From contig CAKKNE010000002.1 of the NCBI GenBank assembly GCA_918797485.1, forward strand, positions 5,146,001-5,210,000: a DNA stretch of 64,000 nucleotides, written 5' to 3'. Origin of the DNA: Pelagomonas calceolata (taxonomy: Eukaryota). Made by a program: the position numbers and the translations under genes. Below, piece by piece: positions 1-64,000 of the stretch; the first letter of the stretch is position 1, and each line of letters begins with the position of its first letter. Below the pieces are notes generated by a model. That model made no database searches, was not told the origin of the DNA, and saw only the letters and a program-made list of their open reading frames with translations.

Positions 1-3000
1 GGCCCAGAAGTCGTTCGAGACATGGGCCCCGCACGCGTACGCCGAGACGACGTCCCGCGACCCGTGCACGTGCACGAGCGCCGCGCCCCGGTTCGCCAGC
101 CGCACGCCGAAGGGCGCGCGCGGCGCCGGTGGCCGCTCGACGACCGGAGCCGCATCATCTCCCGAGCTCTCCGACTCGTCGTCCGCCGTGTCGGTTTGGT
201 CGTCTTCGTCCGACCAAGGCATCCTAGCTGCCGCCCCGACGGCCCAGGCCGCCCCCGCCTCGTCGGCATCTGAATGCATCCCGAAGACCCGCGACAGCGC
301 CATCGAGAGCTTTGGTGAAGAGTCGCGCTGGCGCGGCGCGGCGCGCCACGTCGTCGCGAAGGCGCCGTCTTCGAGCTTGTGGGCCGTCACTTGGCTTGAA
401 GAGCGTCTCGCTAGTACATCTGCGACGAGTAGAACAGCAGCATCTCGTCTTTGCAACAAACCCCCTCTTCGACAGGCCGCCTGAGCTAACCGCGCCGCGA
501 AGGCCGTGGCTTGCTGATCGACTTTCGCTCGAGCTAACAAAGCTTTCGCCGCGGCCCCGGCGCCGCCCCGCGTCGAACCATCCACGGACGCCAAAACGTC
601 GGCCACCAGAGCCCACGACGCTCTGGAAGCGGTATCTTCCTCTTCCACCACAGCACCTACGGATCTAGCGCGCCTTAAAGGCTTCACCGCACTTCCAGAT
701 CGTTGGAGTCGCACTTTCAGGAGTAACGAACCACCGGTCTTGTCGCACCGCAGCAGATCGGACTGCGCCGTCGTCCGCTCCAGCTCAAAACCAGCTGCAC
801 GCCACTCAAGCACCACATTAGCTCTAAACGCTAACGCGCAGGCACACGCCTCGGCGACCTCGGTCGCCTCCGGCCCGCAGTCGTGCTCGTCTTCCTTCAT
901 GCGTCTCTCACCGTCACTGCTGTCCGACTCTTCGTCGTAGGCGTGGACGTGGTCCGCCCGGCGCTTCCGAGCCGGTCGTCTTACTGCCACTCGTAGGATG
1001 GTCGCCGTCGTCGCCGCCTCCTCGTCGTCAACGAATACGTCATCAAAGCGCTTCAATACAGGTAACTGGTCCCGTCCCGTGCCGTCCTCTGAGGAAGAGT
1101 CGTCCTCGCCCAATTGATATGAAGAAGTCTTGGGTCTCTCACGAGGTAACGGCGCCGCAATACCACTCCCGGGCTCGCCCCACCAGGGCGACGCCTTCGC
1201 TAAGTAGGACTCGGCGTCCGCGTCGGACTTCCTTTCTCGTTGATTCGACCGGCGCCGTCTCCGGTTTCGACGTCGTTGCCGCGGCGCGTCCTCTTCATTA
1301 ACACGGGCGCTCGTCGCCTTGGCTACGCGTCGGTCTCTATCTCGTTGCCGATCGCGAGCTCTACGTGCCGCGACTCCTAACGACGTCGCCAACCGATCGT
1401 GCGCGGCATCCCCTACTCCAAACGTATATAATGATCTTTTGGCACCATGTATGGAAGCAATAGCTATAGCTGGGGCGTCCGCCGGCGTTCTACGACCGCA
1501 CGCTACCACCCGCCAAGGACCATCAGTAACTCTAGGTCGCAATATGTCCGCCCGACCCCGATTGCCCGAGAACGCGCCTCCCGCATCTCTCGCGAACGAC
1601 GCCTGGGCCTTCACTGCCAGCGTCTGCAGCGCCCAGGGCGGACTTATGGAACTGTCGCGACTGGCCCGGGCGTCGCCGCAGCCCGCCCGATGTGCTGCTT
1701 TTAAAGCTGACTGTAATCTACGAGCACCCAATCTAGAATGAGCCGCCTGGGCGAGCCAGCGGGAAGCTGCCGCTCGCGTTCGAGCCGCTAAAGCGCCTCT
1801 AGCAGCCACGCGTTCGAGCCAGTTCCCCAGGTTATGTTCCGAGGAATCCCCACCAAATAACGCCCACGACGCCCGCGCGACTCCATCTTCGAGTCTCAAA
1901 TCACAGAGAGCCGCCCGGAAACCGGGCTCCTTGTCCGGCAGGGCAGCTAAACAAAGCCGCACGCCTTCGCCCGACCTGTCTGGGAATAAGGCGTCCCACC
2001 TGTCCGAAGAGCCCTTTAGCTCCACCGGACGACTGGCAAACTGGTCCCGCGAGAAATAGCCGGACGCCGTTCTTCTAAGACCAGCCGCCGCCGCACCGAG
2101 ACTTCGACCTTTCTCCAGAGCCACATCGGACGTCCTAAAAACCGAAGAAGGCGCTCCCAGTGCATTCAAATCATCCTCGTCCAGATTCAGCGACGCGCAT
2201 CGCTCGACGCCCTGATCGGCGAAGAAGTCGCTCTGCAGGGCTCTTCTAGCGACCACAGCGACATCCTCATTAAAAGCGGCAGCACAAGCCGCCGCGCAGG
2301 CGTCCGAGAACGGTCTACACCCAAAAATTCGCAATTCGCACCGTTTTTGATCTGGGGTCCATAAACGAGCATAACACGAGCTACCATCAGAAGCGTCGGC
2401 CGGCGTCGCCGGTACGATCTTCTCTCTCCTTGGTAGGACGTAGACGCGAGGCCTATTCACGACGGGAGCTGCGGCCTTACCCATCAGTGACGGCGTCTCC
2501 TCTAAATATTTAGCTAGTCGTTCGATGACGTCTTGCGGTGACCGGAACCAGCTCCTTTGTGAGTATAGGGGCACCTGTATGGTCGACAGCAACTCGCAAC
2601 TAAATGGAGACACATCTACATCAGCGTGGCCGCCGCCACCCGCTGGTACTAACAACTCGTGGGCATGCCTCGTCGACGCCAGCGCCGACAACAGTCGTAA
2701 TTGGGAAGCCACTCGAGACGCTCGTGACAAGGCGCATCGCAGCGTCCGAGCTACCGCTTCATCTTCCCCATCCTCCTCCACGATGCCTCGCTTCTCTCTT
2801 GCTAATGCTATTGTCGTCGATAGGCCAGCGGCAACAGCGTCGCCGGAGGGCGGCGCCTTGTCCTTCGGTGACGACGCGCTCATCTGTCTACCTCTGTCTC
2901 TGCGAGAAGGTGGTGGCGCCCTACGACCATATCTGCCACCAGTAGGTACGGGACCGCCATATCTCCGTTTGGGCAACGCAACGACGTCAGCTTGTCTAGC

Positions 3001-6000
3001 ATGATAGTGGATCTGGCAAGTTGAGACTCTAACAGAAGCTAGGTAAGTAGATGGTGCATTTGACAAGTCCTTCGCGTCGACGACGACGTAAGCGCCGGCG
3101 ACCGCTCGAAAGGCGACCCTTGTGAGCCGTCGTTCAACAGCTAAGGCCGCGTTCTCGGAAGGGTCCCCATCAGCTAAGGCTTCGTCGGGCTTCGCCCAAC
3201 TACTTCTTTCGGTCAATGCCCTCCTGAGAAAGCCCTCCAAACCAGCGGGCATGGCTCCATCACCGACGCCCGCATCGTCGCCCGCGAAGGCCACGACGTC
3301 GATGCGACAGGATAGTCTCCTAGCATCCAATCCAGGTCTAAATCTAGTAGCTTTGGCCTCCTCGGCGCATTTCAATGCCACAGCGTTTAACGCTGCCGCT
3401 AAGCCGCCGCCGCCGTCGGGGATGGGGGTTGGATTAGCTAATCGAGCGTGCAGAGCCGCGGCGGCCAAACAGGCGTCTACCGCCCTAGCTAGGTCCTCGC
3501 ACTTGGCTATCGCGGCCGAAGATAACGTCTCGTCTCCGACCAAGCCCACATCAACCTCAAGAGGCCGTCCCGACTCCTGCCGCGCCCGCGCGAAGAATCC
3601 TGATTGGACCTCAGGTAACCGAGCCGGGGAATTGCTTCGTCGTTCATCTTCATCTTCCTTTGACGCAATAGGTGCAGAATACGCGAAAACGTCTTCCCGC
3701 AGCGTCTGGAAGCCGCAGGCCTCCCAGGCCTCGCTGACGGCCTCGTCCGTGTCCTCCCAGTCCTCTTCTTGCAATGCTCGGGCGGCTAGAGCGGCTACCG
3801 CCGCATCTGCACTTACAGCTTTGGTCCACCGTACGGAATCGAGCGCGGCAGACACTTCTGAGGACGAAGCTTTCGATTGACCTAGTAATTGTAGGGCACC
3901 TCGTGCATATGCGGCAGCATGGGCGCGCTTCACGGCACCGGCGACCCTCTTAGTGGTTGAGCCGACCTCGTCTTCATTGCGCACCCCATAACCCCGCGCC
4001 ACGTCCCTCGCGGACACTTCGTGCAGGTGCACGCCTTGGGAAGAACCATCACCTTCACAGACCTCCGCAACTAAAGCACAGGCCTCTCCTAGAGATTTGT
4101 TGGTTGTTAAACCAGTGACCCAAGTCGAGTCGTCGACCCTTGTGGCCACTTGATCTAAAGAAGCGGATATCGCAGCATGAACACCTTTCGCCGCTACGGA
4201 TCGTTCCGCGTCGTCGTCCCCGAACGTCGCCAGGTCCAACGCTAAGGTACGGGTAGCATACGTAGCCAATGCTACGGCAGAGGCGCCATCAACTGCCGAA
4301 GCCCCTCTACCCCCAGCACCTAACGCTCTCAGAGCTCGTAAGGCGTTGTGGGCCCGCCCATCTTTCCGTCGCAGCTGACTACGTATTTGCGTAACCACGG
4401 CCATATCTACCGACAAGCCTCGTCCCGGCTCGACCCACAACTCACTCACCAATTCATTCCCGTCGAACTCCACGACACTCTGCACGAGCGGGACTGACGA
4501 AGAGTCGTCTTCGATGCGCGCTTCGTCCTCCTGGGGCCTCAGTTCATTACTATCGGCGACGAGCAGACACGCGACCACATTCCCCTTCGTGCGGCGTTCG
4601 TCAGCTAAGGAGAAGCCCAGAGCTTCCCTCGATGCCCTAAAGGCAGCTAAAGCCGCGTTTCCGTCGACAACGGTCGCGTCGTACTTGTCCCGATAACCCG
4701 CTAAACTTGTTCGTAGCCATCTCTGAGCTACGGCGTGGGGCGTGCCGTACACATCGTCGTCGCCTTCTTTGGCCACTTGACGTATTAAAAACGGGGCCGC
4801 CTGCGCTAGCGAGTGGGGCTCGCCGCCCGGCGCCGCCGCGGCCGACAGGCGAGCTCGTAAGTCCCGCGCCGCGTTCTCATTGCGGGAACCAACCGTAGCC
4901 AGAGCGACTTCCAGCACGCGCGACGCGCGCCATCGCGCGCGCGCCACAGTCAATTCTTCCTCTGAAGATTTACGGGCGTAGGCACCGGACACGCCCTGCA
5001 CGGGCCGGCCCCATCGCGACAGGGCGTCTGCGACTCGCCGCGCCGCGCCGGCCTCCGGGCCGGACGTGGCGACGTGGAAGCGCTCGACGTCGGCCAGAGC
5101 AGCTAAATCTCTAGCGGGTAATGCCGCAACCAATCGCTCTAGCGCATCGGCCGTCGGCTTCTTCCGTCGCGACCGCCGTCCTCGTTGAGATGAGTCCTCC
5201 TGGATGTCCCCGAGCTCATCATCTCTCAGATGATCCAACACAGATTCGACGAGCGTCGAGTGCTTCTTCTCCTCCTCTTGCCGTTCCGTGGTCGACGACG
5301 AGGTCTGGGATAATGAGGACAGGGCGCCGTCCCTCCTCAAAAGCCATGCTGCTAGATCCCTAAGTCTCCGAGCGCGCGCCTGGGACGCCTCGTCGCGCGC
5401 CTGTTGCGGCGAGGGGCTTCGAGAGGTTGAGGGAGTTCGCGACGCGTCGTCGGACCGCTCGATCGGTCTTGACCGTCTTTGTATACTTCTTGCTTCTTGA
5501 GGCGGTCCTAATGCAGCAACACCGAGATTCTCGAGGGGTGGTAGCGTTCTTAAAGCTTCCACGACGGACAGGGGCCCGATGACCTCGATGCGCGCGGACA
5601 CGGCCCCGGATTTTGTGGACAACGCCGCAGCTGCTAAGTCGGAGGGCGTCGCCGTCCGACCAGACGTTCTTCGTCGCGCCTCATTCACCAACTCGTGCTG
5701 CGGCGGCGGTCTCAGTTCCACGACATATCGTAGAGTCGTCGCGTCGTCGACCAAACGAGGCAGCTCCCACGTAATCGAGAGCGGCTCGCGCGGTCGTCGC
5801 TTCTGGGACGCGGTCTGGATCTTGAACGACGTGAGATCTAGAGGCCCCGACGCGCGTAATCGAGCCACATCCGATAAAGACGCGCGCGGCAGCGGATAGG
5901 CAGCTAATTGCTCGACGTTCTGATCAGTCGATGACGTATGCGGCCGCAGCGAGAGGGGACTTCGTCTCCACACTAGAGATGAACCGACGTCCTCGTCCCT

Positions 6001-6915
6001 TCTCCGGACGACGCGCTTACTGGCGACACTACCTTTGACCAGTTTGTTGCGAGAAGGGTGGTAGGACATGAACCCGCCACCAGTGCGTTCACACGCGACG
6101 GTCGCGCCGGCCCAGTCCGCCACCAAACCCCACGTCGCGTCGGACTCGTCATCAAAGGCCGCACCCGCATAATCCAAGACGTGTAACGCGACACCTTCCC
6201 TTCTGGCATGTGCTCCCGCGCCGCCCTCGGCCCGCCCACCCAGCAAGCCGCAATCCCTAGGTGCGGCCACACCGTCGCCGTCCGTCGCTACTACGATCGT
6301 TCGGGCGCCTCCTGACTCACAAAACCGTAGAGCGAACAACCCGGCTCGCGCGCAGCGCTCGACCGAGGGTGCACCACCACATTCCTCCGTCTTGTGCGTC
6401 GCGAGGCGCTTCTCCGACGCATGTATAGCTGCAGCGATTCTCTCGGAAGCTTCTTGGAGTGATTGATTTGTCTCTACCATAACTCGCGCACAAGGTCTCC
6501 ACACGACGTCATCTGCTGCCACAACTAATAACTGGGCGTCCACCACGATCTTCTCCAGGGGCGAGCAGGCTCGTTGGGACGTGATGGCTTCGAGCAGACA
6601 GGAGATCGCTTTTGGTGCTAACGCGAGCGGCACCCTCCCATTTCTAGCGGTCCGCGCATGCTGGCTTGCGTCTAACACAATGACCAGAGAATGGCGTCGC
6701 GGCGCGAATCTTATAGTTGTGGAAGGCGACACGAGGGCCCGGTGCTCGCCGCCTCGTCGGCCAAGGACCTGGCGCGGCGTCGGCAGCCGCGCGTCGTCCG
6801 ACGGCGCGACGGTGCGCCAGAGGTGCTGGAGGTGCCAGGCGGCAGCCGCGCGCGGGCCCCAGGCCCGGTCCGGCGCCTCGACGTGGACTTCTACCGCGGG
6901 TGGCGGCGGGGCCAT
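1..6915 (-). CDS. SZT2: SZT2-like (KICSTOR scaffold) large protein, >2300 aa, 3' end outside window
   Basis: ATG at 6915 and an open frame read by hand to position 1; absent from the ORF track because there is no stop in the window. N-terminal motifs AWHLQHLWRTV, LVSPSTTIRFAPRRHSLVIVLDAS, RAGLFAL and IVVATDG parallel the recalled SZT2 N-terminus (AWFLSHLHQTV, PSTRVTF..YRFVIELDLS, RQGILAL, IIVITDG). Confidence 0.72.
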   Translation of the reverse strand, partial: MAPPPPAVEVHVEAPDRAWGPRAAAAWHLQHLWRTVAPSDDARLPTPRQVLGRRGGEHRALVSPSTTIRFAPRRHSLVIVLDASQHARTARNGRVPLALAPKAISCLLEAITSQRACSPLEKIVVDAQLLVVAADDVVWRPCARVMVETNQSLQEASERIAAAIHASEKRLATHKTEECGGAPSVERCARAGLFALRFCESGGARTIVVATDGDGVAAPRDCGLLGGRAEGGAGAHARREGVALHVLDYAGAAFDDESDATWGLVADWAGATVACERTGGGFMSYHPSRNKLVKGSVASKRVVRRRDEDVGSSLVWRRSPLSLRPHTSSTDQNVEQLAAYPLPRASLSDVARLRASGPLDLTSFKIQTASQKRRPREPLSITWELPRLVDDATTLRYVVELRPPPQHELVNEARRRTSGRTATPSDLAAAALSTKSGAVSARIEVIGPLSVVEALRTLPPLENLGVAALGPPQEARSIQRRSRPIERSDDASRTPSTSRSPSPQQARDEASQARARRLRDLAAWLLRRDGALSSLSQTSSSTTERQEEEKKHSTLVESVLDHLRDDELGDIQEDSSQRGRRSRRKKPTADALERLVAALPARDLAALADVERFHVATSGPEAGAARRVADALSRWGRPVQGVSGAYARKSSEEELTVARARWRASRVLEVALATVGSRNENAARDLRARLSAAAAPGGEPHSLAQAAPFLIRQVAKEGDDDVYGTPHAVAQRWLRTSLAGYRDKYDATVVDGNAALAAFRASREALGFSLADERRTKGNVVACLLVADSNELRPQEDEARIEDDSSSVPLVQSVVEFDGNELVSELWVEPGRGLSVDMAVVTQIRSQLRRKDGRAHNALRALRALGAGGRGASAVDGASAVALATYATRTLALDLATFGDDDAERSVAAKGVHAAISASLDQVATRVDDSTWVTGLTTNKSLGEACALVAEVCEGDGSSQGVHLHEVSARDVARGYGVRNEDEVGSTTKRVAGAVKRAHAAAYARGALQLLGQSKASSSEVSAALDSVRWTKAVSADAAVAALAARALQEEDWEDTDEAVSEAWEACGFQTLREDVFAYSAPIASKEDEDERRSNSPARLPEVQSGFFARARQESGRPLEVDVGLVGDETLSSAAIAKCEDLARAVDACLAAAALHARLANPTPIPDGGGGLAAALNAVALKCAEEAKATRFRPGLDARRLSCRIDVVAFAGDDAGVGDGAMPAGLEGFLRRALTERSSWAKPDEALADGDPSENAALAVERRLTRVAFRAVAGAYVVVDAKDLSNAPSTYLASVRVSTCQIHYHARQADVVALPKRRYGGPVPTGGRYGRRAPPPSRRDRGRQMSASSPKDKAPPSGDAVAAGLSTTIALAREKRGIVEEDGEDEAVARTLRCALSRASRVASQLRLLSALASTRHAHELLVPAGGGGHADVDVSPFSCELLSTIQVPLYSQRSWFRSPQDVIERLAKYLEETPSLMGKAAAPVVNRPRVYVLPRREKIVPATPADASDGSSCYARLWTPDQKRCELRIFGCRPFSDACAAACAAAFNEDVAVVARRALQSDFFADQGVERCASLNLDEDDLNALGAPSSVFRTSDVALEKGRSLGAAAAGLRRTASGYFSRDQFASRPVELKGSSDRWDALFPDRSGEGVRLCLAALPDKEPGFRAALCDLRLEDGVARASWALFGGDSSEHNLGNWLERVAARGALAARTRAAASRWLAQAAHSRLGARRLQSALKAAHRAGCGDARASRDSSISPPWALQTLAVKAQASFARDAGGAFSGNRGRADILRPRVTDGPWRVVACGRRTPADAPAIAIASIHGAKRSLYTFGVGDAAHDRLATSLGVAARRARDRQRDRDRRVAKATSARVNEEDAPRQRRRNRRRRRSNQRERKSDADAESYLAKASPWWGEPGSGIAAPLPRERPKTSSYQLGEDDSSSEDGTGRDQLPVLKRFDDVFVDDEEAATTATILRVAVRRPARKRRADHVHAYDEESDSSDGERRMKEDEHDCGPEATEVAEACACALAFRANVVLEWRAAGFELERTTAQSDLLRCDKTGGSLLLKVRLQRSGSAVKPLRRARSVGAVVEEEDTASRASWALVADVLASVDGSTRGGAGAAAKALLARAKVDQQATAFAARLAQAACRRGGLLQRRDAAVLLVADVLARRSSSQVTAHKLEDGAFATTWRAAPRQRDSSPKLSMALSRVFGMHSDADEAGAAWAVGAAARMPWSDEDDQTDTADDESESSGDDAAPVVERPPAPRAPFGVRLANRGAALVHVHGSRDVVSAYACGAHVSNDFWA

Positions 6916-7155
6916 GCTCCGAGAGCAATTCTGTGTTTGCTCTGCACCGCGTGCGCGGTTAAGCGAGTGCGCCCAGCGCTATGTCCAGCAAGAATATAGG
7001 TTGCACGACACCTCAGCAGGCCTGCCAGCTCTCCAGCGCTGGCGCTCCCGCGTGCACGAGCAAGCTGCCAGCTAGCGTTTCTAACACACTAGCAATTGGG
7101 ACAAAGCACCACTGCAGCTACCACGCGACCGCACAAACGCCTCACGCAAGCCAAA

Positions 7156-8283
7156 ATGATCCTCACAAACTGCGCCGCCTGCGCTGCCCCGCTGGGCTTA
7201 TCCTTGGGGAAGAAATGCGGCCGCTGCAGCACGCGCTACTGTGGGCCTGAATGCCAGGTGCAGCACTGGAAAGAAGGCGGGCACGACCAGCTCTGCAAAC
7301 CAATAAAAAAGGCAGGCGGCGCTGAGCAGTACAACGCAAATAAGAAATACACGGAGGCCGTCGCGGTCGCGGCCGAGAAATGCGCCGAGGACGTGAAGGG
7401 GCAGACGTGCTACATCTGCACGCAGGCCCTCCATTGGAAAACGAAGGAGGGCCTCGTGCGCGGGTGTTCGTGCCGCGGGACGGCGGGCTTCGTGCATGTG
7501 TCGTGCCTGGCGGAGCAGGCCAAGATCTTGCTAGCGGAGGGCGAGGAGAACAATTTGGGTTTCAAGGCGATGAATGAGAGGTGGGGGCGGTGGGAGAAGT
7601 GTAGCCTGTGCGAGCAACTGCACCACGGCGTTGTGCGGGGTGCGCTCGGTTGGGCCTGCTGGAAGACGTACCTGGGGCGGCCGGAGCGGGATCCGATTCG
7701 GATAAACGCGATGACGCAGCTTGGGAACGGTTTAACTGCTCTGGATCATCACGATGACGCGTTGTCCGTGAGAGAAGTCGAGTTGGCTACGATGAGGCGC
7801 CTTGGCACGCCAGAAGAAGTTACGATAATGACAAAAGCGAACATAGCCCATTCTTACGAATGTCTAGGACGATACGAGGAGACTCTCGCCCTTCGCCGCG
7901 AGGTGTACGCCCAAGCGGTGGCATTTAAACATCCGACCGACCAAATCATTATCTACGCCAACAACCTTGCAGTCTCGCTAAAAAGAGCTGAGCGTTACGA
8001 GGAAGCAAAGTGTTTTTTACGCGAGAGGATCGCGGAGGGATTTGACCGGACGCTCGGCGCAAATCATATCAGCGTAATAAAGCTCCGCTGGAATTACGCG
8101 GGTGCCTTTTGCGACGACGACAAAGCCTCCCGCGACGACGTTGTCAAGGCGGTGGCAACCTTCGAGGAGCTCTTCTCGACGACGCAGCGGCTCTTAGGGA
8201 AATTTCATCCGACTACGAAGAGTGCCAAGGCGTACTTAGAGAGCGGGCGATCGAAGCTCGCGCGTTTCGACGCCCAGTCATAG
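7156..8283 (+). CDS. MYND zinc finger + RING-CH + TPR protein
   Basis: CAAC..CGRCSTRYCGPECQVQHWKEGGH (MYND), CYIC..CSCRGTAGFVHVSCL..CSLC (RING-CH), followed by kinesin-light-chain-like TPR helices. Confidence 0.85.
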   Translation: MILTNCAACAAPLGLSLGKKCGRCSTRYCGPECQVQHWKEGGHDQLCKPIKKAGGAEQYNANKKYTEAVAVAAEKCAEDVKGQTCYICTQALHWKTKEGLVRGCSCRGTAGFVHVSCLAEQAKILLAEGEENNLGFKAMNERWGRWEKCSLCEQLHHGVVRGALGWACWKTYLGRPERDPIRINAMTQLGNGLTALDHHDDALSVREVELATMRRLGTPEEVTIMTKANIAHSYECLGRYEETLALRREVYAQAVAFKHPTDQIIIYANNLAVSLKRAERYEEAKCFLRERIAEGFDRTLGANHISVIKLRWNYAGAFCDDDKASRDDVVKAVATFEELFSTTQRLLGKFHPTTKSAKAYLESGRSKLARFDAQS

Positions 8284-8403
8284 TTTCTCGAGCCTAACAT
8301 AACTCCTCGTATGTATCATCAGAGTAACCTTTACGCCCGCGCACCTATGGCCGCGGCGATTGGGGAGTGGTCGGGGGAAGTGGTGAAGGTCCAGATGAGG
8401 GCC

Positions 8404-9243
8404 TCAGGCGACCGCGCAGCCGCGGCCCTCGGGCGAAGAGCCCTGGAGCGGCACCTCGACGGGCGCGTCCGCGTCGTCGACTCGCGCGGGCGGATCGTCC
8501 TGCCCCGGGAGCGTCAGCCGCGTCGTCGACGCGTCGGGCCCCTTACCGAGGCGCGGCCGGCCCAGCTCGTCGAGGTCCTCGTCCTCATTATTCGTGAGGG
8601 CCTTCTCCTCCTCGTCAGCGTCCTTGGAGAAGTACTTGCGTAAAGCCCGGCAGCGGTTCCGGACCACGTGCACCAGCCACGGACCAATTAGCGCGGCGAC
8701 GGGCGCGCAGACGACGACGATCAATATAATATCAATGTCGTTCTGCGAATAGTTCGCCAGCGACGAATCCTCGGACTGCGTCTTGATCTGCAGCAGTATG
8801 ACGCCGAGCATGACCAGGATCTGCGCCAAGCAACAAAGGTCCTTGATGATGTTGTCCCTCCTTTCCCGGAACGGGTGCGCGCTCGCGAAGAAGAAGAGCC
8901 AAAATCCGGACACCGCCAGGCCCAGCGCCGCCTGCTTCATGACGTCCTTGACGAAGACCAAGACGCCGGCGATGGTGCACTTCTCGAGGCACACTATCAC
9001 TTCGGTGTACCACCAGTTCGGCTTGTAGACCAGGTGCCTGTGTGGACATCAACCGGTGAGTTAGGTTTCGGGGACAACATCACGTCGATGGCGTGGGGCG
9101 CCCGAAATTTGATTTCCACGCAGCTAAGTGCAGTATAGAGAGCTGATCCAAAGCCCGTTCGTCCTGATTCTTCCTAGCCGAATATACTAAATAGAACATC
9201 GACGCCGGGATGCCGATGACGTAAAACGCCGTGAACGTACAGG
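8404..9243 (-). pseudogene. 5'-truncated TRP-C-like multi-pass membrane protein fragment; intron 9038-9131
   Basis: YVIGIP..LH|LVYKPNWWYTEV..HPF pattern is typical of algal TRP-C-terminal membrane proteins. An in-frame stop lies just upstream of 9243 and there is no room for an N-terminus before the kinase 3' end. Confidence 0.45.
9038..9131 (-). mobile_element. Introner (TIR/TSD) intron, GC-AG
   Basis: TIRs CTGCGTGGAAATCAA...TTGATGTCCACACAG; degenerate 8-bp TSD GCACTTAG/GCACCTGG; removal restores frame. Confidence 0.8.
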
Positions 9244-9444
9244 ACTAGACTAGACTTACTAGCCGTGTTTTCGGGTCCAACGCGGAAGGCCTTCCAGGTC
9301 ACAGCCCACCGCTGAGACTTCGTGGCACAGCCCTGAGGCAGATCCCCACTCCCTCCGATTCAGGCGGACGACCCCCGCTCGTGCCCCGCCCGCGAAAAAC
9401 GATAAATATATAAACACATAGCTATAAACAAAAGAGAGCGGTCC

Positions 9445-9913
9445 TCAAAGGACCTCGATCCCCAATCCCGGCGCCGCGGTCCTATCAACGGCAGCGCCCT
9501 CGACGAATGGAGCGACCTCCTCCGTCGTACATTCGTCGACCATGAACGCGTGCCGCAGCACTTCATTAGATGCCAGCCGATCATCAGCAACAGTAAGCAG
9601 CCGCGCCACGAGGTCCCGGCAATTTCGGGACGAAGACCGCCAGAGACTGTCCGTTCGCAGCGCCCGCAAATCGCACTGGACAACTTTCCGCGCGATGCGC
9701 GCGTCGTCGGCATCGTCAAACGGATGATTGCCACTGACCAGCAAGAATAATACCACTCCGATAGCCCAGGTGTCGACCTTGTAGTCATATGCAGATTGGA
9801 GAACAATTTCGGGCGCGACGTACTGCGGCGTACCGACCGACGCCGTCAGGCGTTGGCCCGGCCGTACTAATGCAGACAATCCAAAGTCGCACAGCACCAC
9901 ATCCTCCCCGATC

Positions 9914-9948
<35 letters not shown>

Positions 9949-11784
9949 ACCCAGCTCGTGCAAATAAGCGACAGCGCTACATAACGGCCGCAGGATCTTT
10001 CGAGCGTTGTGCTCGCCCCAGCAGTCCGCGTCTCCGGTAGCCATGATGGCCTTCAAATCACCCCTTGCCACGAGGGGCATCACGAGATGCACCGCATTAA
10101 TATCCTCATAGAGCTCTTCGAGGCGCATGACGTGCGGGTGCCTCGCGAGCCGCATCACCGCGACTTCCACCCTCAGCGCGTCTCTCACAGCTCGCGGCGC
10201 GCCAGCCGTGCGCACGCGCTTGATCGCGAGCATGTCCCCCGTCGAACGTTTCTTGGCAGAAAATACATCGGAAAACTGGCCAGTGCCCAGTTTCGATTGC
10301 AGCTCGTACGCGTCGGCGACGGGCGTCTGGGCCGAGGCCTTCCGCAGCGCTCGCACCCAGGCGTCCCGCTCCGATCTAGAAGAAGCGTAGAGAATGCGCT
10401 CCTTGGCGCCGTGCTTCGAGCTGTCCAATTCATCATTGACCGGCGAGGGCGGCCACGACGTGCCCGGCTGGACGTGCTTCGTGAGTCTCCTGAGATTTGT
10501 CGCGGAGTTGGCCGCTCGTCGTAGGATCGAGGGAGAGCCGGGCCGTCGTCTCTGACTGTTGGCGGCCGAGCCCCAGGACGAGGGCGAACCATCAGTAGAA
10601 TCAGAGTTCAACAGTGGACTATGAGCGCCGTACTGCGAGTCGTCCAGTTCATCAAATAAGGAAGCGTGCTCGCCCGGTAAGCTTAGTACAAAACCGTGGT
10701 AGACCTCGTTCTGTTGCCCTCTTAAAGGTGAGGTCGCCGGCCGCGGTCTGTCGAGAGGCTGGACGCGACACCCCGGCAAGAACAAGACACCTTTCAATCT
10801 CTCAAGGCGGTTGTCGGCGTACTGGTAGAGATTCTTGTCGGCGAGCACATAATGCCGTCGTCTACGCGCCCCGAACCACGTCCCGAACTTGTAGAGCCAG
10901 CCCTCGCAGTCGTACGTGTCCGAGACTCTTCTCGCTAATAGTTTCGAGGCGATCCTAGGGACGTCTGACGACTCTCGCCTAGGCGAGGCCATCCTCGGTG
11001 GACTTTCTTGGGGAGTCGAGCCTTCCTTGAGTTCTAGCGCGAGGAGGGAAGGCGTCGGTCGCTGAGGTGGAGGCGGCGGTTGTTCACCCAAGCCTAGCGA
11101 AGCCAGGGCCGCCAACGACGAGGAAGACGTCTCCCTAGTAGGACTTCGCACCGTAGTGTCCGTCCAGTAGGTCGGCTCATCAGCTTGTATGGGAGGGGGC
11201 CTTTTGACAGTCGTAACTTCGGGCGCTACCTTGTTGTTGTTCCTCGGTGTTAATACTCTAGGAGCCAATGCGGCAACGGGTGGCACGAGCGCTTTGAGCA
11301 CAAAATCGGCCACGGCCGGTTGTGATCGTAGCCACCGCCCGAACTGCGCCTCATCTAATGGTGCCTGTGCACCTTTCACGAGCTCTTCGTTCGTCAACCC
11401 GTCGCCTTGTGGGGGAAAATGATTGAGCATCGCTCTTAACTCGTTCTCGTCCACTACTTGATCCGCATTCAGGTCGAACATCGCGAACAACAACGCTCGC
11501 GCCTCGAAGGCGTCTCCCCTCAGACCGACTGCCAATATACCCACGAAATTCGAGAACTCCACGCCTTCGTGGTCGCCCTGCGCTACGGCGAATAGGCGTT
11601 CTCCGACCAAGCCCGGTAAATCAAAAGCTCTCCTAAAGGTGCCCGCATCTATGCTGTCCTTCTTCGAGTGGCGTCCGGCGAGATCTCGGAAGGACTCGGT
11701 GAGGTATTGTAATTCTCTCTCATCAAAGCGGCCGGGGTGCGGCGTGTCCGGCACTGGGGCTTCTCGGGAGGCCGTGGAGCCCAT
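9445..11784 (-). CDS. EF-hand + PH + CAMK-group Ser/Thr kinase (CDPK7-like architecture), possible N-myristoylation
   Basis: MGSTAS start; EF-hand [22 protein letters not shown]...[11 protein letters not shown]; kinase [23 protein letters not shown]. Confidence 0.88.
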
Positions 11785-12113
11785 GGCTCCTACCACGTCG
11801 CGAGGAGCGCCGGGCGTCGGCGCGGCTGCGAAGGGCGCACGCTGGCCGCTTGACGCCGCCTTGGCGCGCGGCAGCTTCGCGGCGCTGCCTGGAGCTCCTA
11901 TGCCTCGGGCGTCGCTGGGTTCTCGTCCGCTGAGTTGTCCAGCGCAGCTCGTACTCCTCCGTTTACAGTTGCACCCAAACTAGACCACCGGTGCACTGGC
12001 CGGCTTAACTTTGTCAAATTACGAGATTGAAGGTTAACTCATAGGCGTGACACACTAGAAAAAAATTCAAACGGAGCCCCTCTCACTCTCGAAGAACAGC
12101 TACAAACAACGAC

Positions 12114-12380
12114 TTATCGCCCGATCATGCGTCGCACGGTGCGCAGGATCGCCGGCGTCGCGACGAGGCTCGTCTGCGCGCGCTTCCGCGTCTGCCGGTG
12201 CTGGCGCCGGAGGCCCGTGTTGTGGCCCATGCCCGCGGCCTTGCGTTTGATCGCGCCGCGCTGCGTCGCGCGGAACCGTTTCTTGGCGCCGCTATGCCGT
12301 TTATTTGAAAGGAAACGCGCGAGGAGGTCGCGCGCGCCGAGCGGTGCGCGAGTAGCGAGCAGTGCGCGCCAGGGCAGCAT
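12114..12380 (-). CDS. Organellar (probably mitochondrial) ribosomal protein bL35
   Basis: KRHSGAKKRFR..GAIKRKAAGMGHN after an Arg-rich transit-like leader. Confidence 0.8.
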   Translation of the reverse strand: MLPWRALLATRAPLGARDLLARFLSNKRHSGAKKRFRATQRGAIKRKAAGMGHNTGLRRQHRQTRKRAQTSLVATPAILRTVRRMIGR

Positions 12381-12875
12381 GGTCGCGCGATGTGTAGACC
12401 TTCGCCGGTTCGACTGTCGCTCGCGCGGCGCGGCAAGGGCTGCAGCAGCAGCAGTGCAGCAAGGATAGTGCCGGCGGGCGGGCAAGTTGGGGCGTTTCAA
12501 CGTCGCACCGATGAAAATCAATCAAATTTGCCAGCCTTAGCCCAACAGCCGCACAAATACGCTCGCGCAAGCCAACCAAGCCCAGCTAGCTAGGCATGGC
12601 AACCCGCACGGATTGCTCCGGGCCCGGCGGGGAACGGCTAAACGACGATAGATGAATGTGGCGAGTCGCGTAGGCTAAGCCATATATGCCGCGCGCGCAA
12701 GCGCAGCGCCCACTAGGAGGCAGCACAACAGCCAACCTCGAGTCGCGCAGCGCGCACGCTGCGCGGCGAGTTCCTCAGAGGCTGCCTCGCGCGGTCCCAT
12801 CCACACAACACCCAACGAGCACCCGCGCGCCGCCGCGACGGCATCGCGCACGACACCGACGGTCGACCTCCACAG

Positions 12876-14273
12876 ATGGCTGCTACGACCTCGGCCGTCG
12901 CGGCGCACGCCGCCGCCACGGCCGACGCAACGGAGGAACAGGAAGAGAAGGCGCAGGACCCGCCTCCGCTCTCGCGCCAGCAGAGCTTCCTCCAGGGCGT
13001 GCCGCACTCGCCCCAAGGCGGCTGCTGCGCGCTGCTCCTCGACTCGCACGCGGTCTACCACGGGCTGGAAGACGATCCGGATGAACCTACATACATACCG
13101 ACATCCCTAGCCCAGAAGCTCTTTCTGATCCTCGAGGATCCAAACTACAATTGTACGGCGCAACTGGTGTCTATCGTGATACTGTTACTGATCGTGCTAG
13201 GATGTATCACGTATGTGATGGAGTCGATGAGGGCGTTCCAGTACGTGAAGGATCGGTGCGATCGGATGGACCCGAAGGCTGGTGATTGTGAACCGGTAGC
13301 AAAGCCCATCTTTTTCAGGATCGAAGCCGTGTGTATTGGCGTGTTTACGGTCGAGTACGTCCTACGAATTGTTTTAGTTGGCATAGTGCCAGAACAGTGC
13401 TGGAACCCGACGTCGAAGCAAGAGCGGCCTAGGTGGAAACGGTTGAGGGCGTACGCGCTGCAGCCGATGAACGTCGTGGATCTCGTGGCCATCTTGCCCT
13501 TCTACATCGGGTTGTTCGATCTTGGGGGAGGCGGTTTTGGGGTGTTGCGTATAGTGCGTCTCGCGCGAGCGCTGCGGATGGCTCGCTCACCTAAAGTGGC
13601 GGGGTCAGTAGCCGTCTTCGGCAAGGCCATGTACGCTTCCAGTCCAGCTCTTGGTATATTGTTCTTCTTCAGCATGATGGCCTTCGTGCTGGCCGGGTCG
13701 ATAATCTTTATGTTCGAACGCGGGCACTTCAGTACGGATGAGGCCTATCGAGATTTGTGTCGGAGATCAGAGCACGACTACACGCCGCATGGCTGTTATC
13801 TGCGGCAAACGACGGACGGCCTGCAGATGGAGGCGTCGCCATATGTAAACATACCTATCAGTATGTACTGGGTGGTCGTCACAATGACGACCACGGGCTA
13901 TGGCGATTTATATCCTACGTCGACCGGTGGCAGAATCATTTCCATCCTCGTCGTCTACATGGGCATCATCGCCATCGCGTTGCCCATTACCGTAATTGGG
14001 ACGAATTTCACGCGGGAGTACGACGCGTACCGCGAGATGGAACGGCGGCTCGCGGAGAAGAAGAAGCTGCGGTGGAAGGCTTCTTTGAGAAGGGTCGTGA
14101 AGAATACCCCGGGGGGAAAGGGCAAGGTCGGCGCGGCGCCGAGTCCGCCGGCGAAGAACCCCGATAAAGAACTGCTCGAGCAGCTGCGGAGCACGCTGCA
14201 CCAGCAAAAACTGGGCCTCGAGGAGATCAGCGCGAAGGTCGAGGGCATCGCGGCGCGCGTGCTTAAGACGTAG
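12876..14273 (+). CDS. Voltage-gated K+ channel (6TM, Kv-like)
   Basis: S4 VLRIVRLARALRMAR; pore TMTTTGYGDLYP; ALPITVI S6. Confidence 0.93.
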   Translation: MAATTSAVAAHAAATADATEEQEEKAQDPPPLSRQQSFLQGVPHSPQGGCCALLLDSHAVYHGLEDDPDEPTYIPTSLAQKLFLILEDPNYNCTAQLVSIVILLLIVLGCITYVMESMRAFQYVKDRCDRMDPKAGDCEPVAKPIFFRIEAVCIGVFTVEYVLRIVLVGIVPEQCWNPTSKQERPRWKRLRAYALQPMNVVDLVAILPFYIGLFDLGGGGFGVLRIVRLARALRMARSPKVAGSVAVFGKAMYASSPALGILFFFSMMAFVLAGSIIFMFERGHFSTDEAYRDLCRRSEHDYTPHGCYLRQTTDGLQMEASPYVNIPISMYWVVVTMTTTGYGDLYPTSTGGRIISILVVYMGIIAIALPITVIGTNFTREYDAYREMERRLAEKKKLRWKASLRRVVKNTPGGKGKVGAAPSPPAKNPDKELLEQLRSTLHQQKLGLEEISAKVEGIAARVLKT

Positions 14274-14464
14274 AAGACACTAGCCTTGTGGGGGCGCGGC
14301 GACGGCGTGTACACCGCGATCCTTCGGGACCGCGGTCCCGCGGCGGCGAGGCGGTCCGCCAGCGGATCAGCATGCCAACCACTCGCACTGGCACGCCGTC
14401 GCAGCGATCCCGGTTCAGAGGGCATCGGCACGGTGGCTAGGCGGCCTTAGATCTAAGATGCACA

Positions 14465-15299
14465 TTACTCCTTCTTCCGCTCGCGCACCATGTCGAGGAA
14501 CATGGCGTGCCAGCGCGAGTCCGACGTCAGCTCGGGGTGGAACGACGTCGCAAGGATGTGGCCCTGGCGCGCAGCGACGCAGACCTCCCGCTCACCAGAA
14601 GAAGACCCCTTGCGCTTCTTCTTGGCCGGCTCGAAGGCCTCGACGTGCGGCGCGGCGTCGCGCGACGGCGCCGACGTGACGGACGCCAGGGCCTCGCAGG
14701 TCGGCCCCCGCTTCAGGATCGCCGGCGCTCTAATAAATACGGCCGGCGCCGCGTCCGGAAAGCCCTCGAGGGGCAGCTCGAAGGACGAGACTTGCGCGCC
14801 AAAGTAGTTGCGGCAGACCGTGCAGTCGAGGCCGCCGACGAGCGCCTGGCCGCCCGCCTTCTGGCCGACGCAGTCGTCCGCCAGCAGGATGAGGCCCGCG
14901 CACGTGCCGTAGGCCGGCACGCCGTTTCCTACTGCCTCGCGCAGCGCCGGAAATAAACCGTCGCCCTCGGTCATGATGGCCTGTGCGTAAATCAACCAGT
15001 GACTCGGGTGCTGTCGATGTCGTGCATGAATCGCCGCGAAATTGATTTGTGCACTGGAAGGTTGCCATCGCCGTCGACTCGCCGCCCGGGAAAATCAAGC
15101 CGTCGACGCCCGCGACCTCCTCCTTGACTCTTATTTCCCTCGTGGCTGCGCCGAGCTTGTGCAAGACGTCGATGTGCTCCTCGACGCTGCCCTGCAGCGC
15201 TAATACGCCGATGAGGGGCTTGCCGTCCGTCGCCTTTTCGTCGTGCGGCGCGTCGCCTGGCCGGCGGCCCGCGATGCGGTGCGGTGCTGCCTCAGCCAT
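14465..15299 (-). CDS. PDX2: Pyridoxal-5'-phosphate synthase glutaminase subunit; exons 15299-15066, 14980-14465
   Basis: IGVLALQG, PGGESTAM, GTCAGLILL, FIRAP, FHPEL. Confidence 0.95.
14981..15065 (-). mobile_element. Degenerate introner intron, GC-AG
   Basis: CAGTGCACAAATCAA...TTGATTTACGCACAG; removal joins ESTAM|AIM in frame. Confidence 0.75.
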
Positions 15300-15589
15300 G
15301 ATTGTTGTGTTGCCGTCAGTGGCGCTGACTGCGTTGTTTACTTCGCTGCGAGACCCAACGGTGGTCGATATGTTGCAGCGGTCCTTCAGAGCAGCAGTAC
15401 TGGTGCTGCTGGTGCAATGGGACGGACTCTCCAAGCGAGACCACCGCGTTTGCCCTCGACACGCAGATTATTAGCGTGATCAACACACTAGCCCCGCGGA
15501 AAGCTATCGAGGCAAGGCCAAAAGGATAAATATTTGGCCACGGCACGCCGTCGACGACGCGGGATATCATCAACAACAGAGATTACTCA

Positions 15590-17077
15590 TCACGGCCACT
15601 CCGCGTCGCTCGCGTCGCCGCGCGGCGGCAGCGCATCGTGCAGCGGCGACAGCGTCGGCAGCTCGCCCATCTCGACGGAGCCCGGTTCCCGCTGACGCTG
15701 TCCACCGAAGCACGTCGTCTCGTCGGCGTCGGACTCGTCCTCCTCGACGCGCGGCGGCGGCGCCGGCTTCGGTGGAGGCGCCGGCTTGCGCCGTAGGCGC
15801 GCCCGTCGGGACACGAACGCCGCAACCACGCTAGCAGCGACACACGGCGCCTGCTCCGCCGGCAAAGCGTACAGATCCACCGCGCCCCGCGCGCGCGGCA
15901 GCCGGACGCCGCCGCCGCCGTGGCACAGGACCAAATAGGCATACAACGACGGCCCGACGGCCCGGTAGTCGGCGCCGAGCTTCAAACCGTCACTCTTCAA
16001 CCGAGATGACGACAGCGGGCCCGGCGGTACTGGAGGCAGCTCGGGGTCGCCGCCTTTTGTTTCTGGTACTCCGTCACTAGGTTTTGGCGGGCTCCAGAAG
16101 GCCCAGGCGCGCCAGGTCGCGAGCCACCGTTCGTCGACGAGGTAGAGCACTTTCGACTTTGAATCGCCGGCCTCTAATAAGCGCGCGACGCGCGGCTCCT
16201 CTTCGCGCCACACGCGATCGGGATCTAGTTGGAGCACCTCCTCCAGGAGCATGGGGCTGTAGGCCCTCAATAACACGGCGGTAGCCCGATGCAACGATTG
16301 GAGCCGCCTTGCGATAACACGGCCCGCCACTGACGGCGCCTCGGGTTGGCGCGAGCGGCAGGCCTTGTCGATCGGAGATGAAACGGCGCAGAGCTTCGCG
16401 ACGCGTCCGTGGCTGTCGGGGTCCGCCCGCAACAGCTCGGCGAGCTCCCTCGTTAATATCAATGATAGACTTCGTTTGAGGAACGCGCCGGACACGCCTC
16501 TGGCGACTGAGGTGCGCCCGCAGTAGCGCACCTCGAAGTCAAATCTCAGGTCCATCGCCGTCGGCTCGGGACCCACGGAAGGACCTTGCGCCGCGACAAG
16601 AGCCCGCCGCGCGCCGACGCAGCGCACCGCGATCATCGTGGACGCGCGTTTTGGGGAAGAGCGCTTTTGAGTCAAAGGCCTTAAAACGTGGAGCAGATCG
16701 CAGGGCCCGCCGTCGAACGCGCCGTCGTGCACTAATGACGACATCCGCCTCTCCAATTCACCGGACGTGCGCCTTGCTTTGGCATCCAGTAAAGCGTGGG
16801 CCACGAGGGCAGCAGCGTGCGCTCTTGGTGGTTTTTTGCCTAGATTATTTGTGAGTGCTCTTGAAAACACGCCCTGCCTCGCTAGTAATCGCACGCAGTT
16901 CAGCCGCAATCTATCGCGCGCGACCCACGGTGGCGCGTTCTCGGGGACGTCGAGGATGGCGTGCGGGGCCTGCACCGCGTTGAGGATGCTGCTCGTGAGG
17001 TTCGGTTGTATGTGGTCCTCCTCTATCACATCTCTGTCGTCGCCGCAGATGGCGTCGAGGAAGGAGAAGTCGGCCAT
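15590..17077 (-). CDS. DUSP-domain protein
   Basis: YLVDERWLATW...PPGPL...DYRAV...LVLCHGGG in the C-terminal half. Confidence 0.7.
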   Translation of the reverse strand: MADFSFLDAICGDDRDVIEEDHIQPNLTSSILNAVQAPHAILDVPENAPPWVARDRLRLNCVRLLARQGVFSRALTNNLGKKPPRAHAAALVAHALLDAKARRTSGELERRMSSLVHDGAFDGGPCDLLHVLRPLTQKRSSPKRASTMIAVRCVGARRALVAAQGPSVGPEPTAMDLRFDFEVRYCGRTSVARGVSGAFLKRSLSLILTRELAELLRADPDSHGRVAKLCAVSSPIDKACRSRQPEAPSVAGRVIARRLQSLHRATAVLLRAYSPMLLEEVLQLDPDRVWREEEPRVARLLEAGDSKSKVLYLVDERWLATWRAWAFWSPPKPSDGVPETKGGDPELPPVPPGPLSSSRLKSDGLKLGADYRAVGPSLYAYLVLCHGGGGVRLPRARGAVDLYALPAEQAPCVAASVVAAFVSRRARLRRKPAPPPKPAPPPRVEEDESDADETTCFGGQRQREPGSVEMGELPTLSPLHDALPPRGDASDAEWP

Positions 17078-17728
17078 CTTTCGTCGCGCTCTGCAGCTCT
17101 GTATTGTGGTCTCTTGGAGTTACGGCAGTACAGCGGCGTCGGCGGCGCTTTGGACACTCTGAGCGCTGTGGAGCTGTGTTGGGCCGATGAGATATGTCTA
17201 CTCTGCGTTCAGCTTCACTGATTAGGTCGTTATAGCACCGTTCTACGCTGCGCCGAGCTTGCTTTGCTATTCCTAGTGCCTTACATGCCGCTAGCAAAAT
17301 TTTGGTTTGGGAGGACTCCCTCGGAGCCAGGGAGCGTTCCTTTTCCCCCTTGCGAGCGATTCTTTGAGCTTTTGTGAACCTCATTTTATAGTCGCCGCAT
17401 TTTGGAGACGGGCTTAATTGCAGCCTAGCTCGCTCATCGTGCATTGCCGTGTCGACAGAAGTTGCGTACGCTATTAGAAGTGATTGAGCCAGCGGTGGAG
17501 AAAAAATCGAGGCCGCGCGAGTCGCGGCGGGGCTAATAAGCGGCCTCTCTCGCTGACTGCTTGAGCACCGCCAAGCGAGCAGCGCGCGGGCCCGCCGTGC
17601 CGCTGGACCCGACGCCAGCCGACGAGAGGCCGCCGCGGCAATACGCGCTCCTCACAACCGTCACATTCACCCTTCTCGAACGCAGGTCGAACGCCGCACG
17701 GAGACGCCGCGCGGCTGAGACGACAAAT

Positions 17729-18368
17729 ATGCCGCAGGCTCATCGGGAAGCCGATCAGACCGAGAAGGCGTACCAGAAGCAGGACGCCGTGTTCCTCGGC
17801 CGCAAGCGCACGCTCGCGAAGAAGAGCAAGAAGGGTTTGAGGTATGTCCGCAACGTCGGCCTCGGCTTCAAGACCCCCAAGCTCGCGCTCGAGGGCTCGT
17901 ACGTCGACAAGAAGTGCCCCTTCACGGGCAACGTTTCTATTAGAGGACGCATCCTGAAGGGTATGGTCATCTCCACGAAAATGACGCGCACCGTCGTCAT
18001 CCGCCGGGACTACCTGAACTGGTGCGGCAAGTACCGTACTGCTACCGCGTCTTAACCGCCCATTTCCGCCGACGACGACGTCGAGGCGTCGCGTCGATGG
18101 CGTCAATGGCACCGCCGCAACGCGAGCGGGGCGCTCTCGTGATCCGGCCAGTATTCCTCACCGTCCATTCCACGCAGGCCGTTTCGAGAAGAGACATAAG
18201 AACATGTCGGTCCACGTCTCGCCCTGCTTCGAGAACGTCAAGGAGGGCGACATCGTGACCGTGGGCCAGTGCCGGCCGCTCACGAAGACGGTGCGCTTCA
18301 ACGTGCTCACGCACGAGCCGTCGGTGAACGAGGCGCTCAACGTGAAGAAGGTCTTCCGCGTCTTCTAG
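17729..18368 (+). CDS. RPS11: 40S ribosomal protein S11 (uS17); intron 18036-18177
   Basis: [59 protein letters not shown]. Confidence 0.97.
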
Positions 18369-19225
18369 AGGAAGAGGGTAATTGTTCGGTACGTTAGTCT
18401 TGCCTTGTCACAGCGACGGCATGGAGCTGGGCCAGTGTCGCGTCGATGGCGTCGGTGGGACCACCTTGTTTTGCGGCGGTTCGTTATCTGTTACGGTGCT
18501 AGGGCTAAGGAGACACCGCGCGTCGCCGATTCAAATTGCCCGATAGCTCTAAAACCTAGTATGTCTAGGCGCGCTAGGGTCGCTGCCAAAACTTTGCTTT
18601 GCGGGAGCTATTGAACCGGTTACGACTCTTGTTCGCGCCTACTGTGTGACACCACAAGCAACCCTGATAAGAGCAGCGGGTCTACTACAACCTGCGCGCC
18701 ACCCGTACAATTAGACCAATAAGCTCACTCGCTGTGCAGCAGCCGAACGCGTGCCGTGAGCGCCCGCGCGGAAATGACCCGTAACACACACGCACGCACG
18801 CACACACATGTAGCAATAGAAGATTCATAACCGCGTGGACGGTCGCGTGCCGCCGCCACCAATGCGGCAGCGCGCAACAAAATCCCGCGGGAGACTTGAC
18901 AGGACGCTCGTACTGGGCCGCCGCGGGGCGCCGCGCAAAACGTCCGGCCCCGTCGCGGCGGTCCGTTAAACGCGCCCGACACTCGCAGGTTTCAACCGAC
19001 GCCGCACGGCCGAAAAACGCGTCCGCCGCCGAGCAAAAAAAAAAAACTTCGACAGACCCCAGGGACGAAAGAACGAAAGGACCTCGCGCAGGGGTTTGGA
19101 CGCCTAGAAATAGGCGCGTGAAACGAACACATATGCAAACGTTTACTAGGGCCGAGGGGTTTCTGTCTTACACATACCGAGAGAGGAGTCAAGGCTCGTC
19201 ATGACGCGTCTCGCGCACAGGCAAA

Positions 19226-21417
19226 ATGGACATGTTAGGAGCCATGGGCCGGTCGGCCATGCGGTCGGGATCCATGGCGGCGCGAGCGGCCACCCAGGCC
19301 GGCGCCGCGGCCGTCGATAATGTTAGCTCAAAAGTCTGCGAGCGCTGCGGCGACACCAAAACGGGCTTTCGACTGACGACGTGCCCGTGCTGCGAGCGGA
19401 AGATCTGTGGGAGCTGTGGCGTCAAGGTCGTCGTGCCATCACAATGTGCCAAGTCTGGTGAAGGATGCGAGAAGGTGTCCTGCAAGGAGGAGTGCGCTCC
19501 TAGGTGTGTCGAAGTAGCTAGACAGATGTTCAGCGACGCGCTGAAGGCTTCTGTGGATGCGAACGTCGATTCCATATTAAACGGCAAGGACGACTTATTT
19601 GAGCGGCCGGACAAACCTGTGGTGGATGTCTCGGCGACGGCGTCCGCGAGGCGACTCTTACCGTTAGCCCTGAAGGCTGTGGAGTTGGCGGGCTACTCGG
19701 AGGTCATTTATGCTTACAAGCTCGCGGAGGGCGGCATCGTCGCCGCGCTGCTGACGCCGACCTTCCGCGTCTTCGTCGAGCGCGTTTTACCGATGCTGTC
19801 CAAGCACATCGAACGCGCGGGCGCCGAGATGGACACGAAGAAGAAGGGCGCGAAGGAGGCGGAGCTGGCTTTACGTTTATATTATCTAGCTTGCGGGGAG
19901 GCCGTGAAAAGGTTAAGTCATCCGCCGGACGAGGCGAAAGGCTCGCCCGCCTCGTCCAGGGAATTGGACTCGCTCGGCGCCTACGTCGGGCCGGCGCAGT
20001 GGCTCTACGCTGCTCATGAGTTAAGAGCACCGCAAGCGACGGCGGCGTGGGGCGCGTGGTACGTCAGTCGCTTGTGTCGGGCGGACGGCTGGCGGCTCGT
20101 CGCGTGTGTCGGGGCTTCTCGAGCTGAAGATTTTCGATTGGCGGTGCCGGGGTTGCCTCCCGTGCGGTTCCCGGCCTGGTGCTTGGCGTGTCGGGGCAAG
20201 GAGGCGGTCCTAGCCTTCCGCGGGTCGACGTCGCCGCAGGACTCTGCGTGGAAATCAACCAGTGAGTTAGGTTATCCACGCCATCGAGCAGATGCAGTTA
20301 CGGTGGGCACCCCGAAATTTGATTTCCACACAGGCAAGACTGGGCCATCAACAGCGAGTGTGATGAAGTAGCAATCTGCCACGAGAACGCTCCGAGTGAC
20401 TGGTCCGCCCACGGCGGCATGGTGCGGGCCGCTCGCGCGATTTTGTATGATTGTGGGGCCGCCTCAGCTGTTGCGAAGCTAAGGGCGAATGGTTTCCGAG
20501 TGAGATGTATAGGCCACTCCTTAGGTGCGGGTGTGGCCGCCCTAGCGACGACGCTGCTGAATCTCGACGACCCCTCGCACCCGCAAGTGACCGCTTCCCT
20601 CTATGCGGTGCCCGCATGTGCCTCACCAGCATTGGCCGAAGCGCTTAAGGAAACTGTAGAAGCAGCTATCCTGCGGGACGACGTCGTACCTAGATTATCG
20701 GAAAAACACTGCGCGCGACTCGCTAGAGAGGTGGTGGCGGACGACGCGCACTACCGCGAGGCCTTCGCGAAAGATCGGGCCGCGTATACGCGGTACTGCA
20801 ACACGCTCGGTAAGAAAGAAGGCATGGTCCACGCGAGTGAGGAGCCGCCGACGCCGCCGCCTCCCGTCCAAAAGGTGGAGCCTGTCAGGCTGCTCTCGGA
20901 TGATGATGTTAGGCCGCTCGTGCCGCCCGGGCGGCTCGTGTTCTGCCAGGGGCGCGACGGGGTGTTTGAAGCTCAATCAGCAGATTACACTTTGGAACCC
21001 TTGCAAGCGGTGCAGGTGACGCCGCGGGCCGTCGACGACCACTCGCTGGACGCCATCGCTTTTTCTTTGCGAGCCGTCAAGGCGCGGCGCGGGTCATCAC
21101 CAATCGTGAAGCCCGCACCATTAGCGCCAGCGAAGGTTGATGAGAAGTGGGTGCCGTGCTCCGTCTGCGGGTCGGACGTGACCTGGACGTCGTCCGTCCG
21201 CGGCAGCGACACGGCGCGCGCGTACTCGACACACCACTGCCGCGCGTGCGGTCAGGTGGTCTGCGCCTTCTGCGCGCCGGCGGCGGATTCCGTGGCTGCG
21301 GATGCCTTGGGCGAGACGCTGACCCTGCCGGACAAGCGCGTGACGCTGCCGTCCCGAGGTTGTCTCGGGCCTGTGAGGGTGTGCCGGCCGTGCCACTTCC
21401 GGGCCTACGACCTCTAA
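19226..21417 (+). CDS. Class 3 lipase flanked by N- and C-terminal FYVE-like zinc fingers; intron 20236-20333
   Basis: AFRGS, HGGM, GHSLGAG, DVVPRL; CSVC..HHCRACGQVVCAFC..RVCRPC; N-terminal CERC..CPCCERKICGSC. Confidence 0.85.
20236..20333 (+). mobile_element. Introner intron, GC-AG
   Basis: TSD GCAGGACT/GCAAGACT; TIRs CTGCGTGGAAATCAA...TTGATTTCCACACAG; removal restores frame. Confidence 0.9.
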
Positions 21418-21672
21418 TTCCCCACGTCCCTTGTGCGTCGTTGCGACGATGGCGTGACCGTGGCTTCTACACCACATCCACGCCGTCGCGGCGGCGCCTA
21501 CGGACTCCGCGAACGCGCGGCGACGGCGCGCTCGCGAGATTCCTCCCCGCCGTTTTTGTTTAAACTTTTTACTACGGAGCGTTGCCAGTGCCGTCCACGC
21601 CAGGGCACACAGATGGACACGCCCCATTTTTTTGCTACACTTACTTATAACATATCCCGCCGACGGGATATG

Positions 21673-22380
21673 TCACCGCTCCGCTCTTAAATATTCCCGC
21701 GCCCGAGCTTCGACCCGTTTCCGCACGACGACGAAGCCGATGTCCCTTTTTTTATCCTTCATCTTCTTGAGGGGCATGGGGTTGCTGTCCGCCAGCGTCT
21801 TGAGCGAGTCCTCGCCCGAAGCATCTATGAGTCGATCTTGTCGGGAGATCTCGCGATCCACCGCGTTTTGTTTCAACCACTTGTTGTGGCCTTCGATGCG
21901 CTTCTCGTGCTTGTGGAGCCACGACCGCGTGCCGTCGTGGATATTCGCCAATTGATTATAGGCCGCCGTAGGCATGACTTCCAGCTCGAGACCGGGCAGG
22001 TCTTCTTTATTCCTTTTTTGTTCCTCGACCGCCAACTTGATCTCGTGCTCGTCCATGCCCTTCTTCGCTAACCGTAGAGTTCGTCGTCGCTGGTGGGGCG
22101 TTTGCGTCGAGCCAGGAAATTGTTCGTGGGACAAAATAACCGTTTCTTTCTTGTCGACCAACTCCTCCAGGTCCTTCTTCATGCGCTCAAAGTCCTCCCT
22201 CTCGGAACCGAAGGCTATGCGTTCGCACTTTTCGTCGCTGACACTTTCCCGGAATCGCCGCTTGCACCGTTCGCAGAACTCGACCTCGCCTCTACAATAT
22301 TTGCAGGGGCTCATCCGACCGGTGCTCTTCGTTGACGCCGTGGAGGCGGTGCTGGCCGTCTTGGAGATGGTGCTGGCCAT
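21673..22380 (-). CDS. Hypothetical protein (CxxC..CxxC knuckle, charged coiled coil)
   Basis: Open frame from MASTISK; CKYC..CERC; E/K-rich. Confidence 0.6.
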   Translation of the reverse strand: MASTISKTASTASTASTKSTGRMSPCKYCRGEVEFCERCKRRFRESVSDEKCERIAFGSEREDFERMKKDLEELVDKKETVILSHEQFPGSTQTPHQRRRTLRLAKKGMDEHEIKLAVEEQKRNKEDLPGLELEVMPTAAYNQLANIHDGTRSWLHKHEKRIEGHNKWLKQNAVDREISRQDRLIDASGEDSLKTLADSNPMPLKKMKDKKRDIGFVVVRKRVEARAREYLRAER

Positions 22381-22984
22381 CTTTATTGTACGCTTCGGCT
22401 GGCGTGGGGCTGCCCTGGTGCTGCCCAGGTGTTGTTGCCTGGGGCGGTGAGGCACGCCCGCGAGGCGCGTGAGACCGCTGCCGGCGCCGTCGAGCACCGA
22501 GCAGAGGCTGCCCGGAATGCGTCGTCGACGTGTGCGACCCGCCGGGCCGCGAGGGACGTGCTTTTTGGCCGGCGCTGCGAGGCGCTCCTCTCGCATGGGA
22601 GCTAGTGCCCCAAGGGCGAGCAGGCGTCCTGCTTCGCACAGCCTCCCGCGGCACTGATGGGCCGCGACGGTAGTGTAGTAGGGATCCGGCCCCACGAGCC
22701 GCCGGGCCTGTGCAACATGGGCTTTCGGCCTGGGTGCCCATCGCGCCGCGCCGCATTGTGCGCGCGCCGCAGCCGACGGCGCCCCAGAGGCTGCCCCAGC
22801 AACATCAGACGGACGTCCAGGGACCCGTCGAGCGGCCTGCAGCCGCGCGTGGCAAGCGCAGGAGCGAGGGCGGCAACAGAGTAGCGAGTAGGCCTAGCCT
22901 GCAGCATCGACGCGCGCGCGGGGCTGCCTAGGCGGCACATAGCGAGCAAGTGGGCACGCCGGCGGCGCGGGCCACACGACAAAG

Positions 22985-24613
22985 ATGGCCTCGCTCTACG
23001 AGCGCCTGCGAGCCTGCTTAGATCCGGCGCAGATCGTCCTATTGGAGATTGGCATCCTGGTCGTCGTCTGGCTGACCGTCGGCACGGTCGTTTTCGCGCT
23101 CAACCAGCCGAACTTCGACGCGATCGCGGACCGATGGATCTACTCCTTCTTCTTTTGTGTGAACGCGGGGCTGGGCGTGGGGAACGTACCTCTAGAACCT
23201 ACAAGATGGTACACGAAAATAATAGCGAGCGCGTTCTGTTTCGTGGGCCACACCATGGTGATTGGTGGCGCCGCCGTCTACTTTGCCGTACAAAGCGACA
23301 CGGTCATGAAGAAGGTCGCTCTGTCACCGGTACGGGAGGAACAGGTCCGACGGCAACGACTGCTGTATCACTTCTCCATATTTCTCTTCTTCGTGCTGGT
23401 GGGCGTCGTCATCGCGTTCACCACAGCTCAGTTGTCGGGATGGATGATGGCTTTCGAGTTCTCCGTGACGATGCTCACGAGTGCCGGTCTCGTGGAAGGC
23501 GTCGAGGACGATAGCGACTGGATCTGCCAGGCCTTGTGGATGCTGGCCGGTATTCCCTTCAGTATCGCCTTCTTCTCGGAACTCAGTGCGTATGTCTGGC
23601 ACGTCGCGCGGCACCATAGACACCGGAGGCACCATAGACAACACGGTTTCTCTGAATCTACGACGCAGCCCCTCCAAGATCGGTCTACCGATTCAATGCC
23701 GGCGACGGAATATATATACTTGGAGAGGCTAGCGCGGGCGGCCGGCTACCTACGGGAGCGGGACGCCGTACCAACAGAAAACGTCGAGCTAGAGGACCTC
23801 CAAGCGACCTTGCAGGTTGGGGAACTTATAGTATCACTGATCATATGGTGGCTCGCCGGTACTTTATTTTACTACTTGTACCAGGGCTTTTCTCTCGTAT
23901 ATTCCTTCTACTACGCGATCAACGTCGGGTTAGGTATCGGGAACTGCCCGTATCAGCCCGACAAGACGTGGAGTCGTTTGTACACGATCTTCCATTGTAT
24001 CGCTGGTTCAAGTTTGATCTATGGTGGCGTGTCCACGGTCTTCAAGGAAGCGACCGAGCGCCTACGGCAGCGCATGGATGATGATGATGTGAGTACCGAT
24101 AGCGAGGACGACGAGAGCGAGGAAGCCCAATTGGGCAGAGTGTACATATATGGTGTGATATATGTCATCTGCTTACTCCTTGGAATACCGGTGGCCTGGG
24201 TCTGCGGCTACACGAAATGGTACGACGTTGTCGAATTTACGATCACCTACATGACGACGGCGGGCTTGCTGTCCTTCGACCGGGATAACAGTCATGGCCC
24301 GATCTACTTCGTGTCGGCGTGCTACATCGCTCTGGCGATTCCCGTGGCCGCCGTGTTTATTTCGGAGCTGGCCTCGGAGGCCTTTGTGCACAGGGAGCAT
24401 AGGGTCATCAGCGACAGAATACGCGAGTCGGAAGATTCCGCCGCTGGAGGTTTCCAACCGCCACCCGCACCGCCCCCGTCGGGCCAGAAGAAGACGAACG
24501 TGCGCGTTCCCTCCGCCTACGCGCGCTTTTTGCGCGGCGTGAAGCGGCGCGTCGGCTTCTCGCGCTCGTCGTCATCGTCGGAGCGGCGGCCGTCGGCCGA
24601 CCGCGAGGCATGA
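22985..24613 (+). CDS. Tandem two-pore-type channel (8TM, 4 pore loops) with non-canonical filters
   Basis: Internally duplicated TM-P-TM-TM-P-TM unit; pores FCVNAGLGVGN, VTMLTSAGL, YAINVGLGIGN, ITYMTTAGL. Confidence 0.75.
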   Translation: MASLYERLRACLDPAQIVLLEIGILVVVWLTVGTVVFALNQPNFDAIADRWIYSFFFCVNAGLGVGNVPLEPTRWYTKIIASAFCFVGHTMVIGGAAVYFAVQSDTVMKKVALSPVREEQVRRQRLLYHFSIFLFFVLVGVVIAFTTAQLSGWMMAFEFSVTMLTSAGLVEGVEDDSDWICQALWMLAGIPFSIAFFSELSAYVWHVARHHRHRRHHRQHGFSESTTQPLQDRSTDSMPATEYIYLERLARAAGYLRERDAVPTENVELEDLQATLQVGELIVSLIIWWLAGTLFYYLYQGFSLVYSFYYAINVGLGIGNCPYQPDKTWSRLYTIFHCIAGSSLIYGGVSTVFKEATERLRQRMDDDDVSTDSEDDESEEAQLGRVYIYGVIYVICLLLGIPVAWVCGYTKWYDVVEFTITYMTTAGLLSFDRDNSHGPIYFVSACYIALAIPVAAVFISELASEAFVHREHRVISDRIRESEDSAAGGFQPPPAPPPSGQKKTNVRVPSAYARFLRGVKRRVGFSRSSSSSERRPSADREA

Positions 24614-24759
24614 CGACTCTTGTTTAATTTTATTTAGGATCAGTTTTGCTTTTTCGACCGCCTTCAAACCCGTGAGATAGAATTGATCAGGCTGCCCGCT
24701 TGTGCCCTGCCCCCGGGAATGGGCTGCTTTGTGCGTGACTGGCCGAAAAACAGGGATCC

Positions 24760-25266
24760 ATGATGCGGCGACGCAGTGGCCGAAGGCTGTTCCATCTCTT
24801 CGGCATCGCAGCACTCACACGCAGCAGCAGAGCACTCCTTGCCATTCCGACCGCACGACGACGGGCCGCACCATTGATGGCGGAGGGACGGGGCGTCGAC
24901 CACTTGAGCGCTGCGCTTGAAGAGGGAGATTTAGTGCTCTATCAAACCGGGCAATGGGCCGTCGACGGCGTGACAATTGGTGACGGTGAACCAGCACTTG
25001 CGTACGCCGTCGTCGATACGTTGCAGCTCGTCTTCACGCACAACTGCGAACATGGGTGGATCTACGGCAGCGCGCTGGAACGCGACGACTCTGACGGCTC
25101 GCTGCGGCCGCCGGACGGCGACGCGTTCGTCCAGCTAGGGCCGGAGCAGCTACTTGCTCGCTTGGACGGCGACGCGCTCGGCGACGGCGTCTCCTACGAG
25201 CTCGGAGACGCGGGGCGGCGGGCGGTGGAGGAGGCGCGCGTGCGACTGGCTAGTTGGGGGGATTAG
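24760..25266 (+). CDS. Hypothetical protein, possibly plastid-targeted
   Basis: Hydrophobic leader plus Arg/Ala transit-like stretch, then a globular domain. Confidence 0.55.
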   Translation: MMRRRSGRRLFHLFGIAALTRSSRALLAIPTARRRAAPLMAEGRGVDHLSAALEEGDLVLYQTGQWAVDGVTIGDGEPALAYAVVDTLQLVFTHNCEHGWIYGSALERDDSDGSLRPPDGDAFVQLGPEQLLARLDGDALGDGVSYELGDAGRRAVEEARVRLASWGD

Positions 25267-25466
25267 TATCGTTCTCTAGCAAAAGGCAGCCCTGGGCAAA
25301 CGAAGAGCGATCCAAACGGACTCATCAAAGAGACGGATGTTGGTCGACCCCGTGCCCTGGCCATCTCCGACCGCGAGGACTTCGGCCGCAGACTGCCAAG
25401 TGTCGCCCCTCGTGCGCGCTCGCTACGCAATAACCTGTAAAGCTGTTGCAGCCACCGACTCCCACC

Positions 25467-27043
25467 ATGATTAGACGGATCGTGCTGGCACTCGCTGTGG
25501 CTCAGGCCTCGGCGAAAGTCTTTTTTGAGGAGGTCCCGAACCAGCGCCCAAGCAAGCCGCACGCGCGCGCGGCTGCACTGCATGCAAAACCGAGGCGTAG
25601 CAGCGCATCTGTCACACACACTGGCGCTGCGCGTGACGTATAACAACGCGAAACCACTGCCGCGCGGGCGACCCGCGCTGCCGACCCGCGGCGGCCAGCA
25701 AGCGCAGCGGTCCACACACACGCCGCCGCCGCCGCGCCGCAGCACCGACCCGCGCGCCCCCCGCACGCAGACCTTCGACAAGGACATCGGCAAGCGCTGG
25801 ACCGTGTCCGAGTGGAAGGACGCCGACAGCACCGGTAAATGGGTCCACACGCCCGGCGAGTGGTTCGTGGAAAGCGCCAAGAAGGAGGCCCACGGCATGC
25901 AGGCCTCCGAGGACATGAAATTTCATTCTATCAGTGCGCCGTTGGACAAGAAGGCGTCGACGACGGACGGTACTTTGGTGGTCCAGTTCACCGTGAAGCA
26001 CGAGAAGAAGGATTATGCGTTTTGCGGCGGCGGCTACATCAAGTTGCTGCCGGGGAAGGTCGACGCCAAGGCCTTCGGCGGGGACACGCCCTACAGCATC
26101 ATGTTCGGTCCTGATCTGTGTGGCTATGATGTTTCTAGAATTCATCTGATCTTCGAGCACAACGGCGAGAACCTGCTTAAAGAAGATGAAATTAAATTAG
26201 ACTACGCGGACAAGGACGAGTTCACGCATCTCTACACTCTTGTCTTGGAGAAGGACGGTAGCTACGAGGTCTTCCTCGACCAGGACTCCAAGGCCCAGGG
26301 CAACATCGTGGACGGCTGGGCCTTCCCCGACAAGGAGATCAAGGACCCGGAGGTCAGCAAGCCCGAGGACTGGGTCGACACGAAGAAGATCCCCGACCCC
26401 GAGGCCGTCAAGCCCGACGGCTACGACGACATCCCCGCCGAGATCCCGGACCCCGAGGCGGAGCAGCCCGAGGACTGGGACGCGGAAGAGGACGGCGAGT
26501 GGGAGCCGTGCGCAGCGGCGTCCTTTCTTATTTTATGGTTGCGCGCGCCCGACGCCGTCGAAGCGGCCTTCTGAGAGTCACCGCGTCACCGCGACGCCGT
26601 CGACGCGTCACCGCGATGCGACTCTCACCTATGCCCACGCTAGGCCTATGATCGACAACCCCGACTACAAGGGCGAGTGGAAGGCGCCGATGATCGACAA
26701 CCCCGACTACAAGGGCCCCTGGGAGCACCCGCTGATCCCGAACAAGGACTACGCGCCCGAGACCTACGCGAAATACAAGGACCTCACGACCGTCGGCTTC
26801 GAGCTCTGGACGGTGAACGGCGGCTCGATCTTCGACAACATTTTGGTGACCGACGATAAAAAATATGCCGACAAGATGGCCGAGAAGACGTGGAAGAAGA
26901 TCAAGGGCGAGGAAGGTAGTGGAGAGAAGGAGGCCAAGGAGGCCTGGAAGAAGGAGAACGAGCCCGAGGAGGAGGAGCCGGAGGAGGACGAGGATGATGA
27001 CGACGAGGACGACGACGACGAGGAGGAGCACGACGAGCTCTAG
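25467..27043 (+). CDS. CALR: Calreticulin; introns 25533-25770 and 26508-26643
   Basis: Signal peptide, VFFEE, CGGGYIKL, IMFGPD, P-domain repeats (IPDPEAVKP, MIDNPDYKG), acidic tail, HDEL. Confidence 0.97.
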
Positions 27044-27475
27044 GTCGTCGCCCGTTTTTCGTTCCCCTGTCATTAGTAATTCTCTCTTATGAAGTCTTTT
27101 ACCCATGCCCTAGGCCTCGCCGATGCCCGCGAGGCACGCGAGCACGTGCGCGATCGACTTGACGCCGAAGGCCGAGCCCAGTCGCGGCGATGGTGCATTT
27201 TTATAAGGAAGGAACTTTACGAGGGGGGAGAGGTAGGGGGAGGGGGGGGGATGTCTGACGCCCGGCGGACAGCACACCCCGTCGGCACTATGCTATCTTG
27301 CCCATTGAACAGGCTCCTGCCTTGCGCGGTCGATCGCAGGCAGCGCCGCAATACCGGGTGGAGCTCCTTGTGCACGCTGGGGAAGGCGACGCTCACGGTA
27401 CGTCACCACGTGCGCTCGGCGCCCGACGGGAGGGAAGTGGGGAGGGGGGCGGGAAAACGGAGGATGACGAGCTGA

Positions 27476-30090
27476 TCAGGCCTGCTTCTTCGAGGACCGC
27501 GTGCTCCGCGACGTCGACGGAGGCTTGCGCTTGCTGCTCTTCTTCGACACGAGGACGTCGAGCTGCGACGCCTGGAGCACCTTGATGTATCGGCGCCGCG
27601 CCGCGATGAGCTTCGCGCTCAGCTGGTGCTTCGCGGGCAGCGTGCCCTGGATGACTAGCGTCGTCCTGGACGTCATGGCGTTACTCGTGGAGGCGACGCC
27701 GCGGGTCATCAGGTACTCGCAGACCGCGGCCTTGTCGTCGAAGCCTTCGACGTGGCCGGTAATGACCACCTGTGTGGAATCAACCAGTGAGTTAGGTCAC
27801 TGGGACATCGTCGCGTCGATGGCGTAGACTCTTAAGCCATCGCGCAGACCCAGTTACGGAAATATGTCGCGTCGACGGGTGGGGCGCCCGAGATTTGATT
27901 TCCACACAGATGACCACGTCCTTGGCGCCCTTCAAATCGTCGACGCGGCCGCGCTTCACGGCCGGCAGGGTGCCCACTACCGAGGCAATCACCGTCTCGA
28001 GCGCGTTGTCCGGCAGGAGTCGGCACAGGTCCTCCTCCGCGATCAATTTGGTCGAGGTCGACGACCTTTCAGCAAATCTAATGGAGTCCGACGTCGCGCC
28101 CGAAGGAGCGATGACGTAGTCGTCCTTTTTGCACGCCTTGCTCCTAGAAACCTTCGATACGTCCAGCACGTCGGTCAGTATGAGCGCCCAGTTGTCGTGC
28201 GTGAATTCCTTCGGGCAGCCTGTATGGAAATCAACAAGTGAGTAGACGTCGCGCCATAAAATTGTGGTCCGCGCCGGGGCTTACTGACGCGCACGCGTTT
28301 TCCTTCGAAGTCTTCCAACTTCAAATCCGAAACCGGAGACTCTGTCATCTCAACGTCAGTGGCCGTGGGAACAGCAGCCTCCGCGGCGGCCGCGATGAAC
28401 TTCTCCTTCTCCTTCTCGAACGCGGCCTTGTGCCTGTGTGGAAATCAGATGTCGCGTCGATGGCTTGAGATGCGCGTGAAATTTGATCTCCACACTTGTA
28501 CCAACTCTTCGTAGCGCTTTTCAGCAATGAATCGGTCGTGGGCGCGGACAAATCCGACAAATTCATGCGGAATCCCGAGCGATTCGATAGGTACCCAGCC
28601 CTCGACGGGTTCGACGAGGTAGCACTCACCCTCGCGAAGGTTCCCGATACAGAGGTGACGCTCCATGACCGTCGTCTCTGCTGGGAGGTATTTTGGTCCA
28701 GATGTCGTGTTGACTAAAACGCCGGCCGCGTCGACGACTTTGCGTTCAACGTCAGGATAAATGGAACGTAGCGCAGGCTGAGGTCCGAACTCGAATCGCT
28801 GAAGCCCGAGCGATTCGAGAGGCACCCAGCCCAAGACTGGTTTCCTGATGAAGCACTCGCCCTCGCGAAGGTTCTTTGTCGACACGTGGCCCTCCATGAC
28901 CTTCGTTCCCGCTCCGAGGTATTTCCTGGGACCAGATGTCGTGTTGACTATAACGCCGGCCGCGTCGACGACTTTGTGCTCAAAGCCAGGATAAGAGGAA
29001 CGTAGTTTCGGCTTCGGCCGAGCCTTCGCGGTCTTAGGTGCGTACGAGGAGCGTTCGACGGGAGTCAGAGCCGCCCACTCAGCCTCCCGCGCGGCCTGGG
29101 CCTCGGGCGAGTCGACGATGGCGTCGGCGTGCTCGGCGCACTCGCGTAACTCATCATCCGAGAGGACGGAGGCTTCGACTGGAAAGAGTGGTGGCTGCTT
29201 GACCGGCGGCGCATCAGGCCGTTCCGACGCGTACCGCACGTACAACGCCCGGAGATTGTAACGCAAAGCGTCGCGGTGTGACCGGTCCCCGCCGAACTTC
29301 AGCAGGTAGCCGTCGGCGAGCCCGCCCCAGTCGCGATCCTCGTCGCCCTTCGACGCCACATGGGCGACCTGTGTGCAAATTTATCAATCTGTGAGTCGAC
29401 GTCGCGTCGTCGTCGCGTGATTTGTACACTGCAGTCGACGACGAAGGCGATCTGTTCTTCCGTGTAGCTCATCTGTTTCCCACGAGCGCCAACCTTGTAC
29501 TCGCCGAGGCGCTCCGCTTCAAGTCTTAGGTCGCGCGGCAGGCTCTTGTCGACGGGGACTGTGCTGAGGACGAGGTAGAGGGCGAGCTGGCCGTTTAAGC
29601 CGGTCGTGACGTTCTTGCCGCACTCATCAACGTTGAATTCCTGCAGCTTATTACCAAAGGCCGCGTGCGCGTTCTTGCACCAGTTTTCCTCGGCGCCGGT
29701 TTCCCCGTCGTGCTTGTCGCCGTCGGCCGTGAACCGCTCGTCTACGGACGGCCAGACGACTGCGATGGAGAGCACCTTGTCGTCGCCGTCGGCGAGGTCG
29801 CGGATGCCGATGTTGTTTAACTCCTTCGTGTGAACACCGATCATTTTAGTAGCGTTGTGCCCGGTCTTCGAGCCGCCGGCGTACATACCAACGGCGTTGA
29901 AACCGCTCTTGGCCGTTTGATTGGCGATGTGCCCGAGCATCGCCTTGGCGTTCTCCTCGTTGTAGGGCAGCTTGCTGTGAATAATGCCATATGTGCGGTC
30001 GTGCGACGTGTGCGACTTTACGGCTTTGGGCGCAAGGCCGGCGGCCGCGGCGACGGCCATCGCCAGCAGGATACCCCTTCTCGTAGCCAT
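27476..30090 (-). CDS. 752-aa protein: signal-peptide-like leader, two SH3-like repeats, C-terminal BRCT domain(s); exons 30090-29440, 29368-28506, 28433-28285, 28219-27918, 27769-27476
   Basis: Removing four introner introns gives one continuous frame; BRCT-like VVITG...MTSRTTLVIQG...KLIAARRRYIKVL. Confidence 0.7.
27770..27917 (-). mobile_element. Introner intron, GT-AG
   Basis: Perfect 8-bp TSD GTGGTCAT; TIRs CTGTGTGGAAATC...GATTCCACACAG. Confidence 0.92.
28220..28284 (-). mobile_element. Degenerate introner intron, GT-AG
   Basis: GTAAG donor; 3' end TTGATTTCCATACAG; removal restores frame. Confidence 0.7.
28434..28505 (-). mobile_element. Introner intron, GT-AG
   Basis: GTGTGGAGATCAAA...TGATTTCCACACAG; internal GCCATCGACGCG; removal restores frame. 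Confidence 0.75.
29369..29439 (-). mobile_element. Degenerate introner intron, GT-AG
   Basis: CAGTGTACAAATC...ATTTGCACACAG; partial TSD GTCG; removal restores frame. Confidence 0.7.
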
Positions 30091-30759
30091 GGTTGGTGTT
30101 GCCTCGTGGCGCTCGTGGCGTGTCGTGAGCTGTGAGCGGCGTCGAGACGGTTGAGCGCCGGCGTCTCAATGAACGCGGCGCAAAATGAAACGCGGCGCAG
30201 TACCGGCGCGTGCCGGGGCCGTACTAGAGGCACGTGAGCGGCCGCGGTGTCCCCGTAGCGCGAGTTATGCGCAGGTCGTTAATTAATCTGGAAGAGTTTG
30301 TTGGGCCCACAGATTCGTCGCGCGTGAGAAACAGAGCTCCCGTCACTGTAACGCTTCGTCCGTGTGACCGCGAGAAGACCCCGTACCGCGAGATACCGGT
30401 CAGTCTGATGGCAACGAGCTTGCGTTTGCTAAGTGCTAAGACACACTAGGAAGCACCAAGGCTGCATGTGTTTCAGCAGCTGGCGCTGCTGTACGCCCTC
30501 TCAGACGACCTTGGCACGCAGGGCGGTACGCTAATTGGCTATACTGCCAGCCGCGGTGGCCTCGCTGAACGAAGGAGCGCCCCGTTGCCCCCGGAGAGCC
30601 GCTCTCAGCAGCTCTCAGGAACGTCGCCGCAGCGGCGCCCGCGCGTATCGCGCGGCACCGAGCTGAGCCTTTGCCGGAAAGCATCGCAGCTGCGGCGCCC
30701 GCGGAGAGGCTGGGAGAGCCGCTTCGCCCCGCAGCCTCTGCGGAAACGCCGCCGCGGAG

Positions 30760-32598
30760 ATGGACCGAGAAGACTCCAAGCTCAGCTCGAGCTCCGCCGA
30801 AGAGGCCATCAGCTCGGACGAGGACGACCAAAAAACCACAGGAGACCGCGCCCCGGACGCCGCCGGCTTGATACTCGCAACAGCAAGAGCCGCCGGCGCG
30901 CCCATCACGCCCAAAGATTTGGCCCAGCGCGCCAAGCACGCCGCGGAGCTCTTCGGGTTCGTCGAGGACTGGAGCGACCTCACGAAGACCCTCGCGGCCT
31001 GCGGCGCTCTGGCCCCGTTCACGCGACCTCCACCACAAACACAACCGCTGCCGCCGGCGAAGCAAGCTAGACTCGAGGAGGACGGCGCGAGATTGTACCA
31101 CGCTTCCAGGGTTGCCCCCTTCCACGCGCGGGCCTTCGATTTAGCAAGAGACGGCCGCTTCGAGGAGCTGGAGGCGGCCTGCGGGTCTGCCGCGGCGACG
31201 ACGCTCAAGGCGTGGTGCTTTCACATGAGCCCCAAGTGGGCGACGCTGCGGAGAAAACGGTTGCGACGGTTGGACGCGCGAGGTCTGCGGACGGCGCGCG
31301 TGGCGCTCTTAGCGTGCCAGCCCGGTCTGGAACTCGACGAGGACCTGAGCGAGACGGAGCCGTCCTCTCCTCTTTCAAGAGCAGCGGCGCAGCTCGGCCT
31401 GGGACCGTGGGCCGCCCCCCCTCAAGCCTCCGCGGCCGAGGAGTGGCGCGAGGAAACTCGGAGAAGACGCGCCGGCGGCCTATCTTCTGATGGCGCGGCC
31501 TGCGACGGCGACGCTCGTGCCCGCGTTGCCCCGGCGCCGCCTTCGTTACTAAAGGCTTCGGGCTCCGCGCCGCGCCTCGCCGCGGCCGCGCGCGCCGTCG
31601 CGGCGTTGGCGCGAGCTAGGGCCAAGCTCGCGGCGGCGCGCGACCGCGACGCAATGGCACGCACTGCGTTCATCGACGCCGGCGCCGAGGACGCGATCTC
31701 GCGGCCGCCCGGGTCGACGTATCAGCGCCCTCCTCCACAAAAGAAGCGCCCCTCGTCGTCGTCCTCAAAGAAGAAGAAGAAGAAAGGTAGACTGGACCCG
31801 CCGCCGCCCCCTCCCACGGAAGACGACTTGGCCCTTCGTGCGAGATTAGTGGAAGCCGCCGCCAAGCCGACGCCGCCGTCGGCCGAATTGGCGGCAGCAG
31901 CACCGGCGCCCGCGGCCTCCGCCGGCGCGCCGGCGCCGCCCCCGGTGCAGCTCGAGAAATTGGGCCCGGCGCCACGTTTACGGGAGGGCGACGACGCGTC
32001 GGCTCTGGCGACGCGGGCCTCGGCCGGCGACGCGCCCCTCTACCGACCCAGTCGACGACCGCCAGCGCCGGCCGACGCACGTAGGTTGCTCCACGACCTC
32101 GCGCCGGCGACGTTCGACGCCGGGCGCCGCGGCGCCATGGCGCCGCCGCCCGGCGGCGCCGACGCCGACGCGGCGGCCTGGCGCCGCGTCTCGGCGCTCG
32201 TCGAGGGCGCGGCGGCCGTGGCGGCGGCGCGGCGCGTCGGCGGCGCGTGGTCGCCCGCGGCGTCGCCGCACGGCAACGCGGCGCTGTCGCCGCGCGGGCG
32301 CCGCGGCCACGCGCCGTCGCCGCCGCCGTTGAACCTGCCGGGCCTCGCGCTGCCCGCCGTGCCGCCGCAGAGCCCGCGCGACCTGCCGGCGCCCGACGCA
32401 GCGCGGTTAAATGCCCCGTACGGCGGGCCGGGCGCCGGCGCCGGCAAGCGCGCCCGCGAGGCCGCGGCGGCCGCGCGCGCGCGCGGCGACCACGACGACG
32501 CGGCCGCCCTTTCTAGGAACGCGGTCGTCCTCGCCGAAATGAAGCGCGACATCGACGCATTGCTCGCGGAGGCGCAGGTCGCGCCGCCGCCCCAATGA
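30760..32598 (+). CDS. Hypothetical low-complexity, probably nuclear protein
   Basis: 612-aa ORF; poly-K NLS-like run; Ala/Pro-rich. Confidence 0.6.
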   Translation: MDREDSKLSSSSAEEAISSDEDDQKTTGDRAPDAAGLILATARAAGAPITPKDLAQRAKHAAELFGFVEDWSDLTKTLAACGALAPFTRPPPQTQPLPPAKQARLEEDGARLYHASRVAPFHARAFDLARDGRFEELEAACGSAAATTLKAWCFHMSPKWATLRRKRLRRLDARGLRTARVALLACQPGLELDEDLSETEPSSPLSRAAAQLGLGPWAAPPQASAAEEWREETRRRRAGGLSSDGAACDGDARARVAPAPPSLLKASGSAPRLAAAARAVAALARARAKLAAARDRDAMARTAFIDAGAEDAISRPPGSTYQRPPPQKKRPSSSSSKKKKKKGRLDPPPPPPTEDDLALRARLVEAAAKPTPPSAELAAAAPAPAASAGAPAPPPVQLEKLGPAPRLREGDDASALATRASAGDAPLYRPSRRPPAPADARRLLHDLAPATFDAGRRGAMAPPPGGADADAAAWRRVSALVEGAAAVAAARRVGGAWSPAASPHGNAALSPRGRRGHAPSPPPLNLPGLALPAVPPQSPRDLPAPDAARLNAPYGGPGAGAGKRAREAAAAARARGDHDDAAALSRNAVVLAEMKRDIDALLAEAQVAPPPQ

Positions 32599-32627
32599 AT
32601 AATTCGTTTTCACCGGACTTAGTGAAC

Positions 32628-34187
32628 TTACTCAGTCGTCGTGGGTCCCGTCCTTCTCCAGGTCCCATCCTGCTGCTGGACCATGACAACCATGCCATCC
32701 CCTGCGTCGTCGTCGCTCTCGGAATCATCGCCCTCGCGCAACGCCGGCAGGCACTGCCGCACCTTACTTCTGAACTGCTCTATTGTCCCTTCGTAATTCC
32801 GGCGAGTTGTCCATTCGCCAAAGTTTGAACTGCTAAAACCCATGGTGCCGCTCGAGTATGACCTTCTATAACCCGCGGCGGCGATCGCCGCTTTGGCGCC
32901 GCGAGGTACGCCGATAACTGGCACCAGGCCAACCGTACCCGCGTCGCGCCGTAGCAAGCGCCGCAAGTTCAAGTTATGAGTTATTGTAAACGCCCGCGGT
33001 GCCATAAATTTGCACTGCGCGCTGACTTCCCCGCGGTCGTTCCACTGAATAGACAGCTCAACTGCGTGGTCGGCCAAGAACACGGGCGACGTGCTTCCGC
33101 CCTCGAGCGTGGCGCCGTACCCAAAGCCTGCCGATGAGATGAACGTGGCGTCAAGCTCCTGCACTTGGCACGACGCGTCGTCGGCGACGGGCTTGACACA
33201 TAAGCCGACGTAGGCGCAGTCTAACAGTCCGCCGGACGGCCCGTCCGTGGCCGTGAATTTAAAGCTAAGCTTGGTGCCAATGGCGTGGTGCCCCTCCGCG
33301 GCAGTGTTGTGCCGCCGCGAAAAGGGCTCCCCAAAGAAGAAGCGCACGCCGAGCGCTTGAGCTGCCGGCAGGAAGCGCTGATCCGCCTCGACGCCCGCCA
33401 TTGGCACCACGCTCCGGTCGACGTTGGCGGGGCCGCGCCATAAGATGGGGCAGGCGCCGTCGGCCACTCTATACGCCTCCCGCGCGTCGCCCACGAGCCC
33501 TGGTCTCCACAGCCCTGCATCCCACGTGCCCTGGTCGAAATACACCACGAGGATGCCCAGCGATGCCCACGAGCCATCGGTCTCCAGGCGCTCGATGGCC
33601 CGTCGACACGCGCGCTCCAAGCCAGTTCTTTCGTGCAGGCGCCCCAACTGAAACCGCGCCTCCAGCAGGTCCCGCCAGGCCGGCGCCCAGTCGACCCGGC
33701 GGAGGGCGCGGCCCGCCGCCGCGAGCGCGCAGAGGCCGCGCGGCCCGCTGAACGCCGCCGCGAGCTGGAAGGCGTCGCTGGCGAGGAGCCTCTCGACGCC
33801 CGGCGGGAGCGCGGCGGCCGGCGTCGGCGTCGGCGGCGCGGACCGTTGCTGCGACGCGAGGTAGCGCCGTACTTCGACGCGGCTGCGCAGCGCCTTGCGC
33901 CCCCGCGGCGGCAGCCACGTCTGATAGGTGCCGCCGGCCTGGCCGCCCGTTTTTCTCGTGTGCGTCGTGATGGTCCAGCCATTAGCCTGTAGCACTGCGT
34001 CGTCGAGTTGCGTGAGTGCCGGTTGTGCACTGCTCGCGGCGAGGACGTGCAGCTCGCTCGCCTGGAACTCGATGGGGGCGTCGTAGCCGTCGAGGTCCAC
34101 CATGAACCACCCCGGTCTGCTTACGCCTGTCACGACGCCCTCGACGTCGTCGAGAATCAGCACTACTCTATCGCCGACGGCTGGCAT
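32628..34187 (-). CDS. KOW/Tudor-like + MBD-like + F-box-like protein
   Basis: VGDRVVL..GVVTG..GWFMVDLDG; GWTITTHTRKTGGQAG..WLPPRGRKALRSRVEVRRYL (MBD-like); LCALAAAGRALRR..W. Confidence 0.65.
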   Translation of the reverse strand: MPAVGDRVVLILDDVEGVVTGVSRPGWFMVDLDGYDAPIEFQASELHVLAASSAQPALTQLDDAVLQANGWTITTHTRKTGGQAGGTYQTWLPPRGRKALRSRVEVRRYLASQQRSAPPTPTPAAALPPGVERLLASDAFQLAAAFSGPRGLCALAAAGRALRRVDWAPAWRDLLEARFQLGRLHERTGLERACRRAIERLETDGSWASLGILVVYFDQGTWDAGLWRPGLVGDAREAYRVADGACPILWRGPANVDRSVVPMAGVEADQRFLPAAQALGVRFFFGEPFSRRHNTAAEGHHAIGTKLSFKFTATDGPSGGLLDCAYVGLCVKPVADDASCQVQELDATFISSAGFGYGATLEGGSTSPVFLADHAVELSIQWNDRGEVSAQCKFMAPRAFTITHNLNLRRLLRRDAGTVGLVPVIGVPRGAKAAIAAAGYRRSYSSGTMGFSSSNFGEWTTRRNYEGTIEQFRSKVRQCLPALREGDDSESDDDAGDGMVVMVQQQDGTWRRTGPTTTE

Positions 34188-34501
34188 CGCTGCGGCGTCC
34201 CGAGATCGCTGCGCGGCGACGTGCGCGGCCCGAAATTATGCACTGGTGTGAGATCACAGTGCACAGCTCCTGCTGGGGCGTCTTTCGCTACCAATTTGTT
34301 GGCAAGCTCGTGCGACTATTTTTTGCTGCTCGTCTGCTGTTGTTGGGGATCTGGGCGCACCAATGTGGCGTTTTGGCTTGCTGCTTTGCTTGGCTAGTGT
34401 CTCACTGCCGCTAGCTTCCGCCGCCCACCCTAGCACCGTACGTCAAAGATATACCGCATGCTTAATCGTACACATTCTTAGGCCACCGGACGACAGACAG
34501 A

Positions 34502-34777
34502 CTACGAGAAGTCCGCCAGCAGCTCCGCGAGCGCGGCCTCGAGGTGCTCCGGCCGGATCGTCTCGTCGCCCTCCGACCGCGCCTCGGCCTCGGCGCGGTC
34601 CCGCGCCTCGAGGACGAAGAGCCGCAGCAGCTCGCCGCAGGTCTTCGCGGCCCCGGCCGTGAGCTTGATATTCGCGGCCGCACGTTGGCCGCCGGCCTCC
34701 GCGGCTGCGCGGCTCAGCAGCTCCATCACCAAAGCCTCGTCGAAGGTCGGCTCCTCATTTTGCGCGCCGGCGTCCAT
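34502..34777 (-). CDS. CENPX: CENP-X / MHF2 histone-fold protein
   Basis: ELLRLFVLEARDRA...IRPEHLEAALAELLADF. Confidence 0.88.
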   Translation of the reverse strand: MDAGAQNEEPTFDEALVMELLSRAAAEAGGQRAAANIKLTAGAAKTCGELLRLFVLEARDRAEAEARSEGDETIRPEHLEAALAELLADFS

Positions 34778-35364
34778 TTATGCCAGCTTCTCGCCGAGCA
34801 GCCGCTTCCTTACTGACATGCGCTTGCGCGTATCAACAAAAGCCAGCGCTAAGAAGAGCAGGCAAAGCCCACAGATGCCGCACACTACGTACAGCTCTGT
34901 ATGCGTGTGTCCCGTGACGGGATGCGGGCGGCGCGGCTCCAAATTTACCATGCAGCAATAGACTGGTCCTTGCTCGCGCTTAGACGAGCTCGCGCGCGGC
35001 AGGACTGCACGAGATCCGTGTATCTGTCGGGAGCAGGTCTTGCGCCCTAGGGAAGGACCGCTATGCCGCGTCGCGCCCGGGAAAGCTCCTTGCTAGTGTC
35101 TTACAGGACTCTAGCGCATGCCGGCTTTATCGGGCAAAAAAGCCGCTTTTAGAGGAGCACAAGGGCTCAATAAATCTCACACGTGACTCGCACGGATCAG
35201 CGCTTTGGCGAATTGCAGCACTCTGCGGTCAGCATCACACAGCAGGGCTAATACACTGCGCCAGGCCAAGCAAGTGCTGTGCTTGTCCGCCGCGGTGTAG
35301 ACGCGCCGACGGCCGCTTGACCAGAACTCGACGCCAGAAGTCGCAGCAGCAAAGGTAGCGAACG

Positions 35365-36644
35365 ATGAGCCAACGCGCCGTGCTGGCAGCAGGCGCCGTC
35401 GCCGCGGCCGCCGCATGGCTCATACGACGAACGAAACAAGACGAGACGCGAGAGCGCGCGGGCTCCATCGCGTACGACACCAAAGACGAGCTCTTCCACG
35501 CGATGCGCAAGGACGCCATCACCGCCGCTTCCAGGGAACCGTGGATGGCCGGCATTCTCCAGCACATTATTGACGCGAGATGTTTCGAGGACGCCGTGGC
35601 GAACATGCTGATGCACAAGCTCGCGTACGAAACAACCAACAAGCAGGAGATGCGGCGCAAGTTCCGCGAGGCTTTACTTGAGGAAAGCGCTGCCTGTCGC
35701 GCCGACGCGCAGGCCGTGGTTCAAAGAGACCCGGCGGCGGACGGTGTGCTGGACGTGGTCATGTACTTCAAGGGATTTTCGGCCATCCAAGGCTACAGGA
35801 TAGCGCACCGCGCGTGGGAGGCCGGCGAGCGCGCGTATGCTCTCTGGCTGCAATCGCGGTGCTCGCAGCAGTTCGGCGTGGATATCCATCCCGCGGCGGT
35901 CATCGGCCCGGCCGTGATTATCGACCACGCGACGGGCGTCGTGATCGGCGAAACGGCCGTGGTCGGCGAGGGCTGCACCTTACTCCACGGCGTGACGCTG
36001 GGCGGCTCGGGCAAGGATCATGGGGACCGGCACCCGAAGATCGGCAAGCACGTGCTGCTGGGGGCGGGCTGCTCGGTCCTGGGAAATATCCGCGTGGGCG
36101 ACCGGTACCGACGCGGCGTCCTCGTACATCATACGCCGTCGACGCATATCCGCGCAGGGCAAAGCTCGGCGCCGGCTCCATCGTCCTCAAGCCCATCCCG
36201 TCCGGCGCGACGGCCGTCGGGGCGCCGGCGAAGATCGTCGGCCGCGTGCAGGAGGAGAATCCCGCGGGCCGCGGCTGGGTCGACGCCGGCGTCACGGAGT
36301 GCGTCTGGAGCGAGCTCACGAGGCATGCGGGACCCACTCCAAAAAATACGATCTCGTACCCGTCGTTCAAGAAGCTGCTCTCCAGTTCCAGCGTCGACGA
36401 AGCCGCCATCGGCGAGCTCTTCTTCGAATTGGACGGAAATTTGGACGGCTTCATCACGGAGAAGGAGTTCCGGGAAAATTTTGACAAGTGCAGCGATAAA
36501 CTGTGCGAGGCCATGTGCGAGTCGTCGCTGCAGTGCCCCGAGCGGCGGACGTCTATTAAACGACATGTCGTCGGCACGATGCACCAGATCACGCCGACTG
36601 GATCGACATCGCCGACGCACCGCTCCCTCGAGAGCCCCGAATGA
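35365..36644 (+). CDS. SAT: Serine O-acetyltransferase with C-terminal EF-hand; intron 36105-36157
   Basis: RDPA, FKGFSAIQGYR, VDIHPAA, IDHATGVVIGETAVVG, TLGGSGK..DRHPKIG; then FFELDGNLDGFITEKEF. Confidence 0.92.
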
Positions 36645-36762
36645 TTGCTCCGGCGCGCTTGATGATGACTCGCCCTAATTGTGTGCTGGCGCTACGCGCT
36701 GCCGCCGCGACAACATCTCTCGCCGCGACGGCTTCGAGTAAGACTACTTGTGTACTTGCTTA

Positions 36763-38870
36763 TCAGGCGGCGGAGACGGACGGCCGCGATACGCGTGTGA
36801 ACGCGCCGCTCTTGAGGTTCTCGTGCGCGTTCGACTCCGTTAATAAATCGACGGTGAACGCCTGGATCGGCGCGAGGACGTCCGCCTTGTGAGCGTGCCC
36901 CAGCAGCACGTTCCCGTTGTTCGCTAATTGTAAAGTCGCGAGAAACTGGCGGCAGACGCCCGACCGCTCCCGGCCTCGAGCGAGCTGCGCAAATGGTACA
37001 GGAGCGGGCTTGACGCCCTGCACGCGGCAGTCCTTCGCCCGCGCGGCGGCGACGGCCGCCACCACATCTCTCCCGAGCGCGAGGATGTCGAAGGGCGGTC
37101 CCGCCTCCTGCGCTGCTAGTATAGGCGCCAGGCGCTCCTGCCACTGGGCCACGCGGTCGGCGATTCTCGCTAACTGAGCATACGACGCGACGGCGCCCGC
37201 CAATTCGTCCAGGTGCTGCTGGCAGGCCTCCTGGACGACGTCCGCGTCGCACTGATCGTCGTAGTCGTCGTCGAACCCACCAATGGGGCCACCAAACGAC
37301 TGGTCGTCCTCCTCCTCGACCTGAGGTTGTAACGGTACTTCATCAGAAAACAAGCGCGCGAACGTCGCCCGCCGCCCGCGCCCGTCCCAGGCGTCCTCGA
37401 CGGACTCCTCATCATCTAGATCCGCCTGGCGCGCCCGTTTTTCCTCCAAGGCGACGGCCGCCAAGAGCTCGGGAATGACATCTGATAAAGGCGCGGCGGC
37501 GGCCCTTTGCTTGAGGGCCTCATTTAAACTTTTGGTGGCGAGCTTGCGGTCTCTAGCTGTTGTAGCTGATGCCTCGGCGGCGCATAACGCAGCCACCTGC
37601 GCGTCCGACGGCGCACCTTCCATATGTGAAGGGAGCTCGACGGTGTCGCCGTCCTCGACCGGCGCGCGCCACGTCCGGCCGCGCTTCAGCGGTCGCGGTT
37701 TACTATCGTTCGCGAGAGGATCCAATTCCTCCCAGGGGTCGTCGGCCGGCTCCGGCGCCGCTTCCTCCTCCTCTTGAACAGGCGGCTGGAACGGGACGTC
37801 GTCCTCATCTCCGCCGGGTGCAAAGCCGCCGTCGTCGTCGTCGTCCATGGGCGGCGGCGCGAAGCCTGCATCATCAATCGGAGCGTCCTCGAGCGGCGGC
37901 AGCGGCGCCTCGACGTCCATCATCTCCTCCGCAACAGGTGCGGCGGCTCCCTGCGCGGTGGTAGATCGGTGAGATGCGGCGATGGCGCGGCGTCGTGGCG
38001 TCGCGTGAGGCCTCTACGCCATCGACGCGATGGCGCGGCGGGGGAAGAAGCGCGCACGTCGCGCGGAAGCAAAGGACGCCGCGGCCGCGCCCCCTCTTCA
38101 TCAACAATAGCGCCGTCGCCCTCCAACCCCGGCAGCCGCAGCGACCCGTCCTCGCAGAAACACGCCCCGAAGAACGGCGCGTCCTCGTCCGTATCTCTAA
38201 ATAACATAGCCACCAGAGGATCGGCGTCGGACTGCTCCAGTTCCTTTTCTTTGTCCTCGTCCAGATCAATATTCTTGCCCGCGCGGCACGGTTTCAATGG
38301 TTGTAGAGCGTTCTCCGGCAGCGGGTCGAGCGGCTCCTCCTCGTCGGACTCCTCCTCCTCGTTCGGACCTTCCTGCGCGGGGCATCGCGGTCTCGACGCG
38401 GTCCGAATGGCCTCAAATTCGAAAAAGAAACCACCCACGTCATCGTGAGATGGACACGAGTCGCGTCGAAGGCGCCTCCACACGACGGGACGCCGCGAAC
38501 GCACGGCGGCCTTCTTCTCGGCCTTTTCCTTTTCCTTCTGGCCCGTCCGCAGTAACTCCAATACGCGATACACCAATGCATGGACCCCATCCACTTTCCG
38601 CCCATACACGACGGCCGAACCCTGCAACAACAGCCCGGCCTCCGCGAAGTTGATCATCGCGCCCGCGTCCTTCTCGACGTAGCGCACGCAGGCTTCCACG
38701 TAGTCCTCGAGGGCCTCATCCACATCCACATCAAAGGCTAGGGCCGCGTCCTTGATGGGTTTTAGGAGGGCCATGAACTTCTCCGTGGCCTTCTTCTGCT
38801 TTGAGATCGCGTTATCATCGTCGGAGTCGACGTCCATGTCTTGCGGCGGGGTCTTCTTGCGGCGGGGCAT
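36763..38870 (-). CDS. NCAPH2: Condensin II kleisin CAP-H2; introns 38373-38504 and 37951-38057
   Basis: LLKPIKD..FDVDV..LEDY, NFAEAGLLLQGSAVVYGRKVD; C-terminal WQERLAPIL..FDI..CRQFLATLQLANNGNV. Confidence 0.92.
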
Positions 38871-39517
38871 GGTGTGTAGTACGGCGCGGCGGCTGCGCGG
38901 CGCCTTTCCGCTGTAGCTACGGCGTATCACGTCCGCGACGCGGCTGCGCGGCGCTCTGAACCTGAGCAAACCGACGGCGGTTTTGGACGTAACCAACCTG
39001 AGCCGCGGTCTGCGCTCGGCGCAGCGGTCACAGTGGCTGTGGCGGTCTCCGGATGGTTCCAAATCGCAGCTCTACGCCCCAGAGGCCGCGTATGGAGGCA
39101 AAACGCAAAGCGCCGTCAAAAACGATCGAAACCCGCACTCAAAAAAAAATCGGCCCCCAGGCACCATGCTACACTCCTCAGGAAGCCTGCCAGACGCCCT
39201 CTGTGGCGCCAGTCCGCACTACCAGCGCCTCGCAGCTTTGTGTGACACCCAAAAATATTTTTTGGTATTTTTGCAGTCATCGTTGCCTGCAGCCGCACCG
39301 TTGCAGCCCCGCGCCGCACGTCCGCGTCGCACGCTCCTACCGTCCGTTGCAGCCCCGAGGCGGCGGCGCAACCCCATCGCTCGCAGCCTTGCCAGGCAGC
39401 CCAAATAGCAGCCCGTCCGCCACGACGCGGGCGCGCACCGCCACGACGGCGAGCCGCGTCGCCTCGCCGGGCAAGGCTCGACGGGCCAGCGAGGCCCAAG
39501 ACACGCTGGAGCGCCAC

Positions 39518-40585
39518 ATGTCAAGACCGGAAAAACGGTCGGTGGACCTCGAGGCGACCGAGATGCTGGCCAAGGCGAAACAGAGCGATCCCAACCTCCA
39601 GGAGGCGAAGAATGAGGGAGGCATCACGCGGGCGGGCCTCAAGGTGCTGGTACTGTTAGCGTTCCAGAACTGCGTCAAAAACCTTGTGATGAGAGCTGCG
39701 GTCTCCGGGGACGCGCACTTCTTGTACTCGGCGGCGGTCATCGCGACCGAGGGCACGAAGTGTCTATCGTCCACCTTATATGTCTTATGTACTGGTGGTT
39801 CTCCTAATACAATATACTTATACCTAAGGACGGAATGGCGCAAGTTCGCGCTGCTGGCGGTGCCGGCGGGCATCTACAACTTCCAGCAGACGCTGGAATA
39901 CGTGGCGCTGCGGAATTTGAATGCGGCGCTGTTTTCCGTCCTCGTACAAACCAAACTGTTGACCACGGCGATATTTTCGGCGGGTCTACTCGGCAAAAGA
40001 TTAAGACGGGCACAACTGATTTCATTAGTTTTACTAACAACTGGAGTCATGCTCGCGCAGTTGCGACCCGATAGAGGCGAGGCGTCGAACGGCGAGTCGG
40101 TCACTACTGGTATTTTAGCAACATTAGGCATTGCGTTATCATCAGGCTTCGCCGCGGTCTACACGGAGAAGGTCATTAAGAGGGTGGGTACGACGCAACA
40201 GACGGCGACGGCGCCTCCAGTCAGTGGATTGGCTTATACGCAGATCCAGCTCGCGATGACGTCTTTGGTCATCGAAGGGGGCTGGGCCTTCGCGACCGAC
40301 GGCGCCGCTATCAGAGAACGGGGATTGTGGGACGGCTTCGACTACAAGGCGTGCATCTCCGTCTTCAACTCCGCGGCCGGCGGTCTGACCGTGGCCGCAG
40401 TTTTGAAGTATGCGGACGCCGTCCTCAAGGGCTACGCCACAGCCGTGTCCGTCGTCCTCACCGGATTACTGAGCATGCTCTTCTTCGGGACCACGCTGTC
40501 CGTGGAGTACGCTTTAGGCATGGTCAACGTCTTCGCGGCGATCGTGCTCTACAACGTGCGCGACCTCGACGCGCACGCGTGGTAG
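39518..40585 (+). CDS. SLC35A-family nucleotide-sugar transporter
   Basis: LAVPAGIY..Q..L.YVAL.NL, QTKLLTTA, SGFAAVYTEKVIK, GGLTVAAVLKYADAVLKGYAT. Confidence 0.92.
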   Translation: MSRPEKRSVDLEATEMLAKAKQSDPNLQEAKNEGGITRAGLKVLVLLAFQNCVKNLVMRAAVSGDAHFLYSAAVIATEGTKCLSSTLYVLCTGGSPNTIYLYLRTEWRKFALLAVPAGIYNFQQTLEYVALRNLNAALFSVLVQTKLLTTAIFSAGLLGKRLRRAQLISLVLLTTGVMLAQLRPDRGEASNGESVTTGILATLGIALSSGFAAVYTEKVIKRVGTTQQTATAPPVSGLAYTQIQLAMTSLVIEGGWAFATDGAAIRERGLWDGFDYKACISVFNSAAGGLTVAAVLKYADAVLKGYATAVSVVLTGLLSMLFFGTTLSVEYALGMVNVFAAIVLYNVRDLDAHAW

Positions 40586-40657
40586 TCGCTCTGCTTAACG
40601 TATCCGGTCGGTTTCTCTTGCTTTCTAGGGTGGAATTACTAAACATAACACAGGACC

Positions 40658-43600
40658 TTAGGAGCCTCCGACGCGCAACTCCCCCCACCGCTTCCCGAAA
40701 GCCACAAAGAGCCCACTCGTGTCGCTCCTGAACGCCAAATCGTGCACACCATCCTCAAAAGCAATCACTCGCAGCGCCGCGCCGCCCTTGCTTGCGTCCC
40801 AAACCCGCAAGGTCTTGTCGTCCGCCCCGCTCACGAGCCGCAACGCGCCCGTCGCCGGGTCCGCAGAGGCCGTCAGCGCATACACGTAGTCCGTGTGCCC
40901 TTCGAGCACGAAGCGCGCCGCGCCGCCCGCGGCCAAGTCCCAGATGCGCACGGAACCGTCGCTACATCCGCTCGCAAGGCGAAGGTCGCCCGTCGTCTGG
41001 TCTTCGAAAACAGTCAACGCCCACACATCGTCCGTGTGCCCCTCGAGTACGACCAACGCCTCGCCTCCAGCGACCGGGTCGTATATGTGCACCTTTTTGT
41101 CTCTACAACCACAAGCTATTCGCAGTTCGCCAGTCGCCGGGTCCGCGAAGACCGCCAGCGCCAACACTTCCGCGCCAACTTCGATCACGAGTAGCGCCTC
41201 GCCGACCGCGACGGGGTCGAAGACACGCACATTTCCACCATCTTCATCACCCCACTTATCAAGCTCCCTGGTGCCGCAAGCGAGCCGCAGCGCGCCCGTC
41301 GCCGGGTCCGTGAAGAATGCCAACGCATACACAGTGGCGCCAGCGTCGATCACGAGCAGTGCCTCGCCGCCCACGACAGGGTCGAAGACGCGCACCCTCT
41401 CATCATCACAACCACAAGCGAGCCGCGCCGCGCCCGTCGCCGGGTCCACAAAGAACGCCAGCGCATTCACTGACGAGCCGACGTCGATCACGAGCACCGC
41501 ACCGCCAGTCTCCGCATCCCACACGCGAATCGTCTTATCACGCGACCCGGTCGCGACCCGCAGTGCGCCCGTCGCCGGATCCACAAAGGTCACCAGTTCA
41601 GTCACAGGACTAGAGTGCCCCTCGGGCTCCGCCTCGATCGCCGCGCCGCCCGCCGCCGGGTTCCAGACTCGGACGTCCCACGATCCGCTCACGAGCCGCG
41701 TCTCGCCCGTCGCCGGGTCCGTGAAGGCTGTCAAAGCCGTTACAGAATCTGTATGCCCCTCGAGCACGACCAGCGCCTCGCCGCCCGCGACCGGGTCGAA
41801 GACGCGCACCTTATTGCCTTCATAACCCTCCCCGCATGCGAGCCGCAGCGCGCCCGTCGCCAGGTCTTTAAACATGACCAGTGCGCTCACCTCTTTGTCG
41901 CCCGCGTCGAGCACGAGCAGCGCCTCGCCGCCAGAATTCGCGTCGAAGACGCGCACCTTCCCATCGTCAGAGCCGCACGCGAGCCTCGGCGCGCCCGTCG
42001 CTGGTTCCTTGAAGGCCACCAGTGCACTGCAGTCAATATCTACCACGAGCAGCGCGTCGCCGCCCGCGACCGGATCGACGACAAGCACCTTCTTTTCCGC
42101 AGCGCACACAAGCCGCGGTGCACCCGTCGCCGGGTCTTTGAAGACTTCTAGCTCTATAGCGCTGACCTCGAGCACGAGGAGCGCCTCGCCGCCCGCGACC
42201 GGATCGTAGATGCGCACCTTCTCACCTCGACATCCACAAGCCAAACGCGGCTCGCCCGTCGCCGGGTCTTTGAAGACCGCCAGCGCGAACACACTTTCGC
42301 CCACATCAATCACAAGCAGCGCCTCGCCGCCGGCGACCGGGTCGAAGACGCGCACGTCACCACTTGCCCCAAAGTCTAATGATGTTCCACAAACGAGCCG
42401 CAACTCGCCCGTCGCCGGGTCTTTGAAGACAGCCAGCTCAGAAGCACACACATCAATCACGACCAGCGCCGCGCCACCCGCGACCGGATCATAGATGTGC
42501 ACATTCCCGTCAGAATCACCACAAGCAAGCCGCGGCTCGCCCATCGCCGGGTCTACGAAGGTCGCCAAACAATCAGCAACAACCTCGATCCGACACCGCT
42601 CCGCCCCACCCGCCGCCGTCAGACTCATCGATCGCACGGCCGACAGCGATAGCTTGCTCGCGACGCGCCTCGCGTCATCGACCAGGCGGCACGCGGCAGG
42701 AGACGACTCCACATCCGCGCGAGGCACGAGCCGCTGCCACAACTGCTCGACAAGTGGCATGCCTAGCGATATTCCGCGCCGTGACAGCACCAAGGAGTCG
42801 GACAGCAGCAATGTGTCCTGGCCCTGAAGAACGTTCAGGTCCGCCACGAAGGAAACAATGTCGCAGTCACTCCGCTTCAGCACGTACGACAGACTGCAGG
42901 CGACTCCAACGGCCTCTCCCTCTTCGTTCGACCGCGTCATGTGAAACAAGCACCAGCGCAACGCATAAGCATCCGACGCCGGACCACCCTCACCCTCTAC
43001 GAATGAAGCCAGCACCTCATCTGCGGCCGCGTCGCTCGAGTACGACTCCGTATCCAAAACCCCGGCACGAACCGCTCGAGCACACGCCTGCGCCAGTCGC
43101 CGGTGCGCCGCGTCCCGCACGACGAAGAACGCGTTCTGAGAAGAGCGCCTGTCAAACGGCGCCTCGCCCGTCAGCCAATCCGTCACAGTCTTATGCAAAA
43201 CACCAATCACATCGCCCTCGCGCAGCGGAAATAACAGTGATACGCCATCACAGACCTTCTTGCACCGCGCTCGATCCCAACCAAGCGCACTACTCGCCGC
43301 GTCGACGGTGAGCGGCTCGGCCGCGGCGCAGATTAATTCGACGAGCGGCACTGCATCGCCCCACGTGCCATCATCAACAAACACGCGTCGAAAGTTCTCC
43401 GCGTAGATCTCGTCGAGGCCAGAAGGCAGCGCGCCGACGCTCGCAAAGTTGATCTTGCCGCTCGTCGCCTCGAGTTGGTCCGCGATGAGGCGCGCATAGA
43501 GCATGAGCCCGTCGGCTTTCCGCTCGAGTGTACTCACGGCGGCATCGAGCGTGGATGAGTTGAGGCGTTCTGAAATGAACGCCTCGAGCGCGTCCGCTCC

Positions 43601-45148
43601 GATACTCGTGTCCTTGCACATGTCAGGTAATGCCGCACGGATCACTTCATACTGATCGTGCGCGATGTGCTTGGCGTCCGCAATGCTCTTCAAATTCAGC
43701 TGGAACTCGGCAATGTGCGTGCTCCCGTCGTCGAGGCGGACACGGATGTTCAAATTAAAGTCGCGGTAGCCCATGGGCGTCGGGCTCGCGAATTTATTCT
43801 TCACTTGGGCAATCTCCAGGCCGACACTTGTGAGCCGATTCAGGACGTCGAGCAGCTCGTCGGGGTTCTCACACAAGATAGTAGCTCGAGAGAGATCTTT
43901 GAGATAACGAGCGTCGCCGCCGTAGTCGTTGGCGAGCTTTTCAAGCGACCGCGGACGGCCCTTCACGCCTGGATCTTTTACGTCATCGCGCAGCTTTTTC
44001 AGAGATTCAACCAAAATATTCTGAGCTACTGCGGCCTGGGTATAGAGCGCCTCGAAATCGCCCACGTCTTGCTTGAGGTTCGGATCGCGTCGCTCCTTGT
44101 AGGCCTCTAACTTGTCGAGTCCGCTCACGCCTCGCATGGCTTCCGCGTACGTCGCCTTGGCTCGACGGAGCGGGTCTTCGAGAGCCGCGAAACCTCCAAG
44201 GCGACCGGCGAGCTCCGGGAACTTCGCCTCGACCTCGTGCCGCAGCGAGTCCATCGTCACCTCGAGCTCGACGTGCTCCTTCGCGAGTTCAGTTAGGTAC
44301 GCCCTCACGTCCTGCCGGTTCCGCGCCTCGTCGACGCGCAGCTCAGACGGCGTGTAGCCCTTCAATGCAGCTTTAATCTGCGCCTCGTCGCGGCTTGTCG
44401 CGACAATCTTGATCCACGACGGCAGTGTCTTGAGCTCGTTCGCGAGCAACGACAGTACCGGCTTGAGCGCGTCGCGCGGCAGCTCGTCGAGCGCGTCTAT
44501 GATTAGTACGAGGGCGTCGTCCGCGCCGCGCGGCGCCTCGACGCTTCGCAACGGCTTTGCTACTAAAGCCTCGAAGAGCTCGTCGACATTTTCCGTCTCG
44601 ACGCCCGTGCTCTCCTTCAGCGCGTCCTCGAAGCCCTCCACCGTCGCACACAGCATGCCCGCCAGAGACCGCAACAGCACCGCTGGCGCCGATCGGCCCG
44701 GCTCGGTATGCTTACAAAAGTGCCACGCGGCCGCGTTTTGTTTGTCGAGCAGTCGCGCGAGCAATTCAGCCGCTGCCACGCTCTTGCCCGTGCCACCGCC
44801 ACCCACAAGCCAAAAGAGCTTTGCGCTATCGGCGTCGGTCCGCCAGCGGAGCACTGCCTCGAAGACCCACTCACGCGTGCCAGGAAGATGCTGCCCGCGC
44901 TTCTCGTTCACAATTGCCGAAAAATCCAGCGCCGACGCAACGCTGGAGCAGTTGGCGCCGTGGAGCTTTTCGTAGAGCGCCTCGGAGATCGCTGCCTTGG
45001 ACTCCTTCCAGCATTGTATTGCCTCCTCCCTGGAGATCTTGGCTTCCGCGAACTTCTCCTCCCACGCGGGCTGCCACCTGGCGCCCGCCAGCTCCTTCGC
45101 CTCGGCAAGCGAGACCTCCGCTGGGAGAGATGAGACACCGCCGCCCAT
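40658..45148 (-). CDS. NLR-like NACHT-WD40 protein with inserted RelA/SpoT-like nucleotidyltransferase domain
   Basis: MGGGVS; PGTREW, GGGGTGKS, IIDALDE, ATSR; insert K..RSLEK..DLSR..KNKF..GYRD..EFQ..H; then ADGLMLYA, LHKTVTDWL; about 13 WD40-like repeats. Confidence 0.88.
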   Translation of the reverse strand: MGGGVSSLPAEVSLAEAKELAGARWQPAWEEKFAEAKISREEAIQCWKESKAAISEALYEKLHGANCSSVASALDFSAIVNEKRGQHLPGTREWVFEAVLRWRTDADSAKLFWLVGGGGTGKSVAAAELLARLLDKQNAAAWHFCKHTEPGRSAPAVLLRSLAGMLCATVEGFEDALKESTGVETENVDELFEALVAKPLRSVEAPRGADDALVLIIDALDELPRDALKPVLSLLANELKTLPSWIKIVATSRDEAQIKAALKGYTPSELRVDEARNRQDVRAYLTELAKEHVELEVTMDSLRHEVEAKFPELAGRLGGFAALEDPLRRAKATYAEAMRGVSGLDKLEAYKERRDPNLKQDVGDFEALYTQAAVAQNILVESLKKLRDDVKDPGVKGRPRSLEKLANDYGGDARYLKDLSRATILCENPDELLDVLNRLTSVGLEIAQVKNKFASPTPMGYRDFNLNIRVRLDDGSTHIAEFQLNLKSIADAKHIAHDQYEVIRAALPDMCKDTSIGADALEAFISERLNSSTLDAAVSTLERKADGLMLYARLIADQLEATSGKINFASVGALPSGLDEIYAENFRRVFVDDGTWGDAVPLVELICAAAEPLTVDAASSALGWDRARCKKVCDGVSLLFPLREGDVIGVLHKTVTDWLTGEAPFDRRSSQNAFFVVRDAAHRRLAQACARAVRAGVLDTESYSSDAAADEVLASFVEGEGGPASDAYALRWCLFHMTRSNEEGEAVGVACSLSYVLKRSDCDIVSFVADLNVLQGQDTLLLSDSLVLSRRGISLGMPLVEQLWQRLVPRADVESSPAACRLVDDARRVASKLSLSAVRSMSLTAAGGAERCRIEVVADCLATFVDPAMGEPRLACGDSDGNVHIYDPVAGGAALVVIDVCASELAVFKDPATGELRLVCGTSLDFGASGDVRVFDPVAGGEALLVIDVGESVFALAVFKDPATGEPRLACGCRGEKVRIYDPVAGGEALLVLEVSAIELEVFKDPATGAPRLVCAAEKKVLVVDPVAGGDALLVVDIDCSALVAFKEPATGAPRLACGSDDGKVRVFDANSGGEALLVLDAGDKEVSALVMFKDLATGALRLACGEGYEGNKVRVFDPVAGGEALVVLEGHTDSVTALTAFTDPATGETRLVSGSWDVRVWNPAAGGAAIEAEPEGHSSPVTELVTFVDPATGALRVATGSRDKTIRVWDAETGGAVLVIDVGSSVNALAFFVDPATGAARLACGCDDERVRVFDPVVGGEALLVIDAGATVYALAFFTDPATGALRLACGTRELDKWGDEDGGNVRVFDPVAVGEALLVIEVGAEVLALAVFADPATGELRIACGCRDKKVHIYDPVAGGEALVVLEGHTDDVWALTVFEDQTTGDLRLASGCSDGSVRIWDLAAGGAARFVLEGHTDYVYALTASADPATGALRLVSGADDKTLRVWDASKGGAALRVIAFEDGVHDLAFRSDTSGLFVAFGKRWGELRVGGS
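40700..42590 (-). repeat. Tandem array of highly similar ~45-50-aa WD40-like repeats (coding)
   Basis: Recurrent F.DPATG..RLACG....VRVFDPVAGGEALLV; DNA motif gcccgtcgccgggtc recurs every ~130-160 bp. Confidence 0.9.
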
Positions 45149-45576
45149 TTTGGCTGCCTGTCAGGGCTGCCTTAATCAGCTGGAGGCTGCCTATCCTTCA
45201 CTGGAGTCCAAGGCTCTGGGAATTGCACTGCAGCTGTCCCCAATCCAGGCGTTGGGCCGAAGCGGTCAGGCGACCCTAATCCTTAGCATAATAAGCCCAC
45301 TAGCCCAACCTCCCTCGCCCAGCGGCTAATTTTGGCGCGTAGGGGCTCACTGCTGCCATCGTTGCAAGCGGACAATCCTAGGGGACGTAGGCACGCGCCG
45401 TAGGCAGCTTGACCCACAAATAGTCGCTCCGGCTACGCCACAGCAGCCTATCCTCAGAGAGCGAGTAGCCACGGCAGCGCGCGCGCGGGGCGCCATTCCT
45501 GCATCCGTCGGGCGCGGACACCCGCGAGCGCCCGCACGCAACCGCACGCAATCAATAACAACGGATAGCAGGCACC

Positions 45577-48434
45577 ATGGCGGCACTCGCGAAGCCCGAC
45601 AAACAAAGACTACCAAAAAAAGAGGCCGAGACCTTCAAGAACATCGTCAAGTTCTACGAGACGAAGCAGTACAAGAAGGGCCTGAAGGCCGCCGACCTCG
45701 TCCTCAAAAAACACCCCGAGCACGGCGAAACTTTAGCAATGAAGGGCCTCGTCCTGAATTGTTTGGATCGGAAGACGGAGGCCTACGACCACGTCAAAAA
45801 AGGTCTAAGGGCGGACATGCGGAGCCACGTGTGCTGGCACGTCTATGGGTTACTTTATAGGAGCGATAGGAACTACGAGCAAGCTATTAAGAGCTATAAG
45901 CAGGCCTTAAAAATTGATTCTGATAACGTGCAGATTCTCCGGGATCTATCCTTGCTCCAAGTGCAGCTGCGGGACACGCGCGGCTTCTTGGAGACTAGGA
46001 GGCGACTGCTCACGCTGAAGTCGACGAACAAGATGCACTGGATCGCGTACGCTGTTGCTAATCATCTCGATGGGAAGGGTAAGGAGGCGATCAAGGTCAT
46101 CGACGCCTACGGCGAAACGGTCAAGGAGGAAGGCAGGGAGCGGAATTACGAGAATTCCGAATTGGCTCTATATCGGAATTTACTGTTGGAAGAAAGCGGT
46201 AAGTATGACGAAGCGTTGGACCATTTAGATGCTTGTAAAAGTGTAGTAGTCGACGGCTTCGGCTGGCGGAAGAAAAGGGCGGAATTATTGCTGTATGCCG
46301 GTCGGCGCGGCACTACCAGCACAGGTGTCTTGGATAGGAATGAAGCCGTGAGAGCGTGGGTGTCGCTCATAAGGCAACCGGTGGGCGCGGACAACTACCA
46401 CTTCCACCGCGGGTTGCAGTGCGCTTTGTTGGAAGTAGATGCGACGAAATGCCTCGAGCTCATGAGAGAAAAAGCGACGCGCACGCCGACCGATGTGTTG
46501 GTATTATCAGATACACAAGTCACGCTGTTAGACGACGCCTATTCAACCTTAGCTTCCGAACAACCGCGCGCGGACGCGTTTGCCTGGCTGCCGCTGACCT
46601 ATTGTCCCGCGGGTCCGTCCTTCGACGCGCAGCTCGATGCGTTCTGCCGACGGTTTATAAAAAGAGGCGCGCCGGCTCTAGGAAGCGCGCTCGAAAGGTT
46701 GTGGGCCCCTCAACCAAATGATGTCGTCGAGGGCCGGTGTCGCGGTTCGCAGTGCTGTCGGAAGGTTCTGGACATGGCAAAAACGCACGCCGCGGCACTT
46801 TCGTCAAAAAGTACCTTCGCCAACGGCGACGCTACCACACCGACGAGCGAAGCCTGGGCGTTGTATTTACAAGCCCATTGTCTGGAGTGGCTCGGGCAAT
46901 TGGACGAGGCCATGGCTGTGATTGATCGAGCGATAGCACATACGCCAACAGCCGTCGACTTCCCGGAGAAGAAGGCTCGACTCCTCAAGAAGGCCGGTCG
47001 TATTAAAGATGCAGCGGAGATGATGGACACCGCCCGAAAATTGGATTTGGCGGATCGGTACATCAATAATAAATGTACAAAGTACATGTTACGAGCCGGC
47101 AACGTTGACGACGCCCGAGCCACGGCGGCGTTATTTACTCGCGAAGAGGCCGGTGAACCGGAGCAGCATCTGAGAGATATGCAAGCCTCCTGGTATGAAT
47201 TGGAGGTTGGTTCAGCATTGGCGCGGCGCGTGACAACCGGCACACCAGCAGAATTGCGGGAGCTAGCTGGCCCGGCGCTCAAACTGTTTCTGAGCGTAGA
47301 AAAGCACTTCAGCGACTTCGTCGAGGACCAGTTCGACTTCCACACGTACTGCGTGCGCAAGATGACTCTTAGAGCGTATGTATCTGTTTTGAAGCTGGAG
47401 GATAACATACGGGGGCACAAGGCCTTCGTCAAGGCTTGCGTCCAAGCCGCGGAGCTCTACTTATTGCTACACAAGGCCGACTCGGCGGAAGTCGCCAACT
47501 GTGTGGAAATCAACCAGTGCGTCGGGTGCTCGGCGATGACGCGGCCGTGCCGGCTCCGTCGAGCGGTGACGAACCGGCACCGCCACGCCATCGAGCAGGC
47601 GTCGCGTCGATGGCGTGGAGGACGACGCGACGGTTCAGCACGAACGCGCCGTAAAATTTGATTTCCACACAGGTCGCCAAGCCCCAGGAAGCCGTGGACC
47701 CGAAGCTCGCCAAGGCCTTGGCCAAGAGAGAAAAGGCCAAGGCAGCGAAGGCGAAACGCAAGGCTGAAGCTGACGCCAAGGCTCAGGCCGAAGCCGCGAA
47801 AGAAGCCGCGAAAAATGATGACAGTAAAAAGAAGCTGCCGAAACGCGACGCTGATGAAGATCCGAAAGGAGAGAAATTAGCCGCGCTCGAGCCGTTGAAG
47901 GAGGCTACTAGACTATCCAAAGCATTGGAGAAGTACGCGGCATCTTCCGTAGAGACGCACGCGCTGGCCTTCGACGTGTCTATGGTGCGGGCCAAGCCGT
48001 TGTTGGCGCTCCGCGCGTTGCGACGATTATCAAAACAGAGCGACCAGCGGGCCTTCGTCGTGCGGTTGGCGCGGCTGACGCAAGCGCGGCCGGCGATGAC
48101 GTTAACGGCTACGGTCGCTTCAGTGCTCGACGCGGAGCTGAAGGACTTGTTGTCTGGTGGTGACTGCGTCGCGTTTTTGCGCGGATTCGCGGCGCGGCGG
48201 CCCTTGCTCAGGGACCGGAGCGCGGCGGCGCGGGCGCTGCACGTGCTCGGCGCCTCGGACCCGTCCCTGATTTTGCGGGCCGACGCGGCGGACCCAGATA
48301 TGGCGAAGCCACTGCCGGTCCGGGACTTCGAGGACGCGCTGGCGACGCTGCGGGACGGCGACGGGGCCGCGGCGGGGACGTTCCGGGAGGAATGTCAGAG
48401 GAGGTTTCCCGGCGCGGACTTCCTCCTGAAATAA
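45577..48434 (+). CDS. NAA15: NatA auxiliary subunit; intron 47491-47672
   Basis: YETKQYKKGLK, HGETLAMKGL, SHVCWHVYGL, AIAHTPT, DLADRYIN, DQFDFHTYCVRKMTLRAY. Confidence 0.96.
47491..47672 (+). mobile_element. Introner intron, GT-AG (most intact copy)
   Basis: Perfect TSD GTCGCCAA (47491-47498 and 47673-47680); perfect 15-bp TIR CTGTGTGGAAATCAA/TTGATTTCCACACAG. Confidence 0.95.
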
Positions 48435-48456
48435 TTAACTTATGACAAACATACGG

Positions 48457-49749
48457 CTAGAACTTGGGGCACAGCCGCGCCTTGAGTTGCTCGCACACAC
48501 CAGTATTCGACGGACACTTCATGTCCGACCGCTGGCCGACGTTCCAGCAGTAGCGCTCGCCGTCCATGATCGTGTGCCGCGGCACGACGGCGTAGTTGCG
48601 CGGAAAGCAGCCCTTCCGCCCCTTCTCATCTCGCAACCACCAGTAGTAGTCGTAGACCGGCAGTTCGTGCCCTAGCTCCTTGTAGGGGATGTGGTGCAAC
48701 CTCGCGACACACAATTGAAATTCTTCACTATTCTTGTACCCAAGCTTCCGCTGCGTCCTAGCCTGATCACATTTATGCAATTGCCACGTCTGGTCGTCAT
48801 AATACGCCGTGAGCAGGTCCATCCATTTCTCGGCGTACCGTCGCGGCAGCAGGACCATCTTATCGTTGAGGCCGCCCCACGACGCGCAGGCCTTGACCAA
48901 TGCTACCGAATCATCAACATCGACACCCACGACGGGCGCGTCGCCGAGCCAGCCCGCGTCGGCCCGCATCTTGACGATGTGATCGAGCTTCCCATGTCTG
49001 GTTTCCCACTTCACCACGTCGCTCCAGACCAAGGAATGCACGAGCATGTGCAACGCGAACGACGGCCACACGAGCTGGAAGCGCTCGACCACCGATTTGC
49101 CCGGGTTCGCGCCGGACCATTTGGACGGCATGTGCGGCGGCCGCCTCACAAGATCGTAGAGGTGGACCTCGACGCCTCGAGCACCCGCTCCAAGGAAGCG
49201 ATCGACGAGGTCCTCCACCACCTTTCTCTCTTGGTTTTCGTCGTAGGAGGGCAACCCATTGAAACGGTGGACGTGCCAATTCGAGGTATGTTTTGGTCTA
49301 GGGCCTTGGATGGTCAAGAACACATACACGTCAAAATGCTTGGCGTATGGTTTTATCACTCTTTCACTGATGGTCGTGTTCGGGTCGACCCTTTGCAACT
49401 CCCCGTTGATCGTGACGCCTACTTTTTTACCTTTCGACTCTGCACTCACAGGATTCGCCGCGAAGCTGCGCCACCGCGTTCGAACGTAGCAGTCGACGTC
49501 CCTCGCTCGCGACGGCACGGCGACGGTGCCATTTTTACGAGTCTCGGGCAGGAAGACCTGGTGGTTCGACGTCGCGGCGGCGCCGAGGCATCCTTTCTGG
49601 TCCCAGAGGTTCGATCCATAAAAACCGTCGGGCCCCAGGATGCGCTGGCGCAGCTCGGCGTCTCCAAGAAAGCCCGTCCAGCGCCGGTTGGTGGCGGCTG
49701 TGGGGGCTGCCCAGCAGCATATTGCCAGGAGCGCGGTGCGAGCGACCAT
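48457..49749 (-). CDS. Secreted glycosyltransferase-like hypothetical protein
   Basis: Signal peptide MVARTALLAICCWAA; DHIVKMRAD and WGGLNDK motifs. Confidence 0.6.
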   Translation of the reverse strand: MVARTALLAICCWAAPTAATNRRWTGFLGDAELRQRILGPDGFYGSNLWDQKGCLGAAATSNHQVFLPETRKNGTVAVPSRARDVDCYVRTRWRSFAANPVSAESKGKKVGVTINGELQRVDPNTTISERVIKPYAKHFDVYVFLTIQGPRPKHTSNWHVHRFNGLPSYDENQERKVVEDLVDRFLGAGARGVEVHLYDLVRRPPHMPSKWSGANPGKSVVERFQLVWPSFALHMLVHSLVWSDVVKWETRHGKLDHIVKMRADAGWLGDAPVVGVDVDDSVALVKACASWGGLNDKMVLLPRRYAEKWMDLLTAYYDDQTWQLHKCDQARTQRKLGYKNSEEFQLCVARLHHIPYKELGHELPVYDYYWWLRDEKGRKGCFPRNYAVVPRHTIMDGERYCWNVGQRSDMKCPSNTGVCEQLKARLCPKF

Positions 49750-50146
49750 CGATCGATCAAGCTGCCGGACCCGGTGCGACCCTTGATGCGTGGCCCGACC
49801 GCCGCCTCGCCAACGTTTCCGCCGCTGCGACGTCGCGTCGTGGAGTGCCAAAGCAATTGTTTTTTGCATGGTACCCGAACCATGTGCCGGTCCCCGGACG
49901 CGTCGCGCAGGCGTCTGGCGGCGAAGTCAAGGCTGCCCGGCCGCGTGTCCGGTCACAAGCTCTGCGAGCAGCTAGTACGATTCGTGGCTAGTACAACAGC
50001 GCAAACCGCTACCGGGCAGCCCCCAAAACACGAGCAAGGAGAACGTGTGGACGAGCGGGAGTCACAGCCAAGTGGACGAGCGGGAGTCCGCGCAACGGTC
50101 CGGAAGTCGCGGGGCTTGCATTCATCGCAGCCCGCTGCAGACACAA

Positions 50147-51682
50147 ATGGCAGTCTCCAGCCTCGACGCGTTGGGCGTCGCCCCGGAGGACATGACGCCC
50201 GCCGAGGCCAAGGAGCTCGCGCGGTTGATGGAGCAGGTGCGCGCGCTCGAGGAGGGCACCTCTACGACACAGCGGAGGGAGACGCCGGCCCTGTTTACGG
50301 CAGAGGAGAAGCCGCAGCGCACGAGGAAACTCCAACGACCCAAAAGCGCGAGAGCGCGCTACCCGTCGAAGACGCTCGCGCGTTCAGCAAAAGACTTTGC
50401 GAAGAAGCAGCAAGCGTTTCGGGCCACGGAATTACGAGAAAAGGCCGAAGATAAACGGAACAAGGGCAACGCGTCTCCGGTCAAGGAAGAGCACGATGAT
50501 GCACCGGTGCCTCCCTCGGAGCCGCCCAAGGACGTCGTGACGCGCGTCGTGCTATGGCCCGAGTACGCTTTACTGAGAGATGGTGATGTCAGAGTGCATG
50601 TCGAGCGGCACTACCGCGAGGCGCCTCGAGGTGCACAGGCGCGGCGCGCTAGGCCTAGGTGGCAATTAATAGCGGCGGCCGAACGGGCGCGACGGCGCTT
50701 GTCATTAAGGTTAGATGCTCTCAGGAGGTACGGCCCGCCGGAGCTGCTGGGCGATGCGCGCGTGCACAGTCGCGGTGACCGACGGTCATCTCATAGAGTG
50801 AGGTGTGCGAAACTACGCTTATTACCTCAAAGTGTCGAGGTCGAGGAGCCGCCGCCCGCACCAATATCAGGGAGACTGGCTCAGACCAAAGAAAAAATAT
50901 CAAGGAACACGCCCGCGTTACATAATGGTAGGAATGCGCCGAAACAGGTGCCGATGCGGGAGGTCTGCGGCTTCTCGGTCCAGGTCGCGGCCCATGCTAG
51001 AGGTTCATTATATATGGACACCTTACACTCTACCTTAGCGAGAAAAGCTCTGGAGCGGAGCGGCGCCAAGCTGAGGCCACTGGGCACGTCGGATTTGGTC
51101 GAGGGCTTGATGGGCTGGCTCGCGCATTTGGGCATGCCCGTGTCGTCTGTAGATGCTCGTAGAATTGAAGAATATGAAAATGAACGCATCGCGAGGGATC
51201 GCGCCGACGAGGAGGAGCAGGCCGACGCGTTGGTGAGGATGCTTGTTGGTGTCGCGGGCACGGACGTGGCTTATGGTTCGTTAGTGGACCACTTGAGAGA
51301 TGCATTGGTACGCGCGCGAAACGCGGCGACGCCGGACGATTCATCATCTGAGGACGAAGAGGGCAATGATTTGGCGGCGTTCGGCGCTCGGGCTTATAGG
51401 GAAGTACGTCATCGCGTCGTCGACGTGGCGCGTCGAAGGGCGGCTAAAAGAGCGGTGGTCGCGGATGGCGCCAACCCTGACGACGCGGCGTTGGTACTGC
51501 GCCTCGCCAAATTAACGGACGATCACGGCCTGGACCTCCAGGAGATATTTCTGGATGCGCCGACGGCGGCGGGCGCCGTGCGGGCCGATGTGAGGGTGCC
51601 CGCGGCGCAGCTGCGGACGGGATTGAGAAGGATGCTGTGCTGCCTCGCTGAGGAGGAGTTTGAAGATCCTGGGGACGTGTAA
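50147..51682 (+). CDS. Hypothetical protein
   Basis: 511-aa open frame from MAVSSL. Confidence 0.6.
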   Translation: MAVSSLDALGVAPEDMTPAEAKELARLMEQVRALEEGTSTTQRRETPALFTAEEKPQRTRKLQRPKSARARYPSKTLARSAKDFAKKQQAFRATELREKAEDKRNKGNASPVKEEHDDAPVPPSEPPKDVVTRVVLWPEYALLRDGDVRVHVERHYREAPRGAQARRARPRWQLIAAAERARRRLSLRLDALRRYGPPELLGDARVHSRGDRRSSHRVRCAKLRLLPQSVEVEEPPPAPISGRLAQTKEKISRNTPALHNGRNAPKQVPMREVCGFSVQVAAHARGSLYMDTLHSTLARKALERSGAKLRPLGTSDLVEGLMGWLAHLGMPVSSVDARRIEEYENERIARDRADEEEQADALVRMLVGVAGTDVAYGSLVDHLRDALVRARNAATPDDSSSEDEEGNDLAAFGARAYREVRHRVVDVARRRAAKRAVVADGANPDDAALVLRLAKLTDDHGLDLQEIFLDAPTAAGAVRADVRVPAAQLRTGLRRMLCCLAEEEFEDPGDV

Positions 51683-51725
51683 TATAGGCGTCCTTAACTT
51701 AGGCGGACAATATTCCAAAATTCAT

Positions 51726-53790
51726 TCAGCGGCGGTCGTCGTACTCGCGCCGCCGGTCCCGGTAGTCGTCGCGCGGCGGAGACCGGTCCCGCGGCGGCGA
51801 CCGGCCCCGGGGCGGCGAGCGCCGCCGGTCCTGGTAGTCGTCGCGCGGCGGCGACCGCCGCCGGTCGTCGTAGCGGTCCCGGCGGTCGTAGTCGTCCCGC
51901 CGGTCGCGCGGCGGCGACCGCCGCCGGTCGTAGCGGTCGTCGCGGCGGTAGTCGCGGTCGCGCGAGTCGTAGCGCGGCGGCGAGCGCCTGTGTGCGGAGC
52001 GTGAGTTTCGTGGCTCCCGGTGGGACTCGAACCCACAATCTTCGCCTTAGGAGGGCGACGCCTTGTCCATTAGGCCACGAGAGCTATGAGTACAGACACC
52101 GCAGCACACCGTCTCGGCGGCGACCTCCGCCGGTCGTCGTAGCGGTCCCGCGAGTCGTAGCGCCGCCGCGGCGACGGCGAGCGGCCGCGGCGCCCAAAGT
52201 TCGGGTCCCAGCCCGACGCGTTCGGGTCGTGGCTGTAGCGGCAGGACGCGCCGCGCGTGCACCTGCGATGGATGCGCGGTGACGTTCCCTCCTCCCAGAA
52301 CGACGCGGCTCCCGGGTCGACGACGGCTCTCGGCGGGACTCGAACCCGCAATCTTCTCCTTAGGAGGGAGACGCCTTGTCCATTAGGCCACGAAAGCTTC
52401 TCAGATAGTTTGAAGGGGCTCCCGGCGGGACTCGAACCCGCAATCTTCGCCTTAGGAGGGCGACGCCTTGTCCATTAGGCCACGAGAGCGCTTCATGAGT
52501 AGAGACGCCGTATACCGCACCTTCCTTTCATGAAGTCGAAGCACACCTGGTCGTCGAAGCGCGCCCGAGGCGCGTTGTACCCGTCGGTCGTGATGCCGCC
52601 GGTGATGTCCTCGGCGCGCATTTTTCCGCGTTTTTCGTCGAACACTTGCACGAACTGCACGGTGTCCCCTTCGCGCAGGGCGTTGCCGTCCATGATGGCC
52701 GACACGTGGCAGAAGAGGTCCTCGCCGCCGTCGGGCTGCGGTGGGGGAATGACGCGTCAAGTTTTTGCTCGCGTGACCGATACGTGATTCGAACACGTAA
52801 CCTTCAGGACTGGAATCTGACGCGCTACCGTTGCGCCAATCGGTCAATGTTCACGTGTATGCATCCGGTGGGGTTCGAACCCACGCCTCCGAAGAGATTG
52901 GGGCTTAAATCCAACGCCTTAGACCAACTCGGCCACGGATACAAAGTGAACGGTCCGAGGACTCGTGATGATGGTGGGGTTCGAACCCACGCCCGAAGAC
53001 TGGTGCCTAAAACCAGCGCCTAGGGTCGCTCTTGCGAGCTTAGACCACTCGGCCACATCATCAACGTGCGCGATAGTGACAGGGTTCGAACGCGCATCGA
53101 TCTCGGTCAGAGAATCGATCCTGCGACCCTTACGGGAGTAGATTTCAAGTCTACCGCCTTAACCACTCGGCCACACTATCTTGCAACAAAGTCCAGGTAC
53201 CGCGGTGAGACCGATGCGGGAGTCGAACCCGCGACCTTCAGATGATTTTCCAGTCCATATCAGGTGAATGTGTGTGCGAGCGCCTATCCTCGGCGGGATT
53301 CGAACCCGCAACCCCCGGATTAGAAGTCCGATGCGCTATCCGTTGCGCCACGAGGATGGAGGCGACTCAACTCCGACGGGACTCGAACCCGCAACCCCCA
53401 GATTCGAAGTCTGATACGCTATCCATTGCGCCACGGAGTTAGGTGTGTGTTGGTGGAGGAGCAGGGGTTTGAACCCTGGGCTTTCCGCATGCAAAGCGGA
53501 CGCTCTGCCACTGAGCTACACCCCCTTTGAATACAGGACGCGGTAAAACGCGCCGGCTTGATGAAGCCAAACCCCCTATCGTTCCAGCGGCAGGCCGTGC
53601 CCGTGACGCGCTCGCCCGTTCCGTCGCCGATCTTGCCGCGCGTCGGCGAGCGAGAGGGACCGCGGCGCGGCGAGCGGCCGCGCGGCGGCGACCGGCCGCG
53701 CGGCGGCGACCGCGAGCGGCCGCGCGGCGGACTGCGGCCGCGCCCTGGGCTGCGGCCTAGGCCCGGGGGCGAGCGGGATCGGCTCGCCAT
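51726..53790 (-). CDS. RS/RD-rich cold-shock-domain + CCCH zinc-finger RNA-binding protein; exons 53790-53554, 52735-52521, 52262-52110, 51987-51726; tRNA host gene
   Basis: Spliced frame GTACRWNDRGFGFIKP|PDGGEDLFCHVSAI..LREGDTVQF (CSD); CFDFMKGR|CTRGASCRYSH (CCCH); RSPP repeats; intron 1 is GC-AG, introns 2-3 are GT-AG; phases consistent. Confidence 0.88.
52012..52084 (-). tRNA. tRNA-Arg(CCU), in intron 3
   Basis: GCTCTCG..TCGCC CT CCT AA GGCGA..GTTCGAGTC..CGGGAGC. Confidence 0.95.
52325..52397 (-). tRNA. tRNA-Arg(CCU), in intron 2
   Basis: Cloverleaf; TCTCC CT CCT AA GGAGA with a compensatory stem change. Confidence 0.95.
52417..52489 (-). tRNA. tRNA-Arg(CCU), in intron 2
   Basis: Cloverleaf near-identical to the 52012 copy. 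Confidence 0.95.
52774..52845 (-). tRNA. tRNA-Trp(CCA), in intron 1
   Basis: GACCGAT TGGCGCAACGGTAGCGCG TCAGA TT CCA GT CCTGA..GTTCGAATC..ATCGGTCA. Confidence 0.92.
52860..52942 (-). tRNA. tRNA-Leu(UAA), in intron 1
   Basis: TTGGA TT TAA GC CCCAA; long variable arm. Confidence 0.9.
52966..53062 (-). tRNA. tRNA-Leu(UAG) with 19-nt D-loop intron (53022-53040)
   Basis: CTGGT TT TAG GC ACCAG; removing the insert restores GAGTGGTCTAAGGCG. Confidence 0.88.
53071..53180 (-). tRNA. tRNA-Ser(UGA) with 29-nt T-arm intron (53091-53119)
   Basis: GTAGA CT TGA AA TCTAC; variable arm; removing the insert restores GCAGG TTCGAAC CCTGT. Confidence 0.88.
53208..53256 (-). tRNA. Orphan tRNA 3' half (positions 38-73) with short leader; fits the tRNA-Trp 5' half
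   Basis: ATCTGAAGGTCGCGGGTTCGACTCCCGCATCGGTC-T; no adjacent D-arm or 5' acceptor strand. Confidence 0.7.
53285..53357 (-). tRNA. tRNA-Arg(UCU)
   Basis: ATCCTCG..TCGGA CT TCT AA TCCGG..CGAGGAT. Confidence 0.94.
53368..53440 (-). tRNA. tRNA-Arg(UCG)
   Basis: AACTCCG..TCAGA CT TCG AA TCTGG..CGGAGTT. Confidence 0.94.
53454..53525 (-). tRNA. tRNA-Ala(UGC)
   Basis: G3:U70; TCCGC TT TGC AT GCGGA. Confidence 0.93.
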
Positions 53791-54358
53791 CGCTGGCTGA
53801 GCACCACTTTCTTTCGGCGACTCGCCGAAGGCTGTATCGCTGCGGGAGGGCGCGCCGCCGCGCCGCGCTCCCGGAGTTCCGCCGCGCCGGTACTTAGCTG
53901 CGTTTTGCAACGCTGCGCTACGTCCCTGGCGGCCCCGGCGGGTCTGGTGGCAGCGTTTTTTGCGGCTGGTCTGAATCGAAGGCCGGCGAGCTTTGGGCCC
54001 GAGTGGGGGTCGTCGAAAATCTCTGTCGCTTTCACAGAGGCTTCTAGAGGTGTCGCTGGACCCCTCCACAAGTTTGCTTGGCGCGAGGCCATCGATTCGG
54101 ACCAGCATCGCAGGCACTGCGGCCGGCTTGTAATCACGCCTGTCGCGGTGCTCGTGACCTAGGGATCGTTTATGCTTCATCGCATCATTGCTTGAGCCCT
54201 GTAGTTGTGGCTGCACAGAATTGCGTGCACGCGCTGTGCCCCGCAGTCACGTACTTGGCAGTGCCAGCAGCAGGGCATTTCAGCGCTGCGCAGACGCACC
54301 GCCTGCAGACCCCGGGGCGTAGCTGCACCGCACATATCACCGCAGCGACCACAAAACC

Positions 54359-54865
54359 ATGGCCGGCGTCAAAGCAGTAATACGACTGCGCTGCCCGGCG
54401 GGCGTGGCCAAGCCGGGCCCGGCCATCGGCCAGGCGCTCGGCCCGCACGGCTTAAATATGATGGACTTCGTGAAGGAGTTCAATGCCGCGACGCAAAAAA
54501 TGGAGCCGAACTCGCCCATCCCCGTCGTGCTGACCGCTTACGCGAACCGCACGTTTTCTTTTGTGACGAAGACGCCGCCGACCTCGTACCTCGTGCGGAA
54601 AGCGTTAGGTATCGACAAGGGCGCCCAGAACCCGGGCGACGAGGTGGTAGGCACGCTGAACATGGAGCAAGTATCGGCCATCGCCGAGGTGAAGAAAGGC
54701 GACGCGCATTTAGCGAACATTCCGTTCGACGCTTTGTGTGATTCTGTGATCGGTACGGCTCGAAGCATGGGCGTGCTGCTGGCCGACGACGTCGACGACG
54801 CGTCGTCGTCGTCGTCTTCCTCTTCTTCGTCGGACGAGGACGAGGACGGCGAGCCGGGGAGGTGA
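54359..54865 (+). CDS. Organellar (probably mitochondrial) ribosomal protein uL11
   Basis: AGVAKPGPAIGQALG, F.KEFNAAT, IPV, FSFVTKTPP, GTARSMG. Confidence 0.93.
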   Translation: MAGVKAVIRLRCPAGVAKPGPAIGQALGPHGLNMMDFVKEFNAATQKMEPNSPIPVVLTAYANRTFSFVTKTPPTSYLVRKALGIDKGAQNPGDEVVGTLNMEQVSAIAEVKKGDAHLANIPFDALCDSVIGTARSMGVLLADDVDDASSSSSSSSSSDEDEDGEPGR

Positions 54866-55065
54866 TATTAAGACTTAAAAGCAATGTGCGCACATCACGT
54901 GTGTAATTTATGATATGGCTGCTGTCAGCTTGGTGACATTTGGTGTCGGTTTGTCTCCCTTTCCCCGGCTCCGGGTGGAGGCTGCCCGCAAGGTCGGGGG
55001 CAGTGCTCGGCTTGCATGCTGGGCAGCATGCAGATCGCGCGGTCGCGACGCCGCCTTGGCGCGTC

Positions 55066-58000
55066 ATGCCTCCCACCTCCCTCGCCCGCGCCTTCGCCGC
55101 TATTATGGACGCGCACGCGGAGCAGCGCTGCCTCGGCTGGCGCGCCCTTCCAGGTGCCGAGTACTCGTGGGCGTCATACGCTGACGTCAAACAGCAGAGC
55201 GTCACCTTCGCGGCGTGGCTGCGCCAGAAGCTGCGGAGCGATGCGCATGTTGGGATCATGGGCCACAACTGCTACGAATGGTTCGTTGCCGATCTCGCGT
55301 GCCTCTGGGCGGGGCTCTGCTCAGTGCCCCTGAGCGACGGGTGGGAGCCGGGCGTGCTGGAGGCCGTGCTGGCGCAGACGCAGCTCGCCGCGGTCGTCTG
55401 CACGCCGGCCTGCTACGCAAGAGTCGCGAGTGCGGCCGTCAGCGAAGGCAGTCGCGTGACGCACATCATCGTCACCGAGGTGGCCGATGAGATGTACGCG
55501 CGGGTGGGCACCGTCGCGTGCGTCGGCTTGCCAGACGTGCTCGCCACCGCTTCTGCGGCAGACCCGACGCAGTGCTGGTACGTCGAGCGAGACGCGGGCA
55601 TGGCGCACACGATCCTGCACACCTCCGGCACCACCGGCCTGCCCAAGGGCGTCGTGTACACAGATGGTCTGTGGCTGGCCAACATGCAGAGCTACGAAGG
55701 CGCGCAGGTGGGCTTCTCGTACATGCCGCTGGCCTTCATCACCGACCGGCACACGGTGTACACCGCGCTGTGGAACGGCGGCTGCGTGGGCATCGCGACG
55801 GCGCGGCAGGGCGGCGACACCGCGCAGATCTTCCGCGACTTGCTCGCCGTGCGGCCCACCGTGCTCAAGGGCGTGCCCGCCTTCTGGGAGCACGTGGCCG
55901 AGGCGAGCCGCATGGTGCAAGACCGGCAGCTTGCCATCCTGGGCGGGCGGGCGCGCGTGCTGTGCTGCGGCGCGGGCGCAATCTCGGAGGAGGTCGCGCG
56001 GTACTTCCGGGCGTGCCGGCTCGGCTCGGGCGAGCCCGTGCAGTTCTTGGAGCTGTACGGTTGCACCGAGTGTGGCAACCTCGCCCTTAATCGCCAACTG
56101 CTGCCGCACGTCAAGTGGCGACTGCTGCCGCTCGAAGGCGACGGTGCGGAGACGGCTCGCGTGGGTGAGTTTGTCGTGAAAACCGGCAAGATGATGTTTG
56201 CCGGCTACCATGGGCGGCCGGCGCTGACCGCCGCGGCGTTCACGGCCGATGGCTTCTACCGGACGGGCGACGTGGTACGCGTGCGCACGGCGGCCGACGG
56301 CGCGACGCTAGTCGACGTGCTCGGGCGGGCGAAGAGCGGCCTCAAGCTGGCCAACGGCAAGTGGGTGCACCCCGAGACGCTCGAGGACCTCTACCGCGGC
56401 GCGGCGGGCGTGCGGCGGCTGTACGTGCACGGCGACGCGGCGCACGCGCACCTGGTCGCTGTGGTGGAGGCCGAGGGCGCGCCGAGCGAGGAGCGGCTGC
56501 TCGCCGAGTTTGGCCGCCTCGCGACGGCCGCCGGCCGGCCGCGGCACGAGCGGATCAGCGGCGTGGTGCTGTCGCAGGAGCGCTTCTCGCAAGCTGCCGG
56601 CACGCTCAATGGCACGGGCAAGCTGGTGCGGCGCGCTTTGTACGCGGCGCACGAGGCGGCCATTGAGGAGCGGCTGACGGCGCAGCGGCTGCGCGCACCG
56701 CTCGAGCACCTTGAGGCGGGGCGGAGCTTCGCTGAGCAGGGCGGCACCTCGCTCGACGCGGCGCGCATCGCGCGGCTGTACGCCGAGCTGGGCGTGCCGC
56801 TGCAGCGCGTCGTCGCCATCCTGCTGCAGGCCTCGACCGTCGGCGCTGCCGAGGGGCAACTGCGCGCCGAGCGGCAGTGCACCGAGGCCGACCCGCTCGC
56901 CGACTGCGCGCTCGCCGAGCTGACGCCGCCTGCCGGCAGCACGGGGACGCCAGCCGCGCGGCTGCTCCGCGCGCTGGTGGGCGCGCAAGGCCACAGGGTC
57001 CTGCTGACGGGCGCGACGGGCTTCGTGGGACGCGCCGTGCTCGCGGAGCTGCTCGAGCGCGAGGTGCCGGTCACATGCCTTGTGCGCGCGAGCAGCGAGG
57101 CCGAGGCGGCGGCGCGGCTGCAGCACGCTCTGCTCCTCGCGCGCCGCTGGCGGCCCGAGTGGCACGGGTTGCTGCTCGTGGCGCGCGGCGCCCTCGGCCC
57201 CGAGGACCTGGGGATGGGCGGCGTGGCGTGGGGCACGCTGGCGCGCAGCACCGCGGCCATCATCCACTGCGCCGCCGCCGTCGACCTCAAGAAGGGGTAC
57301 GCGCACCACCGCCGCGCCAACGTGCTGGGCACGCGTGAGGTGCTGCGCCTCGCCGCGGCGGCGCGCGCGCCGCTCGTCTTCGTCTCGACCACCGACGTGC
57401 TGCCACACACTACCGCCGCGGCGCCGGAGGTCGCCTGCACTCCCGCTGACGTGTCGGCAGCTGACTCGGGCTACGCAGCCTCCAAGGCGGTCGGCGAGTG
57501 CTTGGTGGCCGCGGCGGCGCGGCGGGGCGACGTGACGGCGCTGATCGCGCGCCTCGGCATGGTGGCGGCGTGCGCGCGCACGGGCAGCGGCAACGAGACC
57601 GACTTTGTCTCTCGGCTGCTCGTCGGCGTCGCCGCGGCGCGCGCCTTTCCGCAGACAGAGGCGCGCCACACGATGGTGCAGAGCGTGCCGGTCGACGTGA
57701 CGGCAGCGGCGCTGTGCGACCTGTACGAGACGCTCCGCGGCGGCGGCGGCGCGAGCGGCGCGGTGGTGCACGTGGTGAGCGGCGCGCCGCCGCAGCCGAT
57801 GGCGGCGCTGCGCGAGGTGCTGCTCGCCTTTGGCCCGCCGTTTGACGCCTTGCCGCTCGTGCCGTATGCCGAGTGGATGCGCCGCGTGCGGCTCGAGGCG
57901 CAGCTCTCCCTGTGGCCAGTGATGGCGTGGGCGGAGAAGCTGGAGGAGTTCCCTACCTTCAATCGGCGCGGCGCCCGCCTCGGCGCGTGCTGCGAGCACG

Positions 58001-58260
58001 TCCGCCCCGCCACCGCGGCGGCGCTGCGCCGCGGCGTCGACGACGAGGCGCTGCACAGGGCGCTGCGCGTGCTCTTTGCGACGAGCGCGACGCTCCGCTG
58101 GGATGCGCTGCGAGCCCACCACCGCCGGCTGTCCGGCGTGTCGGGCGCGTCCGCGGTGTTGTCCGCCGTGCGGTTGGCGCGGCGACGCGCTGCGATGCGC
58201 AATTCACTTATTCTCGTCGTGGCAATGCTCGCGGCGGTGTACGTTCGCCGGAGGTTGTAA
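55066..58260 (+). CDS. Carboxylic-acid-reductase-like NRPS-like enzyme (A-T-R) with C-terminal hydrophobic tail; start approximate
   Basis: HTSGTTGLPKG, YGCTE, FYRTGD, LKLANGKWV; T domain GGTSLDA; R domain VLLTGATGFVG, NVLGT, GYAASK. Confidence 0.9.
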   Translation: MPPTSLARAFAAIMDAHAEQRCLGWRALPGAEYSWASYADVKQQSVTFAAWLRQKLRSDAHVGIMGHNCYEWFVADLACLWAGLCSVPLSDGWEPGVLEAVLAQTQLAAVVCTPACYARVASAAVSEGSRVTHIIVTEVADEMYARVGTVACVGLPDVLATASAADPTQCWYVERDAGMAHTILHTSGTTGLPKGVVYTDGLWLANMQSYEGAQVGFSYMPLAFITDRHTVYTALWNGGCVGIATARQGGDTAQIFRDLLAVRPTVLKGVPAFWEHVAEASRMVQDRQLAILGGRARVLCCGAGAISEEVARYFRACRLGSGEPVQFLELYGCTECGNLALNRQLLPHVKWRLLPLEGDGAETARVGEFVVKTGKMMFAGYHGRPALTAAAFTADGFYRTGDVVRVRTAADGATLVDVLGRAKSGLKLANGKWVHPETLEDLYRGAAGVRRLYVHGDAAHAHLVAVVEAEGAPSEERLLAEFGRLATAAGRPRHERISGVVLSQERFSQAAGTLNGTGKLVRRALYAAHEAAIEERLTAQRLRAPLEHLEAGRSFAEQGGTSLDAARIARLYAELGVPLQRVVAILLQASTVGAAEGQLRAERQCTEADPLADCALAELTPPAGSTGTPAARLLRALVGAQGHRVLLTGATGFVGRAVLAELLEREVPVTCLVRASSEAEAAARLQHALLLARRWRPEWHGLLLVARGALGPEDLGMGGVAWGTLARSTAAIIHCAAAVDLKKGYAHHRRANVLGTREVLRLAAAARAPLVFVSTTDVLPHTTAAAPEVACTPADVSAADSGYAASKAVGECLVAAAARRGDVTALIARLGMVAACARTGSGNETDFVSRLLVGVAAARAFPQTEARHTMVQSVPVDVTAAALCDLYETLRGGGGASGAVVHVVSGAPPQPMAALREVLLAFGPPFDALPLVPYAEWMRRVRLEAQLSLWPVMAWAEKLEEFPTFNRRGARLGACCEHVRPATAAALRRGVDDEALHRALRVLFATSATLRWDALRAHHRRLSGVSGASAVLSAVRLARRRAAMRNSLILVVAMLAAVYVRRRL

Positions 58261-58671
58261 AGGGTGTTTGTCTTGGCATGCTGTCATTACTAGTAGGCGT
58301 AACAGCTCGTACGCGGCCGGCGATGATTTGCCAGTGCTCGATGATAGAGGCAGTGAATGAGGGCAGTGCAGAGCCGTGGTGGCTAGGTGGCCTAGCTCAG
58401 ATCCCGGCTCTAAGCAAAGCAACCGCGGGCCCACACTGCGTCCGAGTCGATGACTCGACGGCGCCGTCGCGAACGCGGCCGGGACGCCAAGAGAACTTGA
58501 AGTCATATTTTTGAATTTTTCTTATGCAGGGGTCGGGCTCGAATATGTACAGAACAGCTCGAATGGAGGGGACAGGCGAGCAAACCAACCGACAAGGGGG
58601 CGCGCCAGGGGCCTCACATGTGTAAGGTACGGGCGGCGCGCGTATGTACAACGTCAATCAAAACCTGAAAT

Positions 58672-60147
58672 TCAGATCTCCTCGCCCTTGGCCGCCGGCG
58701 CCTCATCCCCCTCAGTCGAGTCGTCGTTGCCGAAGAGACTGCCAGCGCCCTTGATCTTGATGAAGACCGACAACAAAGCAGAGGCCATGATGATGATGCC
58801 CAAGTTGCGGTAGCCCGTCTTGCCCGAGTCGCCGAACATGAACATGAGGCCCCAGACCACGGCACCCACATTACCGCCCGCGCCGACGACGCCCGAGACG
58901 CTGCCCAGCGCCTTGGGCGCAACGTAGGGCACGATCGCGAACGTCGTGCCTTCCGCGGCCTGGACGCAGCACGAGAATAACACCAAAGTGATGATGGCGT
59001 GCGCGATCGAGTCCACGCGCGAGAAGATGACGAGGATCGCGCCCTCCGCGAGCAAGTACAGCGTGTGCACGATGATGCGGCCCTGCATGCCGAGTTTCGC
59101 GTTCGCGAGGTCCGAGAAGTAGCCGCCGAGGCCGCGCGCGAACAAATTCATCCAGCCGAACAACGACGCGATGAGGCCCGCCGTCGCGAGAGAAACCGGA
59201 TAGGTGTCCTTGAAGTACATGGCCATGCCGTTGTTGATGTGTAATTCAATACCGAAGCACGTCGCGTACTGCACGAAGAGGATCCACGAGTTTAAATTAG
59301 TGAAGCCGCCGCGCGTCGATTCCTTGACGGTGACCTTCTCGCGCTTGCCCGCGGCCAGGGCGTCGCTCAGCTTGCCCGAGGGGCACTCGTCCGAGAAGAA
59401 GAACATGCAGACCGAGACGAGCATCACGGCGACGGCGGGGATGTAGAAGGACCGGCGCCAGGCGTTCTCCTGCGACATGCCCTCGTCGCGGAAGCCCTCG
59501 TAGATGTAGCCCATGATCATGATGGCCATGCCGCCGCCGCAGTTGCCCCAGCCGCCGGTCATGGCGTTCGCCGCGCCTACCACATTTTTGGCGAACATTT
59601 CACTGGACCAGAGCTGCGTGATGACGAAGGTCGCGCCCCCAACACCGATGAGGAAGCGCATGAGGCACAACTCGGCGAGCGAGTTGACGAAGCCCGCGAA
59701 GAACGTGCAGATGCCGCAGAAGGCCAGCAAGGCCGTCTGGACCTTGACCGAGCCGTAGACGTCGCCCAGAGGGCCGACGACGAATCTAGCAACCACACAA
59801 GCGGCAACATTGAACACGTTCGACATCCAGATGCCCTTTTTGGCGATGTTGAGGTCCTGGCGGATCACAACTAACAACGGCGCGTAGGCGAACCAGACCA
59901 TGAAGGCCATAAAAAATGACAACCACTGGAAGTGGAACGCGCGCATGTGCGGCCGCGCAAAACTCAACTTGTTCCCGAAGATGGGCCAGAGCTGCAGTTC
60001 CGTACTCTTGAAGGACTGGAGGGGGTCGACGGCGCAGGCGCCGATGCGCGGCACGCCGTCCTCGCCGATGACGACGGGGTAGTTCGGGTTCTCATACCCA
60101 CCAGATTCGTCGCCCTTGCCCGTGTTCATCTCGCCGCCCTTGCCCAT
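58672..60147 (-). CDS. NRT2: High-affinity nitrate transporter (MFS, NNP family)
   Basis: FARPHMRAFH, GWGNCGGG, QYATCFGIEL, FARGLGG, GVVGAGGNVG. Confidence 0.96.
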   Translation of the reverse strand: MGKGGEMNTGKGDESGGYENPNYPVVIGEDGVPRIGACAVDPLQSFKSTELQLWPIFGNKLSFARPHMRAFHFQWLSFFMAFMVWFAYAPLLVVIRQDLNIAKKGIWMSNVFNVAACVVARFVVGPLGDVYGSVKVQTALLAFCGICTFFAGFVNSLAELCLMRFLIGVGGATFVITQLWSSEMFAKNVVGAANAMTGGWGNCGGGMAIMIMGYIYEGFRDEGMSQENAWRRSFYIPAVAVMLVSVCMFFFSDECPSGKLSDALAAGKREKVTVKESTRGGFTNLNSWILFVQYATCFGIELHINNGMAMYFKDTYPVSLATAGLIASLFGWMNLFARGLGGYFSDLANAKLGMQGRIIVHTLYLLAEGAILVIFSRVDSIAHAIITLVLFSCCVQAAEGTTFAIVPYVAPKALGSVSGVVGAGGNVGAVVWGLMFMFGDSGKTGYRNLGIIIMASALLSVFIKIKGAGSLFGNDDSTEGDEAPAAKGEEI

Positions 60148-61046
60148 GGTTGCGTTGGGGTTGCCTGCGGTCGCGTCGACGTCATCGCGGCGCGCGTGTT
60201 GTGGGCTGCCATGGTGCAGTGTGTGTTGTCGTGGCGCGTGTGGGTGTCCCGGTCGCGTGTGGGTGCGCGGGCGCCGTTACGACCGCGCCGCGCGCGCGTT
60301 GCGAACACTGCCGCCCTTCCAGGCAACTGTTCAGGCGCCGCGCGCGCGCGCGGGCAGCCGCAAACGCTCGATTTCGATTGCTGGACGCGGCGGGCGCACT
60401 TTGCAGTGGTACGGGTGTGCGTGAAACTCGATTGCGATGCGTTGGGGCAGCGCAATGTCAAGTTCGTCGTCTTAGCGTTTACACTTCGACAGAGCAACAG
60501 GAGGGGATGACGCCCCTGTCATACTTACACTCAACCTGGCGATGGCGCGGGGGAGGCCCCTTGCGTGGCTCCCAGGGGTGTGTGGTGTGTGTAGGGACCT
60601 CTGGGAGGGGTTCTAGGTGTGCTTTCGTGGTAGGCTGCCGAAAAAGGCTGCACCGCTGGGCTGGCTGGGCGAACGACTCGTCTCCGAGGCCGCTCGCCTC
60701 CCGAGAGATGCCTGCGCGCGTCGGACCCGCGCGCAGTTGATCACAGGCTAGGCTCAGGGGGGGCTGGGAGATGGGCTGAGGGAATGGCTGCTCTCTGCGC
60801 ATGGCATCGCGCATCGTGCGTTGTCTGCGTAGCTGTAAGTCCGACGCAGCTGCCTACAGCTTCCGCGCTGGCGAATCGGTGAACGCTGCAGCCGTGAGCC
60901 TGAAACCGCTGCAGCATAGCCTGCTGGCATCTCTGTGTGCTACCACTGCCTACCAGCGGTGCACCGCTGGCGCAGCAGCTGGCGCAACGAATTCTGCAGC
61001 CAGCCGCGTTGCACAGCTCGCGCAGCAATCAGCTGACTGAGCATCA

Positions 61047-62408
61047 ATGGCACAGCGCGTCCGCTTCGCCGCCGCGGCGTCGGGCGCCGCCGCACTCGCA
61101 TATGTCCTCTACCGCGAGATTAGACACCTCGCAACGCGGCCACAAAAGCTCGAGGCGCTGGGCCGCGTCGGCGGGCGCTGGCAGCGAGCGGACCTGGACC
61201 GAATGGTGCGCTGTGACCCGAAGCGGCTGCGGCGCATGCTGCGCGCTCTATTGCTGGGCGAAGCGCCCGAGCGCATCTCGGACGAGCGGCTGCGCCGGGC
61301 ATTTCGCTACGCGGAGCGGCCCGACAACATTGATGCGACGACGGCGTCGGTCGAAAGCTACGTCGCGCTGGCCAAGAGCTGCTCGCGGGCGCTCGACGAG
61401 CCGGGCGATAGCGGAAGTGGTCGCGGCGAGCCGGAGCTCGGGCCGGACCCGCCCTTCAGCCTGCCGCTGCCGCGCGTCGTGGCGTGGGCGCTCCGGCTGT
61501 TGGCACCCGGCGTCGCGCGCGCGTCCGACGCGTGGCTCGCCGCGCGCCGGCTGCGCCGCGTCGTCCGCGGCGGCGTCGTATGGCTTGAAAGAGGCGGCGA
61601 GGGCACACCGTGGCTCGTGCTCCACGGCGTCGCCGGGTTGTTCTGTAGCCAGTACGACGCCTTGGCGCGGGCGCTCGGCAAGACCAGGCCCGTGCGCGTG
61701 CCGCTGCATCCGAACCTCGGCGACGCCACTGATTTCGAGTCGGACAGCAACCGCTCGATCGCCGGCTTCGCGTCATCGATCGCCGCCGCGCTCGACGGGC
61801 CCGCCGACGTCCTCGCGGTGAGCATCGGGACGTCGGTGGCAGCGGCGTTGATGCGGCACGGTCAAGTTCGGAGAGCGATTTATGTGGATCCCGTCGCGTT
61901 TGCCCCGTGCGGCGCCGACGCGTGGCGGCTGTTCTTCGAGCGGCCGCTCGCCGTCGCGAGAATTCTCCGGCGGCGGCGCTTGCGCCTGGCCGGCCAGAGG
62001 AAGCCGTACTCTTTCGAGCACGAAGCTCGCGCTTTTCTATTTGTGCCACCGGCGGCGATTGTGGATGTGCTGTACGCGCTCATGTGCTGCTCTGACGTGG
62101 TTAGAGTCGTCTGCCGTGTACATAGTTATGGCAGGTGCACGGAAGCGTGTTTGCCGCCGCTCGTCGACGAGCGGCCGCCGACGCTCGTCCTCGTCGACGA
62201 GGACGACGCTCTAACTTGCGCGGCAGAGCACGTCGACCACGTCGAGGCCTTCCCGCGCACGACGGTCGTCCGCGCGCGCGGCTTCCACGGCACCTGGCTC
62301 CTCAACCCGCGGCTCGTCGAGGCCGTCGAGTCGTGGGCGGCTCAAGTCGACGCCGACGAGGCCGCCGTCGACGCCATCCTCGCGCCCGCACGCTTCGGCG
62401 CGCGATGA
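61047..62408 (+). CDS. Alpha/beta-hydrolase-fold protein with N-terminal anchor
   Basis: LVLHGVAG, nucleophile elbow AVSIG, YVDPVAF, late His (GFHG). Confidence 0.75.
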   Translation: MAQRVRFAAAASGAAALAYVLYREIRHLATRPQKLEALGRVGGRWQRADLDRMVRCDPKRLRRMLRALLLGEAPERISDERLRRAFRYAERPDNIDATTASVESYVALAKSCSRALDEPGDSGSGRGEPELGPDPPFSLPLPRVVAWALRLLAPGVARASDAWLAARRLRRVVRGGVVWLERGGEGTPWLVLHGVAGLFCSQYDALARALGKTRPVRVPLHPNLGDATDFESDSNRSIAGFASSIAAALDGPADVLAVSIGTSVAAALMRHGQVRRAIYVDPVAFAPCGADAWRLFFERPLAVARILRRRRLRLAGQRKPYSFEHEARAFLFVPPAAIVDVLYALMCCSDVVRVVCRVHSYGRCTEACLPPLVDERPPTLVLVDEDDALTCAAEHVDHVEAFPRTTVVRARGFHGTWLLNPRLVEAVESWAAQVDADEAAVDAILAPARFGAR

Positions 62409-63305
62409 ACATTGTGTGTATAAGCTACTATGTAATCTTTCAATAACGAGCCCGCGTTGCTCGTCGGTCAGCTGCTCGAGGAACAGCGACGTGCTGGTAT
62501 CCGCGACATCTGGGCACTGCTGGTGCTCCGCGCGCAGCGCGCCGCCCGACGGGCAGGCGGAGAAGCACGGCGTCGCCAGCGCGTCGATCTCGTCGTCCAC
62601 CGACGGCGCGAGGCCGAACTTGAAACTACAGGAAAGCGTCTCGTAGTCCGGCTCGATGCGCATGGGCACGCCCATGTCGCCATTAAACAAATCTTGGGTC
62701 GGGAACTTGCACGCGTTCACGCAGACCGACGCGCAGCCCGACTGCTCGAGGAAGCGGCACCGTTTGACGTAGACTAATTGATTCGCGCCATCACCCACCT
62801 CCGGCGTTTCCTCGAGATCCCTTAATTCAAGAGGGCCCATCAGCCAGCCGCCGGCGGCCCACGTCACCTTCGCGTTGAGCTTTGCGGAGAATTCGGGGAA
62901 TGGCTTCGCAAATAACTGAGTGAACCACCACAGCAGGCCGGGCTGCTCGACACTTGGCAACGTCGGAGGCCAGTCCGGGAACAGGCCCCGCAGCACGCCT
63001 CTAGCTCGCACGCGCGTCGCGGCGGCGCTTCTAGGTTCCACTGCGACCAATTTCTGGGCGAGGTTGATGATGCCCTCGAAGCCCGGCGTGTTGTCGTCGC
63101 CGCCCGCTTCCCTCGCGAGGGACCTGCGGAAGGCGCTCTCGCATGCGAGGTCGACCAGCCTCCCTAGCGGGCCCGCGTCCGATGCGTACCACTTCGCTTG
63201 TGGATCGGCGTCGGGCGGCGGCCACTTTGGCGATGGGGACCGTAGCGTGGGCGGTTTGCGCAGTGTTTGCACCGCCGCCGCCGTCGTGAGCAGTGCGATG
63301 ATCAT
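62211..63305 (-). CDS. Beta-carotene isomerase D27-like (DUF4033), plastid-targeted; true 3' end uncertain
   Basis: WLMGP, RCRFLEQSGCASVCVNACKFPTQ, P.YETLSCSFKFG; signal-peptide leader. Confidence 0.85.
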   Translation of the reverse strand: MIIALLTTAAAVQTLRKPPTLRSPSPKWPPPDADPQAKWYASDAGPLGRLVDLACESAFRRSLAREAGGDDNTPGFEGIINLAQKLVAVEPRSAAATRVRARGVLRGLFPDWPPTLPSVEQPGLLWWFTQLFAKPFPEFSAKLNAKVTWAAGGWLMGPLELRDLEETPEVGDGANQLVYVKRCRFLEQSGCASVCVNACKFPTQDLFNGDMGVPMRIEPDYETLSCSFKFGLAPSVDDEIDALATPCFSACPSGGALRAEHQQCPDVADTSTSLFLEQLTDEQRGLVIERLHSSLYTQCSSRAEACGREDGVDGGLVGVDLSRPRLDGLDEPRVEEPGAVEAARADDRRAREGLDVVDVLCRAS

Positions 63306-63511
63306 CGTTTCTTAGTTTTGATGGCGCCCTTCTTGAACATCCTTTTCATGCGCGCTTGCTGCGCGAGGTCGCGGGCCGGGCTGAATTTAGCTTTTACCCA
63401 CTCCAGTAGTACTAATGTGAGGCCGATGAAGATGATGCTGCTGATGCGGTGTTCCCGGGCGAACTCTAAGACCTCATCGGCGTCGAACGTAAACGCATCT
63501 ATCTTCGGCAT
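63302..63511 (-). CDS. 69-aa single-TM small protein whose stop overlaps the D27-like start (ATGA)
   Basis: Acidic N-terminus, hydrophobic IIFIGLTLVLL, basic tail. Confidence 0.55.
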   Translation of the reverse strand: MPKIDAFTFDADEVLEFAREHRISSIIFIGLTLVLLEWVKAKFSPARDLAQQARMKRMFKKGAIKTKKR

Positions 63512-63790
63512 CTGCTAATGGCCTCGATCTCGAGCTACTCCTCCGCGACTTTGCGCGCCTCGCGTCGCCGCGCAGCAGAGCTCTGGCTGCAGCGCCTAGC
63601 TTTGGTTGGCTGGGCCCTTCCTGTCGACTCGCAGGCTTGCCAAGTCTAGGTTGCGTGAACCCCGCTCTCGAAAGGCCAGAGTTTTGGCAACTCTGTATCG
63701 GGGGAGGGCTCGTAATAGCTACCAAGCAAGCTTGGCTCGGGCAAGTTATCTAGCGTGTCACACACTAGCAGACTTTTTTATGTGTTTGAC

Positions 63791-64000
63791 TTATGGCTCC
63801 GGCTGCTCCGGCGCCGCGTCGTCGGCCGCCGCCTCGGGCTCCGACGGCTCCTCAGGCGCCGGTTCGACAGGCTCCTCGGGGGACGCCTCCTCCGGCGCCG
63901 GGGCCGGCTCCTCGGGCGCCGGCGCAGGCGGCTCGGCGGCCGCGGGAGCGGGCGCGGCCGCAGGCGCGTCGGCCGCGACCGGAGCGGGCGCGTCGGCCGG
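63791..64000 (-). CDS. 3' end of a Pro/Ala/Glu-rich protein entering from the right edge
   Basis: ...AAEPPAPAPEEPAPAPEE...PEQPEP then TAA at 63793-63791. Confidence 0.6.
   Translation of the reverse strand, partial: PADAPAPVAADAPAAAPAPAAAEPPAPAPEEPAPAPEEASPEEPVEPAPEEPSEPEAAADDAAPEQPEP

Follow-up and report, generated by a model that had tools for sequence, protein, structure and literature searches.

Introduction

Nuclear tRNA genes are normally stand-alone Pol III units that end in an oligo-T run, and nesting inside a host gene is the strategy of snoRNAs. To our knowledge, Pol III is regarded as the source of nuclear tRNAs, and the tested exception is the trypanosome tRNA-Sec. Co-transcription in the tRNA islands of Chlamydomonas is said to have been described by Cognat in 2008, and the details of introner elements were reportedly given by Huff in 2016.

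In the portions of the published descriptions considered here, the tRNA-Sec of Trypanosoma brucei is a Pol II product, and intronic snoRNAs are offered as an analogy (Aeby et al. 2010, PMC2943599). The intronic tRNAs of Caenorhabditis are modelled as Pol III units, 56% of them sense in C. elegans; the host promoter influences their expression, and release of tRNAs from pre-mRNA is mentioned as a theoretical possibility (Sagi et al. 2016, PMC4999229). Cyanidioschyzon merolae has permuted tRNA genes and, according to the same portions, no homologs of the A/B-box-binding TFIIIC subunits (Soma et al. 2013, PMC3728597). Protist tRNA genes are described as almost exclusively singletons, in text that makes no mention of pelagophytes (PMC13578239). 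Here, we describe a locus in the pelagophyte Pelagomonas calceolata, in which ten tRNAs lie in the introns of a single protein-coding gene.

Results

We analysed a 64-kb stretch of DNA (64,000 nucleotides, hereafter the window), on the minus strand of which the host gene and all tRNAs lie. Joining four exons between 53790 and 51726 yields a stop-free ORF of 288 amino acids with a cold-shock domain (CSD), a CCCH finger and RS repeats, and the product of exon 2 is a 100% match to a Pelagomonas calceolata protein. Exon 1 (53554..53790) encodes RS repeats and the N-terminal part of the CSD, and is placed by the ORF join and by exon-end letters in reads; exon 2 (52521..52735) encodes the CSD remainder (Pfam PF00313, E 1.7e-6) and the start of the CCCH finger; exon 3 (52110..52262) encodes the rest of the finger and the start of an RS/RD region (ORF join, Pfam); and exon 4 (51726..51987) encodes RS/RD repeats and the TGA stop. 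The exons are separated by intron 1 (52736..53553; 818 nt, GC-AG), intron 2 (52263..52520; 258 nt, GT-AG) and intron 3 (51988..52109; 122 nt, GT-AG). Judged solely by its Pfam domains, the product may be an RNA chaperone.

Splicing was assessed with RNA reads aligned to positions 51650-52855, from poly(A) RNA libraries; runs X21 and X22 represent one cultured sample, and X13 is a DNA-type run. Exon 2 was covered at depths of ~490-600 and 300-380. At its boundary, the terminal letters of exon 1 appeared as loose ends of 125 + 74 reads, indicating splicing of intron 1, and the intron 2 joint was present in 235 reads of X21, 145 reads of X22 and one X17 contig. The possibility that the exons are not spliced together therefore fails, because the reads show them joined. 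Confirmation of all three junctions, for which the initial annotation had called, is nonetheless uneven: the intron 3 joint occurs in one X17 contig only, with no spliced reads in X21 and X22. Intron 3 is frequently retained, as in P0030, and introns 2 and 3 are commonly unspliced in poly(A) RNA. An assembly artefact was rejected as an explanation of intron 3, which is found in L001, L002, L007, L008 and an X17 contig. In the tRNA-free tail of unspliced intron 2 (52265-52305), the sense depth was 64.6 versus 4.0 antisense, and 19.3 versus 0; such sense RNA is expected of any sense-nested gene, whichever polymerase transcribes the tRNA. Two further read joints, 51899-52131 and 52163-51927, were rejected as host splicing and most likely belong to another RS-repeat gene, because the DNA-type run X13 has them too. 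The same run cannot serve as a control for the intron 2 joint, since it hardly covers exon 2.

Rfam identifies ten tRNAs in the entire window, all between 52012 and 53525 on the minus strand, and their positions on the exon map bear out the distribution originally proposed, that is, seven sense-strand tRNAs and one 3' half in intron 1, two tRNAs in intron 2 and one in intron 3. Intron 1 contains tRNA-Ala(UGC) (53454..53525; 66.4 bits), tRNA-Arg(UCG) (53368..53440; 63.8 bits), tRNA-Arg(UCU) (53285..53357; 69.7 bits), tRNA-Ser(UGA) (53071..53180; 47.9 bits), tRNA-Leu(UAG) (52966..53062; 53.3 bits), tRNA-Leu(UAA) (52860..52942; 51.6 bits) and tRNA-Trp(CCA) (52774..52845; 61.8 bits), the last with an A31-C39 mismatch. 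Three copies of tRNA-Arg(CCU) follow, two in intron 2 (52417..52489, 67.6 bits; 52325..52397, 67.1 bits) and one in intron 3 (52012..52084, 67.6 bits). All nine non-Trp tRNAs decode minor codons. Six of the seven tRNA-tRNA spacers within introns measure 8-23 nt (13, 10, 8, 23, 14 and 19), which agrees with the initial estimate for most spacers, and the seventh, of 104 nt, contains the orphan half. ARAGORN, which had been suggested as a check, finds eight of the ten tRNAs, all but Ser(UGA) and Leu(UAG); a relaxed ARAGORN run returned 50 genes in the window and was discarded as noise. Copies of Trp and Arg(CCU) also occur at other loci. When viral contigs were scanned with patterns of Trp, Arg(CCU) and the half, nothing matched, and the Arg(CCU) pattern likewise had no match in prokaryote genomes.

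The two tRNAs missed by ARAGORN carry insertions with a BHB-type fold. In Ser(UGA), 29 nt (53119-53091) are inserted in the T-arm at position 53/54, and in Leu(UAG), 19 nt (53040-53022) are inserted in the D-loop. Both show a 4-bp central helix, two 3-nt bulges and an intron-side helix, and a cut after the second bulge base would regain the canonical arm in each. The strict hBHBh' form is absent from both, the exon-side helix next to the bulge having 0 bp in Ser and 1 bp in Leu; the folds match the HBh' form, a relaxed type described in PMC4090602. For Ser, we settled on the 29-nt cut, since the canonical T-arm re-forms with it; ARAGORN was rejected as an arbiter of this site, given that it called a tRNA for 3/3 candidate cuts. 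The fold is kept in all four copies of Ser, with three insertion sequences, and in all four complete copies of Leu, again with three different sequences, as well as in one partial Leu variant.

The orphan 3' half (53208..53243) corresponds to tRNA positions 38-73, with U73, and is flanked by a leader at ~53265-53244 and a conserved tail at 53207-53199. It may be the partner, in permuted or trans form, of a 5' half of Trp type: modelled together, the two cofold into a cloverleaf (-49.1 versus -24.0 kcal/mol apart), and the orphan half lies upstream of the complementary Trp 5' half, as in a permuted layout. In the L005 lineage, the cofold is weaker and the cloverleaf incomplete. The leader and trailer do not form a BHB; they pair over no more than 4 bp, with an unchanged register and one covarying pair, and flanking helices are absent. 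A Trp 5' half devoid of its own 3' half was not found either, the Trp gene being complete. Against Rfam, the half gives no family match that goes beyond a T-arm. Its T-stem has a single compensatory pair, which with 4 rows does not reach significance (121/500 shuffles).

We consider it probable that the tRNAs are released, in the manner of snoRNAs, from the Pol II RNA of the host by predicted RNase P and RNase Z cuts. This proposal of the initial annotation gains partial support from strand, spacing, the lack of terminators and TATA motifs, and the lack of an annotated TFIIIC. Among 80 loci covered, 13 contain any tRNA, and all 41 ARAGORN tRNAs are host-sense, although these represent only about three independent intron lineages; likewise, 33/33 Rfam tRNAs are host-sense (9 of 80 loci). 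The distance from donor to first tRNA is 24-35 nt in all 15 introns located (16 were sought), and that from last tRNA to acceptor is 24-63 nt in 13/13; for intron 1 of the window, tRNA-Ala lies 28 nt past the donor and tRNA-Trp ends 38 nt before the acceptor. A motif 15-17 nt past each donor was rejected as a promoter because it is tied to the donor rather than to the tRNA and is not enriched window-wide (67 occurrences versus 61.3 in shuffles); it is also present in one tRNA-free candidate intron.

There are three T4 runs on the host strand between 51600 and 54000. The run at 53548-53545 precedes the first tRNA, that at 53012-53009 comes after four tRNAs and sits within the anticodon arm of Leu(UAG), and that at 51720-51717, just past the stop codon, is the first outside any tRNA. 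The earlier statement that no T4+ run follows any tRNA before the host stop thus fails to the letter at 53012-53009 and holds for runs outside tRNAs. No oligo-T terminator stands behind any of the 11 tRNA-type ends of the window. Among 64 tRNA-type 3' ends scanned, four have T4+ within 30 nt, compared to a background of 4.7-5.3% of 30-nt windows, and in none of these cases is the tRNA the last one of its intron. The exceptions are T5 behind the first Arg(CCU) in L002, L007 and L008, and T4 between Arg and Ala in L060. Since the absence of T4 alone is at chance level (~5% background), the relevant point is that terminators are not enriched behind tRNAs.

Alternatively, Pol III could initiate within every intron's short leader, yielding one polycistronic pre-tRNA per intron that is cut by RNase P/Z, with the intron serving as a shelter, a reading that we regard as rather unlikely. 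The 8-23 nt spacers are compatible with such co-transcription, and yeasts have dicistronic Pol III pre-tRNAs. CA/CAA motifs, which are typical of Pol III starts, are found directly upstream of several first tRNAs, and the published annotation of P. calceolata includes Pol III and Sen subunits, Brf1, Bdp1 and SNAP43, together with Maf1, La, RNase P and RNase Z. Against this, the last tRNA of each intron lacks T4; a transcript starting at Ala would meet T4 within Leu(UAG) or else extend ~1.8 kb; TATAWA is absent from 14/14 upstream 60-nt stretches; and no TFIIIC, by name or accession, appears among ~14,640 of 16,667 annotated genes (~88%), with most of chromosome 6 outside this set. In favour of release from host RNA, sense reads of poly(A) libraries from other loci bridge spacers of up to ~30 nt, running from Trp to Trp (119 + 54 and 40 + 18 reads) or from the T-arm of a tRNA to Trp. 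Counting against such release, no pile-up of reads at tRNA ends was seen among the matches listed for 51650-52855, and intact tRNAs have the A and B boxes of Pol III genes built in.

It is improbable that each tRNA is an ordinary nested Pol III gene, as in C. elegans, which gains only open host chromatin. The A and B boxes (D-arm and T-arm motifs) are present in every intact tRNA, T5 or T4 runs follow four tRNA copies in relatives, and intronic tRNAs are known to keep their host genes between species and to be influenced by the host promoter (PMC4999229). Conversely, the spacers are too short for TFIIIB upstream of the inner genes, every copy is sense, terminators are not enriched, and D-loop and T-arm insertions accompany TFIIIC-independent transcription in C. 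merolae, as far as the portion considered describes it (PMC3728597). The notion that the T-arm insertion destroys the B box of Ser was rejected, given that the unspliced Ser DNA retains a B-box-like run.

The cassette was found again in a syntenic second lineage, a check that had been proposed at the outset, and in a paralogous CSD gene. In a lineage of ~83% identity, six tRNAs and the half are still present in intron 1, in unchanged order; tRNA-Leu(UAA) is missing from the L005 lineage, as is intron 3. The site of intron 1 is identical in L007, where the donor is GC, and in L005, where it is GT. Variation falls in spacers and insertion loops, whereas the bodies of the tRNAs and their BHB-type folds are conserved. 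The two-Arg intron interrupts GR|C in the window and F|V in L007 and L008, and is at neither site in L001, so it shows presence/absence polymorphism at exon sites, as introners do. Six letters fit either side of the intron 2 joint and may be a target-site duplication, but they overlap the ordinary donor consensus; visual inspection of the aligned ends of the introns showed no terminal inverted repeats. Because this intron stands behind differing exon sequence across haplotypes, no fixed upstream promoter travels along with it. It should be noted that L002, in which part of an exon is duplicated, and L003, which switches to a different gene, were treated as possible assembly chimeras via the Arg repeat and not as alleles. 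The initial annotation did not include the tRNA introns of BHB type, the changing location of the Arg introns or the minor-codon bias. That the tRNA copies act mainly as cis-elements or mobile-intron passengers, whose cleavage or folding would tune host splicing, with the working pool supplied from other loci, would fit the differing two-Arg sites among near-identical alleles, the often unspliced introns 2 and 3 and the Trp and Arg(CCU) copies elsewhere, but is very improbable in view of the kept content and order of intron 1 and of tRNA bodies and folds conserved amid changing spacers and loops.

Discussion

Under release from the host Pol II transcript, RNase P and RNase Z would cut each mature tRNA from the excised intron or the pre-mRNA, probably after splicing, since earlier cuts would break the mRNA. 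The tRNA splicing endonuclease would read the BHB-type fold and remove the T-arm insertion of Ser(UGA) and the D-loop insertion of Leu(UAG). The driver may be that TFIIIC was lost or diverged to an extreme degree, so that A and B boxes would go unread, as is reported for C. merolae; possibly, the intronic arrangement is due to an alga without TFIIIC. The cassette would then tie the supply of minor-codon tRNAs to host transcription. A wider picture, which we advance tentatively and consider somewhat doubtful as a whole, is that Pelagomonas and its relatives lost TFIIIC and placed nuclear tRNA genes in spliceosomal introns, such that the tRNA pool would, in large part or entirely, be made snoRNA-style by Pol II. 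Some tRNAs would undergo archaeal-type BHB splicing, Trp would have a permuted alternative, tRNA introns would hop from one exon position to another, and the CSD-CCCH-RS gene would be a minor-codon master switch.

A conserved intronic operon of ten tRNAs in an abundant, culturable alga makes routine tRNA production from Pol II introns testable, and links this question to a checkable genomic cause, TFIIIC loss. BHB-type introns in the D-loop and T-arm would reach a stramenopile nucleus, standard tRNA finders would be shown to under-call in this lineage, and the two-Arg intron would be a case of cargo-driven intron gain and loss among living haplotypes.

The following comparisons refer to the portions of the cited sources considered here. 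Like pelagophyte introners (PMC9481584), the locus has allele-variable introns, GT/GC donors and, possibly, a short insertion-site repeat; unlike them, it shows no visible terminal inverted repeat and carries tRNA cargo, and movement was observed within one gene only. The tRNA islands of Chlamydomonas are likewise mixed-isotype clusters, with at least five genes within 5 kb, whereas their orientation is mixed and an intronic position is not described in that text (PMC13578239). With C. merolae, the locus shares BHB-type introns in the D- and T-arms of nuclear tRNAs; C. merolae uses upstream TATA boxes (PMC3728597), in place of which we propose host introns. As in Caenorhabditis, tRNAs occupy introns of protein genes and the host pairing is conserved between species (PMC4999229), whereas here all are sense, packed at 8-23 nt and without terminators, in introns that are almost filled. 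As with tRNA-Sec of T. brucei, a nuclear tRNA would come from a Pol II precursor, an origin that is predicted here; in T. brucei, this involves one tRNA species, located between polycistron genes and without A/B boxes (PMC2943599), compared to ten standard elongator tRNAs in cis-spliced introns. The arrangement resembles that of snoRNA clusters, namely, sense small RNAs in introns of RNA-related hosts, with a nearly constant distance to one of the splice sites, and differs from it in the tRNA cargo, the predicted RNase P/Z cuts and the fixing of that distance to the donor.

Host Gene, tRNA Layout and Codon Usage

Rfam detects ten tRNAs in the 64-kb window, every one minus-strand and within 52012-53525, and ARAGORN recovers eight of them, which bears out the initial annotation of ten sense-strand tRNAs in the three introns of the CSD-CCCH-RS host gene. 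The host exons (53790-53554, 52735-52521, 52262-52110 and 51987-51726, minus strand) join into a stop-free frame of 288 amino acids. The encoded protein has RS repeats at the N-terminus, a cold-shock domain (CSD) interrupted by intron 1, a C-x7-C-x5-C-x3-H finger interrupted by intron 2 and then a long RS/RD tail; Pfam finds the CSD on exon 2, and CCCH matches on exon 3 are weak. P0030, a database protein named for Pelagomonas calceolata, is identical to exons 2-3 letter for letter along its length. Intron 1 (818 nt) carries Ala(UGC), Arg(UCG), Arg(UCU), an orphan 3' half, Ser(UGA), Leu(UAG), Leu(UAA) and Trp(CCA), intron 2 (258 nt) carries two Arg(CCU), and intron 3 (122 nt) carries one Arg(CCU). 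Intron 1 has GC-AG borders, as reported for about 14% of introns in this species (10.1101/2024.10.30.620910). Spacers between tRNAs are 8-23 nt in six of seven cases, in agreement with the close packing first described, and the accompanying claim that no T4 run follows any tRNA until past the host stop codon holds outside the tRNAs; a single T4 does lie between the first tRNA and the stop, in the Leu(UAG) anticodon arm. CA-repeat words stand in two spacers (53453-53441 and 53284-53266) and recur in a paralog spacer and in a Trp-Trp spacer of another locus. A divergent ribosomal protein L11 gene (Pfam; 54359-54865, plus strand) lies upstream of the host, about 570 nt from its start; it is syntenic in the metagenome relative L005, and the two genes possibly share a promoter region. 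At window position 21225 (minus strand), a candidate tRNA-free intron of about 283 nt has the same motif shortly past the donor as the tRNA introns.

Each of the host's four AGA/AGG codons either spans one of the three donors or falls in the 24 nt before it (exon ends 53577-53554, 52544-52520 and 52133-52110), a zone that holds only 7 of the 74 Arg codons (p ~3e-5, post hoc); other A/T-ending codons cluster at donor-proximal exon ends too. CGA or CGG stands at that codon in alleles without intron 2, and the relatives L005 and L007 have introns without the codon shift. The nine non-Trp tRNAs exactly match codons that account for 5-12% of the usage for their amino acid (22 window ORFs, 11,791 codons), although calling the set a minor-codon cassette requires the full tRNA complement, since U34 tRNAs may wobble to major G-ending codons.

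Splicing and RNA Reads

Read evidence comes from 4 of 24 runs and covers 51650-52855. The initial annotation had the four exons spliced together, and for introns 1 and 2 the reads agree: the intron 2 joint is spanned by 235 and 145 poly(A) reads (X21 and X22, from one sample) and by one contig of run X17, and 125 and 74 reads run from the intron 1 acceptor into the last letters of exon 1, so the GC donor is fixed. The intron 3 joint was seen solely in one X17 contig (depth 27.5), with no X21 or X22 reads at that joint, and P0030 retains intron 3; coverage of exons 3-4 is thin and mixed with reads from another RS gene, which limits any estimate of intron 3 splicing. Over the tRNA-free tail of intron 2, sense depth was 64.6 versus antisense 4.0, and 19.3 versus 0, which puts unspliced molecules at roughly one fifth and one eighth of the total, spliced and unspliced together.

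Depth over Trp reaches 759, and X21 reads leave it into flanks of other loci (494 + 120 past the 3' end, 299 past the 5' end). Reads placed at 52770-52847 include Trp-Trp tandems (119 + 54 and 40 + 18 reads) and T-arm-to-Trp joins that come from such other loci; therefore, tightly spaced tRNAs are present in long sense RNA at other genomic loci. One Trp T-stem variant in the reads is compensatory (52785, 52795). Among the read features listed, there is no accumulation of ends at tRNA boundaries.

Relatives and Intron Movement

Scanning metagenomes with exon 2 yielded 80 loci (L numbers), in 13 of which ARAGORN found 41 tRNAs, all in host sense, as were 33 of 33 by Rfam in the nine loci submitted; the strand count is weaker than it looks, because the copies represent about three independent intron lineages. 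L005 has an exon 2 that is 89% identical, about 83% identity over intron 1 and synteny across several genes on both sides. Its intron 1 occupies the same site but begins with a GT donor, and its tRNAs and half follow the order of the window, Leu(UAA) being absent; intron 2 has one Arg(CCU), and there is no intron 3. The synteny proposed as a check on the arrangement is thus present in this relative.

A paralogous Gly-rich gene with two CSDs (L057, L059, L060, L066, L067) has an intron in the second CSD, displaced downstream by a few codons, that carries Ala(UGC) and Arg(UCG), their order being reversed in L060. Further tRNA host genes are suggested by database proteins whose mis-called sequence continues into Arg(CCU), namely the ion-transport-like P0025 (Pfam E 0.0047) and two others without a name; this search is silent on strand, because its query was a sense translation. 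In L003 (318-1137), Arg(CCU) and an intron tail run into an exon of the TRM13 tRNA-methyltransferase, which suggests a tRNA-modifying gene hosting a tRNA, the contig probably being chimeric.

The two-Arg intron lies at GR|C in the window and at F|V in L007 and L008 (85% identical over ~250 nt), and it occupies neither position in L001. Database proteins suggest further sites (P0003, P0013) and alleles with both (P0043-type), and these cases may be chimeras. Introns 2 and 3 have similar leaders. A short repeat stands at the site, but the introns have no terminal inverted repeat and are therefore not classed as introners; 956 putative introner copies are reported for P. calceolata (PMC9481584, supplement note). 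Part of exon 2 occurs twice around the two-Arg intron in L002 (390-700), a pattern expected from unequal crossover between the two intron positions or from an assembly chimera.

Candidate tRNA Introns and the Orphan Half

Ser(UGA) contains a 29-nt insertion at 53/54 and Leu(UAG) a 19-nt insertion in the D-loop, candidate introns that the initial annotation did not see. The fold of each consists of a 4-bp exon-insertion helix, a pair of 3-nt bulges and, within the insertion, a helix of 4-6 bp; the predicted cut, behind the second base of both bulges, would give back a canonical arm. The exon-side helix has 0-1 bp, so these correspond to the relaxed HBh' form as described in PMC4090602. The fold is kept by three different insertion sequences among four Ser copies and by three among four complete Leu copies. 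According to PMC8450103, tRNAscan-SE seeks non-canonical introns in its archaeal mode, which may explain why such genes are overlooked.

The orphan half (53243-53208, tRNA positions 38-73) ends in U73, which is unusual for Trp, and is conserved in L005, from which it differs by one compensatory T-stem pair, a change without statistical significance in an alignment of four rows. Within the locus, Trp alone, 362 nt downstream, offers a complementary 5' half; cofolded, the two halves form a cloverleaf (-49.1 versus -24.0 kcal/mol apart), less cleanly in L005. Both lineages share a register in which four leader bases pair with Trp 37-40, one of the pairs covarying, several registers having been tried. 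The pairing of half and Trp contains no BHB, and the Trp gene itself is complete. Possible readings of the half are a permuted alternative, a partner in trans and a relic. At another locus, the spacer before one Trp copy is complementary to the half's conserved tail, and that copy is a possible trans partner.

Transcription, Proposed Release and Precedents

We consider it reasonably probable that RNase P and Z free the tRNAs from the host's Pol II transcript, probably following splicing. Runs of T4+ fall within 30 nt of 4 of 64 tRNA-type 3' ends and of none of the 11 in the window, against a background of 4.7-5.3%. Three of the four represent a single T5 site, in L002, L007 and L008, and the fourth is a T4 in L060; in no case does such a run follow the last tRNA of an intron. 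The first tRNA begins 24-35 nt past the donor in all 15 introns located, of 16 sought, and 24-63 nt separate the last tRNA from the acceptor in 13 of 13; hence the introns are hardly more than their cargo.

A Pol III polycistron starting in each intron leader is the next reading and a rather unlikely one. The 60-nt upstream stretches contain TATAWA in 0 of 14 cases and plain TATA in 2 of 14; against a promoter-less picture stand the CA/CAA words just upstream of several first tRNAs and the built-in A and B boxes. The part consulted of an annotation table (PMC9481584, supplement file 4) covers ~14,640 of 16,667 genes and little of chromosome 6. Its rows include Pol III RPC1, 2, 3, 5 and 6, Brf1, Bdp1, Maf1, La and SNAP43, as well as three RNase P subunits, RNase Z, two catalytic Sen subunits and Sen54. 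Among these ~14,640 genes, no TFIIIC row was found under 17 names or accession numbers, the latter being those we take to be of TFIIIC ("IIIC" matched only HAD phosphatases), nor was a TFIIIA row, although TFIIIA may be annotated only as a zinc-finger protein. The missing TFIIIC row, in one species' table, possibly reflects divergence or annotation failure. Independent nested tRNA genes would use the same internal boxes and are improbable, given the T4+ counts. That the tRNA copies are passengers or cis elements is very improbable; the two-Arg intron does occupy different sites, and the tRNA order and insertion folds are kept.

Such an arrangement is not described in the literature found, subscription papers and some supplements being outside its scope. 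The main texts of the two pelagophyte genome papers contain no occurrence of "tRNA", the portion consulted of a 2026 review (PMC13578239) mentions neither intronic nor polycistronic tRNAs nor pelagophytes, and protist tRNA genes are called mostly singletons in PMC13437025. Cyanidioschyzon merolae has ectopic BHB introns and permuted genes and is reported to be without box-binding TFIIIC homologs, but differs in having TATA-like and T-stretch signals (PMC3728597). Precedents are the tRNA-Sec of T. brucei, made by Pol II (PMC2943599), and the intronic tRNAs of C. elegans, 56% of them in sense orientation, for which release from introns was raised as no more than a possibility (PMC4999229).

Follow-up and report, generated by a model that had tools for sequence, protein, structure and literature searches.

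Is a tRNA 3' half that lies alone among complete tRNA genes a decayed gene, one part of a split or permuted tRNA, or an RNA element of another kind? The question is raised by a piece, hereafter the orphan, on the minus strand of the 64,000-nt stretch of DNA analysed here (the window; positions are counted from its first nucleotide). The window is eukaryotic DNA. The NatA auxiliary subunit at 45577-47658 has relatives at 58-60% identity in Chrysophaeum taylorii, Pelagophyceae sp. CCMP2097 and Aureococcus anophagefferens, and nearer relatives at 78% and 96% identity, which identifies the source as a pelagophyte. Ten tRNA genes lie on the minus strand from 53525 down to 52012. Eight of them were called by ARAGORN, which missed the Ser and Leu(TAG) genes and the orphan. 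Seven of the ten genes and the orphan are inside the intron 53553-52736. Splicing of this intron was seen in poly(A) reads that stop at 52736 and resume in exon-1 letters (126, 74 and 54 reads; the read data are three poly(A) runs of one sample), and the host reading frame is open across the splice. In the spliced frame we recognise what looks like a cold-shock domain and, after it, the beginning of a zinc finger. First-mate-plus reads (233, 145 and 75) also skip a second intron, which contains two Arg(CCT) genes. In the 818-nt intron T4 occurs twice, ahead of the first gene and within the Leu(TAG) anticodon, and no such run lies downstream of Trp. The coordinates of all features are collected in Table 1.

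Table 1. Positions of the orphan, its predicted pairing partners and the surrounding array in the window.
Feature	Position	Strand	Basis
GC-AG spliceosomal intron, 818 nt, cold-shock-domain gene; whole array within	52736..53553	minus	read junctions, open spliced frame
tRNA-Ala(TGC)	53454..53525	minus	tRNA gene call
tRNA-Arg(TCG)	53368..53440	minus	tRNA gene call
tRNA-Arg(TCT)	53285..53357	minus	tRNA gene call
Orphan leader	53244..53266	minus	pairing with Trp; loose conservation in relatives
Orphan tRNA 3' half, positions 38-73 (anticodon-stem strand, variable region, T-arm, acceptor strand, U73)	53208..53243	minus	sequence, conservation
h1, upstream strand of the predicted helix around the Ser and Leu(TAG) genes	53189..53203	minus	duplex with h2
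tRNA-Ser(TGA), 29-nt BHB-type intron at 53/54 (53119-53091)	53071..53180	minus	central helix 4/4 in 17/17 listed copies
tRNA-Leu(TAG), 19-nt BHB-type D-loop intron (53040-53022)	52966..53062	minus	central helix 4/4 in 22/23 listed copies
h2, downstream strand of the enclosing helix	52948..52964	minus	duplex with h1
tRNA-Leu(TAA), intronless in the window copy	52860..52942	minus	tRNA gene call
tRNA-Trp(CCA), complete, ordinary; 5' half is the predicted orphan partner	52774..52845	minus	gene call, folding

The orphan has no adjoining 5' half; ARAGORN made no call there, and Rfam gave only an 18-nt T-arm match. Compared with the 3' half of the Trp gene itself, 9 of its 36 positions differ. Its leader at 53256-53248 is the exact complement of 52815-52807, which are Trp positions 32-40, and for a further stretch of the leader, 53265-53262, pairing with Trp 44-47 is predicted. 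Directly after the leader 9-mer come the 5 nt AATCA, TCTGA lies at 53242-53238, and the acceptor strand, at 53215-53209, is complementary to Trp at 7/7 positions. Position 73 (53208) is T. The Trp gene starts at 52845, which is 363 nt past orphan position 73; the Ser(TGA), Leu(TAG) and Leu(TAA) genes separate the two. An intact 3' half without an adjacent 5' half, the pairings of its acceptor strand and leader with Trp, and U at position 73 had all been reported in a preliminary description of this locus, and the coordinates and every pairing given there were found to be correct. The location of the array within a spliceosomal intron goes beyond that description. By itself the acceptor 7-mer is no more frequent than chance (9.35 matches expected in the window, 9 found). 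The combination of orphan and Trp, in contrast, is specific: the orphan gained 17.6 kcal/mol on co-folding with Trp and 1.4-6.9 kcal/mol with eight other tRNA genes of the window.

Relatives were collected from metagenome contigs by scanning with the Trp 5' half, which gave at least 119 loci of an estimated 180 or so stretches; all loci were obtained in this way, and co-occurrence of the orphan with Trp is therefore by design. Besides the window, the orphan was present in 18 of the 66 listed loci carrying the Trp of the clade (17 contigs, as L003 and L004 overlap). Together these copies comprise 11 distinct strings of leader plus core and 9 distinct cores; the copies are related, and the counts are not of independent events. 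A matching Trp 5' half lies 136-363 nt downstream in 18 of the 19 rows, the remaining contig (L057) ending before Trp. The 13 rows with the intron start on the locus have seven distinct host exon ends, that of the window included, and the host cold-shock exons of the window and L097 are 86% identical.

Conservation of the orphan is sharply patterned. Identity among the nine cores is 1.00 at positions 39-45, 0.95 at 66-73, 0.77 in the T-stem strands and 0.53 at 46-48, compared with 0.26, the chance level, in the 24 nt of spacer upstream of the leader. Neither U73 nor any of positions 39-45 varies, and what is constant in the orphan faces constant Trp bases. The single change in the acceptor strand, C72T in L026, L064 and L036, retains a G.U pair with Trp. 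In the T-stem all 65 cells are paired, and three of the five pairs (49-65, 50-64 and 52-62) have changed on both sides; none of 500 shuffles matched the pairing score, although kinship among sequences can beat this control and independent events are few here. Among the listed loci a structure-blind anchor found no broken copies of the orphan, and all 16 Ser genes with enough upstream sequence (17 listed) have an intact one. T-stem covariation, invariant positions and recurrence argue that the orphan is not a decayed gene, the outcome for which the preliminary description had proposed a comparison across relatives. By sequence comparison, the orphan is a conserved piece under RNA-structure constraint.

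The limits of its distribution were also recorded. Four loci (L028, L068, L079 and L109) have Leu(TAG) and the helix of h1 and h2 and lack the orphan; in these, Arg(TCG) stands directly ahead of h1 and Ser is absent. L003 and L077 keep the orphan without Ser. Degenerate 3'-half patterns had no match in viral contigs or in prokaryote genomes. When the window and 84 of the 119 listed loci were searched with a covariance model built on the orphan, no further orphans emerged; below the two training members, matches scored 43 bits or less and were tRNA genes, for the most part 3' halves of Trp and Arg by their position.

These data bear on the possibility that the orphan is a non-functional remnant of a duplicated Trp in a mobile tRNA array, with gene conversion or template switching maintaining its pairings. 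The arrays do contain tandem and degenerate Trp copies (L026, L064 and L075, and joints in reads), the array is found in several host genes, and the orphan is cleanly lost from the four loci named above. Template switching can take place between near-inverted repeats, and one locus, L036, resembles its product. A remnant would nevertheless have to explain three compensated T-stem pairs with zero unpaired cells, the contrast between patterned conservation in the orphan and chance-level identity in the adjacent spacer, and T39 and U73, which are fixed differences from Trp. The six T-arm variants of the orphan are found in no other tRNA of the 119 listed loci or the window, which also speaks against a remnant. 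We consider a remnant distinctly unlikely.

Folding of spans from the leader to the end of Trp placed orphan positions 39-43 with Trp 27-31 at a predicted probability of at least 0.95 in 14 of 15 spans. The acceptor stem of Trp itself was predicted at 0.06 or less in all 14 measurable spans, and the hybrid acceptor stem of the orphan and Trp 1-7 at 0.6 or more in 11 of 15, these energy models ignoring tertiary contacts and modifications, which favour native tRNAs. In the 512-nt span of the window the hybrid stem reached 0.03, the nested tRNAs misfolding with each other in the model, and in L097 the hybrid did not form. A second helix is predicted between h1, which follows U73, and h2, which follows the last intron-bearing gene. 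The window duplex has an energy of -18.2 kcal/mol, with 2 of 300 shuffles as strong, and of 13 distinct pairs, 11 were equalled by no more than 8 of 300 shuffles. Both strands of the window helix are changed relative to the other loci, and the helix persists in the four loci without the orphan. Modelling thus predicts capture of the Trp 5' half by the orphan and closure of a second conserved helix around the Ser and Leu genes.

An alternative is that the orphan is a self-contained tRNA-like element comparable to t-elements and mascRNA, or an extra B-box, whose leader supplies acceptor and anticodon-like strands of its own and in which Trp has no part. By inspection, TCTGA and the leader can be drawn as a short hairpin, and 4-6 of the 7 acceptor pairs are available; the orphan self-folds at -9 to -18 kcal/mol, its T-loop matches the B-box consensus, and L097 lacks a predicted hybrid. 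Against this, the self-folds vary among copies, and a variable leader beside a constant acceptor strand and TCTGA fits an invariant outside partner. A DNA box would not require the pairs 49-65 and 50-64. Such an element is quite improbable in our judgement.

If the orphan pairs with Trp, the two might also be joined. In a permuted or trans-spliced tRNA-Trp, the splicing endonuclease would cut after Trp 37 and before orphan 38, giving a circle with Ser and Leu that RNase P and tRNase Z would open. The order of 3' half, spacer and 5' half is as expected, the product would have a fully paired anticodon stem, and this lineage splices non-canonical BHB introns, as does C. merolae (PMC3978253, in excerpt). 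The junction itself was therefore compared across relatives. At 37/38 the central helix is complete (4/4) in none of nine pairs and reaches at least 3/4 in one, which bears out the statement of the preliminary description that the junction is not a strict BHB. The listed copies of the Ser 53/54 intron and the Leu(TAG) D-loop intron have a full central helix in 17 of 17 and 22 of 23 cases, and 24 of the 27 distinct canonical Trp introns listed from other eukaryotes have at least 3/4 pairs in the right register. Four Leu(TAA) introns among the listed loci showed no BHB at one assumed cut site (central helix 0-1/4).

The gap from the G facing C34 to T39 is 2, 3, 4 or 7 nt across relatives, where 5 nt are needed for a strict BHB. 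The commonest gap, 2 nt, gives a continuous helix, and most leaders pair without a bulge. The 5-nt bulge at 37/38 noted earlier is present in the window but private to it. A scan of Trp 27-66 found no position with a conserved BHB when central and flanking helices were taken together; signals at 50 and at 54-60 were discarded as self-complementary G.U runs and the T-loop TCGA palindrome, with the flanking helix absent. Orphan A38 is invariant in all 11 variants and a purine that can pair with U32 stands at -3 in every case, as joining would have it, although simple complementarity would account for both. Opposite Trp 38, the leader base pairs in the T38 arrays and in only one of the six leader types of the A38 arrays. 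All cloverleaf pairs would be possible in a joined product, with C48 opposite A15 in 2 of 9 cores and C46 in 2 of 9. A conserved BHB is lacking at the orphan-Trp junction. A reading of the leader as an anticodon loop was rejected, since anticodons and loop sizes differ among copies.

The Trp gene gives no sign of needing a second 3' half. Its mismatch at 31-39, offered earlier as an argument for joining, is present, but C39 is normal: it occurs in 125 of 129 listed Trp hits (36 of the 125 being intron-bearing genes of other eukaryotes), with T39 in one and three unreadable. As A31 is fixed by the scan pattern, these counts point to an A31.C39 rule in the Trp family. Reads over the window Trp continue into mixed flanks, with an agreement of 0.5-0.66 in the largest groups, and tandem Trp copies are visible in DNA and RNA reads, which together indicate a genome with many Trp genes. 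Trp is complete in all listed arrays except L036. A cell with complete, multi-copy Trp is not forced to assemble it from halves. Reads over Trp showed two ordinary variants, and among the rows listed no orphan-type letters were found at 1% at a depth of several hundred, a weak test in poly(A) libraries, which are poor in tRNAs and circles. The orphan drifts more than the translated tRNAs alongside it, with nine cores in 19 rows as against two variants making up 53 of 59 Trp 3' halves. Position 73 is A in all 59 listed Trp 3' halves read and U in all nine orphan cores; A73 is known as an identity element. The spacers of 136-363 nt also exceed the 1-74 nt of Table 1 of PMC3978253, as far as that source was available. 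Joining of the Trp 5' half to the orphan, as suggested in the preliminary description, thus finds neither a conserved BHB nor orphan letters in Trp reads, and we regard a spliced permuted or split tRNA-Trp as unlikely.

U73 and a non-Trp T-arm could be accounted for if the orphan were the 3' half of another split or permuted tRNA, with its 5' half elsewhere in the genome. T39 and U73 are fixed, and the T-stem of the window orphan is that of the neighbouring Arg genes. However, the search for another 5' half, proposed earlier, found none that matches on the same strand in the window or the 119 listed loci. The leader GG facing Trp C39-C40 is kept although it lies beyond a 37/38 cut, and the T-arm and variable region drift above the level of translated tRNAs of the same arrays. 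This origin seems very improbable.

L036 is the exception among the loci. Here an orphan with the most divergent T-stem lies upstream of a Trp 5' half that is broken off after position 40, with its own 3' half absent. The trailer of this 5' half is complementary for some 30 nt (-55 kcal/mol) to the L003/L077 leader, including a perfect 14-mer found in no other listed locus. The duplex with L003 has one mismatch and one 1-nt bulge, and a BHB is absent. L036 is either a full permuted or split layout, which would favour joining, or the result of a template switch or a chimera between near-inverted repeats; it is a single contig. On the first reading, a pelagophyte tRNA or stable two-piece tRNA-like RNA could come from a permuted layout whose spacer, with one to three tRNA genes, lies in a spliceosomal intron. 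The orphan and Trp's own 3' half would be alternative partners of one 5' half, and L036 would be the completed state. This broader proposal is fairly unlikely; if true, stramenopiles would gain their first permuted tRNA, one whose halves are either joined without a BHB or left unjoined.

The preliminary description had also considered a guide for folding or modification. A box C/D modification guide is unlikely from its spacing. The target in such guides is the fifth base upstream of the CUGA box; spacing here varies by up to 5 nt, so that the fifth base upstream of CTGA faces C35, C34, U33 or no base, and no snoRNA match to Rfam was found. A folding guide comes close to the reading that we prefer.

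We propose, with a probability of roughly 0.45, that the orphan is an unspliced tRNA-shaped clamp with putative RNase Z and RNase P cut sites flanking the Ser and Leu genes. The orphan, transcribed first, would pair with Trp at 1-7 and 27-31, its leader lying over Trp 32-40, as folding predicts. Closure of h1 with h2 would then loop out the Ser/Leu segment and bring the orphan and the Trp 5' half together. The hybrid would offer an acceptor stem, a D-arm and a T-arm to both RNase P and tRNase Z; cuts after U73 and before Trp G1 would free the Ser and Leu genes as one piece. The Ser and Leu(TAG) genes should be poor end-processing substrates until spliced, because their introns lie in the T-arm and D-loop. 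The long unbulged helix in place of an anticodon loop may keep the splicing endonuclease from cutting and may tether the two parts of the host intron after the cuts; the array's Trp copy could possibly be released later by refolding.

The proposal draws on known substrate rules. The acceptor stem and T-arm are the parts that RNase P and tRNase Z recognise, and an intron in the D- or T-arm delays end processing in C. merolae (excerpts of PMC3978253). Human tRNase ZL cuts RNAs that give a 5' half tRNA a 7-nt acceptor complement, 3-5-nt anticodon-stem complements and a T-arm (excerpts of PMC2691602). All 19 orphan rows have the features given in these excerpts for 5'-half-tRNA-guided tRNase ZL targets, with G.U at 1-72 in three. 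The substrate rules, together with their agreement with every orphan, favour the clamp. Against it, the same Ser/Leu segment would be freed by cutting at the Arg gene upstream and at Trp, so that the clamp looks partly redundant; four loci with Leu(TAG) and the helix lack the orphan, and the orphan of L003 and L077 lacks Ser. A search largely outside subscription papers found no paper on natural half-tRNA guides for RNase P. The clamp, permuted and remnant models make opposite predictions for small-RNA sequencing.

The setting is of interest in its own right. Introns that carry tRNA genes were seen at many unrelated host sites, and archaeal-type tRNA introns occur in a stramenopile nucleus. 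Sense tRNA genes in spliceosomal introns at unrelated host sites, with archaeal-type introns in T-arm and D-loop, are thereby placed in abundant marine algae, and standard tRNA finders overlook such genes. Our search, largely outside subscription papers and supplements, brought up no publication about the nuclear tRNA genes of pelagophytes or about tRNA-bearing introns in this group, and pelagophytes are absent from the main text of a 2026 review of tRNA genes in photosynthetic organisms, as excerpted (PMC13578239). No prior description of the tRNA-bearing-intron arrangement was found in the literature searched.

Known permuted genes have a leader/trailer BHB, a spacer of 1-74 nt and a circular intermediate (PMC3978253, in excerpt). 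With the type II (37/38) genes of C. merolae, prasinophytes and the B. natans nucleomorph described in that source, the orphan array shares an upstream 3' half, a matching 5' half on one strand, a leader that pairs with the anticodon region and a host lineage with non-canonical BHB introns; its layout matches the duplication model of permuted-gene origin given there. Unlike these genes, it has no conserved BHB, its 5' half keeps its own 3' half, and it has U73, a 136-363-nt spacer with whole tRNA genes, a spliceosomal intron and a stramenopile host. The orphan falls outside the class on two defining features, the BHB and the absence of the outer halves. Archaeal split tRNAs, of Nanoarchaeum and others, resemble L036 and L003/L077 in a complementarity of about 30 nt between 5'-half trailer and 3'-half leader, whereas here the junction BHB is absent, the layout is on one contig, and the partner elsewhere is a complete gene (excerpts of PMC3218864 and PMC3978253).

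RNase P external guide sequences likewise make a two-part substrate that resembles a pre-tRNA. So do the targets of half-tRNA-guided tRNase ZL, with the 7-nt acceptor and 5-nt anticodon-stem complements and the T-arm in common; in the orphan's case both parts would lie in one precursor and are kept within a tRNA array, the leader would also mask the anticodon, and cleavage is only predicted (PMC2691602, in excerpt). The two-piece, permuted tmRNA shares an unligated tRNA-like domain made of a downstream 5' strand and an upstream T-arm and acceptor strand; the orphan differs in being nuclear and eukaryotic, in having no reading frame, in taking its 5' strand from an intact tRNA gene, and in being known from sequence and folding (PMC3978253, in excerpt). 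In mascRNA, menRNA and plant mitochondrial t-elements a tRNA-like fold is a cut signal for RNase P and Z and does not serve translation, as we infer for the orphan; those elements fold locally from one stretch, whereas the orphan would borrow the 5' half of a real tRNA hundreds of bases away (PMC4919922, in excerpt). By analogy with the systems described in these excerpts, the orphan would work most like the two-piece tmRNA layout, mascRNA and t-elements, and half-tRNA-guided targets (PMC2691602, PMC3978253, PMC4919922).

In a stramenopile nucleus, archaeal-type bulge-helix-bulge (BHB) introns were found at position 53/54 of tRNA-Ser(TGA) and within the D-loop of tRNA-Leu(TAG), with compensated intron stems. 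Some copies of tRNA-Leu(TAA) had a D-loop insertion and others had none.

The table includes a Trp 5' half that was found without a 3' half in one of the metagenome-contig loci (L-numbered) fetched with the Trp 5' half. The trailer 3' of this half was complementary to the leader of the orphan tRNA 3' half of L003/L077. The Arg(TCT)-Trp spacer of L064, L070, L075, L096 and L046 held a copy of 6 of the 7 nucleotides that make up the 5' acceptor strand of Trp, and pairing of this copy with a free Trp 3' acceptor strand would be possible. Joints from another locus of the window's organism contained a similar spacer.

An intron-less and nearly identical Trp gene, in which one acceptor pair had changed, was present in L060, L092 and L112. 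The Trp flanks of L060 were AT-rich and differed from those of the algal loci; this locus may derive from a virus infecting these algae. The Trp genes of L039, L052, L076 and L090, which come from other eukaryotes and contain an intron, showed an apparent second insertion, in the T-arm; it started with GTAAG and may be an intron of spliceosomal type within the tRNA gene.

Positions of introns and related features in the window and in metagenome loci
Feature	Window	Metagenome loci
Archaeal-type BHB introns	53119-53091, Ser(TGA); 53040-53022, Leu(TAG)	L026, L036, L045, L057, L059, L064 and others
tRNA-bearing introns	53553-52736; 52517-52259; about 52100-51990	L001, L002, L012, L021, L035, L043, L054, L055 and others
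Cold-shock gene exon	52680-52736	
Trp 5' half without 3' half		L036, 1887-1945

Many unrelated host genes carried sense-oriented tRNA genes within spliceosomal-type introns, splicing being demonstrated for two window introns only. The tabulated exon was common to paralogous cold-shock genes, in reads and DNA contigs. By eye, short stems formed by the Trp flanks seemed to close around the tRNA in the single-tRNA introns of L001, L002 and L021, their sequence varying from copy to copy.

Among the matches listed, 32 of the 72 Trp genes of the window's clade type shared an intron-start motif at most 60 nt away, and 18 of these 32 had a matching motif before YAG, at most 90 nt downstream. The two motifs were inverted repeats of each other. 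The tRNA-carrying introns look like a mobile, introner-like family.
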